A stretch of 64,000 nucleotides of DNA, from contig OZ024740.1 in the NCBI GenBank assembly GCA_964016885.1, positions 375,968,001 through 376,032,000 of the forward strand, written 5' to 3'. The number at the start of each line of letters is the position of its first letter. Positions within the stretch are counted from its first letter, which is position 1. The notes beneath the pieces were generated by a model. It was not told where the DNA came from. It made no database searches and saw only the letters and a list, made by a program, of their open reading frames with translations. Shown piece after piece: positions 1 to 64,000 of this stretch. The position numbers were made by a program, and so were the translations under genes. The stretch is from Eledone cirrhosa. Its lineage: Eukaryota.

Positions 1-7
1 ATGTGTG

Positions 8-200
8 TGTAGAAGGTGAGTAATATCGTAGAACAATAACACTATGCATATATCAGATAATACCACTCAACAGTTGGTAGAACTGCAGTATATATTAAAG
101 AAGAAATTAAAAGATGGTTAAAGAAGTTCCATATATTTTATTATGCGCATTTCGAAAACATCATCCTGGGACACAAATTGTCTTCTCATCAGATAAAAGA
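8..200 (-). mobile_element. PLE pseudo-LTR-like segment carrying a hammerhead, inverted relative to the downstream PLE ORF
   Basis: Starts GTAGAAG next to (GT)n and contains ACCACTCAACA, like the element at 27595. Carries a hammerhead at 136-198. An inverted pLTR upstream of the ORF is a known PLE arrangement. Confidence 0.6.
136..198 (-). ncRNA. Type I minimal hammerhead ribozyme
   Basis: Minus strand reads ttttat CTGATGA gaagaca...tgttttc GAAA tgcgca TA ataaaa. Core is intact, stems I and II pair, stem III is palindromic. Confidence 0.8.
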
Positions 201-1596
201 AGGTAACATGATATGAGGCCTAAAAGCACTTGTCAACAGGAAAGTGCAAAACCTACATATGACAGAAAATATAATAGCAAGAATAGATAGAAAAATATAA
301 AAAAAGAAAAGAAGAGGAAGGAAAAAAAGGAAAAAGAAAGTGGGGAGAGGAAAAAAGAAAAAAGAAAAAAGAAAAAAGAAAAAAGAAAGAAGAGAGAGAG
401 AAAGAGAGAGAGAGAGACTTTTGATCAGGAACGCTGTCAAAATGAAAAGAGTAAATTGATGAGGTGTATGGGCGAATATTATAGATGGTATTCAATTATT
501 AGAGGTCTAAAATGTAGGAACTGGATATATTATTTTTTATTTGATTTTAATACTAAAATTTGGAATAAGAAGTGTAAAAATGTATTAATAAAATAAAATT
601 AAATTAAATTAAAATAAGTATATAAAAGATTTTTATATAAAATAAATTAAAATAAAATAAAATAAAAAAATTAAAATAGTTTATCTATGTCAAAATTAAA
701 AATTTCTATTAAGCGCTAACTCTTATATCGGATACTATTGATGGTCTCTATTTCTATTATAAAATGGATTACTACAGCATCACAAATTCACTTAAAGACA
801 TTCCTTTACCGGGAAAAACTGAATACACAAGACGTTTGATAGAAAAAACGGACTCTTTCGTTCGGAGGCTCAGATGGATCGCACATTTCCATGACCAGCG
901 ATTAAAAGGAAATTTCTATAGAAAGGAACCTAATAACCTTGATTCATTATTTAACTCCAGAAGAAATCCTCCCTTTAATAAAAACTTACCACATTTTGAA
1001 AATGAATTAACTAAAATTATACGAAGAATTAAATTCAAAAGAAACCCATATCGAGGCTAGGTACACCTTATCATCCTTAAGAATAAAATTAATGACCTTA
1101 ATTCTTCTAAAAACGTTTTAGTTCATTCTGACAAAAGAAACAATTTATATGGCATAAGGAAAGTTAAATATAATAACCTTATCCTTAAAGAAATAAGAAA
1201 CAATTATCATAAAATTACGCACGATAATCTTGATTCTATTAATAGAGAAGCACATGAGATAATAACCAAACAGGGTATGAGAAAAAAACAGAACCCTCCG
1301 TCCCTAGAATCCCAAGGATTAATCTGAAGGATCATAAAAGACATTTTCGAACTGACTTGCCTGTAAGACTAATTGCCCCTTCTAAATCTGACCTAGGGGT
1401 TGTTAGTAAATCCAACTTGGATATAATTATCCCACTGTTTAGGTTTAAATCTCAACTAAATTTATGGTTGGGTTCATCCGATGTAATAGCCTGTTTAAAT
1501 GACCTAATTAATAAAGACAAACTAAAATGTATTCAATTAGACATTACTAGATATTACTCTTCTATTTCACCTTCACTCCTAAATAAGGCTCACTCA

Positions 1597-2787
1597 TCTA
1601 TATATATAAAACTGTGGTTGTCTGTCTGTCTATCGATTTTTGGCACACATCTCCTCTTAGAATCTCTCACGGAATTGCACCGAAATTGCTATACTTGTAC
1701 ATTGAGCCCTAGCGAAGACATCGGAAAAAAAATATTTCAAATTGACCCGCCCTATCTGACGAAATCGAATATAATGTATCGATTTTTGAGCGTAAGTGAT
1801 CAGTTATTTCCCTTTGTTCTGTTTACATTGAGCGTCTGCGTGCAAAAATTAAAAAAATTACGCTGGCTTTCTCAGCGTTTAAAATGACATTAACACAATA
1901 ATTTTGACTTGAAAGCAAGTCTATTTAAAGACTACGTAAAACAAGCAAATATTTCGTAAAAAAAAGCAAAAATTATATAAGTTTATTTAAAATATATGTA
2001 TCTGTAAATTTCGTTACGCGTGCAGTCAGTTTTATATATATAGATGATAAACAATAATATCCTCTATGAGGTCACTAAACCTGCTAGAAACAGCAGCTAA
2101 CTCTCCCTCATATCACACCACTCCCTACTGTCTTAAATTTAGAAAACATATCCTCTATGAGGTCACTAAACCTGCTAGAAACAGCAGCTAACTCTCCCCC
2201 ATATCACACCCCTCTCTACTGTCTTAAATTTAGAAAACATATCTTCTATGAGGTCACTAAACCTGCTAGAAATAGCAGCTAACTCTCCCTCATATCACAC
2301 CACTCCCTACTGTCTTAAATTTAGAAAACACATATCCTCTATGAGGTCACTAAACCTGCTAGAAACAGCAGCTAACTCTCCCTCATATCACACCACTCCC
2401 TACTGTCTTAAATTTAGAAAACACATATCCTCTATGAGGTCACTAAACCTGCTAGAAACAACAGCTAACTCTCCATCATATCACAACCCTCCCTACTGTC
2501 TTAAATTTAGAAAACACACAGACAACCATGCAGAACAACTCCATCGCAGCTCTGTTGTTCGGCTGGCATCGTCTACTCGCGTGTTGCGCAAGTACTGTGA
2601 AACAATAAATTTCAACACTTTTTTGCACAGAGATAATATCCATAGGCGAAACTACAATTGTCACTGCTGGCGCAGCTCATGCTTCCAGGTCTGCAATTCA
2701 TTCACCCAGTGCCTGGCAGACAAAAAAGTGCTGCAACCTAACTTTGGTAACTTAATGACCCCGAGCAACGCCGGGCTTTAATGCTAG
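1597..2787 (+). mobile_element. Non-autonomous Helitron inserted in the PLE RT
   Basis: 5' end TCTATATATATAAAA; 3' hairpin CCCG-agcaacgc-CGGG followed by CTAG. Inserted between A1596 and T2788 with no target duplication. Removing it restores the RT frame (NKAHS|YALKYTDITSEEINIILTARK). Confidence 0.85.
2059..2517 (+). repeat. Minisatellite, 5 x 91-93 bp, inside the Helitron
   Basis: Units beginning atcctctatgaggtcactaaacctgctagaa start at 2059, 2150, 2241, 2334 and 2427. Confidence 0.95.
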
Positions 2788-4606
2788 TATGCGTTAAAAT
2801 ACACGGACATCACTAGTGAGGAAATTAACATCATTTTGACCGCAAGGAAAACCATCTTAGGATTTAACAATGAATATTGGACAAGAGCGGATACTTCCAA
2901 CAATTTCGACATCACCATGGGTTCGTCGGATTCAGCTAAACTGACCGACTTGGTTCGAATTTCATTTTGAACTTTTTAAATTGGAAAATTCCTCAACTTC
3001 GCGGTGGAATTTATCGTGATGATGCTCTTTTTACTGTCTTTAATTGCAACAAAGTAAACTTTAATTATTAAGAAAAATATACTCGATATATTTAAGTATC
3101 TTAACTTAAAAATTGAATTCGAGAATAATGATAAATTAGCAAATTTCCTGGATATATCCCTTAATCTAGATACCGCCCTATATTAGCCATATCATAAGGA
3201 TAATGAGAACTTAAATTACGTTAACTTTAAATCTAACCACCCTTCTAATGTTAAAACTGCTATAGTCAGAAGTGTGGAAAAAAGAATTTCTAATTTATCC
3301 TCTAACAAATATATCTTCGAAGCTAACGCCAATTATTATAATAATGCGCTATCTAGGGCTGGATATCAATCCAAAATTAAGTATACTAAGGAAACTAATC
3401 TTGGCAGAGCCTATAGTAACTCTAGTAATGCAGCTAGTAACAATCATACCACTAACAAAAGGAGGAGATCTAGATATAAAAATATCCTTTGGTACAACGC
3501 TCCCTTCTCTCTTTCCGTTATTAATAATATCCGTAAATTATTTTTAGGGCTCCATATAACAGCTTCCCTCCTTCACATATATATAGCAAGGTATTCAATA
3601 AGCATACTATTAAATTCTCATACTCCACTACCTTGAACATTTCTAAAATTATCTCAAGACATAATTCGAAAATATTAAAGAATAACACATATGTCCAGCA
3701 TTGAGAGTCATAATAATAACACTATAAGGTCCGACGTCAATGTAAACTCTAGGTAAAATAACACAAATATAAATACGACGTCAAACGTAACTTTGAGGAA
3801 TACATCAAATAGTAATGTAAATCTAGAAACTTTAGCACCTCCTTTAGTTAATTCCACCACTCCAGTTCCTAATATAATTAACCCTGGGCCACTTGCCAAT
3901 AACACTGTAAATAATCTTAATCGTAAATGCAACTGCCCTATTAGAACTAATTGTCCTCTCAGTAATTTCTGTATCGATAAAAACCTAGTATATGAATGTA
4001 AAGTGGTAACTTGTACCAATACCTATACCTACATCGGTTCTACTTCTACCTCATTTAAAGCAATATTCTATAATCATTCTTCTTCATTTAAATATCCACT
4101 TAAAAGGACAAGCACCGCACTCTCGGACCTTATTTGGTCCTTAAAAGACAAAAACATTATTTACAAAATTTCTTTGCGTAATATCTACAACGCATCTCCA
4201 TACTCCAATCCTTCCACATCTAGTGTTTGTAATTTATGTCTAGTTGAACATTTTACCATTATCTCGAATTTCAACTCTATAATAAATAGAAGAACAGATT
4301 TAATTGGTCTCTGTAATCATACATCCATCAAGACCTTTCACAAAGTATATAGCTAATGTCCTATAGCTTTTTCAGGAAAAACAGTTAATTTTTTACACAT
4401 ATTTTTCTTACATATATATTCTTTTTACATATATATATATATTTTCTTTTATATATATTTTTACACATATTTCATTATATTCTACAATGTATTAATTTTG
4501 TTTTCTCAGCATACTTTACACCTGTCAAGGTGCTCAGGGTGATATATATATATATTTTATATACATATATATATCGTAGAAGCTGCAACGCCTATCATAA
4601 TAAAAG

Positions 4607-4647
<41 letters not shown>

Positions 4648-5221
4648 CGTTTTATAGGAATCATATTCAGAGCAGAATTGCATATGTTTTATATTCCTAC
4701 AATATAAAGACGTTCATTAAACCTCTGTCTACAACTTGTAGAAACGACTTCTCTCAATTAGTTGTGTCTCGTCCAGCTGCTCTTTTTATAAATATATTGG
4801 CATATTCATTTTGAATACGACTATTATTAAATTAATATTCGCTTTGTTTTAAAGAAGTAGTCATAAAAAGCAGCATTCCTGCTAAATTAATCAGTTTAGA
4901 TGAAAACTGCGCTCCAGTGAACATACTTTATATTAAAAAAATAACTCAGTAACAATAATTCAATTATACCCACCATTGATCACGTTTTAATGACTTCTTT
5001 CTTTTTTATTCCCAAAATGGAAGAATTAGTTTACAATAAATCAGCAAAAGCAATTTTGTTGTAAACTACTGTTTCTTTTAAAATACTCAACAGAAGATTT
5101 ATAGATGGGAAATGCTAACATAGAAACATGCAGCACCTTATATTTAATCAAGACAAACACATACAATTTAGGCATATATATCATAAAAACAAACATACAC
5201 AACCATATATTTATATATTAA

Positions 5222-6117
5222 CGAGCTGTGTCAGAAAAGAAATAGCGCTTGGATCGCAAAACATATTTCAAATCCAAACTACAAACTACAAGTTTTCCCT
5301 TTCAAAATAATCCCCCTCGAGTCTAACACACTGACATCCTTCTCCGCTACGTGTCCATGCACTGCTGGTAAGATTCTCGCGGGATTCTCCTCAGATCTCT
5401 TCTCACAGCCCTTTCTATAGCTTCCAGTTTCGAAAACGGTACGTATTCGAAGAACTATGACTCATCCATGGTGATGATTCTATCCACCAAATCTTTTCGG
5501 TTTAAAGACGCTCGAAGATGTCCTTACACATTGGCATGCGCTGCTTTTTTTAGTCATTGTTCAGCAGATCCAGCTCCATTGTAGCGTAGATCTTCCGCAT
5601 TCCAGAATCTCTGATGATAATCTTCCAAACTGTGACGCGGTTCATGCCCAGCTCACGTGCAATCAATCAAACTGCTAGCCGACGTTGGGCATGGAACACC
5701 TGACTCACGCGCTCAACGTTGGCCTCAATCATGCTCGTTGAGTGCCTTCACCTTCTGGGGTCGTCTTCCATGTCCTCACGTCCCTCATTAATTCTTTTGT
5801 CCACCCAAAACCCTTTGAGGGTGAAACAAACTCTTTCCCCAACAATTACTGCAGTGTCCCGAGTGCTTCTGACGCAGTTTTCCCAGGCCGAACCAGAAAC
5901 TATGCTGGTTCCTTGCTCTGTGCCCATCGCTCAACGGCCTAAAATTGAGGAACTGTTAATAAAGGCACGTGAAAAAACATGCAACGGGGGCAGAAAGCTG
6001 AGATAGCAGTTATATTCTCCCCGGATATTACACCACAGAGTGACACAACCCACTAGTCCCTACAACGCCCATACCTTACAACACACTAAGTTCTGTTCAC
6101 TTTTCTGACACACCTCG
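5222..6117 (-). mobile_element. Mariner DNA transposon, internally deleted and decayed
   Basis: Terminal inverted repeats CGAG(c/g)TGTGTCAGAAAAG with TA at the right end. Minus-strand remnants: PGKTASEA, EGREDMEDDP, RIITMDES, RGDYFEG. Confidence 0.85.
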
Positions 6118-6149
6118 TATGTGCGAGCAATTGGTAAAACTAAATTCAC

Positions 6150-6720
6150 AATGTTTCCAGATTTCAGCAAGGATTTCATCTTCCTGGTGTGCTCTCCCAT
6201 TTTATAGACAGAAGAATGTACTCAACCTTTCCTTTATTCTTGCTTTCTCATTTACGGCTGCACTGATAGTCCTCCGGTTGCTGTAGGTAAGATTCACATC
6301 GTGTATGTTACGGGGCGCATTGATCGGTTGCTGAAATTATTCATTTCATTTTTTCAGTATTTACAGGGTGCACACTATCACATCTAATCATGTTATCTTT
6401 CAAATGTATTTAATATGGGGTTGAAAGAGGAAAGGTGAGTCCTTTAGAAAAAGCTCTTCGCGCCGTTTTAATCTGCTTTGCATTGTAACCGTTCTTGATT
6501 ACTATTCTCAATCTTTCAACTTGAGTTTCTAACAGTCTCAAAGTATTCTGTCAGGGTTTATATATCGGTTCTAGTTTTTATCATTTGTTGTTGTTTTTCA
6601 TCTCCCACTGTATCTGTATTTCCAAACCAGGAATCGTTAAGATCAAAGCGATCTTCGTACGTTCAGTAAGTCTGGCAAATAGGCCGCTTCCGTACACTTG
6701 TGAAATACATCACTTGTGAA
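6150..6720 (-). mobile_element. Decayed PLE fragment (RT thumb/EN; Penelope/Poseidon-like)
   Basis: Minus-strand remnants FTSVRKRP (resembling TSVYRKP), LRIVIKNGYNAKQIK and RRTISAAVNE. Confidence 0.5.
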
Positions 6721-9700
6721 ATGCATCAATTCTGGTTATTTTCGGTTTTGTGCACGTCCTATTAAACAACTGCTCATTTTACTGTTACGTTTTAGGGAAG
6801 TTATTCTGCGACGTTAGCAGTTATTTCTCTCTATATTGAGCAGTGAGCGAATGTTCATCTTGAAACCAGATGATTCGACTAACAGCTCTTTTACCTATAC
6901 TATTGCTGCCGTGAATATTCATTCTGTTCCGCTATTGAGTAATTAAAGAGAATAATCATATACTCAACTTTTGACAGATGATATAATTACGCTTTAGCAT
7001 TGGTATTTTTGCTATAACATGGTATTCATTGGCAATAGTTACAACTGAAAGATGCTACACTCTGGAATACAGCCAACACCAATATAATATTGCGTAATGT
7101 GTATCTGATTTTGTTTACGTTTGCCATGGTTGGCTGAAATATCTTGAATATCATAACATTGCAGTACCTTGTCTCAACACCATAATGTGTCACTTACTGA
7201 CATTGGTGTTTCTCTGTAATTTGTTACATATGTTTAATTCAATTCCTGAATCCCCGGGTTTATTTTATGAGCTTGCCACAACAAATTTACATTGATATCT
7301 TTGAAATAACCACAGTCAGAAAACCAGGATTTACATTAGCTTGCTATATCCTTACACTTTTTCTAAATCACGAGCGCTACGTTTTTCACCTCCGTCTGCC
7401 ACTTCAGGTTTGAGTAATGTTCTAGAATTGTTTTGAAAATTAATTTAGTTTTCATTTTTTTCTACTGCCGGTATTAGTTATGATCATATAATGCGGTAAT
7501 TGGTATAATAGATAAGTGAGGTTTTCATAATCCTAAAGACTTTTCGCAAGTTACAAGCGACACATGTCAAGGAACCGCATCTGTTTCTTACCAACAAGAA
7601 TAGAATTCAAAACCACATCGGTTCAACAATATAATTGATTTACAAACTGAAATGTCTATTATCGCTGATTTGATACCCTGTGCAATTCACACATTCAGGA
7701 CCGAAAATCCATATACAAATAATGTTCGATGTGTAATTCAATAAAGCGTTCATTTGCTACAAATCTATAGCGTAACGAAAGATTATGATGAATGATGGGT
7801 GTTGGGAGGTATATATTTTTTGTGATCATAAATCTTTCCATCTGTTGGTAGATCAGTAAAATGATATATTTACATGGAGTGATCGGAACAGAATGGATAT
7901 GCTATTAAAAGCAGCGGAGATTCCATTCTCGATGATTTGCATACGTCTTGGGTTTTTCATGTATAACTCCCAGCAATATATTTCCCTGCACGAGCACAAG
8001 TAAGATTTTAGTGCGAACAACTGAATATAGGTGCGACAGGTTTCTTTTGATTTTTACTGGTTCTAGTCATTGGAATGTAACCATGTTCAGTGTCATCTAC
8101 ACGGGATTATGATATCAATTTTCTTTAAACATTGTGCACATTAATATTGATCTCACTCATATTCAGGATATAAATGTATGTGTGTGGGTGTGTGCATGCG
8201 CGTGTGGGGGGTGTATGTGGGTGGGGGGGGGGGAAGAATTCAAGGAAGTCATATATATTTAGAAATAATGGCAGATACATGATGTATAATTTATATATTT
8301 TAAGCTATATTTGTACCGTCTAATCTAGTTCGCGAGTCGGAGTTAAAATCGTTTTCACAAGTTCTAGCTCTTTCTAAGCATTCCAACGTTTCAAGCATTT
8401 AAGATAAGCTTAAAAACTATATTCTAGATTTACGTATTTGATGATAACGTGAAACCTGTCGGCTGAAATATTCTTCGGCAAATTATTGATTTCTCTGTAA
8501 CCTACTTTGATACTTTGATGTGTATAAAGAGCCATTAATATTGAATGTGGCAGTTTTAAACAAACCGCTTTCTTTCTATGTCTTTATATGTTTCATTCAA
8601 TAGAGTTTCATTCGAATATTCAAATTTTAGGAAAAAAGTCATTTGTTTACGGCACTTGAAAATAATACAATAATCCCATTTAAACTGTAACTGATAGACG
8701 ACAATGTGTTTCACGCAACATACTTTGAACTTTAATGTTCATTATTCCCATCTTTAGAATATTCACCATTATACTGTATCCCGCATTATCAAAGTAAATA
8801 ATAGAAAAATATGTCGGATTAAATAACTAGAAAAAATTAATAAACAAATACGCCTGAGCGTTTGAGCATGTGAATATTAAAAGTTTCATACAGCTTCAAT
8901 GGTTTCATCTATTAGTGATTTTAATATCATTAAGAATCTATCACATTCAGAATCATTTTATATCATCCAATATACATTTTTAAATTGGTTGACTCGCTAC
9001 CACAGTTACTATTTATTGGAGGAGCGCCAACCATGATTTCCTATGTATCTATTATTTTTTGTTAGGCACTGTTAATATCTTTCGAGATCTCGTTATATAT
9101 TTATATAATTATTTCATGAATCCCGCAGAATCACGGCAATCATATGATATCGGATACAATAGAGCACTACATAATCAATGAAATATAAATACATAAATAA
9201 TATTATATCTGAACTTTACGGTATATTACATACTATTCAACACAGTGTTTTGCCCTCTTGTCCCAAATCTTACACCATCTCCTCTGCCAAACATCAATCT
9301 TTGCACTGCTGAAATAAAATATTACACAGAAAATAGATAACCGGCATAACTGTATCATTAAATAGTTAACCTCATAGAAATAGGTTTTCGGGTTCGCGGT
9401 TATATTAGAAGACTAAAGTGAAATCCACTGCTGGTTTTCATTTGACATGCTAGCGCAAATTATTAATGATTTTGTTTTCATAGTTGACAAGAACATTGTC
9501 AAATTTGAGTTTCTATATAATATGCAGTTGTTGATCCACTGTCTTTCCCCAGACTTACAATCAACACAATAGATTTCTAAGAGATTTTGGCGCACCTCTT
9601 TATACTATCAAGCAGCTGGCTGTTTGATTATATGGACGTTCGTTTTCAGCAGGATTTGTACCAAAACAATAAATATCTGCTTTGCATCTGACCTGACATC

Positions 9701-10404
9701 TATAGAAATTTGATGGTGGTAGTTAAAACGATGACCATTGTCCATCCCAGAAATCACAGTCGTCTTTGATGCCAAAATACCTCCAACCAAAAATTAAATT
9801 GCTTTTCTATTTTCGACCAATTCTTTCTTATAATATTGTGAATGTCCCGATTTTCTATTTTAATATTTTCAGATATAGGACTTCTACCTCTCTTTGCGGT
9901 AAAATCATACATTTTGGGTTATATCAAAAGAGAATTGATTGATTTAGATTTAATGAACGCAATCAAATGCCTGACCATTGACGTACCTGACAACAAATAT
10001 CAAATATTTTGTATAATATTCTGATCTCCTTATGTTGCAACTGTACATATTCTATTGTTATTTAATGTGATTACAGTTTTAAAATCATAATCGGTTACAT
10101 TATAGCTGATTAATATGCATAACAAGATATTAGTTCGTTAGTTCTTTTGTTTCTTTGAAACATCTCAGTGGAATCTATGCTGGTGCACCACTGTTAAGGG
10201 TGTGAAAGAATATGTATTTCTGCCATGAAAAGAGAATACATTAGAATCCTTGATAATACTAGACGTTAATCAAAATAGCCAGATGTTGATTAGGTAAAAA
10301 CTTGTATTTAGTTCGGGCATATTTTTTTAATTTGTCATTTCATTCGTAAAACGTTTCAGTGTCCAGTCCGTGCAATTAGTAGGCACCTCACTTTATTAAA
10401 TAAT

Positions 10405-10620
10405 GGTTTCTTATATAGACACAAGGCCAGCAATTTTTTTTTGGGGGGGAGTCGATTAAATCGACCCCAGTGCGTGACTAGTACTTTATAATATCGACCC
10501 CGTAAGGGTGAACAGCAAAGTTATCCTTAGTGGGATTTGAACTCAGAACATAAAGAGCCGTAACTCTATGCTGAAAAGCATGGCGTCTCACCCTCTACTG
10601 ATAGTGCCAATCCAGCACCC
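10405..10620 (-). mobile_element. tRNA-derived SINE (Meta-domain-like, cephalopod type)
   Basis: Contains cacaaggccagcaat, tcgaccccgtaagg and ggatttgaactcag (reverse complement of a B box). The same family occurs at 17180, 21700 and 24150. Confidence 0.8.
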
Positions 10621-11004
10621 TCTTTTATTTTATTAAATAATGCTAACATAATTTCAGAACGATTTCGTTTCTATTTCTAGCGCCTAGATCAATCATATAG
10701 AGACTCGACAATTATTTCATATTTTGATTGCATGTGGCATATACATAACCAAAGAATTCGTATTATAGTGTTTGTAGATCTCATATATGGCTATTTTTTC
10801 AATTATGCAATGATTAAAACTATTTTAGAGCAAGAAACAATTTTCAGTGTCATGAATCTTTTTAAACATTTTCTTCGATATTAAGTGTAAAAGCGCGTGT
10901 AGAAATGTTAGAGTGTTACCCGATGTATACATATATATATATATATATCAGTGACGTACACTCATATATATATATACACCCTTCATACCCAGTGATACAT
11001 ATTC

Positions 11005-11121
<117 letters not shown>

Positions 11122-11382
11122 TGGGTACACAACAGTTAGTTAACCGTACCGAGAACCATTATTTCACCTTAGCGGATCCTCAGCTCGTAATGGACCGTTA
11201 TACGGAACAGGAAGGACTTTCTCTTCCGTTTAACCATGTCCATTACGAGCTGAGGATCTGCTAAGGGGAAATAATTGTTCCGGTATGGTGAACTAACTGT
11301 TCTGTAATCACTTCTACCTAACTCGTCCGATGGACAGAGTGCTCTACCACTACGGATATTACTCTCCAGTGTTCTACCACTA
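11122..11382 (+). mobile_element. Fold-back hammerhead element, family A (inverted copy + forward copy + tail) between (TA)n tracts
   Basis: 11131-11195 is the reverse complement of 11238-11301. Motif ccattacgag CTGAGGA tccgctaaggt GAAA taatgg TT ctcggtacgg on the minus arm, with a decayed copy on the plus arm. Confidence 0.8.
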
Positions 11383-11390
11383 TATATATA

Positions 11391-11448
<58 letters not shown>

Positions 11449-11532
11449 AATAATAATAATAATTATAATCATTTTTCTTTTTTTTAATGATAAGGATAAT
11501 TTGTTTTGTCTTCATTACGTTTATTGAATAGT

Positions 11533-11620
11533 GGGAGGCGTTTCGCTATTCATCTGCTCAAGGTTCGATCTGTATCAATCTAGCCCGACTCTGGAAAGAA
11601 ATGCTCGTCGGACCTCTGCT
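11533..11620 (-). ncRNA. Degenerate hammerhead-like motif with long stem II
   Basis: Minus strand reads gaggt CCGACGA gc...gc GAAA cg..., followed by AATAAA. Shares acagatcgaacc with 55127. Confidence 0.35.
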
Positions 11621-12284
11621 GTGGCAATGACAGAAAGAACCAGTATGACTTAGAAAGTTCTATAACGATTCTCATTGATTTATTGTGGTCAGTTACTGTT
11701 GTTTTGATTGGTGGTTTCGCTATAAGGAATGTTTTGTTGTGATAAGCGGGGGGTGGGTGTCATAATGAAGAGGTGGTTGAGGTATGAGCGATGTATGATG
11801 TGAGTTGCGGGGGTGTTTTGGCTATTTCATAGACATTGTTGCAGGTATGTGGTGAGGCGATGTCTCTGGGTGTGGTGTGGAGGGTGATATGGGTTATGCG
11901 TGATGGGAGATCAAACAATGCGATGCGGGTTCTGCTGCACAGCGGTTTGTCGAAGAGGAATGAAATAAAATTAAAAAAAATAAAGAAAAATATAAGGAAA
12001 GTAGTTAACCTAGGGTAGGGGTGAAGCTTTTACAAAACTCTCTATATCCTTAAAAGGATATTTGTACAATAAAGAATTATGGGTTGTGACTAGAGTTTGA
12101 AATGAATATAAATATACATGTGCGCATGCATGCACACACACACACACACACACATACACACGCACATACACACACATACACACACACACACACACACAAA
12201 CATATATATGTATACATACATACATATATATATATATATAAAATATATATATATATATATATATGTACACACATATATATACAC

Positions 12285-13065
12285 ACACACACACACAGTG
12301 TAAGACGTAACAGCCTGTATCTCTGCATATGCACTCACTCAGATATATGCGTGTTCATAGACCGGCACATCCACACAGCTATATGAGTCTGCAGGCGATT
12401 ACTCATATATATATATATATACACAAACTCAGATATATGTGTCAGTACTAGCAGCGCTTCTTCGGGCAGTAACCACGGACAGACCAAAACTTAGCACCTG
12501 AATTCAGACAACTATAGGAACCTACACACCATCGTAGTAACTACCACAATTATTATTATATCTCATCAACTTTATCAGCGTCCTCATTACCATTGTTACA
12601 TTCATTACTATTGTTACTCTTGTTAATATTATATTGTATTCTTTATCATGTCCCTCATTATTAAACATATCACCATGTATTCACAACTCTCACCCACATG
12701 AAGACGCACCGCACACGCAAGAAGCACACACACACCACCACCATCCATACTATACATTACCACAATTGCTTTCATCACTTTCATTTGTATCACCAATTTC
12801 ATCCCCGTTATTACTATTACATTTATTTCCCATCAATAACATATTTTCACCCTTCTCTAATCCTAAAAAAAATGTTTACCACCTTATAGACGCACTACTA
12901 GTATATACACATATACCTGAGTTGTGTATATATATATATGAGTACACGCCCACAGAGTGATATGTTTGTATGAATGTGCGGGCCTATAACCATGCATATA
13001 TCTGAGTGTGTGCATAAGCAGAGATACAGAGAGGTGTATGTATATACGCGTGGGTGTGTGTGTAT
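12285..13065. repeat. Diverged inverted repeat, ~150-bp arms with ~460-bp spacer
   Basis: ctgtatctctgcatatgcactcactcagatatatgc (12316) pairs with gcatatatctgagtgtgtgcataagcagagatacag (12994). Confidence 0.75.
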
Positions 13066-13176
13066 GTAGCTAAGCATACTCTGCTTGGTTTTACACCTCT
13101 TTTCCGACTGGAAACTACGCATCAAGTGTTCACGCGGGTGAACCTACAGTAACTCCACGTTACATTCCCAATATAA

Positions 13177-13277
<101 letters not shown>

Positions 13278-13333
13278 ATAAAAACAAAACAAAAAAACAC
13301 GTGAATGCAGTTATATTCAATTGACGCACAAGG

Positions 13334-13571
<238 letters not shown>

Positions 13572-14020
13572 TTAGTGTAGAAAATAGAATAATCGTAGAA
13601 GTATTAAATATTATCCGACATACACGCTAGATATTACCCAAGGATGTGTGAAGTATGCGATACTTCATTATTGATACTGTACTTTTTCTTATCAACATGA
13701 CATATCCCAAGCTAACAATTTATATGTTAATTGAAATCAGAATATATATTCGTAAAATAATTCATTGTATATACATTTTTTTTGTGGTTTGATTTATAAA
13801 ATATCCGATATTAATGAAATATTTTTCGTCAATAAAAATTAATAGAAAATATAAATTCATTTCCTTCTCAAAGTCGAAATGTATTTTTTGTTGTGTTGAC
13901 GAAAGTTTGCTTATAGATCAAACCGATATTAAACAGTTATGACGACAAAGAAACTAAAGCGAATTTTCCCCTTCTAACCATATAGATTAAATGTAATATT
14001 CGTGCGCTAGGAGTAAGTGC

Positions 14021-14077
<57 letters not shown>

Positions 14078-14239
14078 AATATATATATATTTATATTTAT
14101 GTGTGTGTGTGTGTGTTTGTCTGTATGTGTGTGGAGTGGTGAGTCTGTGGGTGCGTATGTGTATATATGTGTATGTATGTGTGAGGGCTTCGCTGTGTGT
14201 GTGTGTGTGCTGATACATATATACCTGTTTTCTTAGAGA

Positions 14240-15080
14240 ACTGGTCGAGGTGGCGGATAGCGATACGGTCACCAGATATGATGATTGGTTGCGGTATGAG
14301 CATGCAGTTGCCAGACGAATTGTCAACCACAGACCAACATCAGTAAACTACGCGGGAAGATGGAGCAATGAATGACATCTGTAGCTCCCAAAAAACTCGC
14401 ACCCAGGGACGTAACTATGAGGATGAGGAATTTGTCTCTTGAAGCTTAGGATGAATGATAGTTCTCTGTGGGTGGTGCAGTTTTTTGTGTCAAGCAAGGA
14501 GTCCGAATACAGATACGTCTTTGATGAAGTCAATGCAGCGATAGATGTATGTAAGACTGAGTCATATAACCTGATGGGAGACTTCAATGTACATATTGGC
14601 ACCTACCACCTGACATGGAGAGGAGGGTTTGGAAGGAATGGCGAAACCAATCTGAATACGAATGGAGAGACGTTATTAGACTTCTGTTTTAGCATTGGAC
14701 TCACTATTAGTGAACACCTTACATCACAGAGAAATCCATAAGTATAGATGTTATAAGGGAAATCAGGAACAAACATAACTAGTTGATTTTGTTATTGTCT
14801 CTGATCTCTTCGATTCTGTGCTGGATGTTCGTGTTAAGAGAGGGGCTGAGCTGTCTATTGATCACCATCTAGTTTTCTGCAACTTGTGACTACCTAAAGC
14901 CAAAGAAACCCATTAAACTGACAGGTCCAGGGCGACCTACATGATAAAGTGGGAAAGGTTGGTGGATATGGAAGTCACGACAAGTTATACAATTACTGTT
15001 GCATCCAAATTCAGAGACATCCCTGAGCAAACTGATGAAGTTTAGATGGAGTGAGATTTTTCAGCTCTGCATGTTTTATA
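14240..15080 (+). mobile_element. RTE-type LINE fragment, AP endonuclease
   Basis: LMGDFNVHIG, NTNGETLLDFC, VDFVIVS, VLDVRVKRGAELSIDHHLV. Confidence 0.85.
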
Positions 15081-15449
15081 TCAGAGTGACATTCTCCTTG
15101 AGAGATGTTTAATGAAGAATAGGAGTATCTCCCTGCACACAAACAATATTGCATGGGCGTTAACTCTCCAGAGTTCCTCCATCCTTAGAAGCGTCCTATG
15201 TTTCATCTCGCAGGGTCTCTAAAATCACCGTCCAACCAACCAAACTTGGTGGGTTGCCGATTTAGTCACCACATACCCGAATATGCAGGTGTTATACTGG
15301 GTTGCATGTTACCACTCAGTAGCGCTGAAAAGCAAACTGTGTATATATACACACTGTGTATATATACAAACTGTGTATATATACACACACACGATTACAC
15401 ACACACACGTGTATATATATATATATATACACGATTACACACGCACACG

Positions 15450-15516
<67 letters not shown>

Positions 15517-15849
15517 AGTATATATGCGGAGTGGATGAACGTGACTACGCCGATGTGTATATAAATATAAACATTTTATTATACCACATGTAAACATCCC
15601 AAATATACGAACTTCCTTGTAAATTCAAAAAGATGATACAAGCTTTTCATCGATTTTCAGACCTAGTATTGTCTTCATAAGAAGCTGTCTATATCATCTC
15701 AACAACCATAATGAAACAGATTTTTATGGATTTATATAACCCTTTCCTCATAGTACTATTCTGAAATATATATCTCTATAAAATGACATCAGGTACGTTA
15801 ATTATATACTGCATTGTACGACTATTTCTGAAGTTACTATGAGCGAATT

Positions 15850-16170
15850 GGTAAATGAACCCATCGTGCAGCAACTGGCTCTTTGCTTCCGACCATACCA
15901 CTTTGGTCACCAACTCGGGTTCTGTGGCCCGCAATGCGGACGAGAGGTAGATAGTCAAATACCGAGGCCTAACCAATCGCTTTCTCTTTGCACCTATATC
16001 TGTCGAAACATCTAACATTCTTGGCCCCCTCACTGCTAATTCTCTCCGTACACTCGGAAAGACGGATTGAAGAGGAAGCCACCTGAGGTAGTCTTGCTGT
16101 TGCAGCCGGTGTCTCTGGCTATTCACCCCGAAACGCCTTTGCTGTTTTATCCGCGGGATGCGGCTAAGGT
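15850..16170 (+). mobile_element. CRE-like non-LTR retrotransposon 3' fragment (restriction-like endonuclease)
   Basis: SGSVARNADER*IVKYRGLTNRFLFAPISVETSNILGP...LLQPVSLAI/RNAFAVLS resembles the KxxKY...P-x-AVETxG...SxAIxRGNA C-terminus. Confidence 0.7.
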
Positions 16171-16634
16171 ACCGCTCAGTATGGAGTATGGTGAAACTCC
16201 TCCAATCACTCCCCATCTTTCGTTGATTGGTCTTTCTTTCCTTTTCTTTACCTTTAATATAGTGTTTTGTTTTTCTTAAATACTAATCAATATGTAATTG
16301 ACAACCAATATAAATATACAAGCCATGTTTCCTTGTCCTTGCTTTAGAAGATATACACACATTCCGATGAAAATCGATTGAATGTGTTTATCAGATTTTC
16401 AGTTTACAGGGAAAATTTTATTTCTAACATGTTTTAATGTCTATATATTTAGAATGTTTATATGTATGTACATTTTGTGATAGATTGCTTATCACTCTTC
16501 GTAATATATGTATATGCAAATAATAATGTAAGTGTGTATACGAGATGTTTTTAAAGATCTATATTGTAGTCTCTTTTAACGTCTTTTAACGTCTTTTAAC
16601 GTCTAAAAAAAGGTCTAACGTCTGTCATGATTGT

Positions 16635-16840
16635 GGAGGCTCATCAGGCCTGTGCTCCATCCTGGTTTCCGTGGAGTAAAAGACCTGTACAGAACCCCAG
16701 TCCATCACAGGTTTAAACTCACAACTTTTACTGGTACTCATCTTCAACTAAGTATACTGGAGCAATGTGAAAAAAGTATTTTGCTGAAGAACAAAACACA
16801 CCAACCCAGTCCAAGAATCATACCCATGTTATTATGATCC
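16635..16840 (-). mobile_element. Decayed SINE, second family
   Basis: ccagtccatcacagg, ctggtactcat and actggagcaatgtgaa motifs followed by a tRNA-like head on the minus strand. Confidence 0.55.
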
Positions 16841-17179
16841 TTATCAGGAGGGCATTCGCCTCCACGTATTAGAAAATATATACATGGATTGAAATATGAT
16901 AAAACAAAAAAATCAGCAGAAATTACTTTAAACGAGTTATCTTATACTCTTGAACGTGTTATATTAACAAAGCCGCTGATTGTTAATGAATAATACATTC
17001 AACCTGAAATGACGCATAATTAATTGATGGTGGAACGCCTGGAAAAATGATATTTTTCAATATGTATAACGTTTCGTCATGAATGTCATTAAATGTGTTG
17101 GAAAATGATAATAATTTTCAGACAACTGTTTGTGTCATTGGGATTTTCAGATGTAAATTCAGATCGCGGAGAACAATAA

Positions 17180-17295
17180 TTGTTTCTACTTTTTGGCACA
17201 AGGCCAGCAATTACCCAGTGCATTACTGGTACTTTATTTTATCGACCCCGTAAGGATGAAAGGCAAAGTCAACCTCAGCGGGATTTGAACTCAGA
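17180..17295 (-). mobile_element. SINE, 5'-truncated, flanked by a direct repeat
   Basis: Same core as 10405. tcagatcgcggagaacaataat occurs at ~17159 and ~17291. Confidence 0.8.
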
Positions 17296-17410
17296 TCGCG
17301 GAGAACAATAATGATGAATAGAGGTACTATGTGGTCGATGAAAACAGCTCTTCGATTATATTAGATGTCGGATATTTCATATCAAACGTTGGTTTCCACA
17401 CACACACACA

Positions 17411-17454
<44 letters not shown>

Positions 17455-17560
17455 CACATACACACACACACACACACACATACACACACAAATGTGCGGA
17501 TATATATATTTATATATAATATGCAGACAGGTACAATTTATGAGTTTGAGGTGAGATTGA

Positions 17561-17595
<35 letters not shown>

Positions 17596-18969
17596 AGAGA
17601 GAGAGAGAGTGAGAGACAGAGAGGGAGTGATAACAGAATAGCCGATGTTTGGAGTTATCTCCCTTTATATTATACAAAATATTACTGTTAATAAAAGGAT
17701 TATTATGCTGATATTTTGAAAATGTGATGTTTAGTTTATGACATGATAATTATGTCCAGTGATTGTCAGTTACTTGTCAGTATCGATTAGTAGAAGACAG
17801 TTGTTAAGCATAATTAAAACAATTTCCATCGATTCCATGCCATATGTGATCGATTAATTTACATTGCATATTTTCCCGAAATGTTTGACCTTGTATGAAT
17901 TTCAGAAATCCTTATTTTATTATTTGCTACTCATAGTGTTAAGGTATCCATTCAGTTGTTCCTTAACTCAACGTCATTCCTAAATGTGGAAACACTTTAT
18001 CGGATCCTATCAACCCTTTTCCGAAGTTGTTTATTTTCCAATTTCAAGGAAATTTGCTTTATATTGCAAGCAGATATATCAAATGCGAATTGATTCCAAT
18101 ATTCTTTAATCCTAAAACGTTTTAGCTTCACTGGGTAAAAATATATATGATTTGAGAAAGATTGGCAAGTATTTCTCTCAGGTAGAAAAACCACATTTAA
18201 ATTCAGTTTAATGACAGAACGAAAATGCTGGATATTGTCATATCAGTATATATGTGTACGATTACGACGTGTAAGTCTACATTTTTATGGACGTATGAGG
18301 CATTGCCTCAGGTAAGTAAGAAAGATTGATTTTAAACATAATTATTATTTCTGCAAAATAATGATTATATTTCCTTTTAAACTTGAATTGAAATTCTATG
18401 TTTGAATATTTCTAGTGTCTTCAACCAGCAATAAAAATGCTACCAACAAATTATATATGTTTTCTTTTATGGAAAACGTTTGCGTATAATATCGACAACG
18501 TATCTATAGAATATGTAGAAGTAAGGAATTAGTTACTTAAGTTTTAGTAAATTCATATATGAGCCAAAAGTTTTGACAAGCTGACAAATTCAGTCCCATA
18601 TGTAAACAAAATATCTGATAGTATGGAAATTCATCTGAACGGAAATAAGTATTGTTTACTATAACCAGCAAGAGATTTGAGAACATCAGTAAATATTACG
18701 ACAAATGAACACTTCCTACGTACATGCCTTACTACCTATCAACATTTTCGGTAATCGTCTTCTCTCCTGTCAACGTTTATAACATTGGCCGCATGAGTAT
18801 ATGAAAAATAATTCATGCTTTAGTTGAAAACTTGAAATCACCGCGGTATATTTACAAATATTAGCTACATAACAAACATTTACTGCATTAAACTTGATAA
18901 ATGGATATTTATTGTATATGAAATATTTTTCCTATTCGTATTCGCTTTAATATATGGGGAAAATTTTAT

Positions 18970-19675
18970 CTATAGCCATATGTGTGTAAATATATATATA
19001 TATATTATATGGTTGAATGTACATGGTGTTATTTATCCCGACATAAGGTGAATTTCCAATTGCAATTGATAGGATTGCTGCCGAGTGCTGCATGGCTGGA
19101 AAGAAAATCATTGCTGCGAAAACTGAGACACTCGTCCTCTCTAGTAAGCCTGCGCAATGCACTCTACATGTGAAGGGAGATGCATTGACGTAAGTTGAAA
19201 AGTTCTAGTATCTTGGGCTGTATCCACATGTGATGGAAGGCAGGAGCATGAATTAATTACAAGACATGCATGGTCAGTGTTGCATTGCGCTAGCTTCAGA
19301 TGTCGGAAGAAGGGAGCTAGGTGTAAAAGTCAAACACGCTATCTTCAAATCGGTGTGCGTGATAACCCTTGGAGTCACGCCAGGTAGAGCCGCTACTTTT
19401 CGGAATTGTGAGATCACAGTTACGGTAATATTGGCATGTGCTTAGGATGTCGGAAGAAAAATCGGTGGACAGATTTTTCGGTCAAAACTAACAAACTTGG
19501 TACCCAGGAGTAAACGCCGTGGAAGGCGGTTGCATAAGATCAATGAGCTTGGCTGGTCTTGCTTGAGAATCAAGCCGGATTAGTTGAAGATGGTTGCTTC
19601 AGGCAGGACTCGTCGGAAGGAGCGTTTGAGGACTATGTCCCCACCACTCTCTCAGGAACAAGCAGGTGATGAAAT
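18970..19675 (+). mobile_element. RTE-type LINE 3' fragment, decayed
   Basis: Remnant VEKF*YLG. The 3' part resembles 28800-28930, and the 5' part is the reverse complement of 33200-33400. Confidence 0.7.
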
Positions 19676-19764
19676 AAAGAGAATATATATATATGTATGT
19701 ATATATGTATATATCTATATATATCTATATATGTATATATATGAATATATATATATATATATAC

Positions 19765-19861
<97 letters not shown>

Positions 19862-19949
19862 CGTGTGTGTGTGTGTTTGATGGTAGCTATGATGCTTCCC
19901 CAAGCGGTATGCCGGTTTAGCCCTCTATGTTCTTACAGAGCAGAGTGTG

Positions 19950-20341
19950 ATATAATATAAAACGAAAAATCAGTGATGCATCTGAACTCAATTTATTGTG
20001 TGTTACAATTGTTTCGCCGGCAGACAGCTCGAGACACGATCATCGTATGGATCTGTCTGATTCTGGAACTGCAGGTTCGTCGGACACTTGCAATAATTCC
20101 GGATCAGATTTTATCACTGGAGTGTTAGCGTCAAAAATTTACTTCCTCCATCTAGGAAGATGATTTTTGACGCTAACACTCCAGTGATAAAATCTGATCC
20201 GGAATGATTGCAAGTGTCCGACGAACCTGCAGTTCCAGAATCAGACAGATCCATACAATGATCGTGTCTCGAGCTGTCTGCCGGCGAAACAACTGTAACA
20301 CACAATAAATTGAGACCAGATGCATCACTGATTTTTCGTTG

Positions 20342-20350
<9 letters not shown>
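19950..20350. mobile_element. Fold-back element, ~190-bp arms, hammerhead-like motif with extended stem II
   Basis: 19950-20138 pairs with 20163-20350. The plus arm reads gtgt CCGACGA acctgcag...ctgccggc GAAA caactg TA acac. It abuts (TA)n. Confidence 0.8.
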
Positions 20351-20386
<36 letters not shown>

Positions 20387-20387
<1 letters not shown>

Positions 20388-21500
20388 CGTATATATAAGT
20401 ATGTATACGTACATACATATATGTATACAGACGTACAGTAGTATGTATATATATATATATACATACATGCACACATATATATGTACGTATGGATTTACCT
20501 AACATTTATTATAATGCTCGGTTTGTTTGTAAACAAACATCCCGAATTAAGCCGTACAGTGTTTAGCAACCATCGTTGTCCTTTTGTTCAACACTGAGAA
20601 AGGAACGATGGACTAGTTTAAAGCTTATTAGCTATCGTCAGCACTGTATACCTTCCTGCCAGATGATTGAACGTCTGAAAGTATATACCTTCCTTATGCA
20701 TATGAACGGCTGAGTAGCCTAATTTGCATATCGATTGAGTTAATAGGCCGGGCGCACCGAAAAGAATAAATGGAAAAAATGAAACTAGTACATCGTTCCT
20801 TTGTCAGTGTTGAACAAAAGGGCAACGATGGTTGCTAAACACCGTACGGCTTAATTCGGGATGTTTGCTTAAAAACAAACCGAGCATTATAATAAATGTT
20901 AGGTAAATCCATACGTACATATATATATATATATATATATATGTGTGCATGTATGTATATATATACATACTACTGTACATCTGTATACATATATGTATGT
21001 ACGTATACATATTTATATTTAAGTAACAGCTGTACTAAGAGTGAGAAATGAAATTTCGTTTCATTTTTTCCATTTATCGTTTTCGGTGCACACGGCCGAC
21101 TAACTCACTCGATATGCAAATTAGGCTACTCAGCCGTTAATATGCATAAGGAAAGTATATACTTTCAGACGTTCAATCATCTGGCAGGAAGGCATACGGT
21201 GCTGACGATAGCTAATAAGCTTGAAACTAGTACATAGTTCCTTTGTCAGTGTTGAACAAAAGGGCTCGATGGTTGCTAAACACTGTACGGCTTAATTCAG
21301 AATGTTTGTTTACAAACAAACTGAGCATTATAATAAATGTTCGGTAAATCCATACGTATATATATATATATGTGTGCATGTATGTATATATATACATACT
21401 ACTGTACGTCTGTATACATATATGTATGTACGTATACATACTTATATTTAAGTAACAGCCGCACTAGGAGTGAGAAATGAAATTTCGTTTCATGTTTTCC

Positions 21501-21505
<5 letters not shown>
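20387..21505 (+). mobile_element. Retrozyme-like array: one inverted unit followed by ~1.6 head-to-tail 442-bp units
   Basis: gaaactagtacat occurs at 20781 and 21223. 20387-20785 is the reverse complement of the unit. Flanked by (TA)n. Confidence 0.8.
21196..21238 (+). ncRNA. Type I minimal hammerhead ribozyme
   Basis: acggtg CTGACGA tagc taataa gctt GAAA ctag TA catagt (catcgt in the sister copies). GUA cleavage site. Confidence 0.8.
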
Positions 21506-21548
<43 letters not shown>

Positions 21549-21699
21549 TAGCATTAGCTTCACATTTTATATGGAAAGGGGGAAAGAAAGCTTGACGTGT
21601 TGGGCTTTAGTCCTTCTTCGGGACTTCTAAATAGAGATAGACTCACAAAGAATAGACACAAAAAACAATGCTAGTCAGTAGTAAAAAAACGAAAATAAT

Positions 21700-21880
21700 T
21701 GTTTATACTTTTGGCACAAGGCCAGCAATTTACCCAGTGTATTACTGGTACTTTATTTTATCGACCCCGTAAGGATGAAAGGCAAAGTTAACTTCGGCGG
21801 GATTTGAACGCAATCCGTAAAGGGACGTAACTGTGCTGCAAAGCATGGCGTCCGACCCTCTACCGATGCTGCCAATCCAC
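21700..21880 (-). mobile_element. tRNA-derived SINE
   Basis: Same family as 10405 and 17180. Confidence 0.8.
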
Positions 21881-22602
21881 GAAAATAATAAGAGTAGACA
21901 AGACAAACCGTTTGGTAGTCTTGGTAACGATTTTGAAACGCAGTGTTTTACTATGTCCATGAGATGGGTGGATTTGTATGTGTGAGTGTATGATTAAAGT
22001 TCATTAAGTGTCTGTATGTTTAAGTATATATTGTGTACGTTGAAACTATCTAACTGTGATTTGTAGATTAGATGTAAGAGTGTGTGTATCCTTTAAAGTG
22101 TTTGTGACACAGGATAAAGGCAGTATTTTCAGTGTTTGTTTGAGAGTACATAGCAGAGAAGATTATAGGACGATGGGTGGGGCATTACGTCTAGTAGCAT
22201 GAAAGGATTGTAAAGAAAATGTACGTTGCTGTTCTCTTGACTAGCGTAAGTCTGCGGGTCCAGCAAAATGGGCGAACTCGGAGACACTGACGTCGTATGT
22301 GGAATGACCGGCGGAGCGAAAATTTCGGCAGTTCGGAGTCGGGTTGCCGACATGGATGTCCAGAAGGGGTTCAAAATCTCTCGGCCAGGCAACGGCCAGT
22401 TTCACCAAGTTAATCAGCTCAGAATACAATCGAGCCCAAAGACTTATATACGAACGCACAAGTACTTACAGAAACATATTACAAATAAAGGTCTCCATTC
22501 TTGCTATCACCAAGTATAAATATTAGAATTTGTTCGGAAACTTTTTAACTCTTCTGGTGAAATAAAAAAGTGAGTAAAACATCTTTTTTAAATATATATA
22601 TA

Positions 22603-22675
<73 letters not shown>

Positions 22676-23455
22676 GAGGGGAGCGTGTGTGTGTTTATAT
22701 GCGTACATACGAACGTATATCCATGTCCACGCCCACATACAAGACTCTTATACATAAACACATTCCATTGCTTAGCTCACTCATTTCTTATAGCAATAAT
22801 AATCACATCTTTCTTTTATTCGAATAAGTGGCATCTTGTTATATTACAACCACTGTTTTTTACCGACTTGGAAAACAATGGAAACATTGAAAGTATTACT
22901 TAAACAACGATGTACAAAGACAACTGATGCAACAAATAGGCAATTACTTTCTCCTTTGTAATTGTAAACGAGCATTCAATATTACATAAGTAAAGCACAA
23001 GCTGTTTGACCAAGAAATTTTCATTGGATATGGTTACTGAATATATGAGAAATATCGATTGGTTTTCGTTCCTCAAGGAAACAATGTTTGCTCTTACGAG
23101 AAATTGGTTACATTAGCTTATATGCGAAAGGCTTAATAAAAACACACGATTTTATTCCCTCCGTTCACTGTTGTTTTATATCTTAATTGCATTTGCAATG
23201 CATTATATATTTTATGCTTTTTCATTTTAGATTTCCTTGATTCATACCTAAATCATTAAGTGGCATTTTCCTCGATTTTATTTCTCCTTTCCTCAAGACA
23301 ACACAGGATACACGTACGCCTATATATATAAAACATACAAGCCTGCATTCAGACACACTTACACAAACACATACTTACACACATGGACATACACACACAA
23401 ATATATAAATATATATATATAGATAGATATACACATGTATATATAAATGTGTGTG

Positions 23456-23565
<110 letters not shown>

Positions 23566-23577
23566 TACACATACATG

Positions 23578-23651
<74 letters not shown>

Positions 23652-24460
23652 CAATTTCGGACTGCTTTCATCTATTTACTGCTTTAAATGATGTTTTTCT
23701 TGTCATTATTCTTCAATGGATTTGATGTTGATTATCGTATCAAAGCAGTTTCCATCAAAACAATGCTGCTTGTCATTATAATGAGCAAATAATAAAATTC
23801 GTAGGAAAACCATTGTATATCCATCTTAATATTTAAACTAGGGTATGAGCCAACCATGTAATTCATTAATAAAAATGAAAATAAATATATGAACATAGTC
23901 GTCTCATACATTTATTTGAAAAAAATATATTGCACTATCGTACACCCTGCATTTTCACACTAACTACTAATATCAGACGGGATGAATATAAAGGGACACC
24001 CAGTATTTTTATTGAAGATAACCATCCATATGGAAAACTGTTTGTTTTTCTCAACAATCATCTTACTTCCAAAAATATTTGCTTCCTCTCCACTGATAAA
24101 GTACAAGAATATAAACCACACATAATCTCATAGATGCATACACATATATAATGTTTCTACTTTTGGCACAAGGCCAGCAATTAACCACTACTTTACTGGT
24201 ACTTTATATAATGAAACTCATGCTTGTGCACAGATAATAACCTTTTACTGAAACATATTTGGTGGTAAGAAGAATCAATACAACTATCCTCCATAGTCTA
24301 ATTATTCAATTATGTCTTATTCTTCATACAGCTCAAATACAATTCAATGTTAGGTCTTGAAACCTTTCCTAAGTGAATCCTTACAGATGCACACACAACT
24401 GCATACGACCACATACAAAAGCCACGCACACAAGCACACACGGGCAGCACACATATTCAT

Positions 24461-24616
<156 letters not shown>

Positions 24617-24789
24617 TTAGTAAAATGCCCCTATATATTAGACATGTGTATATAGTTATACATGTGTGTGCAGATTGGCGTACACACCCTGTCTATAAAT
24701 ATAACTCTATCATATGTTTCGGCATGTTTATATGCATATAGATATATATACGTACATGCATACATACATACATACTTATATTGTGGCTG

Positions 24790-25380
24790 CCAACTCGTTT
24801 TCGAGTACGGCCACTACTTTATATCCATGTAGGAGAACCCCTACCGATGCGCTGAACGAGTGTGACTTTTTAGTCCAGCCAGCGACTTGAAAACTCTGGT
24901 ACAAACACTACACTTGTGACATTTATTGAAACATAGTGCTGGGCCCATGGTACCATGTGACGACAAGTGCAGAGAGATCTCCAGATATAAAGCAATGCCT
25001 GTGCCGTGAAGCTTTTGTAGTGAGCAAAAGCACTGCACAAAGCCAGTCCCACTCTCTTAACCAAGATGATATTTACCAAAAAGAAGACAAGTCAACATCA
25101 TTGGATACCATCAGAGTTGCAGGTGTTATATCAGAGTTTTCCTTCTCATAGAATTCTGTCTTGACAAAGGCTAAGGGGTCATCTCTCCCGGTGATTCTGG
25201 ATGGCCATTGACTCTTAAGAGCTCCTTTGCCCTTTGACAGGTTTTGTTTTTAGTCCTGCAGGATGTCCAAAGTCACCCTCCTCACCAAGAAACCTTGGTG
25301 GGGTTGTCAGTTTAGTCGCCAACGACCCGACCATGAGACAGGTTGTACTGGGATACATGTTACCAGTAGCACCAACTGGT
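24790..25380 (-). mobile_element. LINE fragments (C-terminal C2H2-like finger; RTE-like UTR)
   Basis: CSVCTRVFKSLAGLKSHTRSAHR* on the minus strand. 25270-25330 resembles 15225-15280. Confidence 0.55.
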
Positions 25381-25734
25381 GACCTGACATAAACATACTT
25401 ATATACATACATACATACATACATGCATACATACATACATACATACTGACATAAACATACTTATATAAATACAAACATACATACGTATATGCATACATAC
25501 ATACATACATACATACATACGTACATACATACATACATTTCCCATTCCCCACTCATTCATATGCACTTCAACGAACGTCGTCTATGCATACACATCAGGC
25601 AAACATGCCGTGTGTGGTGCACCTAATAGCAGAAACCTGAGGGATATATGACTAGGAACAAACTACTGTCGCATAATACTCGAGTTACCCAATTACTCTG
25701 CTCAACATAGCTCTGTGTCAGAGATTATTTTAAA

Positions 25735-25932
25735 CCATGCATCCCCATGGATGCATGGTGTCCTTCCTGTTCCGTATAACCATGTCCAGTACGAGCTGAG
25801 GATCCGCTAAGGTGAAACTATTGTTCTCGGTATGGTGAACTAACTGTTGTTTAACCACTTCTACCTAACTCGTCCCATGGACTGAGTGCTCTACGGGCCA
25901 CTACGGATATTACCTTCCAGTGTACTACCTCT
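25735..25932 (+). mobile_element. Family A hammerhead element with a short 5' hairpin
   Basis: accatgcatcc/ggatgcatggt hairpin, then acgag CTGAGGA tccgctaaggt GAAA ctattg TT ctcgg, then the same tail as 11300-11382. Confidence 0.8.
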
Positions 25933-25947
25933 CTATATATATAAATA

Positions 25948-26822
25948 GATATAAAAGAAAAACGAACACAGACATATACATATATGTGTTCAAATCGTAA
26001 AGGACCAGATTCGCTAAGGTGAAAAGAATACTAACTATAGACAATAGGGTTTGCCAGACTCAATTTAAGAATAAATCAAGAAAGTAAATACAAACCGGAA
26101 TTTTGGTAACTACCAATCACCGGGACAGCCTTGATAATGCTGTTTCGCAAAATTTATTGTGAGGATGAATACCAATTCTTGCTCATCAGCGGGTTAAGAA
26201 TTATTAGTATCCTGGTCACTTCTAAGTATATTAAAAAATTGAATAGTGTGCATATATATGATAACGTACATGATATCTGAACTTACCGTGCCTCACAAAC
26301 TCACACTCCTAAAAATAGCAGCTAGGTTTACTCGACATTTGAATTAGCTCAACAAATAACGGAGTCGAATTTATCAAAGGTATATATTGAGTTAGAAACT
26401 CAAAATAGTCTTTTACACTAAAATAGCTCTAGGAAAGAGATTTTTCCGAGCCGTATATTATAACTGAAGATAAAAGAAAAACGAACACAGACATATACAT
26501 ATATGTGTTCAAATCGTAAGGGACCAGATTCGCTAAGGTGAAAAGAATGCTAACTATTGACAATAGGGATTGCCAGACTCAATTTAAGAATAAATCAAGA
26601 AAGTAAATACAAACTGGAATTGTGGTAACTACGAATCGCCCAGACAGCTTTGATAATGCTGTTTCGCAAAATTGACTGTGAAGAGGAATACCAAATCTTT
26701 CTCGTCTTTATATTCTTCCTTTATATTCAGTTATAATATACAGCTCGGATAAATCTCTTTCCTAGAGCTCTTTTATTGTAAGAGACTATTTTGAGTTTCT
26801 AACTCAATATATACCTTTGATA
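25948..26822. repeat. Composite repeat: ~230-bp direct repeat at ~520-bp spacing plus ~105-bp inverted repeat
   Basis: 25948-26175 matches 26469-26695. 26373-26478 is the reverse complement of 26716-26822. Bounded by TA runs. Confidence 0.85.
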
Positions 26823-26837
26823 TATATATATATATAT

Positions 26838-27045
26838 ATAGAAGGAGCTTCTACAGGACTAGTACTGTTTCATTCAGATGAAATCTTCAGGAAGCTGGGT
26901 GTCATATTAAGTTCTGAAGATTTCATCTGAATGAAACAGTACTAGTCCTGTAGAAGCTCCTTCTATAAAATAAAACAATTTTACTCTGCCATGTATTGAG
27001 TACCTTACTTACTGTGGTTATCCCCGACTCAACCCGGGACCTACG
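26838..27045 (+). mobile_element. Fold-back hammerhead element, family B
   Basis: Arms at 26838-26890 and 26914-26966. The minus arm reads agcttc CTGAAGA tttc atct gaat GAAA cag tactagtc ctg TA gaagct. The tail is the reverse complement of 44050-44125. Confidence 0.85.
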
Positions 27046-27049
27046 TATA

Positions 27050-27250
27050 TATATATATATATATAAAACTGAGGATGTCTGTCTGTGAGTGTGTGAGTTT
27101 GAATCCCTAAAACTCGAGGACCACCCAACCGACTTTTTTCAAACTTTACACATGTAGTGTTCCGAGTAAATAAAATCTAAAATGTTCAATGCCCTAGGGA
27201 TCGCATCAGGCGATTTAGCGATCTCGCTCTATAATTCTTAGTATTTCTCT
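27050..27250 (+). mobile_element. Helitron-like 5' end, partial
   Basis: tatatataaaactgaggatgtctgtctgt resembles the 5' end at 1597. No 3' hairpin/CTAG found. Confidence 0.45.
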
Positions 27251-27516
27251 TTTTAGATAGATACATACATATAACTGTAAGCGTAATAGATCACTGTGAG
27301 TAATAACTCGATATATGAGTGATACGGGTTTTGACACTCCTTGGTGGGCGATGGGCACGTTCCTCATCTATATGTGTATTGAACCCAATTGTGAAAGCTA
27401 TTATTTAGAGCTATCTATTCTTAACTATGTGTGCGTTTGAGATTCCCACGTTTTCAAATTTCAATCACCCGGTGCCTCAATTGTACACGATATATCATAG
27501 ATTACCTCTGTCTCTA

Positions 27517-27594
<78 letters not shown>

Positions 27595-27595
<1 letters not shown>

Positions 27596-27820
27596 AGAAG
27601 TTATATTTAATTTGTTGGGATACAATAAGCACATATTTTTATAACTGATATAAACCACTCAACAAATTATTGGAGTAAAAATACAATATATTAACAAATG
27701 GAAACTATATTTATAAAACCATATTTATTTCATTATATATATTTCAAGGACACCAAAGCAAATTATGGTGCGCTTTCATCGGATAAAATATAATATAGAT
27801 CAGTTTTATAAACAAATATT
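27595..27820 (-). mobile_element. Hammerhead element, family C
   Basis: Minus strand 27726-27790 reads tattttat CCGATGA aagcgcacca..tggtgtcctt GAAA tatata TA atgaaata. Sister copy at 35984. Confidence 0.8.
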
Positions 27821-28524
27821 GACACACCCTTAAAAAATGCGACCATTTCAACGGCTTAATTTAATGTACGGGATTTAAACCTCTCCGACACTAATTTGAA
27901 TAATAGACCAATAATAAAATCAGTAACCCCACTATTTGCTTCTCACTCAATTCTTTTCATGTTTCAGTATTCAAGTGGATTTTTCTTTCAGTTCATTATT
28001 ATTGCAATTTCCCTTTATTATGTCGAATTATTTATAGAAATTACATTCTCTAGATAACGTTTAAATTTTTGCACAGTAGAGTTAAGGGAAATAATTATTT
28101 CAACGAAATTTTCTCTAAGTGCGCATTTAAAGAGAGCATAACATATCCTGCATATTATAAAGCGCCCCTGTAACATTATTGATTTCTTCATACGAGGCTC
28201 TATTCTATCCAAATGTCCCCAGAATAAACATCGTGATACGTTACGATGAAATTGGCGCTTACACTAATTGATAATCTTTGGTTTATGAATGTTAAATGAA
28301 TTTATCAAGCGGAGAGACCAGCATGTATCTACACCCCCATATATATAAACACCCCATATTTGTCAAGCGGGCTCAGACAATTACTTACGTCTATGGTGAG
28401 GTGTGGAAATCAAACACATGCATAATTCTTTTTCTGTTGTTTGTAGTTTTCAACTAGAATAATTTAATTGCAGTTCCTCAGGCTTAGAACGGTATTTTAA
28501 CATTTCATGTACAATAATATAAAT

Positions 28525-28940
28525 GACTTGTGTAATGACCGAAACAATACGATCGCGAATACAAGCAGCCGAAATGGTATTCCTTGGAAGGGGTCTTTGG
28601 AGTAATGTTACTCGATAAAGTGCGTAACTCGGTGATTAGAGAGTCACTCCAGATAGCGCCGCTAATACTCCGAATTAAGAGATCGCAGCTTCGATTCTAT
28701 GTGCATGTCATTAGATTGTCTCAGGAAAGAATCGGTGTACAGATTTTACGGGCGAAACCAACAGGTACGAGACCCAGGGTAGAGCTGGAGCTAGATGGTT
28801 GGATAACATTTATGAGCTTGGCTGGTCACACTTGAGGATCCACCGGATCAGTTGGCGACGGTTGCTTCTGACAGGATCCGCTGGAGGGAGTGTTTGTAGA
28901 CCCTTCCCCCACGACTCTCCCAGGTAAAAGTGGGCGGCTG
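28525..28940 (+). mobile_element. RTE-type LINE 3' end
   Basis: MTETIRSRIQAAEMVFL, LDKVRNSVIRESL, SQLRFYVHVIRL, PTGTRPR. Confidence 0.85.
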
Positions 28941-31455
28941 TATAGAAGTGCTTTAGTCAGTGTTTCTAAGTCACCCAAATTATATGACAGGTCTATCAAA
29001 ACTCAGAACGAACGAGAAAAAAAATTAATATTTGGAATGCAACAAATCATGAAAATATCCCTATCACAGGTTTTAGTTGCTGAATCATACGGAAAGATGC
29101 TATGCATAAAATGTTTATAGAAAACATATAATTGTTCTATATGAAACCTATAGGACGTTTTGGTAACACTACAAAAAAAAAATTACTAAGGTCTGCATCC
29201 TGGAATTCATAATTTTTTTCGAAGTAATACCCATTTATTTTGCTCTAGATAAGATGGTGGACTTTCTGATTGAAGATAAGCCAATATTTTGGCTTGCCAT
29301 TCCATCTCTTACAGCTCATATTTATATGCATTATAATTAATAGGAGTATGTATTTTAGGTGTTTCTTGTCAAGTATTCTGAATGGGCAAACCAAAGAAGA
29401 AGAAGAATATCTTGTTTATTTTAATGACTACCAGGATTCTCAGTTATTTTTTATTATATTCTCATATTGACATAGCTGCAGTTAATTTATCTGAAAACTC
29501 GTGTGTCGTACTCACAAATTTGAATGCCTCGTGATTTATATATTTGGTTGTTTTCAGCAAACTCCGAAAGATATTTTGCTTGCGCAACATATATAATCCC
29601 ATAGCTATCAAATAGTGTACTGAGTAATATGGAATTAATTAATTGCCATCAGAATATAATGTAAGTTTTGCTATGTTTATTTGTTTTCTAAAACAGTTTA
29701 TCTGGAAAAATATTACACTTCACTTCGCCTTCATCAATTAAACCAGAAGAGATATATAAATCTTATGATTACCTGGAATTAAAATGACTATGGGAAACGT
29801 TTCAAATGGTATACACATAAAGTATGTCGGTGTAGTTTGTTCTTTACACAGCATCGATGTAACATATCAGTTACTTCCTTCAGATTTACATCTAGTGTAG
29901 TAATACAATCAATTTAACATTGGGATAGTAATGACAGTTGACGTGGAAGAGTTGTTTTATTGTGATCCCGAGAGCAGATGATTTATTTTAATTTTCTCTC
30001 TTGCATATATGAAAAACGATGTAACCAACTTTCTTCCAGTTGACCTATTCCAGGGAATCGAGTTTCACTAAGAGCAGGAATATCAATGATTTTTTATGGA
30101 AATATTGCAAAAGCCAAATTGCTTTCAAATGCTCCATCTGCCATGTTCTTTGCGACTGATTTCTGTAAATTATTCTCAGTGTTTCGACTGAGAGCTCCTG
30201 CTATCACTTCCCTACGGTTGAAAATAAGCAATGACAACTCCTGGAAACACTTGTTTTATAAGCAAAAGAAATCACCGACAGAACGGACACAACACATAAG
30301 ACGCAAATGTTCACTGTTCCCATTGAGCAATTTAAATATTATTGCTTATCTCTCCCAAAATATGCCTGTCAATGAAAAATGTGTCTATTTGGAAATTCAT
30401 TAAAAGTGTATTGAGATATACTATAATGAATTAATAGTACAAATGTATGAAAAAATATTTTAGCACTGCGAACGGATATTTAAATATTCTGAATGTCAAA
30501 ATGCATTAACATTTTTAAATATGTTATACATATAGAATTTAATGACAACAGAACATTTTGATAACCCACACGTTGAATTGATTGTGGGGATGAACATCTT
30601 TGTAAAACCATACCCATTTTAAGTTTTGCCGATAACATTCGTACGAAGTATTATAAAAACAGGTAGAGTGGTACACTCCGTGGTTTTCTCCTAAAGATAG
30701 TGCCAAGCAAGGCTATGCTGTGAAGCTTTTCTCGACAAGACCAATCAGTTTTACATATATGTATATATATATATATATGTATGTGTGAGGGGGGGGGGGG
30801 GCGTGTAGGGGGGGGGGTGAATGTATGTACATAAGTATATATATACTTATATATATAGTTTATATTAAAATATATACGCTTAATATGTATGCGTAACTTT
30901 TGAGGTTTTGGGGAACAGTTATGCATACCACTGTATCGGAGAGTAGCGGTTCTAAATGCAATCTCTCTTTAAAAGCTTTCATAAATGTAAAGTATAAACA
31001 TAACGTCACATATGTTACGTATATGAACATTAATATGAACTAAATAAATTCTCTTGTACTAGATTGAGCGTATTTTCCTTGACCTTTTGTCTACATATAC
31101 TCTCCTGCATATATATATAAATATATATATTATGAGCAGGAAAAAAGAAACATCATTAAATTTATTATAACGAGATATTGATTCTAGAGTCAGGCGTGAT
31201 CGATAGGGGTCATACCTTGAACTGTTCAATCGCGATACACTCGTCCAACCTGAATTAATTTAATGACATTGACACCGCGTTCCGTCACATTCTTACCATA
31301 TACACCCTGCAGTAGACTGACCTTAGTATAATACCATACGTACAACACCACATATTATACTAAACCGGACCCACCTATACATCAGCTGGTCAAGTAAAAA
31401 AAGTGATAGCAACGCCGTTCCAAATCATTGAACTATATATATGTATGTATATATG

Positions 31456-31515
<60 letters not shown>

Positions 31516-31587
31516 AAAATAACAGATTAAAGTTTTCAGCAAAGAATTGCTGCTTTCACCCTTAACGAGATCTTCTGAAACTAACAA

Positions 31588-31634
<47 letters not shown>

Positions 31635-31641
<7 letters not shown>

Positions 31642-31900
31642 GCTTTCACTGTATTTTAGACTAAAGAAATTTCTAGCCTGATAGTGGGGTTTATAACCCT
31701 CGGAGAAATGGAAAAGGATGAGTGTTGCTGTACAGCAACACTCATCTTTTTCCATTTCTCCGAGGGTTATAAACCCCACTATCAGGCTAGAAATTTCTTT
31801 AGTCTAAAATACGGTGAAAGCTTATAATTTCTAATTTCTAATTTCAAACTCGCGCACTGTTTCAAAAAACATACTTACATGTTTACGTTTATAATTTGCT
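31635..31900 (+). mobile_element. Loopless ~194-bp palindrome with ~70-bp tail, family D
   Basis: 31635-31828 is symmetric about GCTGT|ACAGC. A near-identical copy lies at 44306-44570. Flanked by TA runs. Confidence 0.9.
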
Positions 31901-31909
31901 TGTGTATAA

Positions 31910-32300
31910 ATATATATTAGTAAAAAGGTAAAGAAAATGCTCACAAACTTTTCCAAGTGAAAAATAGTAGTTTAATTAGGAATAAGTATGAATTAGTAAT
32001 AAATATTAGTTAGTATTCAGTTTTAGTTTTAAGTTTTTACTGGTTGCGCATTTCTTATGTTTTTCAAAAATAATTTTGAGATAGAGTGCTCGTGATTTTT
32101 GCTCTAAATTAGAGAAAAGATCACGAGCACTCTACCTCTAAATTATTTTTGAAAAGCATAAGAAATGCGTAACCGGTAAAAACTTAAACTAAAACTGAAT
32201 ACTAAGTAGTACTTAACACTAATTTATAATTATTCCTAATTAAACTATTTTTCACTGGGAAAAAAATGTCAGCATTTTCTTTTCCTTTTTACTAATATAT
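31910..32300. mobile_element. Fold-back element, ~190-bp arms, decayed U3-A8 hammerhead variant (family E-like)
   Basis: Arms pair around ctctaaattagag. The plus arm reads ttt TTGAAAA gcat aagaa atgc GtAA ccgg TA aaa. Confidence 0.75.
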
Positions 32301-33039
32301 CACAACTTGTATGTCACGCCTCTATTTTTGTTAATATATATATATATATATAAATGTATGTATGCTATCCAGTACAACCGGCAATCTTCCAGCATTGCTT
32401 GGAAATTAGGTTTGCTTAAAACCCATCCGGACAAAAATTGAACTATAAAAGTGCGTGGGATCATTGAAATAAGCGATACAATGATAGTTATGTGCACTAT
32501 AGACAACTGGAAATGGAGGGTAATGATGTGATCACCGAGTTGCTCCAGGTAAAACCGTTACATCTTCAAGATATCTTCAATGATTAACATATATCGGATC
32601 GATTGGTCTCGTTTGATTTGAGGATCCTCTCGATCTATTGAGGAGAGTTACATCTGAAAGGAACCGATAGAAGGAATCTAAAGCATGACACTCCCAGGAA
32701 GAAGTGACGAAGAAGAGCGCCATACAATATAAGTTCTCAATTACGTTCATACGGTTTGGTATTTGCATTTGTCCTGTTTCTGACGATTTAGCTTATGGCA
32801 GTGTAATTCAGTAACAATGTCATGCTCCTTATATAAATGATACATTAAATCATATCTGTCTAACCGTGTAGCTTGATAATACTGTTTTTCGTTGGCAAGT
32901 GATTTACTTACATTTAACTCTCAAACATAGACAATATTGCAGACAAGTTGTCTCCTTATATCAGATTACAATCTTATTGAATACAAAAGAGGAGAGACTC
33001 TTTAATTTACGAGCAATGCACTCTATCGAGTTAGGTTAC

Positions 33040-33790
33040 TCGATGTACGCTACTGAGGTACCTCATTGCGTCCGCTTGTATTCGCGATCATATTCCATCG
33101 GTCATTACCCAAGATCCATGGCCATAGAGAATGTTTAGCGCGAATACCAAACTAAAGATAACAACTTTTGTTCATATACTTCTTCTGATTACCGAATTCT
33201 GAAGCGAACGCATTAATGCACCAGTTCCTGCAATTCTTGCCTCATGCCTTCCATCACTCATGAATACCGAGATAGTTGAACTTCTCCACTTGTTTCAGTG
33301 GAATTTCATTTAAATGTAAAGTTCACTGTGCAGGGTTCCTTGAGAGGACGAGTATCTCAGTTTTCGCAGTACTTTTTTCATTCCAGCCATGCAGCATTCG
33401 GCAGCAAACCAGTCGTGATGTCATTTCCAACCCCGCAGCACATGTTAATCCTGTTCATAAAAACAATGAACAGGAAATGTGAGAATATATAACCTTTGCG
33501 ACGTCTGACATTGAATGGTTTCGATTTAGCATCATTTATCGGAACTCAAATAATGGGGCACTCGTATAGAGACATCAGGGCAGTAAAAAGCTGACCATCG
33601 ATCCCATACTCTGGCAGAACGTTCCACGGCAGTTCCCGGGAAACACGGTCATGGTTTTCGAGGTCTACAAAATAAGAATATACTTCTCGAAGACTTGCCA
33701 CAATGTAAATATTTGGTCTCCCCATTTCATACCGCAAAATATTGGCATGGACCTACGACATGTTCTCTGAGGCGTACGACGAAACGCATA
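33040..33790 (-). mobile_element. RTE-type LINE RT fragment
   Basis: Minus strand YFVDLENHDRVSRELPWNVLPEYGIDGQL, and QVEKFNYLG. Confidence 0.8.
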
Positions 33791-35942
33791 AAGATAGAAA
33801 GTATACCGAGACACCAAAGGGAGCAAACAGCAAAATACTTTTGGGTTAAAATTTGTTTGCTTCATCCTCACAATTTTATTTCTACTTGCTTAATAGCCCA
33901 CGTTGTGTTCGTTCACTATGCCCATTTCCATCAATCTATTGCACGCCTATCTAACCATTAGGCCCTTTCCACTGTAAAGGTTTTCCACAGCCACAGTAAA
34001 GGTGTTTTCGTCGATAGAAATTGTTTTAGTTTTGCTAATGATACAGTATCTATATTTAACTGGTATGCCTTTAGGTTGATAACATTCAAAATATTTTGGG
34101 ATTTCCAAAGAACAGTTCATTTAATCGATATGTTAATTGTCATCATTCTGTATAAAGCTTGTGGTCCAGTGGTATTCATGTGATTAATGATGATCCATTG
34201 ATGTTGAATTTTCGACAATAACATTTCTCCATCAAGTTATTGAGTACTTCCATTAAAGATATTTTTTAAATGTATGTTTCTGCCGAAATGTTTAAGTGTG
34301 CGTATGTATGTTCGCATATATGTCAGTGCGTATGTACGTGTGTATGTATTATGTTTAAATATATATATAGATACGTCCCTAAATGACTGTTATAAGCTGA
34401 GTTCAGGTGACAGTTATCTACGTAGTTCAGTAGGTGTGTGAGAGGCCATACATTAGAGTGTCAGGTGTTTCTAACTAACACTTGTGTATATATCACTGGC
34501 TTGAGGAGTTCATCTTTATACGTTGCGTGGTGAACTTAGCTGGAATTAATTAGAATTAGTCTGGAAATAGCATGATGAATAATAGTGAATTATATGAAGA
34601 TATTGAAGATATATACGCCATGTTTAGTTAACGTTATCATATACAAATCTCGCTATGGCAGTTTTAAGTTATGTTCATGTCCTGCCTATCTCATAAGCCA
34701 TGTGAGAACGTAACACTCTAGATCTTTAGGATTTCCTATCCCTCGTCTGTGAGGTTTACTCACTAGGTACAGAGATAAAAATAACCTATAACATACATAT
34801 AATTTGTTTATAAAACATACGATGAAGATTTCACATGCGTTTTCACACTGCTAACGAGATAGATGTGGTAGGAATACTGCTTTAAACTGTCGTAGCAAAA
34901 CATATATATATATTTTTCTAATTATACATAAACTCATTGTATATGCCTTCAGAAGCCTGTCGAATATGTATGTATGCATGTACGTATGTATGTACGTATG
35001 TAAGTATGTATATATCTTTGCGTTGTGTGCTGATATAAAATCTGCGACTCCAGGGCATACAATGATGTTGATCTGTTCTTCTTTTTGGGCACATATCACC
35101 GTTGTTCAGAGAGTGGGACTGATTTAGTTTAATGTCTTTCTTCACTTAAAAAAGCTTCAATCGCAGATAACCATTGATCTAAACATCTTTCACATGTGTT
35201 ACATGAACATGGATGGCTATAGTTGAAAAAAGCTCATTTTTCGTGCAACCCAGTTGTGAGAGTAGGATCAAATGATGACAGATCTTGACATCGTGATGTA
35301 ACTGTTATGTATGTATGTAACTGTTATGTATGTATGTATGTATGTATGTATGTATGTATGTATGTATGTATGTATGTATGTATGTATGCAACTATGTATA
35401 CATGTGTGCGTGCGTGTATGTATGTGTGTGTATGTATGAATGTATGTCAGTATGTATGTATTTTCGTTTACGTAGTAAAAACATTTTTTTAGTTTGAATA
35501 ACATAATAGAATGTTCTCATGTTTACTTGGAAATGTTGCAAGTTTCGAAATAACAGAGTTTAATGTGTAGATTTACAAAGTCTTGATGTCTACTAATATA
35601 ACTATCGTTCATATTATCTAAACAGTTTTAAACTCAAATTTGGTAATAAACGTCATGTTATCGAGTGCAAAATGAGAGACAAAATACGAATCACAAGCCA
35701 TTATAATTAATTTTCAATATATAAAGTCCATATGACTAAGTCTACGATGACGTAAACTATACTAGCAAATATATACTAGCAATTAAACCTCTATTCCTCT
35801 TTCATATATAATATATTGTATAACCATTATTATAAACTCCATCGGAATATGTATTATTTTAAATATAGATTAAAAATTAAATACTAGAAGATATGCTATA
35901 TATCTATATATCTATATATTTATCTATCACTTTCTCTCGCTA

Positions 35943-35983
<41 letters not shown>

Positions 35984-36145
35984 GTAGAAGTTATATTTAA
36001 TTTGTTGGGATACAACAAGCAAATATTTTTATAACTGATATATTTTATCTGATGAAAGCGCACCATAATTTGCTTTGGTGTCCTTGAAATATGTATAATG
36101 AAATAAATATGGTTTTATAAATATAGTTTCCATTTGTTAATATAT

Positions 36146-36146
<1 letters not shown>
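35984..36146 (+). mobile_element. Family C element with the hammerhead segment inverted relative to the tail
   Basis: 36041-36105 reads tattttat CTGATGA aagcgcacca..tggtgtcctt GAAA tatgta TA atgaaata. The first ~55 bp match 27595 in the same orientation. Confidence 0.85.
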
Positions 36147-36234
<88 letters not shown>

Positions 36235-36239
36235 GTGTC

Positions 36240-36316
<77 letters not shown>

Positions 36317-37866
36317 ATAAAGAGAGAGATATAGAGATAGATAGAGAGAAAGAGAGAGAAACAGAGAGGATACACACTGCATATATTTCTCTAAATGGAT
36401 TTGTATGTGCATGTGTTTGTATTTGGGACTTTTTGTTTGTGAATGTAAAGGACTGATAAACAATATTAATTAAATAGTACAACTATTAATTATTTCTTAT
36501 TGATAACATTTTGATGATAACTTTTCTTTTCTTCTAAAACATAATTTCTAAGCAACACGAACCGATGTCAGAGACTTTATTTAGTCGCTTAACACGATGA
36601 AATTAACTACAAAAACTCACTCTAATTACACATTGCCATCTTTAAAACTAAAGCACACATTCGAATATATAATCCTAAATATGAAATTGAAGAATTAAAT
36701 GCTTTCATATAACCATTTTTTCCGTGACACATCAACAATATCTGTTATTTTCAGTTTATAGTTCGAAAGGAATCTAAAATGTTAGCAATTCTGCGTTGGT
36801 ATATCGTGCAATAAGGACTACTAGATTTATACTCATCGATGTCTGACATAGTTGATGTTACGTATTTTGTTGTTCTTGGATATTTTTTCTTTGACAATGT
36901 AGAAATTTAGAGAAATCTTAACATTTATGTTAAACGTTTCTCATTTTCGAACCGAATCAATTTAAAGCACATCCACTTTCAAAATGAATATGTGCAATAC
37001 TTATCGAAGTGATATGCTGCAATGGTATGGATCAAATTGTGTTTGTCCATTTCCGTAGTTAAAAGGATGGTTACTTGATCGCTTCAGAGAGCAGTGGAAT
37101 GCGTAACAAAACCATGCAAATTATAGTCCTGTCAGGACACACTCTTTCATTTATTCTTCAAGAATCGATTGTTTAAACCCAAGCAATATATTTCGGTTGG
37201 TCAAATGCATCAAGAATATAGCTCAAGCATATATCCTCTAACTATAAGCAAAGCTATAACAGTCATTGGAGAAATAGATACATGAGGGATATTTAGAGGT
37301 CTCTCTCAAAGTCAGGTTTTATGAAAGATTGACTGTAGATATATCATATATACTTCCTTCACAAGAAGCAGAATTTATTTACACGGTTTCAATATGCTAC
37401 TTAACATAAATGATTTATCGATGGAAATACACTTTCAAACAGGAAGAGTATTTAGGTAAAACAAAAGGAGAAATATTTTATGAGTTACTGTGTATTTTCA
37501 CATTTTAAATAATGTTATTATTTCATTATTTGTTACAAAAACCAAACAGACAATTTTTCATGTGTTTACGTGTATATCAAGACAGGTAATTTATGAAAGA
37601 ATTGACATCCGTTTGCTTAAGGCATTAGCAATGCATTATTTGTTATATATTTCCAGCTCTAATACACCGGGAAAAATGTTTAAAATATTAATGGAATGCT
37701 AGTAAAATAAATGAAACATCTTAGATGTATACACAACTTCTCGTATATATACGGGATCAAAAGGCATCATTTATCAATGCAAGTGCCACAAACAACACCT
37801 GTTTGTAGAAGATTTATTCGCTTAATTGTGTATAACATGATAACATTTTTAATATATTCATGTTTA

Positions 37867-37916
<50 letters not shown>

Positions 37917-40900
37917 CAAATATGCCCACATATGTATGTGTGCATGTGTATATGTGTGTTTGTTTGTGTGCGTGTGTGTGAGGGCAGTTGGCCTCGGTGT
38001 TGAAAACATGATCTTGGTTCGTTCCCTTGTCTTTAGATTGTATTGGCATCATGAATTTATTGCACAAGATACTGTCCGATGATGTCGCATTACTTGGTAC
38101 TTGATTGAAACATTTATCACAGCTTCATGAATAAAAACATTATGGATATTTACATCAGTCCTTTTCAATTATATTTATGTTACACACACACACACACACA
38201 CACAGATACACATTACACACACACTCACACACACACACAACACACATAGGTAGGGTTAAACCATATACTTTCTTCGATCTATGTCTCCTGCTCCGGGTAA
38301 ACGAATCAGCCACCCCTACCAGTTACCGGTATGAGGACGTCGAACCTCATCAGGCTGGAGGCATCTTATTAAGTAGTTTCTGTTTGTTAATAATCTAGCT
38401 AAGATCACACCGATCGCCTTTTTAGTATCGCATTGGTACTGCTTAGTAAACCATATCCTGCACTAGTACTGCGTAATATCTATTCCACAGATAAGTATTC
38501 CACAGATTCATTTCTCTCAGCAAGAGAATATGTACTATGTATTAGATGTGCCAGTCTATTAACTATTTACTAGATTTACCAGGCTATCAAGCCACCGAGT
38601 AGTGGATATTTTATTAGCTCCAGAAGTGTACTAGCTCTGAATATTTACGCCCAACAATGAAATACACTGTCTTTTCCAGAGTAATATGAGTTGCGTACTT
38701 TGATTGCATGTTTTTGCCTTCTGAAATCCCTTCTCTGTAACTGGTAAGATTGCTAATATCTTTCACAATTTAATCGGCTGTTTTAGTCACCAAAATGGAT
38801 TTAAGTTCTCTATGTTAAGATAAGGTGTTAGCATTAAACCTGGGTGAGTTGGTGATAAAATATTCGAAAGAAAAACAAAACTAACCATAAGATGAGACTG
38901 TTAATGAAAATGATTGAAAATATCAGGGAAACGTAGAAAGCGTATGACTAGCATCTAGAGCCTGAATGATTGCAACATTATATATGCAGCTTGACTGTGA
39001 ATATCCAAAGACATACACGCTTAATGTACAAAATGATATATAAAACATTTCGAAGGTGCACATAGGATTATAATCTAGAGTAATATTCAAACATGTTTAC
39101 ATAGTCATTGATTTGTTTAATTAACGGTTGTTAGCGTACTAAAGGGGCCAAATTGCTACGAAACCTTCCAAAAGAATAAGAGAATCCTAACTGTCGTTAG
39201 TTGTTAATGTTAGAGATTGGATATATGAGTAAGACATAGCGTGCATACAAAGAAGTTTAGTTCTAGAATAATTGGAGGTTATTTTTAGCGTTAAATAGGA
39301 AACATAGTGGTTTTATGCAGCCTCACTCTCAATATAAGTCAGGGAATATGCTTAAGGTGAAAATAAGAAACCTAACCATGTTGGAAAAGAATCAATATGA
39401 TTATAATGGATTATAGCATTAACATATTGTTTACAATATTATATATCAATTAACGCAGTCCCAATAAGCTATTTGCAATATTTTGTTGATATCCATTTAA
39501 ATAATAAAAAAATTCTGAAGAACATTTTAATATACTAATAACATATATTATTGCATATTTCTATCGTCTTTATAACAAAGGCAGTTGAATAGAAGATATG
39601 CACCAGCATCGATAAGTGTGAGATTGAGGTTGTTGATTTCAGCCTGCCTTTTCACAGGGACCAGAGCTATTCCAATGTGGAACAAGAGATGACCAACATT
39701 ACCTTTTATCATATCCTGATATTGGCCTAAATTCTGGACATAATTTAATTCATTTCCCCGAATTCTGATAAAAGATTTTGTTAAACCTATTGCATTTTCC
39801 AAATATACACACACCTATTGTGTGATTTGTCCGATAAACACAAAAGAAAATATATTGGTGTGAAATATTCCAGTAAAATAAACATACATAAAGGTTTACA
39901 TGTTAATGTAAGTATTTTATGAACGGTTATTTAATATTTTCTTTCTTTCTTTCCTCCCGCTTTCTAACCCACTCTCCCCAATACATTTAGTCATAAAACG
40001 GAGTTATATTCATTCAACTCATCTGAACTTCAAATATTGCGATATAAGCTAACACTTCCGGATAAGTTAAACTGGCAGAAAGAAATAATCCAATCAGCAT
40101 CGTACTCTGCTACATGAAAGACGCCATTGATTTTCCATTCTTTCTATATTTTCTAATCTGCAATTTTCAAAAGAAATTGAGCAATATACAAAACATGATA
40201 AAATATACTTACGAGAAATTCTCTCATCTAATGGGATGACCTTAAGGTTAGAACATGGAGAGTTTAAAAAAATACATATATAAAAGTACTATCAAAATAT
40301 AAATGAAACGTAAAGTAAAATCGATATAGCAGTAAACACAATCTCGGATGCTTATATGTAACGCCAAATAATTCCCACTCAAATTCTACATATATAATAG
40401 TATTTGCACGATAGCGAAGGACGGTATGTCTAGTGAAACGTTGCAGTCATTTATAATTACTTTCCATACAAACTAATTATATAATTAAATTTTACATTCT
40501 ACGTAATAAGTTATGTTCGCCATTAAATATAATATAAGAGAGTTTGACAAAAATCATTTAACTTTAGAATTTACCATATATTTTGAAAATTGTAATAATT
40601 TTATATTTGCCTTCTTGAAATAAATTAATGTTTACCATATTAGCTTGATTAATTTTATATTTACGACAGAATAAGAAATTATCAATGACTATCAATGACT
40701 ATCAGTGATTAAAAGAAAAACATCTCCAATTGTGATTTATTTCAATGTATCTTCTCCAAATAAAAATCAGTCTTTTCATAACGTTCCACGTGTACTGTAA
40801 AGATCATTAAAGAGAATAAATACTTTACATATTTATAAAACAGAATAATCAGTTAAACTGTAGAGTAAAACATCAATTCTCATATATTCCCTTCCTTTTA

Positions 40901-42185
40901 TATTAGTTAAAGTTTATTGTGTTCATTTATATTTTTTAATATTTTCCATTTTTTTTATTTCTATCACAAATACCGTTAATTATACTCGAAATATGCTTTG
41001 ATAGTTCAATGAAATAAAAAAAAAAGCTTTAAACGATATTAAGAATGATAGAATGAAATTGTTAAACAAATACCAAAATCTAGAAGCTGGAATAAGATTT
41101 CGCCTAATAAATATGCGTCTACAATGGGGATATGATTGCTAGAAACTAACGTAATTGAAAGCATACATTTCTTCGTATGGAGAACATATTGGTAAATAGT
41201 CATGTGAGTTATTTTTATATGATTTAAGCTGATTGCAGAATTGAACTCAATATCACAGTTAGAAGCGGCTGCATAACATTTCAGCTGTGGCAAATAGCAT
41301 TACTATAAGAGATATTTAGCCTGAACCAGCAATAGATAAGAGATGATTGTGTATTGAAGGTGAGAGGATAACAACTATTTAAATTTAAATGAATAATCGA
41401 ATCGATTTACTATATTCTGACTCTTTAAGAATCTCTGTTACAATAATACATATATTTTGATGATTAATACGTATAAACTGGCATGTGCGTTGGTTAAAAT
41501 GCGTCAGTTCACAATCGTTGTAGATGCATCCGTATAGCATTGATATTTGAAATAGTTGTAACTGTTGATCGTATCAATAAATTGGATGAAAGACAAATAT
41601 TAATATCATAAATATGGAATAACATTTTTTACAGAAAAAATATCAAAGAGATGTTTGAAATAAAATCAAATTAATTTATGTTACTTGATATAATTTTGTG
41701 TATTAATTTGATAATTTGTTTCGTTTTATTTTCATTATATTTTGCTTTCATTATAAATATGATTTTCATATTTAATATCAAACAAAGTAATATTCCATCC
41801 ATAGCAATTTAATAGAGCACTCGGAGAATTTTTTTATTTCGAAACACATCAACCAATTTTCGTTAGTTCAGAAAATGATGCTAAAATGAATTCTATCATT
41901 GTAATTGTGTTGTAATTAGATATACAGGGAAAATAGAAATCAATAAGAAGCTTAATTTACTCAAAATATGTTAATGTGTCTTTAAACATTTCATAATAGA
42001 TACCTACTCAGAAAAACGCCTTATATTTTTTTCAATACTTGAATGGTTGTAACATAAATATATAAATATACAAATATCTACGCGCATGCAAATACACACG
42101 CACGTACATACACACACACACACATACATAAAAAATATATATGTATATATATGTATACATATATATATACACACACACACACACG

Positions 42186-42277
<92 letters not shown>

Positions 42278-42339
42278 CATATATATAAAGAGAGAGAGAC
42301 AGAGTGGGGAGAAAGAGTGAAAGAGAAACTGAAACTAGA

Positions 42340-43179
42340 AACTGGCATATTATCAAACACAGACTAGAGAAAAGGAAAGATATAGTCATCAATAGAAAAT
42401 ACCCTTTAAATCTAATCAATGATATCATTCAAAAAGTAAAAAAAAAAGTTATTATTCAAATCGTTCGAGAACCCCTCGTCCTCCACCAGAAAACATCATA
42501 AACCTTCAAACCCCACAATACAGAAATCTATACACCCATACAAGTAAACCTACCTACATTACAAAAAAAAAGAAAATACTCTTCTAAAAATATCCTATTA
42601 TTAAGAATATACCAGTAATGCACAGGGTATTTCCTGGCCTTGTGCCAAAAAGTAGAAACAATTATTAAGAATAAAATACAGCTGAAATCATTAAAAAAAT
42701 ACTTACAAGGGCAGAGCTGCAAATCACAATTAGTGCACCTCATGTGAAGAGATATAACCGACCCCATTGCGTAATGTGCAACTACCTATTTGGAGGTCAT
42801 GAATTTCACTTCAAATACAGACCCATTTTCACAATTAACAATAGCTTCTCGTGCGACTCGGAAAAACTAATCTATGTCATAACCTGCTGAGGTTGCCACG
42901 AATATTATTTATGACAAACGGGGCTGACAGTCCATACGCAGCAAATTATTATTTTTTTTATTTTATTTTCAACCAAAAACTTTCCGGACTTTCGCAGTTA
43001 GCTCCCTTAAACCCCCCGCACGCAGTCTACTATTGCCTGTGTCAAGTGACCGAGTTTCTGCGCATGCGCGTTCGTACGGTTGTCCTTCCTGTTCCTATAA
43101 CCATATACATCCCGAGCTGAAGATCCGCGAAGATGAAACAAGTGTTCTCGGTATGGTGAACTAACTGTTGTGTAACCAC

Positions 43180-43183
<4 letters not shown>
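42340..43183 (+). mobile_element. PLE 3' fragment (Neptune-like GIY-YIG) followed by a family A hammerhead pLTR
   Basis: RKYPLNLINDII, RPHCVMC and FSCDSEKLIYVITC*GCHEYYL*QTG, then ccgag CTGAAGA tccgcgaagat GAAA caagtg TT ctcgg at ~43111-43151. Confidence 0.75.
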
Positions 43184-43216
<33 letters not shown>

Positions 43217-43758
43217 CCCTACGGTTCTTATATATTTCATAAATATTTATCCTTATCGAGCCTTCTTTGGATTTTGTCTTCAAATTTATTATTATTACTA
43301 TATATATATATATATATTTCTATGTGTAAATATGTATATAACTATATATGTTTGTATGTATTTAAATTTATCAGCTTCAATCGGTATCTATATATATTTA
43401 TATCTACACACACACATATATATATATATGTGAGTGTGTGTAACTGTTGATACGGCAGGAGCTCGGCCGTGGAGATCCCGAACTGTTCATATTACTCACT
43501 TTACTATCATGTAACATTTTCAAACAATTAAAGATTCGATGGTCTTTGATGCATGGTGATTTTCACCGCACGCCATCCTGAGCTTTCCTCAACGAAACTG
43601 CAACAGGAACGTTGTAATTAAACATATATATATTTATTTATCCTGTTTCCTTTTCCCAAATATATTATAATAATATATATATATATATATAAATGAAGTA
43701 ATTCCGTCGGAAAGGCCCAGGAAAATAAGAGTGCTCTATGTAGGTTACAGAGCTTATT

Positions 43759-44013
43759 AGTTATGTAATAAACAACATCAGATAATTATTTCATTTACCA
43801 GTGGTTTCCTGAAAGCAAATAAAATTTGCTTTCAGTCATCAAAATGAAAAAATCCTGCTGTATTTATTGACAGTTGTTTTAAAAAGCACTTTTTTTAAAT
43901 CCACTGTCAATACATACACCAGGATTTTTTCATTCTGATGACTGAAAGCAAATTTTGTTTCCTTTCAAGAAACCACTGGTAAATGAAATAATTATCTTAT
44001 GTTGTTTATTACA

Positions 44014-44019
<6 letters not shown>
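43759..44019. mobile_element. Fold-back hammerhead element, family F (~125-bp arms)
   Basis: Plus strand 43928-43988 reads tttcatt CTGATGA ctgaaag...ctttcaa GAAA ccactgg TA aatgaaa. The minus arm has a perfect stem II and a TTGATGA core. Confidence 0.85.
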
Positions 44020-44049
<30 letters not shown>

Positions 44050-44052
<3 letters not shown>

Positions 44053-44251
44053 GTTATTCCGGGTTGAATCGGAGGTAACCACAGTAAGTAAGGTACTCAA
44101 TACATAGCAGAGTATAACAGTTTTAATATAGATGAGATTCTACAGGACTAGAACTGTTTCATTCATTAGAAATCATCAGGAATCAGTGATTCCTGATTAT
44201 TTCTAATGAATGAAACAGTTCTAGTCCTGTAGAATCTCATCTATATTAAAA
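44050..44251 (-). mobile_element. Fold-back hammerhead element, family B (second copy)
   Basis: Minus strand 44136-44184 reads gattc CTGATGA tttc taat gaat GAAA cag ttctagtc ctg TA gaatc. The palindrome has a 3-nt loop. Confidence 0.85.
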
Positions 44252-44305
44252 TATATATATATATATATATATGTACGGCAACACTCACAAAGTTTATATA
44301 TATAT

Positions 44306-44570
44306 ATTATAAGCTTTCACCGTATTTTAGACTAAAGAAATTTCTGGCCTGACAGTGGGTTTATAACCCTCGGAGAAATGGAAAAGGATGAGTGTTGCTG
44401 TACAGCAACACTCATCCTTTTCCATTTCTCCGAGGGTTATAAACCCCACTGTCAGGCCAGAAATTTCTTTAGTCTAAAATACGGTGAAAATTTATAATTT
44501 CTAATTTCTAATTTCAAATTCGCGCACCGTTTCAAAAACATACTCACATGTTTACGTTTATAATTTGGTG
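44306..44570 (+). mobile_element. Family D palindrome + tail (second copy)
   Basis: Same apex and tail as 31635-31900. Confidence 0.9.
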
Positions 44571-44753
44571 TATATATATATATATATATATAATAAATCT
44601 AATCTGAGTTTTTCGAATATTAATAATAACATTCGAAGCGCTTGCAATGATGTAAACAAGCCCCAATTTTATAGCCATGTCAGTAGAATATACCCTTTAT
44701 TCTTGCACTTGTGTTGGCATGGGAAAACTCAGATTACATTTATTGTATTCAGC

Positions 44754-44836
<83 letters not shown>

Positions 44837-44844
44837 TTTCTGTC

Positions 44845-44939
<95 letters not shown>

Positions 44940-44956
44940 ATATGTATATACATATA

Positions 44957-45042
<86 letters not shown>

Positions 45043-45068
45043 ATACAATAACAGAGATAGTTCAAAGC

Positions 45069-45130
<62 letters not shown>

Positions 45131-45759
45131 CATATATATATAAATATATATATATACATATATGAGTGTGTGTTAGATAGTTAGGGAGATAGGTAGATTA
45201 ATAGACGAATTAATAATTGGATATTTTACGGAGGTGTGCCATATATAATTTATTTAATATTACTTCTAATAAGACATTGAAAATTGATTTAATTAATATT
45301 TATTAATATTGTTTTTTATCATAGTTATTCATTTATTTTACTATACACTATTTTTCTATATGGCGTCATGTCACGCAATTCTGTCTATAATAATTTAATT
45401 ATAATTTAGCGTAAATATATGCACTCTCTTTTCCTGCTGACGTGTCACATCTTGAATCTACATTAAATGATCACATCCCTTACATTATGGTTATCATTAA
45501 ATGCATATATATAGTAAGAAAATGTATATATATATATTTATATATATAAGGTTGGTATTATGATAAAGGATGACGAATTAAAAAATACAAAATATTCTTT
45601 TTTTCCCACTACATTTGATCATAATAGTTCAAGGTAATAGCCCTCTTTTTGAATGAAAACGAAAAACAATGTATATCTTCTTTCGATGGATCATTCCTGT
45701 GTCTGTGTGTCGATTGCACATGCGTGAAGCACCCATGAAACCATTCTGTTCCATATAGC

Positions 45760-46400
45760 TCCGTAATACTGTTCATTAGAGGTTACTCTATGTATGCATT
45801 CAATGTGTCCTTAATCCTTAAATTCGCCACATTCCTATGCATCGTCTGACTCGGTACCTCGATATCTCGATTGCGGCATTAATCCCGATGTTTTTGAGAG
45901 GGGAAGCTCTCGTAATCATGTGTAACTTCCACGCATATTGTATTCCTGATATAAGAGGAAGCACATTACCTGTATATGATCCTGTAACCCTCATACGTTG
46001 TTATGAACACTTTCTCATTATTCATGGGACAGTAGGAAGTGTGCACATATTGTTTTATACAGGTTGGGGTTTCGAGGGCAGTTTTCTTAGAGAGGGTCTC
46101 GAGTGTGCCAGTTGTGTGTTCAGACCATGCCCATGGATAGTTTGGTCAATGAGAGCGATTTTCCTGTCCTTGAAATGCGGCAGCTTTAGATCGCATAAGC
46201 TATCCTTAGGAGCACATGTCCTCCTTTTTCTCTTACATGGTGCTTTGGCATCTCGATGTTTGGTGAGAAACACTGGGTAACCGTTTTGATGAGAACACCT
46301 TCGAATTCTTGCGTGATGTTGTATTTGTCGATATCCAAACTTCATCTGTTGCGTATACGGGTGATCCCATTTTGTACATAGGCCTTATTGTTAACTTATA
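45760..46400 (-). mobile_element. Decayed PLE fragment resembling the 57-59 kb element
   Basis: HQNGYP, and HRNVANLRIKDTL compared with ERSIGSLRIKEAL. Confidence 0.55.
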
Positions 46401-46488
46401 CCCTAGTAACACCTTTCTATATATATATTTATTCCACATTCCACTGGCTTTCTAAAATTCTTATAATTTATTACATATTTCACAAAGA

Positions 46489-46650
<162 letters not shown>

Positions 46651-48503
46651 GAAGGAGAAGTATAGAGTCAATAATCTGTAAATAGGAAGGAGATACCATC
46701 AATCCTTCGTGTGGTCTTTGTTGTTTCTTGAAATGTACCTTATAATCATTTAGAGATTAAATACCTGATCTTAAATCTAAATCATTATTTGAGCCAATTT
46801 TCTGCCATCATTATGGATGTTGATAATGTAGCCAATTCATAGGGTTTTTTCTCTTTAGATAATACAGTGAATATGTCAATATTAGTACCACAGTTCTCGA
46901 TACAAGCGTCTTTAAGTGATTCAGCAAGCAAAGGCTATCACAAGTCGTTTACCATGCTGACATCAATATTGGTGCTACAGGTGACTGAAGATGTACGGCA
47001 AGCAATTATCATTGCATTTATCTTCCCCATGCAGCATCTAGGAACAACGACGACAGAATATGAATATAACATCTCTCTTTAGCGATAGAAGCTCCCTGTT
47101 TCTAGATACACGATTTATATTGCTATGGAGATAATATCCCGCATTCGTTTTTCATTCCCAACATCAGTATCAATAGCTTAAGGCCTTAATTCAAAAACTG
47201 TAGGCCTTTCAATTAACCGATTCACTGTCATATATCTGCTTCATATCGTTAATTGAAGCTGAAATATGTCATTTCCACTCTCCAAATATCACGTAATAGT
47301 GAAGAAGACATATTTATTTTCATACAGGCTTCGAATTTTTGACCATAGAAATGTCTTACCTAGGGAAGCAACGTTTAACGTGTTTTCCTTTTTTTTTGGC
47401 TTGCTCTTAGAGACGCACGAACATTTCACTGTGCTCCCATGTACGATATAAGGAAAATCAGTTTAACTTAAATTTTGAATAAAGCCCCTGTATGAGCCAT
47501 ACAGCCTTTCATCAGACAAATAAATGTGATGGCAGATGTTACTTCGTGTGAGATCTCTACAGTTCAAAGGGGATAAATAATGTTATGGTTACTCAACGGG
47601 AGTAAAACCTTTGTATATATGTGTATAATTTTGTATGTATTCATGCATATATCGTGATGAAAACACTTGCAGATATCAGCAACATATATAAAAAGACAAT
47701 ACGGTACACAGTCCCAGTTCCCGTAGCAGTGATCACTAATGTAGGTAAAAAGATGTTTTAGACCTAACGAGTAAGCATTTACACCCTCAATATAGGTATA
47801 GAAAATAAATAGTAGGTAGTCCAGGAATATCAGCTATTTCAGTGGGATCTCCATGAAGCACATGATAAGACATAAAACAAAGCTGAAGAAAATACAGGAT
47901 GCTCCTGCTACTACTGATATGTACTACCACGGCAACATTGTATGGCGCAACTTCTGAGTAAATAGTGAACAATATGTAGGTATACCACAAGATAGATTTA
48001 AACAGTGGTACTAATGATACACAACGTCATTTTTACACACACAAAAGAACAGAGTTACGGCACTGGCAATGCGTAACAGGGAACAAAAGTCTAAAAGGAT
48101 ACCCTACAGATTGAAATCCTAGACATATCTAGACCGAACATAGAAGGAATAAGAGGAGTTCATTTTGCCTGAAACTTTCAATGATATATATGTGAATGCG
48201 CACAAAAGGTTATTGTCCTTGATAATCATAAGTTACCAAGCTGATTTACCCACGTTGATCTCAAGGGATTAGTCAAAGTATCTCCTCATATGATGAAATA
48301 CTGACCCAAGTTAACCTTAATAAAATATGTCTCCTGTAAAGACATTATCAACTTTAAGATAATGAAAACCTGTGTCAAGCAGACAAATATTATTTCAGCT
48401 GTGTTGATAACATAGAGCGGCCACTTTCTCCATTCATTATATCTACGGAAACCCCTGACATTACACACACACACACGCACATACACACACATATATAGGT
48501 ATG

Positions 48504-48534
<31 letters not shown>

Positions 48535-48555
48535 TTATGTGTGTGTTTGTGTAGG

Positions 48556-48596
<41 letters not shown>

Positions 48597-48624
48597 AAAC
48601 CCACAGACCCTCCATCTCAACTCA

Positions 48625-48662
48625 CCTTTTGAAAAGCAGATGAACTGCGAAACCGGTAAAGG
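48625..48662 (+). ncRNA. Minimal hammerhead with compensatory U3-A8 core (family E)
   Basis: cctt TTGAAAA gcag atgaa ctgc GAAA ccgg TA aagg, followed by AATAAA. A decayed sister lies at ~52700-52743. Confidence 0.75.
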
Positions 48663-48802
48663 AACCAAATAAATATATATATTTTTTTTAAAAATAAGAC
48701 TCCAGTTGCATTTTCGATTTCATCTCTTTTTCTTTATACTTTCACTCGTGTAGGACACGTCGGTTATTTTTTAATTTGTAAAAGAAACCTTACTTTCTAA
48801 TA

Positions 48803-48854
<52 letters not shown>

Positions 48855-48855
<1 letters not shown>

Positions 48856-49720
48856 CAAAGTGTTGTAGTTTGCTTGAAGCATTGTGGATTAAGAAATACA
48901 AGTATAACTAGGAAATAAGTTTAGTTATTTAGAGACCTAACAATGCGTGTGAGATTATAAGTGCCAAGATAATAAGAATTAGAGAAAATAAAACAAAAAT
49001 CTGGGAAAAGATTGAAAACGGTAGAATTTTACCTTAGCTATTTTAATGATCCAATTTTTTTCACATTTACCATCGATTATCAAGGTGGTCCGTGGGCGTG
49101 GATCAGGGAGCAATCTGAGAACAATTGTTGATGTCTGGTCGAGTTCATTTATATAGGCATAAATATCCAAAGGTAAGGACATTCAGTCGATGGACGAGTT
49201 AAGTATAATTAGTAAAGTAGTGACATGAGGTTTTGGGGTTATTCATCCCAACTCATTCAGCCTGATATATTTGGCTTCCTCCATGCATATTTAGAAAATA
49301 TAGGTTAGGTAATCCCTAATATATCTATGAATAGACAAATCACATGAATAAAGTAAATGCAAAGGGAGGTAATATAAAAAAAACCAATGGAGGTAACCTG
49401 TATGGAACAAGGAACCCAAGAGTTAAGTTGAAAATTCGAAGAACATGAATTCAGTTAATCCGGTCTAGACCATTATGTAGGAATGTCTGAGGGCCGGTTC
49501 AAAAGCCGTATGGGAGTACATTTTTTATTATTCATTTAAAGTAATCTAAAATATAATATAGTGACGACTGATGTGACAAGAAGAAACTCAAGGATTCAAG
49601 CATGTTTACATATTATATTGTAATGAAGGACCTTTTAAATAAATGTCGTTATTGTTTGTGGGCTCCATACTAGTGAGAGAAGGAGAGAAGGATGTGTGCG
49701 TATGTGTTCCTTATCACTTA
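48855..49720. mobile_element. Decayed PLE 3' region with an inverted GIY-YIG fragment
   Basis: Plus strand ~49468 reads DHYVGMSEGRFKSRMGVH. The left end ttgcttgaagcattgtg also occurs at 56366. Confidence 0.5.
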
Positions 49721-52151
49721 ATATCGGTGGCTTTACTTTAAGAACATTTACTATGAGAAGCGCTTCAGTATTGTTCATACATTGGAAATAACATGTTCCA
49801 TACCGGTTGAATTACGTCACAGTTATGGTCACTGAGCAACCCAGGTTTGCCGAACAACTGTGTGTTTACAAACATCTTTGACTAAAGCAATAACCACATT
49901 CGAAGGCATTAATCTTAGGAACGTCTCAGTGCATATGCTTCTATTTATTTGAACGCTCTGAAATACTCGAATACATTGTTCTGAACATTGTCATACATGC
50001 ATAGAACATTAAAGGCAATGTGAAGTAGCTGCCAGTTCTATAGATTATTATTCCATCACCAGGAACCTTAATTGCAACAATGTATTATTTTTCCTCGCTT
50101 CTGAGATTGAAAATGCTTTTCGATAAAAGTATTTTCTAGTATACCAGATTTGCTATATACAAAAGCTACATACAAACCAAGGCATCCTTCATGATTTGGT
50201 TCATTTAAGACAATAGACAGTGGCGCGCTTTGTTCTCATGGTTGTATATTTACAATAGGGGATTTCAATCAATGGGAAATGTGACATTGTTTTGCGACAG
50301 TGAAATGTGATCCTAACCAATGATGATATTGTTAATGATATTGTTGGTATTGGTTGTTATAATTTCCATTGTTATTTTTGTGTTTTATATCAACGGTACC
50401 AGCATATCGTATGGGTAAAAGTGGCATTGATGATAAACGTGGTACATGCGCTAGTAAAATGTTAAATGAAAAATAAACAGTTTTATGCATTTTAGTTGCG
50501 ATTACGTTAATTGTAGCAATATTAGTGATAGTATTCGATTATCTACAGTTCGGAAAAGAGGGAGAAATATTAACTTGCCTAATGACCTTTCATCTGTTCA
50601 TGTTTTGTACACAGTTTTCTTTTGTTGAGTAAAACGGAAATTTCTATTTGGTTAAACTACCCCACATATAGTTATCAACAACCTTCCATATAGAAAGTTG
50701 ATCTTTTATCAGAAAACGTTTAGGAAAAAAGAACTCTAAATGAGCTAAAAATACATCAATAATTTCACTTTATCACTAGTGGTACGCCTCTAACAATAAT
50801 GCAGAAACGATTATCGTTTTTTTTTTTCTTCATTTTACGTTATTGAAAATTTGTAAACAAAGGTGATTTGTATGAAACACTATTTTTGATCAATGAATAA
50901 TCACTACTGAAATACCTAAAAAGAAATGAAATTTAATGATGTATTCCCTGACAATTAAATAACAGTATATTAGTTTATTGATTTAATTTATTGGTATTTA
51001 CCCAAAATTTCCATTTTTATTTTTGCTCTAAATAGATCTGAAGTAAAACTTTTATAAGTTTACATTTTGTATTGAACATTTTATAATATTTTATTGATAT
51101 TGTGTGCTATGCAGAATATATATTATGATTACAACTAGCTTCAATAGCGATAATAGTCTGACTAAAAAGAATGTTTTCGCGATAAATCCGTTTACAAATA
51201 CGTGACTAGCAAGGTGCACACAAACGTCATGTTGTGAATAGAAATTGAAAATGAGAATAGAATTTCGTTTTTAATGTAGAGAGCATCGGACAACAGTTGT
51301 TTCTCGATATACATTTTTTTTCTACAATCCCAACCTATCCAATATGACTAATTCTTTTCATGCAACAATCATTCATATATAAATTTGATGTTTGTGTTAA
51401 TATCTTCATTTTTTCTTTTGTGTGAATTGGTACATTATTCATTTAAATTATCAGAGGTGGTCGAAATGATAGACACCTGCATGCAACAAATTAACTTTTG
51501 ATTTATTAATGCCCTCGTGTTCGTGTGTTGTCTCTTTCGATAATTATGTTTGCATATTTTACCACCGTATATAAAATAACTGATTAAAAATAAAATTTAA
51601 CAATAGGTTATCAAAAAGTTTTGGAAAGAGTTACATATATATATATATATAGAAAATAGGGGACTGAATACGCAGGTGTCTTTTTTCTCTCCCCATTTTC
51701 GCACGTTTTGCCTATTTATCTTTCTATTTATCTTCTATTTCTAACTCTATTTTCTGATGAAGGACTACAGACTAAAACATTTAAACACTTTTCATGCTAT
51801 TTCAAGCGTTAAAAAATATGTTTCTTCAATGTACTGTGGCGCTTGGTTTCTTATTTCACTATACCTTTTGCACACGCACGTACGCACGCACACACACACA
51901 CACACACACACATACACACGCAGACACACACACATATATATATATACAAAAACCAAGATCTTTTATTCTCGTTGCATTCAATTCAACGTATTTCTTCCTA
52001 TTTATGAAGGCAATATTTATCCGTAATTTTATCGAAATATTTACATCTGCTTCCACAGAATCCTATACCACAGTGTGAGAGTATCACACTTCAGGGTGAT
52101 AGCAGGAATTGTTTATTCAAACCATTAAGCTGTGCTATTCATATATATATA

Positions 52152-52540
52152 TATTTGAAAAAAAAGGAAAAGAACTTCTCTCGTAGTTCTAAATAATTTG
52201 ATTTATTTTTATATTATAATATTATGAGTTGGTAGATCTAGCATGTTGTTTGTTAACTTCGGTCGAAGAATTTTAAAGATTCCTGGTTAACTTTCTTGAA
52301 GAACTCTCTTCTGGCATTCATCGGTGGCGATTGTCAAACCTTACCTCAGTTTGACCAGCGCCACCGATGAATGCGAGAAGGTTCTCCAAGAAAGTTAACC
52401 AGGAATCTTTAAAATTCTTCCACCAAAGTTAACAAAGAATTTACTAGATCTACCAACTCATAATAATATAATATTATAAAATTAAATACATTTTTTTAGA
52501 ACTACAAATGAAGTCATTCTTTTCCTTTTTTTTCAAATAT
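52152..52540. mobile_element. Fold-back element, ~185-bp diverged arms
   Basis: Arms pair around gtcaaac...gtttgac. The plus arm contains CCGATGA...GAAA gttaac, a weak hammerhead-like motif. Confidence 0.75.
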
Positions 52541-52579
52541 ACCTAACTGTACCAAGGATCTCACGCATTTTCAAATATA

Positions 52580-52760
52580 TATAACCCCCCCGCCCCTCTT
52601 CATTTTCTGATATATATATATATCAGAAAATGAAGGGGGGGGGGGTATAAAAAAGAAAAAGAAAAAAGAAACGACAAGCCACAAACCCTCAATCTCAATT
52701 TTTCTTTTGAAAAGCATAAGAACTCTGAAACCGTTAAAGGAAATAAATAAATATTACATA
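52580..52760 (+). mobile_element. Family E element with a 5' palindrome centred on (TA)n
   Basis: cttcattttctga(ta)n tcagaaaatgaag, then ccacaaaccctcaatctcaa...TTGAAAA...GAAA as at 48600. Confidence 0.65.
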
Positions 52761-52788
52761 CATAATTATACATACATATACATAATAT

Positions 52789-52949
<161 letters not shown>

Positions 52950-53016
52950 ATGTGGTGTGTGTGTGTGTGTGCACGTGGTGTGTATGTGTGTGTGTGTATG
53001 AATATATATATATATT

Positions 53017-53065
53017 CTTGTTTGATGACCTGTGATAAACACAGGTGAAACTCCAGAATAACAAG
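53017..53065 (+). ncRNA. Hammerhead-like motif
   Basis: cttgt TTGATGA cctgtg ataaa cacagg t GAAA ctccagaa TA acaag. Confidence 0.6.
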
Positions 53066-53799
53066 TCTCATTCTCCAGCCTTAATAAAATCAAAGTGAAT
53101 ATATATAATAGGGAATTATAAATATAGGTCTTCGTAATGCATTTTTAATGTATAAACAATATTCACATACATTCATTAATATAAGAAGAAACACTACTTT
53201 ACATTCCTGACCTTCATATGTTAGTGTGCGTACTGTAATTAGTATTCAAAATAGATGTTAATTTTACACGTCTCTAGAGGGCTAATGCGTTGTAATTCTG
53301 GCATAATAACGCCAGAATTACCATCAGGTAATTTGATATACAGCATTGACATGGATTTTATTTTCAGGGGCAATGCAGAATCTGAGGTGTCTTCGTCGCG
53401 CAGATAAGTAGAATTAGTGGTACAAATGCAACAAATCCTACAAGTATAAATTCGGTGAGAAATAAAGGACTTTCCATAATTTTAATGCTCAATCAATTGA
53501 TATGACAAAATAAGAATAGCAATAACAGTGTCCTTAATGTGTTCATGGGTGTTAACAAGCAAATATTAAATGCAAATACTATCGGAAATCCTGTATACAT
53601 ATGTTGAGGTTACTAACTGCCAACTTGATATCAAAATTAACTGTTATTGGATGTCTGTAAACTTGATATCACAGAAAACGTGTGTGTGCGTATGTGTAAG
53701 TGTCAAAAATAAGACAGAAGTGGAAGGTTTAGGTTTGTAAAAGAAAGATAAAATATGATAGAGAGGAGTGGAAAGCTTTATTGCTTTCTAAAATGGACT

Positions 53800-54800
53800 T
53801 AGAAGGTTTAAACATGCATGGATTGTATGGAGCCGTCAATGGAAAACGAATAGATCACGGATACACACGAGAAAATCCTATCAATATTCAAAGTAATCCT
53901 GGTACCTAGAATACATTGTGCTACGCGCATTGTAAATATTAAGAAGTGAAAAAAAAAACATGGTAAAGAAAGTGAGTCTAAGGAAGGGGGGGGTGAAGAG
54001 GGAAAGAGGAGGTCTTGCTGGAATTGTGAATGAGAAAAGCTGATTTTCAGGAAGGATATGACATTTAGTATGGTTGGTTTCGCTGAAGAGAAATCAGGAT
54101 GGGCATCAAATGTCAGTTCAGTCCGTGGCCGATCCAGGGTCATTCAATTACACTTCTTCATCGACGTCGTCACCCTAAGGCACTAATGATTCCCACAAGA
54201 CACCCGAATGCGTATTTTCGAAACACTACCTGTTTGACCTTCAACACTACTGTTTATAAGGGCAATGTCATACCAAATCAAGTATCGACCTCGTGTTCCT
54301 TCTCCCCATTACCACCTGCCACGGGCTATATAATAGTTTTCTTCTTTGTAATTGCAACTCTAAAATGTCCTTTGTAATTGCAACACCAAACGCAGTATCA
54401 GATTTGTAGATGAAACCTGACAGTAGATTATGGAAGCAGCTTCGGGGCGTGCGAGTCAATAGAAATGGAACACACAATTTAGTTACTCATCACACCCACC
54501 CAGAAATACTTTTATCACATTCTTTCCCTTTTGTTTATCCACTTTTGCCGGACTATATGAATTTTCCTGAACAGATGGATCATTTTCTCATTAGAGAATA
54601 GCAAGTTAGCGTTCTTTTGATGCGCTCATAAATTCACCGCTCCCTACCATTGCACAGTCCGTATATCATACCCCACTGTATACACTGTTGCTGTCGTTAT
54701 ACCAACACACACACATTTTCTTTCATTCTTCTTTTTCATCCTTCCTCTTTTCACTCACAATCTCACGCTCACTACTCGTAGAGTACCAGTCTGTGACTAC
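53800..54800 (-). mobile_element. Old LINE fragment (endonuclease region)
   Basis: GRRNTRSILDLV remnant on the minus strand; otherwise heavily decayed. Confidence 0.35.
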
Positions 54801-56349
54801 AGTTCATTCCATTGTATATGACTGATGGGCTCCCACCACTCATTACAATTATATCTGTTAGAAACTCGACACTTACCACTTGCTTACATTCAGATTTGCA
54901 AATTACGCATTCGCGGTATTCTTTCAAAGAATATTTATATTTTCTCTATTCTTAGACAAATGTTTCTCCGATCAAACCATTGAAAAGACCTCCGTTTGAG
55001 CACTCGATGCTCGCGCAGAGCAGAGTATATTATTATAGATAATGAGGAATCAGTGAGCCATCAAAACACAATTTATTAACATATTACATATGTTTTTCCG
55101 ACGATCAGCACAAGGCAGGATCTGTTACAGATCGAACCTGTCTCTGCATTCATAAGTTTCTCGGATATGTTTTGCGCTTTCAAAGCATTTCATCCTATTG
55201 TAGCAATTCGATCCGTTCCATCGTCAACAATTGACATCATCCTGTTGATACAGCCTTTCCATTGGTTTAGAATTTCAGGCGTAGCTGTCCTCCTTTGACC
55301 ATTGAAGTACGTTGGTCAATGAGTGGTCCACAGCTCCTGAACTCCCGAACTGGAGCCTTGCCACTGGATGCAGTTTAATGTCATACCCAGGATACCATCT
55401 ACTAAATGCAGCGCTATTCTACATCATATTGTATATTAGGATAGTGTTGAACGTTCATTTCGGTTGGTGTGTATAATACTTAACATTTTTCGTCCTATTT
55501 AACCTTTACTGCCCTCCATTTAGGGAAAGTGTAAGCCCCATTGGGATGTACTAGCAAATACAAGGTTTCGTTAAATCTTCGATTTTAATTAGCATCAACT
55601 AATTTTCATTATTTTAAAATTATGACTGATTAGATAATCGTTATATTATTTGTTAAAGGTAATATACGCATAACAGCTCGGTTTTACGATATAATGAATG
55701 TTCAATTAGCTTAGTATATACTAACGCTGACTATGTTTTGAAATGTTTTGCTAATTTCTAAATTAATTAAATATGAATAATTAATATGAAGTTTCATGTG
55801 GCATTCGGTCATACGTAATAAATCAATTCAATGATTTGAAATTTAATAAATAACTAATATCGGATTTAAACAAATTAGTGCTCTGAATTTGATTAAAAAA
55901 TTCGATAAATAATGTATGATATTTTTATTAGATAATGTGAACTTATTTTCCTGAAGAAATATCTCAGCCTATGATATACAAACAGAGTAAAATAGAAATT
56001 CACATTCATTTAAAGTTTGGTTTCTCATGTGGAATTTATTTTTTATGCAAACAAAAAAGTCTTTTTTCAAATAAATATGAGATTTTCCGAAATTCTGGTT
56101 GGCAACATAAAATTTGACTTGGGGAATTTTTTGTTTTGTTACGGCTATTTGTAAATACAATAGTTAATTTGTCAGCGAAAACATGCTCAATAGTTCTTCA
56201 AATTAGCGTATATTTTGTTGTAATTACTATTTGGGACCTAACGTTTAGGCAATATTTACCGAGTGCCTGCATAAAACAATAGAATTTACTAGTTTTCGAG
56301 GCGATGGATAGGGCGCCAATTTAGTTGATATATATATATATATATATAT

Positions 56350-59300
56350 AAGAGGGTGTTAAAGGTTGCTTGAAGCATTGTGAAATATGTAAAATATGTA
56401 GTTTAGAAAGCCACAACAATGCATATGGGAAATCTCGAGGTAGGAAGTGAGTGAGAAATAGGAGAAAAGTGAAAAATGAGAGAAACGAAAACAAGACAAA
56501 GGTAGAAGGGTTACCGTAGTGGAGATTTAATCCCAATATTTCGGGCTCACGCCCATCAACGGGGGGAAAGTTCCAAAAGGGGGGGAACAGGCCAAGCCGG
56601 AGAAAGTTGTATTGTCGTTAAAACACAGGAATGCCGTTATGGGGAAAATTCAAACGATGGAAAGAATGCGCGTGCGCATGATAGGCTGTGGCAAAGGCTA
56701 CTGACCAATTGGGTTAAATCAATAGGGTGCGCTAGCGCGTGAAAGCCGTACAATATGTGTGTGTAAATATATATGTGTGTGTATATGTGTATGTGTGCAT
56801 GTATGTGAGTGTGTGTGTGTGAAAGATAGTGGGCTGTAGAAGCTGGAATTCAAAGGGTGTGAAAGGTGGTAGGTTGTATAAACATGTGTGCGTGTATAAA
56901 TATAGATGTGTGTGTGTGTGTGTGTATGGGTATACATATAAGTGGGTGTGTGTGAAAGATAGTAGGCCGTAGGGGCTGTTACTGGTCACTATGGTTAGAT
57001 TAGCCATGTCAGTTCATTTCTCTCAGCCCGGTTGTTAAGTGGGGGTTTGAGGTTCTTAATAACAAGTGCTTCCTTTATCCTTAAGGATCCGATGCTGCGT
57101 TCCGTCGCTAGGACTGTGACCAAGGGTCTGCCCTGTGGGTTTCCGCATTTAAGGATGTGTTTACGGAAGGAAGATGCGTTGGTGTTGACATGTTCCTTGA
57201 TACGAATATGTAGGGGTCGGATGGTGCTACCTATGTAAAACTTGTTACATTTATCGCATTGAATCTTATATACGACATAGGTGCGTAGGCAATCTGCCCC
57301 CCATATCGGGCAGTTGCTGAGGGAACACGTCCCATCTGACTCGTCGGGTTTGGTGGAGAGGCATCTTCGGAGCGAAGGTCCTGTGTGGGCCAAATGTATG
57401 TCAAGTCCCTCCCTCCGTATGGCCCTGCGGATGGCGTTCGTGGTATAATACTCAGGTGAGGGATTTTAAAGAAGCACTTGTTTTTATCTAAGTTTCTAGT
57501 GGGTGTCTGTCTATTGGGTCTGGGGTCTCTAATTCCGTTAATCAGTCGCTTGGAATATCCATTAGACTTGAGTAGATTACGGAATTGCGTGGTATGGGTG
57601 AGACCACCCATCGGGTCGCTGCATCTATTAGTGATCCGTGTAAGTTCATTTAGGACATAGCCTCTCCTAGCGTTGTTGGGGAGGGCTGAGTTGTAATGCA
57701 CAAATAAGTCCTTGCACGCTGCCTTGCGGTAGAAGGTGGTGTTTATGTCTCCTTCTTCCGAGATGTTGATACGGAAGTCGAGGAGGGCGAGTGACCCGTC
57801 TTCTTCAGGGTGTTCGATGGTGAAATCGACGTGATTGTCAGTGTCGTTAAAGATTTGGTGAATTTCATTCGCCATCTCCCGGGAAGAAGTGAGTATCAGT
57901 ATGTAATCAACGTATCTGGAGTAGAAGGCGACGGCGTTGGGTTGGCAGGTGTTGAGTGCCTTGCGTTCCAGGTGGTCCATGTACGAGATCGCAAGTATGC
58001 CGGACAGACTAGAGCCCATAGGCAGTCCAGAGATCTGTTTGTACGTGTGGCCGAGGAAATTGAAGAATACATTATCCACAACGAAGGAGAGGAGTTGGTG
58101 GATGTCCGTGTGTGTGAGTCCGAAGTAGTGTAAGTTAGATGATCGGACTCGTTCTGTTAACAGGTCGACGGCTGGGAATGCTGGTACGGAGGTATAAAGG
58201 GCGACCACATCAAGACTGAAGGCATATCCGTTGTCCTTTCTGATGTTGGGCGCCAAATGGTGTAGTCGCTCCAAGACCTCGTTTGAGCTGCAGACGTGGG
58301 CTGGTAGTGTGTGTAGAATGGGTTTCAGTAGTGTGGAGAGCAGCCACGATATTTTGTAAAGTGGGCCCTCCACGCTAGAGACAATGGGCCTGATTTTCAA
58401 ATCGGGTCCTTCTTTATGGGTTTTCACCAGGTGGTAGAAGGTGGGTAGTTTGCTGTTTCTAGTCGTTATTTTTTTTTTTACCTTCTTTGGCAGTTATCGT
58501 TGGACACAGATGTTAGTCCATATGGTGTTAATGCCTTCCTCGATTAGAGTCGAGGAGGTCCCTGTGACTTTCGAGTAGAGGCTGTCATCATTAAGATGTT
58601 GGAGAGCTAAGTTGTTGTAGGTCTTTCTCGAGATGACACAGAATTCTTTCCCCTTGTCAGAGGGAAGGTAAACAAGGTTCTTGGATCTTAGGTTGGTGAG
58701 AGTGTTAAATTGTGCATTGGTGAGGTTGCGTTTATTGTGTGTGTGTGTGTGTGTGTGTTGGGAAAGGATGTTAGAGATAGAATGTTTCAACCTGAGTAGT
58801 TTAGTGTCAAGTTCGTGGTTGGTGGGTGGGGGGTGGAGTGGGTTGTCGAGGTGGTACGTGGGGAGTGTGGGGTGGGTTGTGGGGTTGTAATCGATCTCGG
58901 TGTTGTTTTGGATGGCGGTTAGCCATTTTAGTTGATACGCTGTCCGACAGAAGTTGGTTTCAATGTCGAGTTTCAGTCTATCATCGAGACGCTGTGTAAT
59001 GATGAACTTGAGTCCGAGGCGCAGGAGTTCGAGTTCGTCGTTGGTGAGAGTACCGGTTAGGTCGGTAACGAGGTGTGACGCATTGTTGGTAGGTAGATCG
59101 CTGTTGGAGGTGTAGCGGAAGGTGTTGTATCGCTGTTGCGGGGGTGTAGCGGAGGGTGTTGTATCGCATGCTGCCAATAAAAATACACGCACCTGTTGGT
59201 TTTCACTTTAGTTTATTATAAATTTCCGGTTGGCTGGGTGGTTCGTTCGATAACCGGATGGTTGTTTATATATTGTCAAAGATTTTTCGTCATACATTCT

Positions 59301-59446
59301 GTGACCTCCTCAGTGACTAGCTTTTTATTTTGTGTTTTGACAATACATAAACAACGATTCGGTTATCGAAACAACCCAATCAAGAGGAATTGTATAATAA
59401 ACTGAAGTGAACACAAACAGGTGCGTGTGTTTTTATTGGCAGCATG
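56350..59446 (-). mobile_element. Near full-length Penelope-like retroelement with 5' inverted repeat and 3' pLTR/tail
   Basis: ORF pieces 59192-58494, 58427-57231 and 57393-56995. Inverted repeat at 59167-59280 / 59336-59446. Degenerate hammerhead at 56531-56567. Ends at (TA)n. Confidence 0.9.
56995..59192 (-). pseudogene. PLE RT-GIY-YIG polyprotein, frameshifted
   Basis: YLPSDKG, KTHK..IRPIVS, FSLDVVALYTSVP, QISGLPMGSSLS, RYVDY (YVDD mutated), FYRK, NGY, and VVYKIQCDKCNKFYIGSTIRPLHIRIKEH. Confidence 0.92.
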
Positions 59447-59639
59447 ACCCTCCAAAAGTATAACAATATATGTTTCAACACACCTTTTCAGATAGAAAAT
59501 CTTGCAATCAAATTCAAAAATGAAATATATATATATGTGTGTGTGTGTGTGTGTATGTATATATTAAGTTGGAGTAGTAAGCATAGCACAGTGTGTAGAA
59601 TAATAATGATATTATATACACATATAAACCGTATTAAAT

Positions 59640-60340
59640 AGTGAGTTCTCTTTAAGAGTTGTAAAATTAATGGACGGAACTCCGTGTATGCACCAGTTGC
59701 CCTAATTGGGCCGAATTTGATGTCTCTGTCCAGAGTATCATAAATAAGTTTGTTGTTCTGTGTGGTCAGATTTACAATCATTTGTAGGTAGATAGACAAA
59801 TACATATTTCAAGAACTAGCCCAGAAATTACACTAGATTCCTTTAACGCACTGAACCCTGTAATCATCGGTACCACTGCTAATACTAACACTAACGCAAC
59901 AAGACTTGTTACAGAACCATACACCGAAGCATATAGCTCCCTCACAGTTACACACGGCGTCCTCGATGGTGTCAGTAATACAAGCAACCATGATAAAAGC
60001 GGTAATATTATTAGCTACACCAGTATTAATATAGCACAACCAATACAAAACCTTCGAACCCCATTAGATCTAGACAACCAACTGGAAATAAAAACACTAA
60101 TGATAGAACCCACGCCAACCGAGCTCCCTCGGACCACCCTAATTACTCAATGCAACTCCAAGATTAAAACAAACTACACTATTAAAGGAAATAGTCTAAT
60201 TAGGAGTGTGGTATATAAACGAAAGCTAATTACGGAAATCAAAACGCAAAAATACATTGAAGCATCAACCAATTATTTTAAAACGAAAGATATTATTCCA
60301 ACACACACTCTTTCAAGCATAATAAATTAACCAATACAAC
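59640..60340. mobile_element. Decayed PLE EN fragment related to 764-4356, with an inverted piece
   Basis: Plus strand QCNSKIKTNYTIKGNSLIRSVVYK...KYIEAST aligns with KCNCPIRTNCPLSNFCIDKNLVYE...TYIGSTS. Minus strand 59640-59800 KLIYDTLDRDIKF resembles DLIWSLKDKNIIY. Confidence 0.55.
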
Positions 60341-60779
60341 CCCATTAGCCCAGGTATTTAACACATATAACGTCACAAATACTAAATATAATTTGGAATG
60401 GAATATCCGGAAGAAAATAAAACGAAATTGTAAAACTGAGAACGTGCGTGTGCTTGCTTTTCCCCCAGGAGATTTTCAGAATAATAATCGCTAAACAACC
60501 TCTTCTAAATGAATAAAAAACAGGAACTTATATTATCCAGCAACCACAAAATCCTAACACATTTCTCGGTTGATTAGAATTGAAACTTACGTAATTTAGA
60601 TTTCCGTTGATTTCATGGAATGGATAGTAAAGACCTGTGCTAAGGTTTAAGGTTACATCTAAGAAGTTAACGATTTTGTAGTTATTCTCTATTTCTAATT
60701 TAAGGTTGTAGTTTTTGAAAAATTGTATTATGGATTACCTTTTCCTATTAATTTCACTATTGCTCTGGTTTTCAATTAA

Positions 60780-60980
60780 AAGTACCATATCGTCACAATA
60801 TAAACCTCCGGTCATCTCTGGCATTTTCCTAAACTGTAGATTATCTAAGAAGAATCCACCTCGCAACAAACTACTAGCTGAATTTGAAAATCAAGTAATC
60901 TCTATTATACAAAATATTAAATTCAAAAGAAACCAATTTATCGGCCAGAAGTAAAGTCTACCTTGTGATCCTTCAGGAAC
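60780..60980 (+). mobile_element. PLE N-terminal fragment related to ORF 764-1060
   Basis: SKKNPPRNKLLAEFENQVISIIQNIKFKRN compared with SRRNPPFNKNLPHFENELTKIIRRIKFKRN. Confidence 0.7.
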
Positions 60981-61379
60981 GCCTCCTGCTAGTGATTGTA
61001 GCTTCTTATCTACCTTAAGGGCGGCGGCAATTCTTTGGCTTCTGTATTAATGTCGTAGTAGGCCTTTGGGTTAGCTTTCTTATATTTGGAAGTAATAGCG
61101 TTATGGGCCAAGTGGCGGAAAGTGGTGTTGTCGACTTCGTAAATATTATTATTTTTATCGGAAAGAACGAAAGTATTATTAGAAGACATAAATCTCTTAA
61201 TAATCCGTCGTGTGAACTAAGTATTGATGAATGAATAAATATTCTAAAGAGATTACGCAATAGTGATTGCCTAAACACGAGAAATGAATTATTGACACGT
61301 TGTCTACACGTCTGGAAACACCTCTTACATAACTACAAATCTCCGGATTGAATTACAACATTCTAATTTATTATCACCT

Positions 61380-61648
61380 AGAAACTTTCGGACATTCGCA
61401 GTTATCTCCCTTACACCTCTCGCACCCAATTTAGTATTGACTGTGTGAAGTGATCGTTTCTGCGCATGCGCGTTCGTACGGTTGTCCTTCCTGTGCCGTA
61501 TAACCATGTCCATTACGAGTTGAGGATCCGCAAAGGTGAAACAATTGTTCTCGGTATGGTGAACTAACTGTTGTGTAACCAATTCTACCTAACTCGTCCC
61601 ATATACTGAGTGCTCTACCACTACGGATATTAACTTCCAGTGTTCTAC

Positions 61649-61652
<4 letters not shown>
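61380..61652 (+). mobile_element. Family A hammerhead element (solo pLTR-like)
   Basis: Matches 42975-43183 and 11220-11382. Reads ccattacgag TTGAGGA tccgcaaaggt GAAA caattg TT ctcggtatgg. Ends at (TA)n. Confidence 0.8.
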
Positions 61653-61716
<64 letters not shown>

Positions 61717-61730
61717 ATAAATATATTATA

Positions 61731-62920
61731 CAGGGGTTGGACAACATAATGGAAACACCTAGCATCATAGCAACATAATTTTGAAATATCTATAAAACCG
61801 TCAAAAGCTTGTTTATTAATATGTTTTGTTACAATTGCTGTTTATCATCAGAAGAAACTAATTAAAATTCATTAAAATGACAGATCTATCGGACTTTCAA
61901 AGATGTCAAATTGTTAGTGCTCGTGTGGCGGGCGCGAGCGTAACGAAAACAGCCGAAATGTTTGGTGTATGAAGAAGTACTGTCTCGAAAGTAATGACAT
62001 CCTTTGAGAAAGAGGGAAAGAGCTCCTCGTCGAAACAAAACTCCGGAAGAAAATCAAAACTTTCAGATAGGTACCGTCGGACTCTTACGCGAATTGTTAG
62101 AAAGGATCACAACATTACAGCTCCCAAAATTACTGCAGAGTTTAATGACCACCTCGAGAACCCATTTTCTACAAAAACCGTTCACCGGGAGCTGCACAAA
62201 GCCGGATTCCACGGGAGGGTTGCAATCAGAAAACCACTATTTTCAAAAACAAACGTTGCAAAGCGTTTAGAGTGGAGTAAAAACCTACAGAGTTGGTCCC
62301 TAGAGCATTGAAAGAATGGTATTTTCTCGGACGAGTCATCATTTACCTTATTTACGTCCACCGGCCAACTATACGTATGTAGACAGCCAAAAGAAGCATT
62401 TGACCCAGACTGCTTTCTTCCAACTGTTAAACATGGAGGAGGATCTGTGATCATCTGGGGGGCTATATCTTGGAAATCCGCCTTCCCAATGGTTTCCGTT
62501 CAGGGCAGAATTAACAGTCAAGACTATTTAAGCATTTTATCCGATCAAATTCATCCTATGATTGCGGAACTGTTTCGGGGGGAAACGTAATCTTTCAGGA
62601 TGATAATGTACCAATTCACACAGCTAAAGTTGTTACTGAATGGCACGAGGTACATTCTAGTGAAGTTGAACATCTTATCTGGCCACCGCAGTCCCCAGAT
62701 CTCAATATTATTGAACATTTATGGTGCATTTTAGAAAAACAAGTAAGGAGTCGATAACCTCCACCATCATCACTATAAGAACTGGAGACTGTTTTAGCTG
62801 AAGAATGGACAAACATTCCTTTGGAAACAATTCAAAATGTGTACGAGTCCATACCTCGTAGAATTCAAAATAAATTTGTTTGACATTTTAAGGTGTTTCC
62901 ATTATTTTGTCCAAGCCTTG
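61731..62920 (+). mobile_element. Tc1-family DNA transposon, DD36E, transposase pseudogenised
   Basis: Ends are TA|CAGGGGTTGGACAACATAATGGAAACACCT and AGGTGTTTCCATTATTTTGTCCAAGCCTTG|TA. ATG at 61877. Motifs IFSDES, FQDDNVPIH and WPPQSPDLNIIEHLW. Several stops and a frameshift. Confidence 0.92.
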
Positions 62921-63335
62921 TATATTGGTTTTCACCTGTTGTTAGAGCTCAATGTCTCCTTGAACACAGAGATTCAGTGAGATTAGGCGGCACGTCCTCT
63001 AGTTTGTGCGGTTGCTGCTACGCGCGTGGGGTTTACTCTACGAACCTGATCAAATTACCGGGTCATTACATATACATAAATGTGTATGAATTTAACAGTG
63101 CAAATAAAGCGAACGAAGAGATAGGATGGTAATTATTTCATTGCGTTTGATTTTTTCAGAGAGCTGGTTAATCTTGGTATATCAATGCATCGACAAGCGC
63201 TTGCAGCGAATCGACATGGAGGAATTTCACTACACTTCCTCTTTAAAAAACATCCCGATCCCTTCTGACAACACCTATTAACAACACCTATTCCTCACGA
63301 CCGCCTGAAACGGATTTTTAGCGTGTGGGTAGGTG

Positions 63336-63444
<109 letters not shown>

Positions 63445-64000
63445 ATATGTATATATATATGTGTATATATATATATGTATATATATATAGAGAGAGAGAG
63501 AGAGATTACAGTAATCAAAGTTCAGTTTAAGTCATTTATTTGCTTACAATTGTTTCCTCCAAACCGGGGTTTGAATTCTTCGGAGCAACTATTTACTGAT
63601 CTATAATATACTTGACCTCCTTTTCAACCCAAGAGACACATAAAATATATGCGCATATTGATCAACAGTGGGGTGACATTCATCAAATGATATAGCATGG
63701 CAATTTACATATAAAGGTTACAGGATAAAAATAAAATAAAAACAAGAGTGAAAATAAAGATAAACATGAAGCGTTGGCAGTCTATGAAGATAAAGCAAGA
63801 GGAAAGCTTAGAGTAGTCAGTGTATGAAACAATCTCCCGTGTAGCATGCACGCGTGTCTTATTTATACATGATTAGAGTGCGTCAGAATGATATTTGCAG
63901 GGTCAGGCAGTTGAAGCAGGCAATCGATCTTATTATGTAGGCTGAATTATTAAGTCATTTATTCTCATACATCTGTATGATATACAGTCTCGGATGCGGG

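Follow-up and report, generated by a model that had tools for sequence, protein, structure and literature searches.

The DNA analyzed here (the window) is a stretch of 64,000 nucleotides from a 3.0-Gb AT-rich animal assembly. It carries two palindromes, each preceded by the left flank ACAAAGTT and then a TA tract. In copy 1, two arms of 97 bp each (31635-31731 and 31732-31828) meet with zero loop and 2 mismatches. In copy 2, arms of 96 nt (44306-44401) and 97 nt (44402-44498) also meet with zero loop, with one 1-nt gap and 96.9% identity over 194 by BLAST. The copies align with each other at 90% over 337 nt, TA tracts included, and have the apex (GCTGT/ACAGC), the short-arm end and the tail in common. 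The long arm of copy 1 opens with the last bases of a tRNA acceptor strand, followed by a T5 run (31747-31751). Both copies belong to a 290-nt repeat that we call family D, and positions in its repeat unit are given as unit positions. The features of the window are as follows (PLE, Penelope-like element; RT, reverse transcriptase).

1258-4356, plus strand: fragments resembling a second, decayed Penelope-like element, judged from translation; the two frames tested gave no Pfam match.
31513-31589, minus strand: neighbor outside family D; this is the 3' part of a Penelope-like/retrozyme family with a hammerhead, lying in one TA tract with copy 1 and supplying the ACAAAG before it.
31592-31635, no strand: (TA)n target tract left of copy 1, read from the sequence.
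31635-31731, minus strand: short (inverted) arm of copy 1, covering unit ~121-217; its outer end falls within the secondary priming zone (unit 215-234) and shows TA microhomology.
31730-31733, no strand: self-complementary GTAC apex, tRNA positions 66-69, unit 119-122; likely the place where two stalled cDNAs annealed.
31732-31902, plus strand: long arm and tail of copy 1, unit 121-290, ending at the main 3' site of the family.
31788-31833, plus strand: hammerhead-shaped stretch without catalytic core, a possible relic; 8-bp stem I, GAAA at 31816, AGCT, UA at 31823-31824.
44059-44250, minus strand: neighbor outside family D; an element that bears a hammerhead and is itself inverted at the 5' end (palindrome 44122-44250).
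44273-44287, plus strand: stub of family D covering unit 119-133; it has G, the common allele, at 123 and the usual 5' stall point.
44287-44294, plus strand: ACAAAGTT beside copy 2, identical to the copy 1 flank 31584-31591.
44306-44401, minus strand: short (inverted) arm of copy 2, 96 nt; mirrored variants at 44346, 44353 and 44386, one unmirrored 1-nt gap.
44402-44570, plus strand: long arm and tail of copy 2; mirrored variants at 44417, 44451 and 44458, unmirrored changes from unit 209 outwards.
56995-59207, minus strand, with inverted repeat 59167-59446: frameshifted Penelope-like element spread over three frames; RT PF00078, E 2.9e-9; GIY-YIG PF01541, E 1.3e-4.

Both palindromes are real, and the structure given in the initial annotation holds: loopless palindromes of ~194 bp at both loci (97+97 and 96+97 bp arms), an apex and tail common to both by alignment, a shared acaaagttt-type flank with TA tract (ACAAAGTT at both loci) and an extra apex fragment near 44272, which is the stub 44273-44287. 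The 5' end of this stub is the same as that of many simple truncations, and the stub is likely a remnant of an older copy or a template jump. Palindromes are prone to assembly and library fold-back errors, but such an artefact is hardly credible here, as the two arms are not identical, flanks and arm lengths are specific to each locus, and three samples show the same joints in raw reads at a distance from restriction ends. Moreover, the apex and left-arm gap of copy 2 are matched by short-read contigs. Contigs of runs X2 (44357-44416, including the gap) and X3 (44387-44446) cross this apex without differences, with only 15 nt on the shorter side, less than the 31 nt that the bridging rule requires, and these runs may derive from the very sample that was assembled.

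Genome-wide, one palindrome arm gave 744 candidate matches, and longer elements sharing the palindrome tail, which the initial annotation had raised, are present in the form of a repeat unit with a tRNA-like segment and its multimers. The unit is 290 nt long in 64/87 full units. It occurs as truncated monomers, head-to-tail multimers and head-to-head pairs, hundreds of them dispersed and mostly in (TA)n tracts, a preference judged from printed flanks rather than from a count against a random-site control. The head-to-tail joint was also found in raw reads (3, 8 and 4 reads in three samples) and in one contig. A 28-mer near the unit 3' end has 1269 exact genome matches, of which 356 are forward and 913 reverse. 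This surplus of reverse matches is in keeping with a satellite array of the unit on contig C28 from 19,440,625 onward (L163-L165), which holds at least 103 matches in the 30 kb examined and shows higher-order repeats; it suggests some 550 units there. This array is an unlikely source of the dispersed copies, being marked by diagnostic letters of its own; its similarity to the majority sequence of the dispersed units is 95.4%, whereas those units themselves reach 97.3%.

The tRNA-like segment lies at unit ~56-126, with A and B boxes. ARAGORN called it in 6/9 loci scanned, and in a search of 4 loci at Rfam E<=5, RF00005 (tRNA) scored up to 39.2 bits against a gathering score of 29; the other matches were below threshold, the strongest being to miRNA families. 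A 55-nt leader before the tRNA can pair with the trailer (z=-2.5), and the T5 run sits 10 nt past the tRNA. Most copies lack the tRNA segment, and three (L119, L013 and L020) start just before it. Rfam at gathering scores gave 0 matches in the window because the tRNA part is absent from the window's copies; these start at the last acceptor-strand bases, so that the tRNA is invisible from the window alone. The repeats flanking the palindromes presumably resemble octopod SINEs. A search of the literature, with Repbase, Dfam, subscription journals and supplements (e.g., of PMC8557442 and PMC13282606) outside its scope, found no description of tRNA-bearing PLE passengers; any of these further sources may contain the family.

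Relatives and atypical insertions were also observed. An older sister subfamily, 76 to 85% alike to family D, shares the tRNA and trailer (L038:378-617, L104:2517-2589, L158:644-696); it is also seen as an inverted pair and probably supplies many of the RAD reads. Two insertions (L154 and L159) lie outside TA tracts and have apparent target-site duplications of ~9-15 nt.

Insertion ends were mapped in the first 100 of the 1269 28-mer matches, all on contig C1, which collapsed to 85 insertions. Inverted plus forward copies make up 48/85 (56%), and 37/85 are forward only. The 3' end lies at unit 289-9 in 77/85 insertions, a count biased by selection of the set with a motif at unit 261-288, while the outer end of the short arm lies at unit 215-234 in 35/48 inverted copies. 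Two forward-only multimers (L097 and L136) end at 215-234 as well, so this is likely a second RT start zone. As for the inner ends, 49/133 fall at unit 114-121 (mostly 116-117), 8/133 at 111-113 (Poisson p=6e-6 versus 17 ends over positions 56-110) and 9/133 at 122-127; 57/133 fall at 111-121, and a single one (1/133) at unit 55, the tRNA head. Two overlapping self-complementary words, CATG and GTAC, lie inside the main inner-end peak. We take as established the unit, its tRNA-like segment, the multimers, the TA targets, 3' ends in the zones 289-9 and 215-234, and hotspots of inner ends at 116-119 and 112.

These ends show that the apex is a hotspot, not a fixed end. The GTAC-centred apex of the window occurs at 13 loci genome-wide and a loopless CATG-centred apex at 58, and short arms across the GTAC-apex loci measure ~18-111 nt, so the family-wide constancy of apex and arm length that had been proposed does not hold. 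The apex is indeed non-random, as the initial annotation recognized, with a strong hotspot at the tRNA T arm, but junctions vary. Among the 85 sampled insertions none has the window apex, and most inverted copies have other junctions (7/48 of the 116/116 class, 0/48 of the window's class). Opposite-strand joints were also present in raw Illumina reads of three samples, with counts of 9, 6 and 2 for CATG and 1, 3 and 0 for GTAC, so that the two words rank as they do in the assembly. Restriction-ligation chimeras are unlikely behind these joints, since molecule ends of the reads accumulate only at AATT sites. Most RAD reads are only 90-95% alike and many come from the older sister subfamily, so the joints may not be those of family D proper. 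The hotspot itself likely reflects a strong stall at the T arm of the tRNA-like segment.

The initial annotation had suggested a defined end that self-primes, that is, second-strand synthesis primed by a folded-back element end, which would account for a fixed apex and for the mirroring of the arms. Loopless apices do recur (58 + 13 loci), the arms agree at subfamily markers (23/24 at 275 and 19/19 at 51), and a rare variant is common to both arms in 15/114 inverted loci. However, the inner ends cluster but vary, and in 12/48 inverted copies the short arm carries 4-205 bases lacking in the long arm and was therefore not copied from the first cDNA. This observation largely refutes hairpin priming, and both arms likely came from RNA. 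The marker agreement then means the same RNA or the same source locus, and it could also arise by conversion. The scarcity of the 116/116 class and the absence of the window's class among the 48 junctions likewise speak against self-priming, as does the textbook constraint that a loop of zero length cannot form within one strand.

Variant sharing gave a similar answer. With rare non-CpG variants at 202 loci, positions 96-127 left out, 20/187 calls were shared in 114 inverted pairs versus 7/87 in 33 direct tandem pairs (Fisher p=0.66), so direct tandem units share rare variants as often as the arms do. Random pairs share far fewer, 18 of ~6300 in an earlier set with some misaligned near-apex rows (L113, L038). 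Because palindromes and direct pairs share alike and random pairs far less, the sharing is mostly template-born and not special to palindromes. Palindrome-specific conversion, tried as an explanation, shows no excess in these counts. Taken together, hairpin priming is very unlikely. The perfect loopless center would rather fit two cDNA ends annealing via CATG or GTAC than an intramolecular hairpin.

Our preferred reading, which we hold to be probable, is that each palindrome consists of two partial copies, head to head, of a tandem repeat that occupies (TA)n tracts and contains a tRNA in its 290-nt unit, inserted by a PLE RT/endonuclease through priming on both target strands, with an apex formed by cDNAs that stalled at the T arm and were joined by a 4-nt self-complementary word. 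The template would be an RNA of the tRNA-sense strand, made either by Pol III from the A and B boxes with read-through of T5 or by multimer read-through. A dimeric PLE protein may cut both strands of AT-rich DNA, and reverse transcription may start internally at either of two sites, both steps being modeled on the biochemistry in PMC11167929. A stall at the G-C pairs of the T stem would leave cDNA ends at 116-119, and CATG or GTAC overlaps of two such cDNAs would yield loopless palindromes. Where the RT passes the T stem, it would often stop, skip or misread at tRNA position 58, likely because of m1A58. Given T-arm stalls of PLE-type copying, the break points likely record RNA folding and methylation. 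A T5 run should end Pol III transcripts, which counts against this scheme, because the copied RNA must run 150 nt further.

Both-strand PLE priming could also operate on a template RNA whose true 5' end, a cleavage or start site, lies at unit 116-119. The sharp peak of inner ends, 49/133 at 114-121 and mostly at 116-117, would suit such an end. On the other hand, 255 copies read the T loop intact, the ends spread over 111-127 with only 9/133 at 122-127, and a second peak, skips and substitutions occur at position 58-59; positions 63-66 also differ from the textbook RNase Z site after 73. We consider a true RNA 5' end improbable and keep to stalling at the T arm.

Unit 111 corresponds to tRNA position 58, and the second hotspot lies directly beside it. 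All 50 exact matches with a non-A letter at position 58 comprise 41 junctions starting at 59 and 9 substitutions (5 T, 3 G, 1 C). The junctions include 5 skips over the T loop, and two of the matches are two sides of one locus; in some junctions a C common to both arms would allow the start to be placed at 60 instead. A control one base further gave 12 junctions and 7 C>T of 19. With the T loop intact in 255 matches, ~13% of cDNAs that get as far as 59 stop or jump at this point. Among the five A>T changes, three have another variant in common and may be one lineage, which makes the substitution excess (9/264 versus a 1.0% baseline) weak. T-loop tertiary structure could also block the RT. m1A is described as arresting RT one base 3' of itself, with misincorporation (PMC4787781), and family D resembles this m1A58 signature (Hauenschild et al. 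2015) in its arrest at 59 and its skips and misreads at 58 (41 vs 12 junctions; 9 substitutions, partly non-independent). Judged from these letters, we lean towards m1A58 as the source of the stop exactly 3' of position 58. The published signature in PMC4787781 comes from a sequencing library, whereas ours is read from insertions that arose in vivo in the genome. Our literature search, with repeat databases, subscription journals and supplements outside its scope, found no report of an m1A58 footprint in genomic copies.

The two copies of the window also differ in how they mirror substitutions. The initial annotation described two substitutions mirrored in both arms; this stands for copy 2 (44346/44458 and 44353/44451, plus a third pair at 44386/44417), but the situation is not symmetric, as copy 1 carries the family's common letters and only copy 2 deviates. 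The double variant of copy 2 has 2 genome matches, both being its own arms, and so it was rejected as a subfamily allele. ADAR editing with hairpin repair was considered for its three mirrored A:T>G:C changes and set aside, the family-wide counts being 9 AT>GC, 7 GC>AT and 4 neutral. Copies 1 and 2, two of the 13 GTAC loci, are separated by 12.7 kb (about 7e-4). Each carries A at 123 in its two arms, as do 2/50 CATG loci listed, and both show the same short-arm end and ACAAAGTT flank, the first letters of which are native to copy 1's neighbor. The identical flank is a sign of a locus-level link, and together with the proximity, the A at 123 and the short-arm end it indicates that the two copies are non-independent. 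A search for a larger local duplication around them found no shared flank beyond 8 nt.

It seems rather likely that copy 2 is a local duplicate of copy 1 set into an older D stub and that its mirrored variants came from later arm-to-arm transfer. A break in the older D copy at 44273 would have been repaired from copy 1, leaving the stub behind, and the transfer would then have mirrored the three sites between unit 136 and 177 and not those from 209 outwards. Alternatively, copy 2 could be a retrocopy of a read-through transcript of copy 1. The arm-to-arm conversion that the initial annotation had offered is thus not a family-wide process (20/187 vs 7/87), but it is the likeliest explanation for copy 2, an apparent local duplicate of copy 1 with private mirrored variants. 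Elsewhere, the arms of one inverted copy (L127) share five to seven rare variants in unit 167-194, which may stem from a divergent template or from a conversion tract.

In agreement with the first reading of the sequence, no canonical hammerhead core lies inside the palindromes or the unit on either strand. Rfam gave no hammerhead match in 4 family D loci, and a pattern search for an intact-hammerhead relative returned 0 matches. With no canonical core, family D is by definition not a retrozyme (as the class is delimited in PMC7229834 and bioRxiv 10.64898/2026.07.22.740005). Unit 177-222 is hammerhead-shaped but core-less, and in the window the stretch 31788-31833 reads CTTTAG instead of CTGANGA. 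The descriptor matched 1/1500 shuffles, an optimistic figure because it was written after seeing this segment. The D end zones lie ~2-21 and 76-86 nt past the site in unit 177-222, and for neighboring hammerhead families the corresponding distances from their own cut site are mostly 11-22 and 89-93 nt, or 20-24 nt; this spacing suggests a possible hammerhead relic. The decayed hammerhead reported near 31530-31585(-) was confirmed insofar as 31513-31589(-) belongs to a hammerhead family and has a G at the cleavage position. The core of that family is CAGAAGA (non-standard, with A at position 4) in 10 instances listed, including L195 and L138, and its members end mostly 20-24 nt after the cut site. 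Near-loopless palindromes of other families also occur in the window (11120-11312, 19955-20346, 26841-26963, 31918-32294, 43760-44017, 44122-44250 and 52155-52536); these seven have the same head-to-head layout, and several bear canonical hammerhead cores.

PLE-type coding sequence is found both in the window and elsewhere in the genome. The element at 56995-59207(-) has a cysteine motif upstream of its GIY-YIG domain, and a 3'-end piece of the decayed element at 1258-4356 adjoins family D in L013. The genome holds 10,597 GIY-YIG candidates. Coding Penelope-like head-to-head palindromes are found at L201:1066-4647 (3.58 kb, 98.7%) and L210:1765-5020 (3.26 kb, 99.7%). Stop-to-stop open frames with RT and GIY-YIG motifs at L196:5122-2309 (-), L197:1988-4519 and L198:1775-5062 span 938, 844 and 1096 codons and are probably young Penelope-like copies. 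In a DNA similarity search for an autonomous partner, nothing was significant in 50 PLE loci (234,541 bases; best E=0.069) of the 10,597 candidates, and no partner for the family D 3' end was found within the window.

Family D works like a non-autonomous PLE, judged by its structure, and copying by a PLE protein is putative. Its insertions are partial tandem and 5'-truncated, with an inverted 5'-truncated copy in 48/85 and TA or AT-rich targets, and there are two alternative 3' ends (289-9 and 215-234), spaced longer than the usual 30-40 nt. PLEs are described as having 5' copies in inverted orientation, TA targets and head-to-tail multimers that are non-autonomous (PMC8557442); the same source notes that non-autonomous Chlamys elements generally share the 3' end with their partner, and that Naiad and Chlamys also have no canonical hammerhead. 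Relative to retrozymes, the tandem unit falls within 170-400 nt (290 nt), and the type I hammerhead with its CUGANGA core is absent. The fixed apex and arm length, and the short arm wholly inside the long arm, that would mark hairpin self-priming are likewise lacking. An ordinary tRNA SINE moved by a LINE, with inversions through L1-style twin priming, would account for the A/B boxes and for the copies starting just before the tRNA, and a cephalopod genome is described as rich in LINEs and SINEs (PMC13282606). However, the 3' end is without poly(A) or a short tandem tail, many multimers include sequence upstream of the tRNA, as many as 56% of the insertions (48/85) are inverted, with sequence duplicated head to head, and the two end zones match the pattern of neighboring hammerhead families. 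We regard such a SINE as highly improbable and retain both-strand PLE priming.

A broader reading, which we put forward tentatively and would not yet bet on, is that family D is a tRNA-mimic passenger of PLEs, in which a tRNA module replaced a dead hammerhead and is methylated by the host like a tRNA, so that the copies are a fossil RT map and a direct record of both-strand PLE priming in vivo. If true, a T-stem stall and the stop, skip and misread at m1A58 would be kept in hundreds of copies. If the stop at 59 is due to m1A58, a retroelement has used its own RT to write an RNA modification into germline DNA, which shows that its intermediate takes the fold of a tRNA and is treated like one. 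A PLE passenger that bears a tRNA but lacks a functional ribozyme would occupy a place intermediate between SINEs and retrozymes. How PLE tandem and inverted insertions form is stated as an open question in PMC8557442. Family D offers hundreds of products that are short, young and readable in full; they show two start zones and one sharply defined stall site, and both-strand priming is testable with a 290-nt substrate.

Among known systems, tRNA-derived SINEs (SINE2) resemble family D in having tRNA-like A and B boxes within a short non-coding retroposon. In family D, however, the tRNA is embedded in a tandem unit, between T5 and a 55-nt leader that can pair with the trailer, and is missing in most copies; neither a start at the tRNA head nor a LINE-matched A-rich or short-repeat tail is found. 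The schistosome Sm-alpha is likewise tRNA-like and carries a hammerhead. Metazoan non-LTR retrozymes (PMC7229834; bioRxiv 10.64898/2026.07.22.740005) share with family D non-coding tandem units of 170-400 nt, as monomers and multimers, and are proposed there as PLE passengers; they carry a type I hammerhead per unit, whereas family D has at most the core-less shape and ends at the tRNA T arm instead of a cut site. MRC1 of Chlamydomonas (Craig et al. 2021, PMC8557442) is similar in its head-to-tail multicopy form, 5' truncation, inverted 5' copy and microsatellite targets; compared with PLEs of this type as described there, family D carries a tRNA-like segment and shares no 3' end with an autonomous PLE in the 50 loci compared. 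Template switching or conversion between inverted-repeat arms, which makes imperfect arms more alike according to PMC8604942 and PMC3820800, fits copy 2, whereas family D as a whole has no palindrome-specific excess. The PAc Poseidon PLE (Frangieh et al. 2024, PMC11167929) is autonomous whereas family D is non-autonomous, and its sites are described as 30-40 nt of tail apart without target homology, whereas the D zones are ~60-75 nt apart with TA microhomology. In vitro, PAc behaves much as in our model: it is reported to cut and extend both strands of AT-rich DNA, starting internally at two sites and without the need for hammerhead cleavage.
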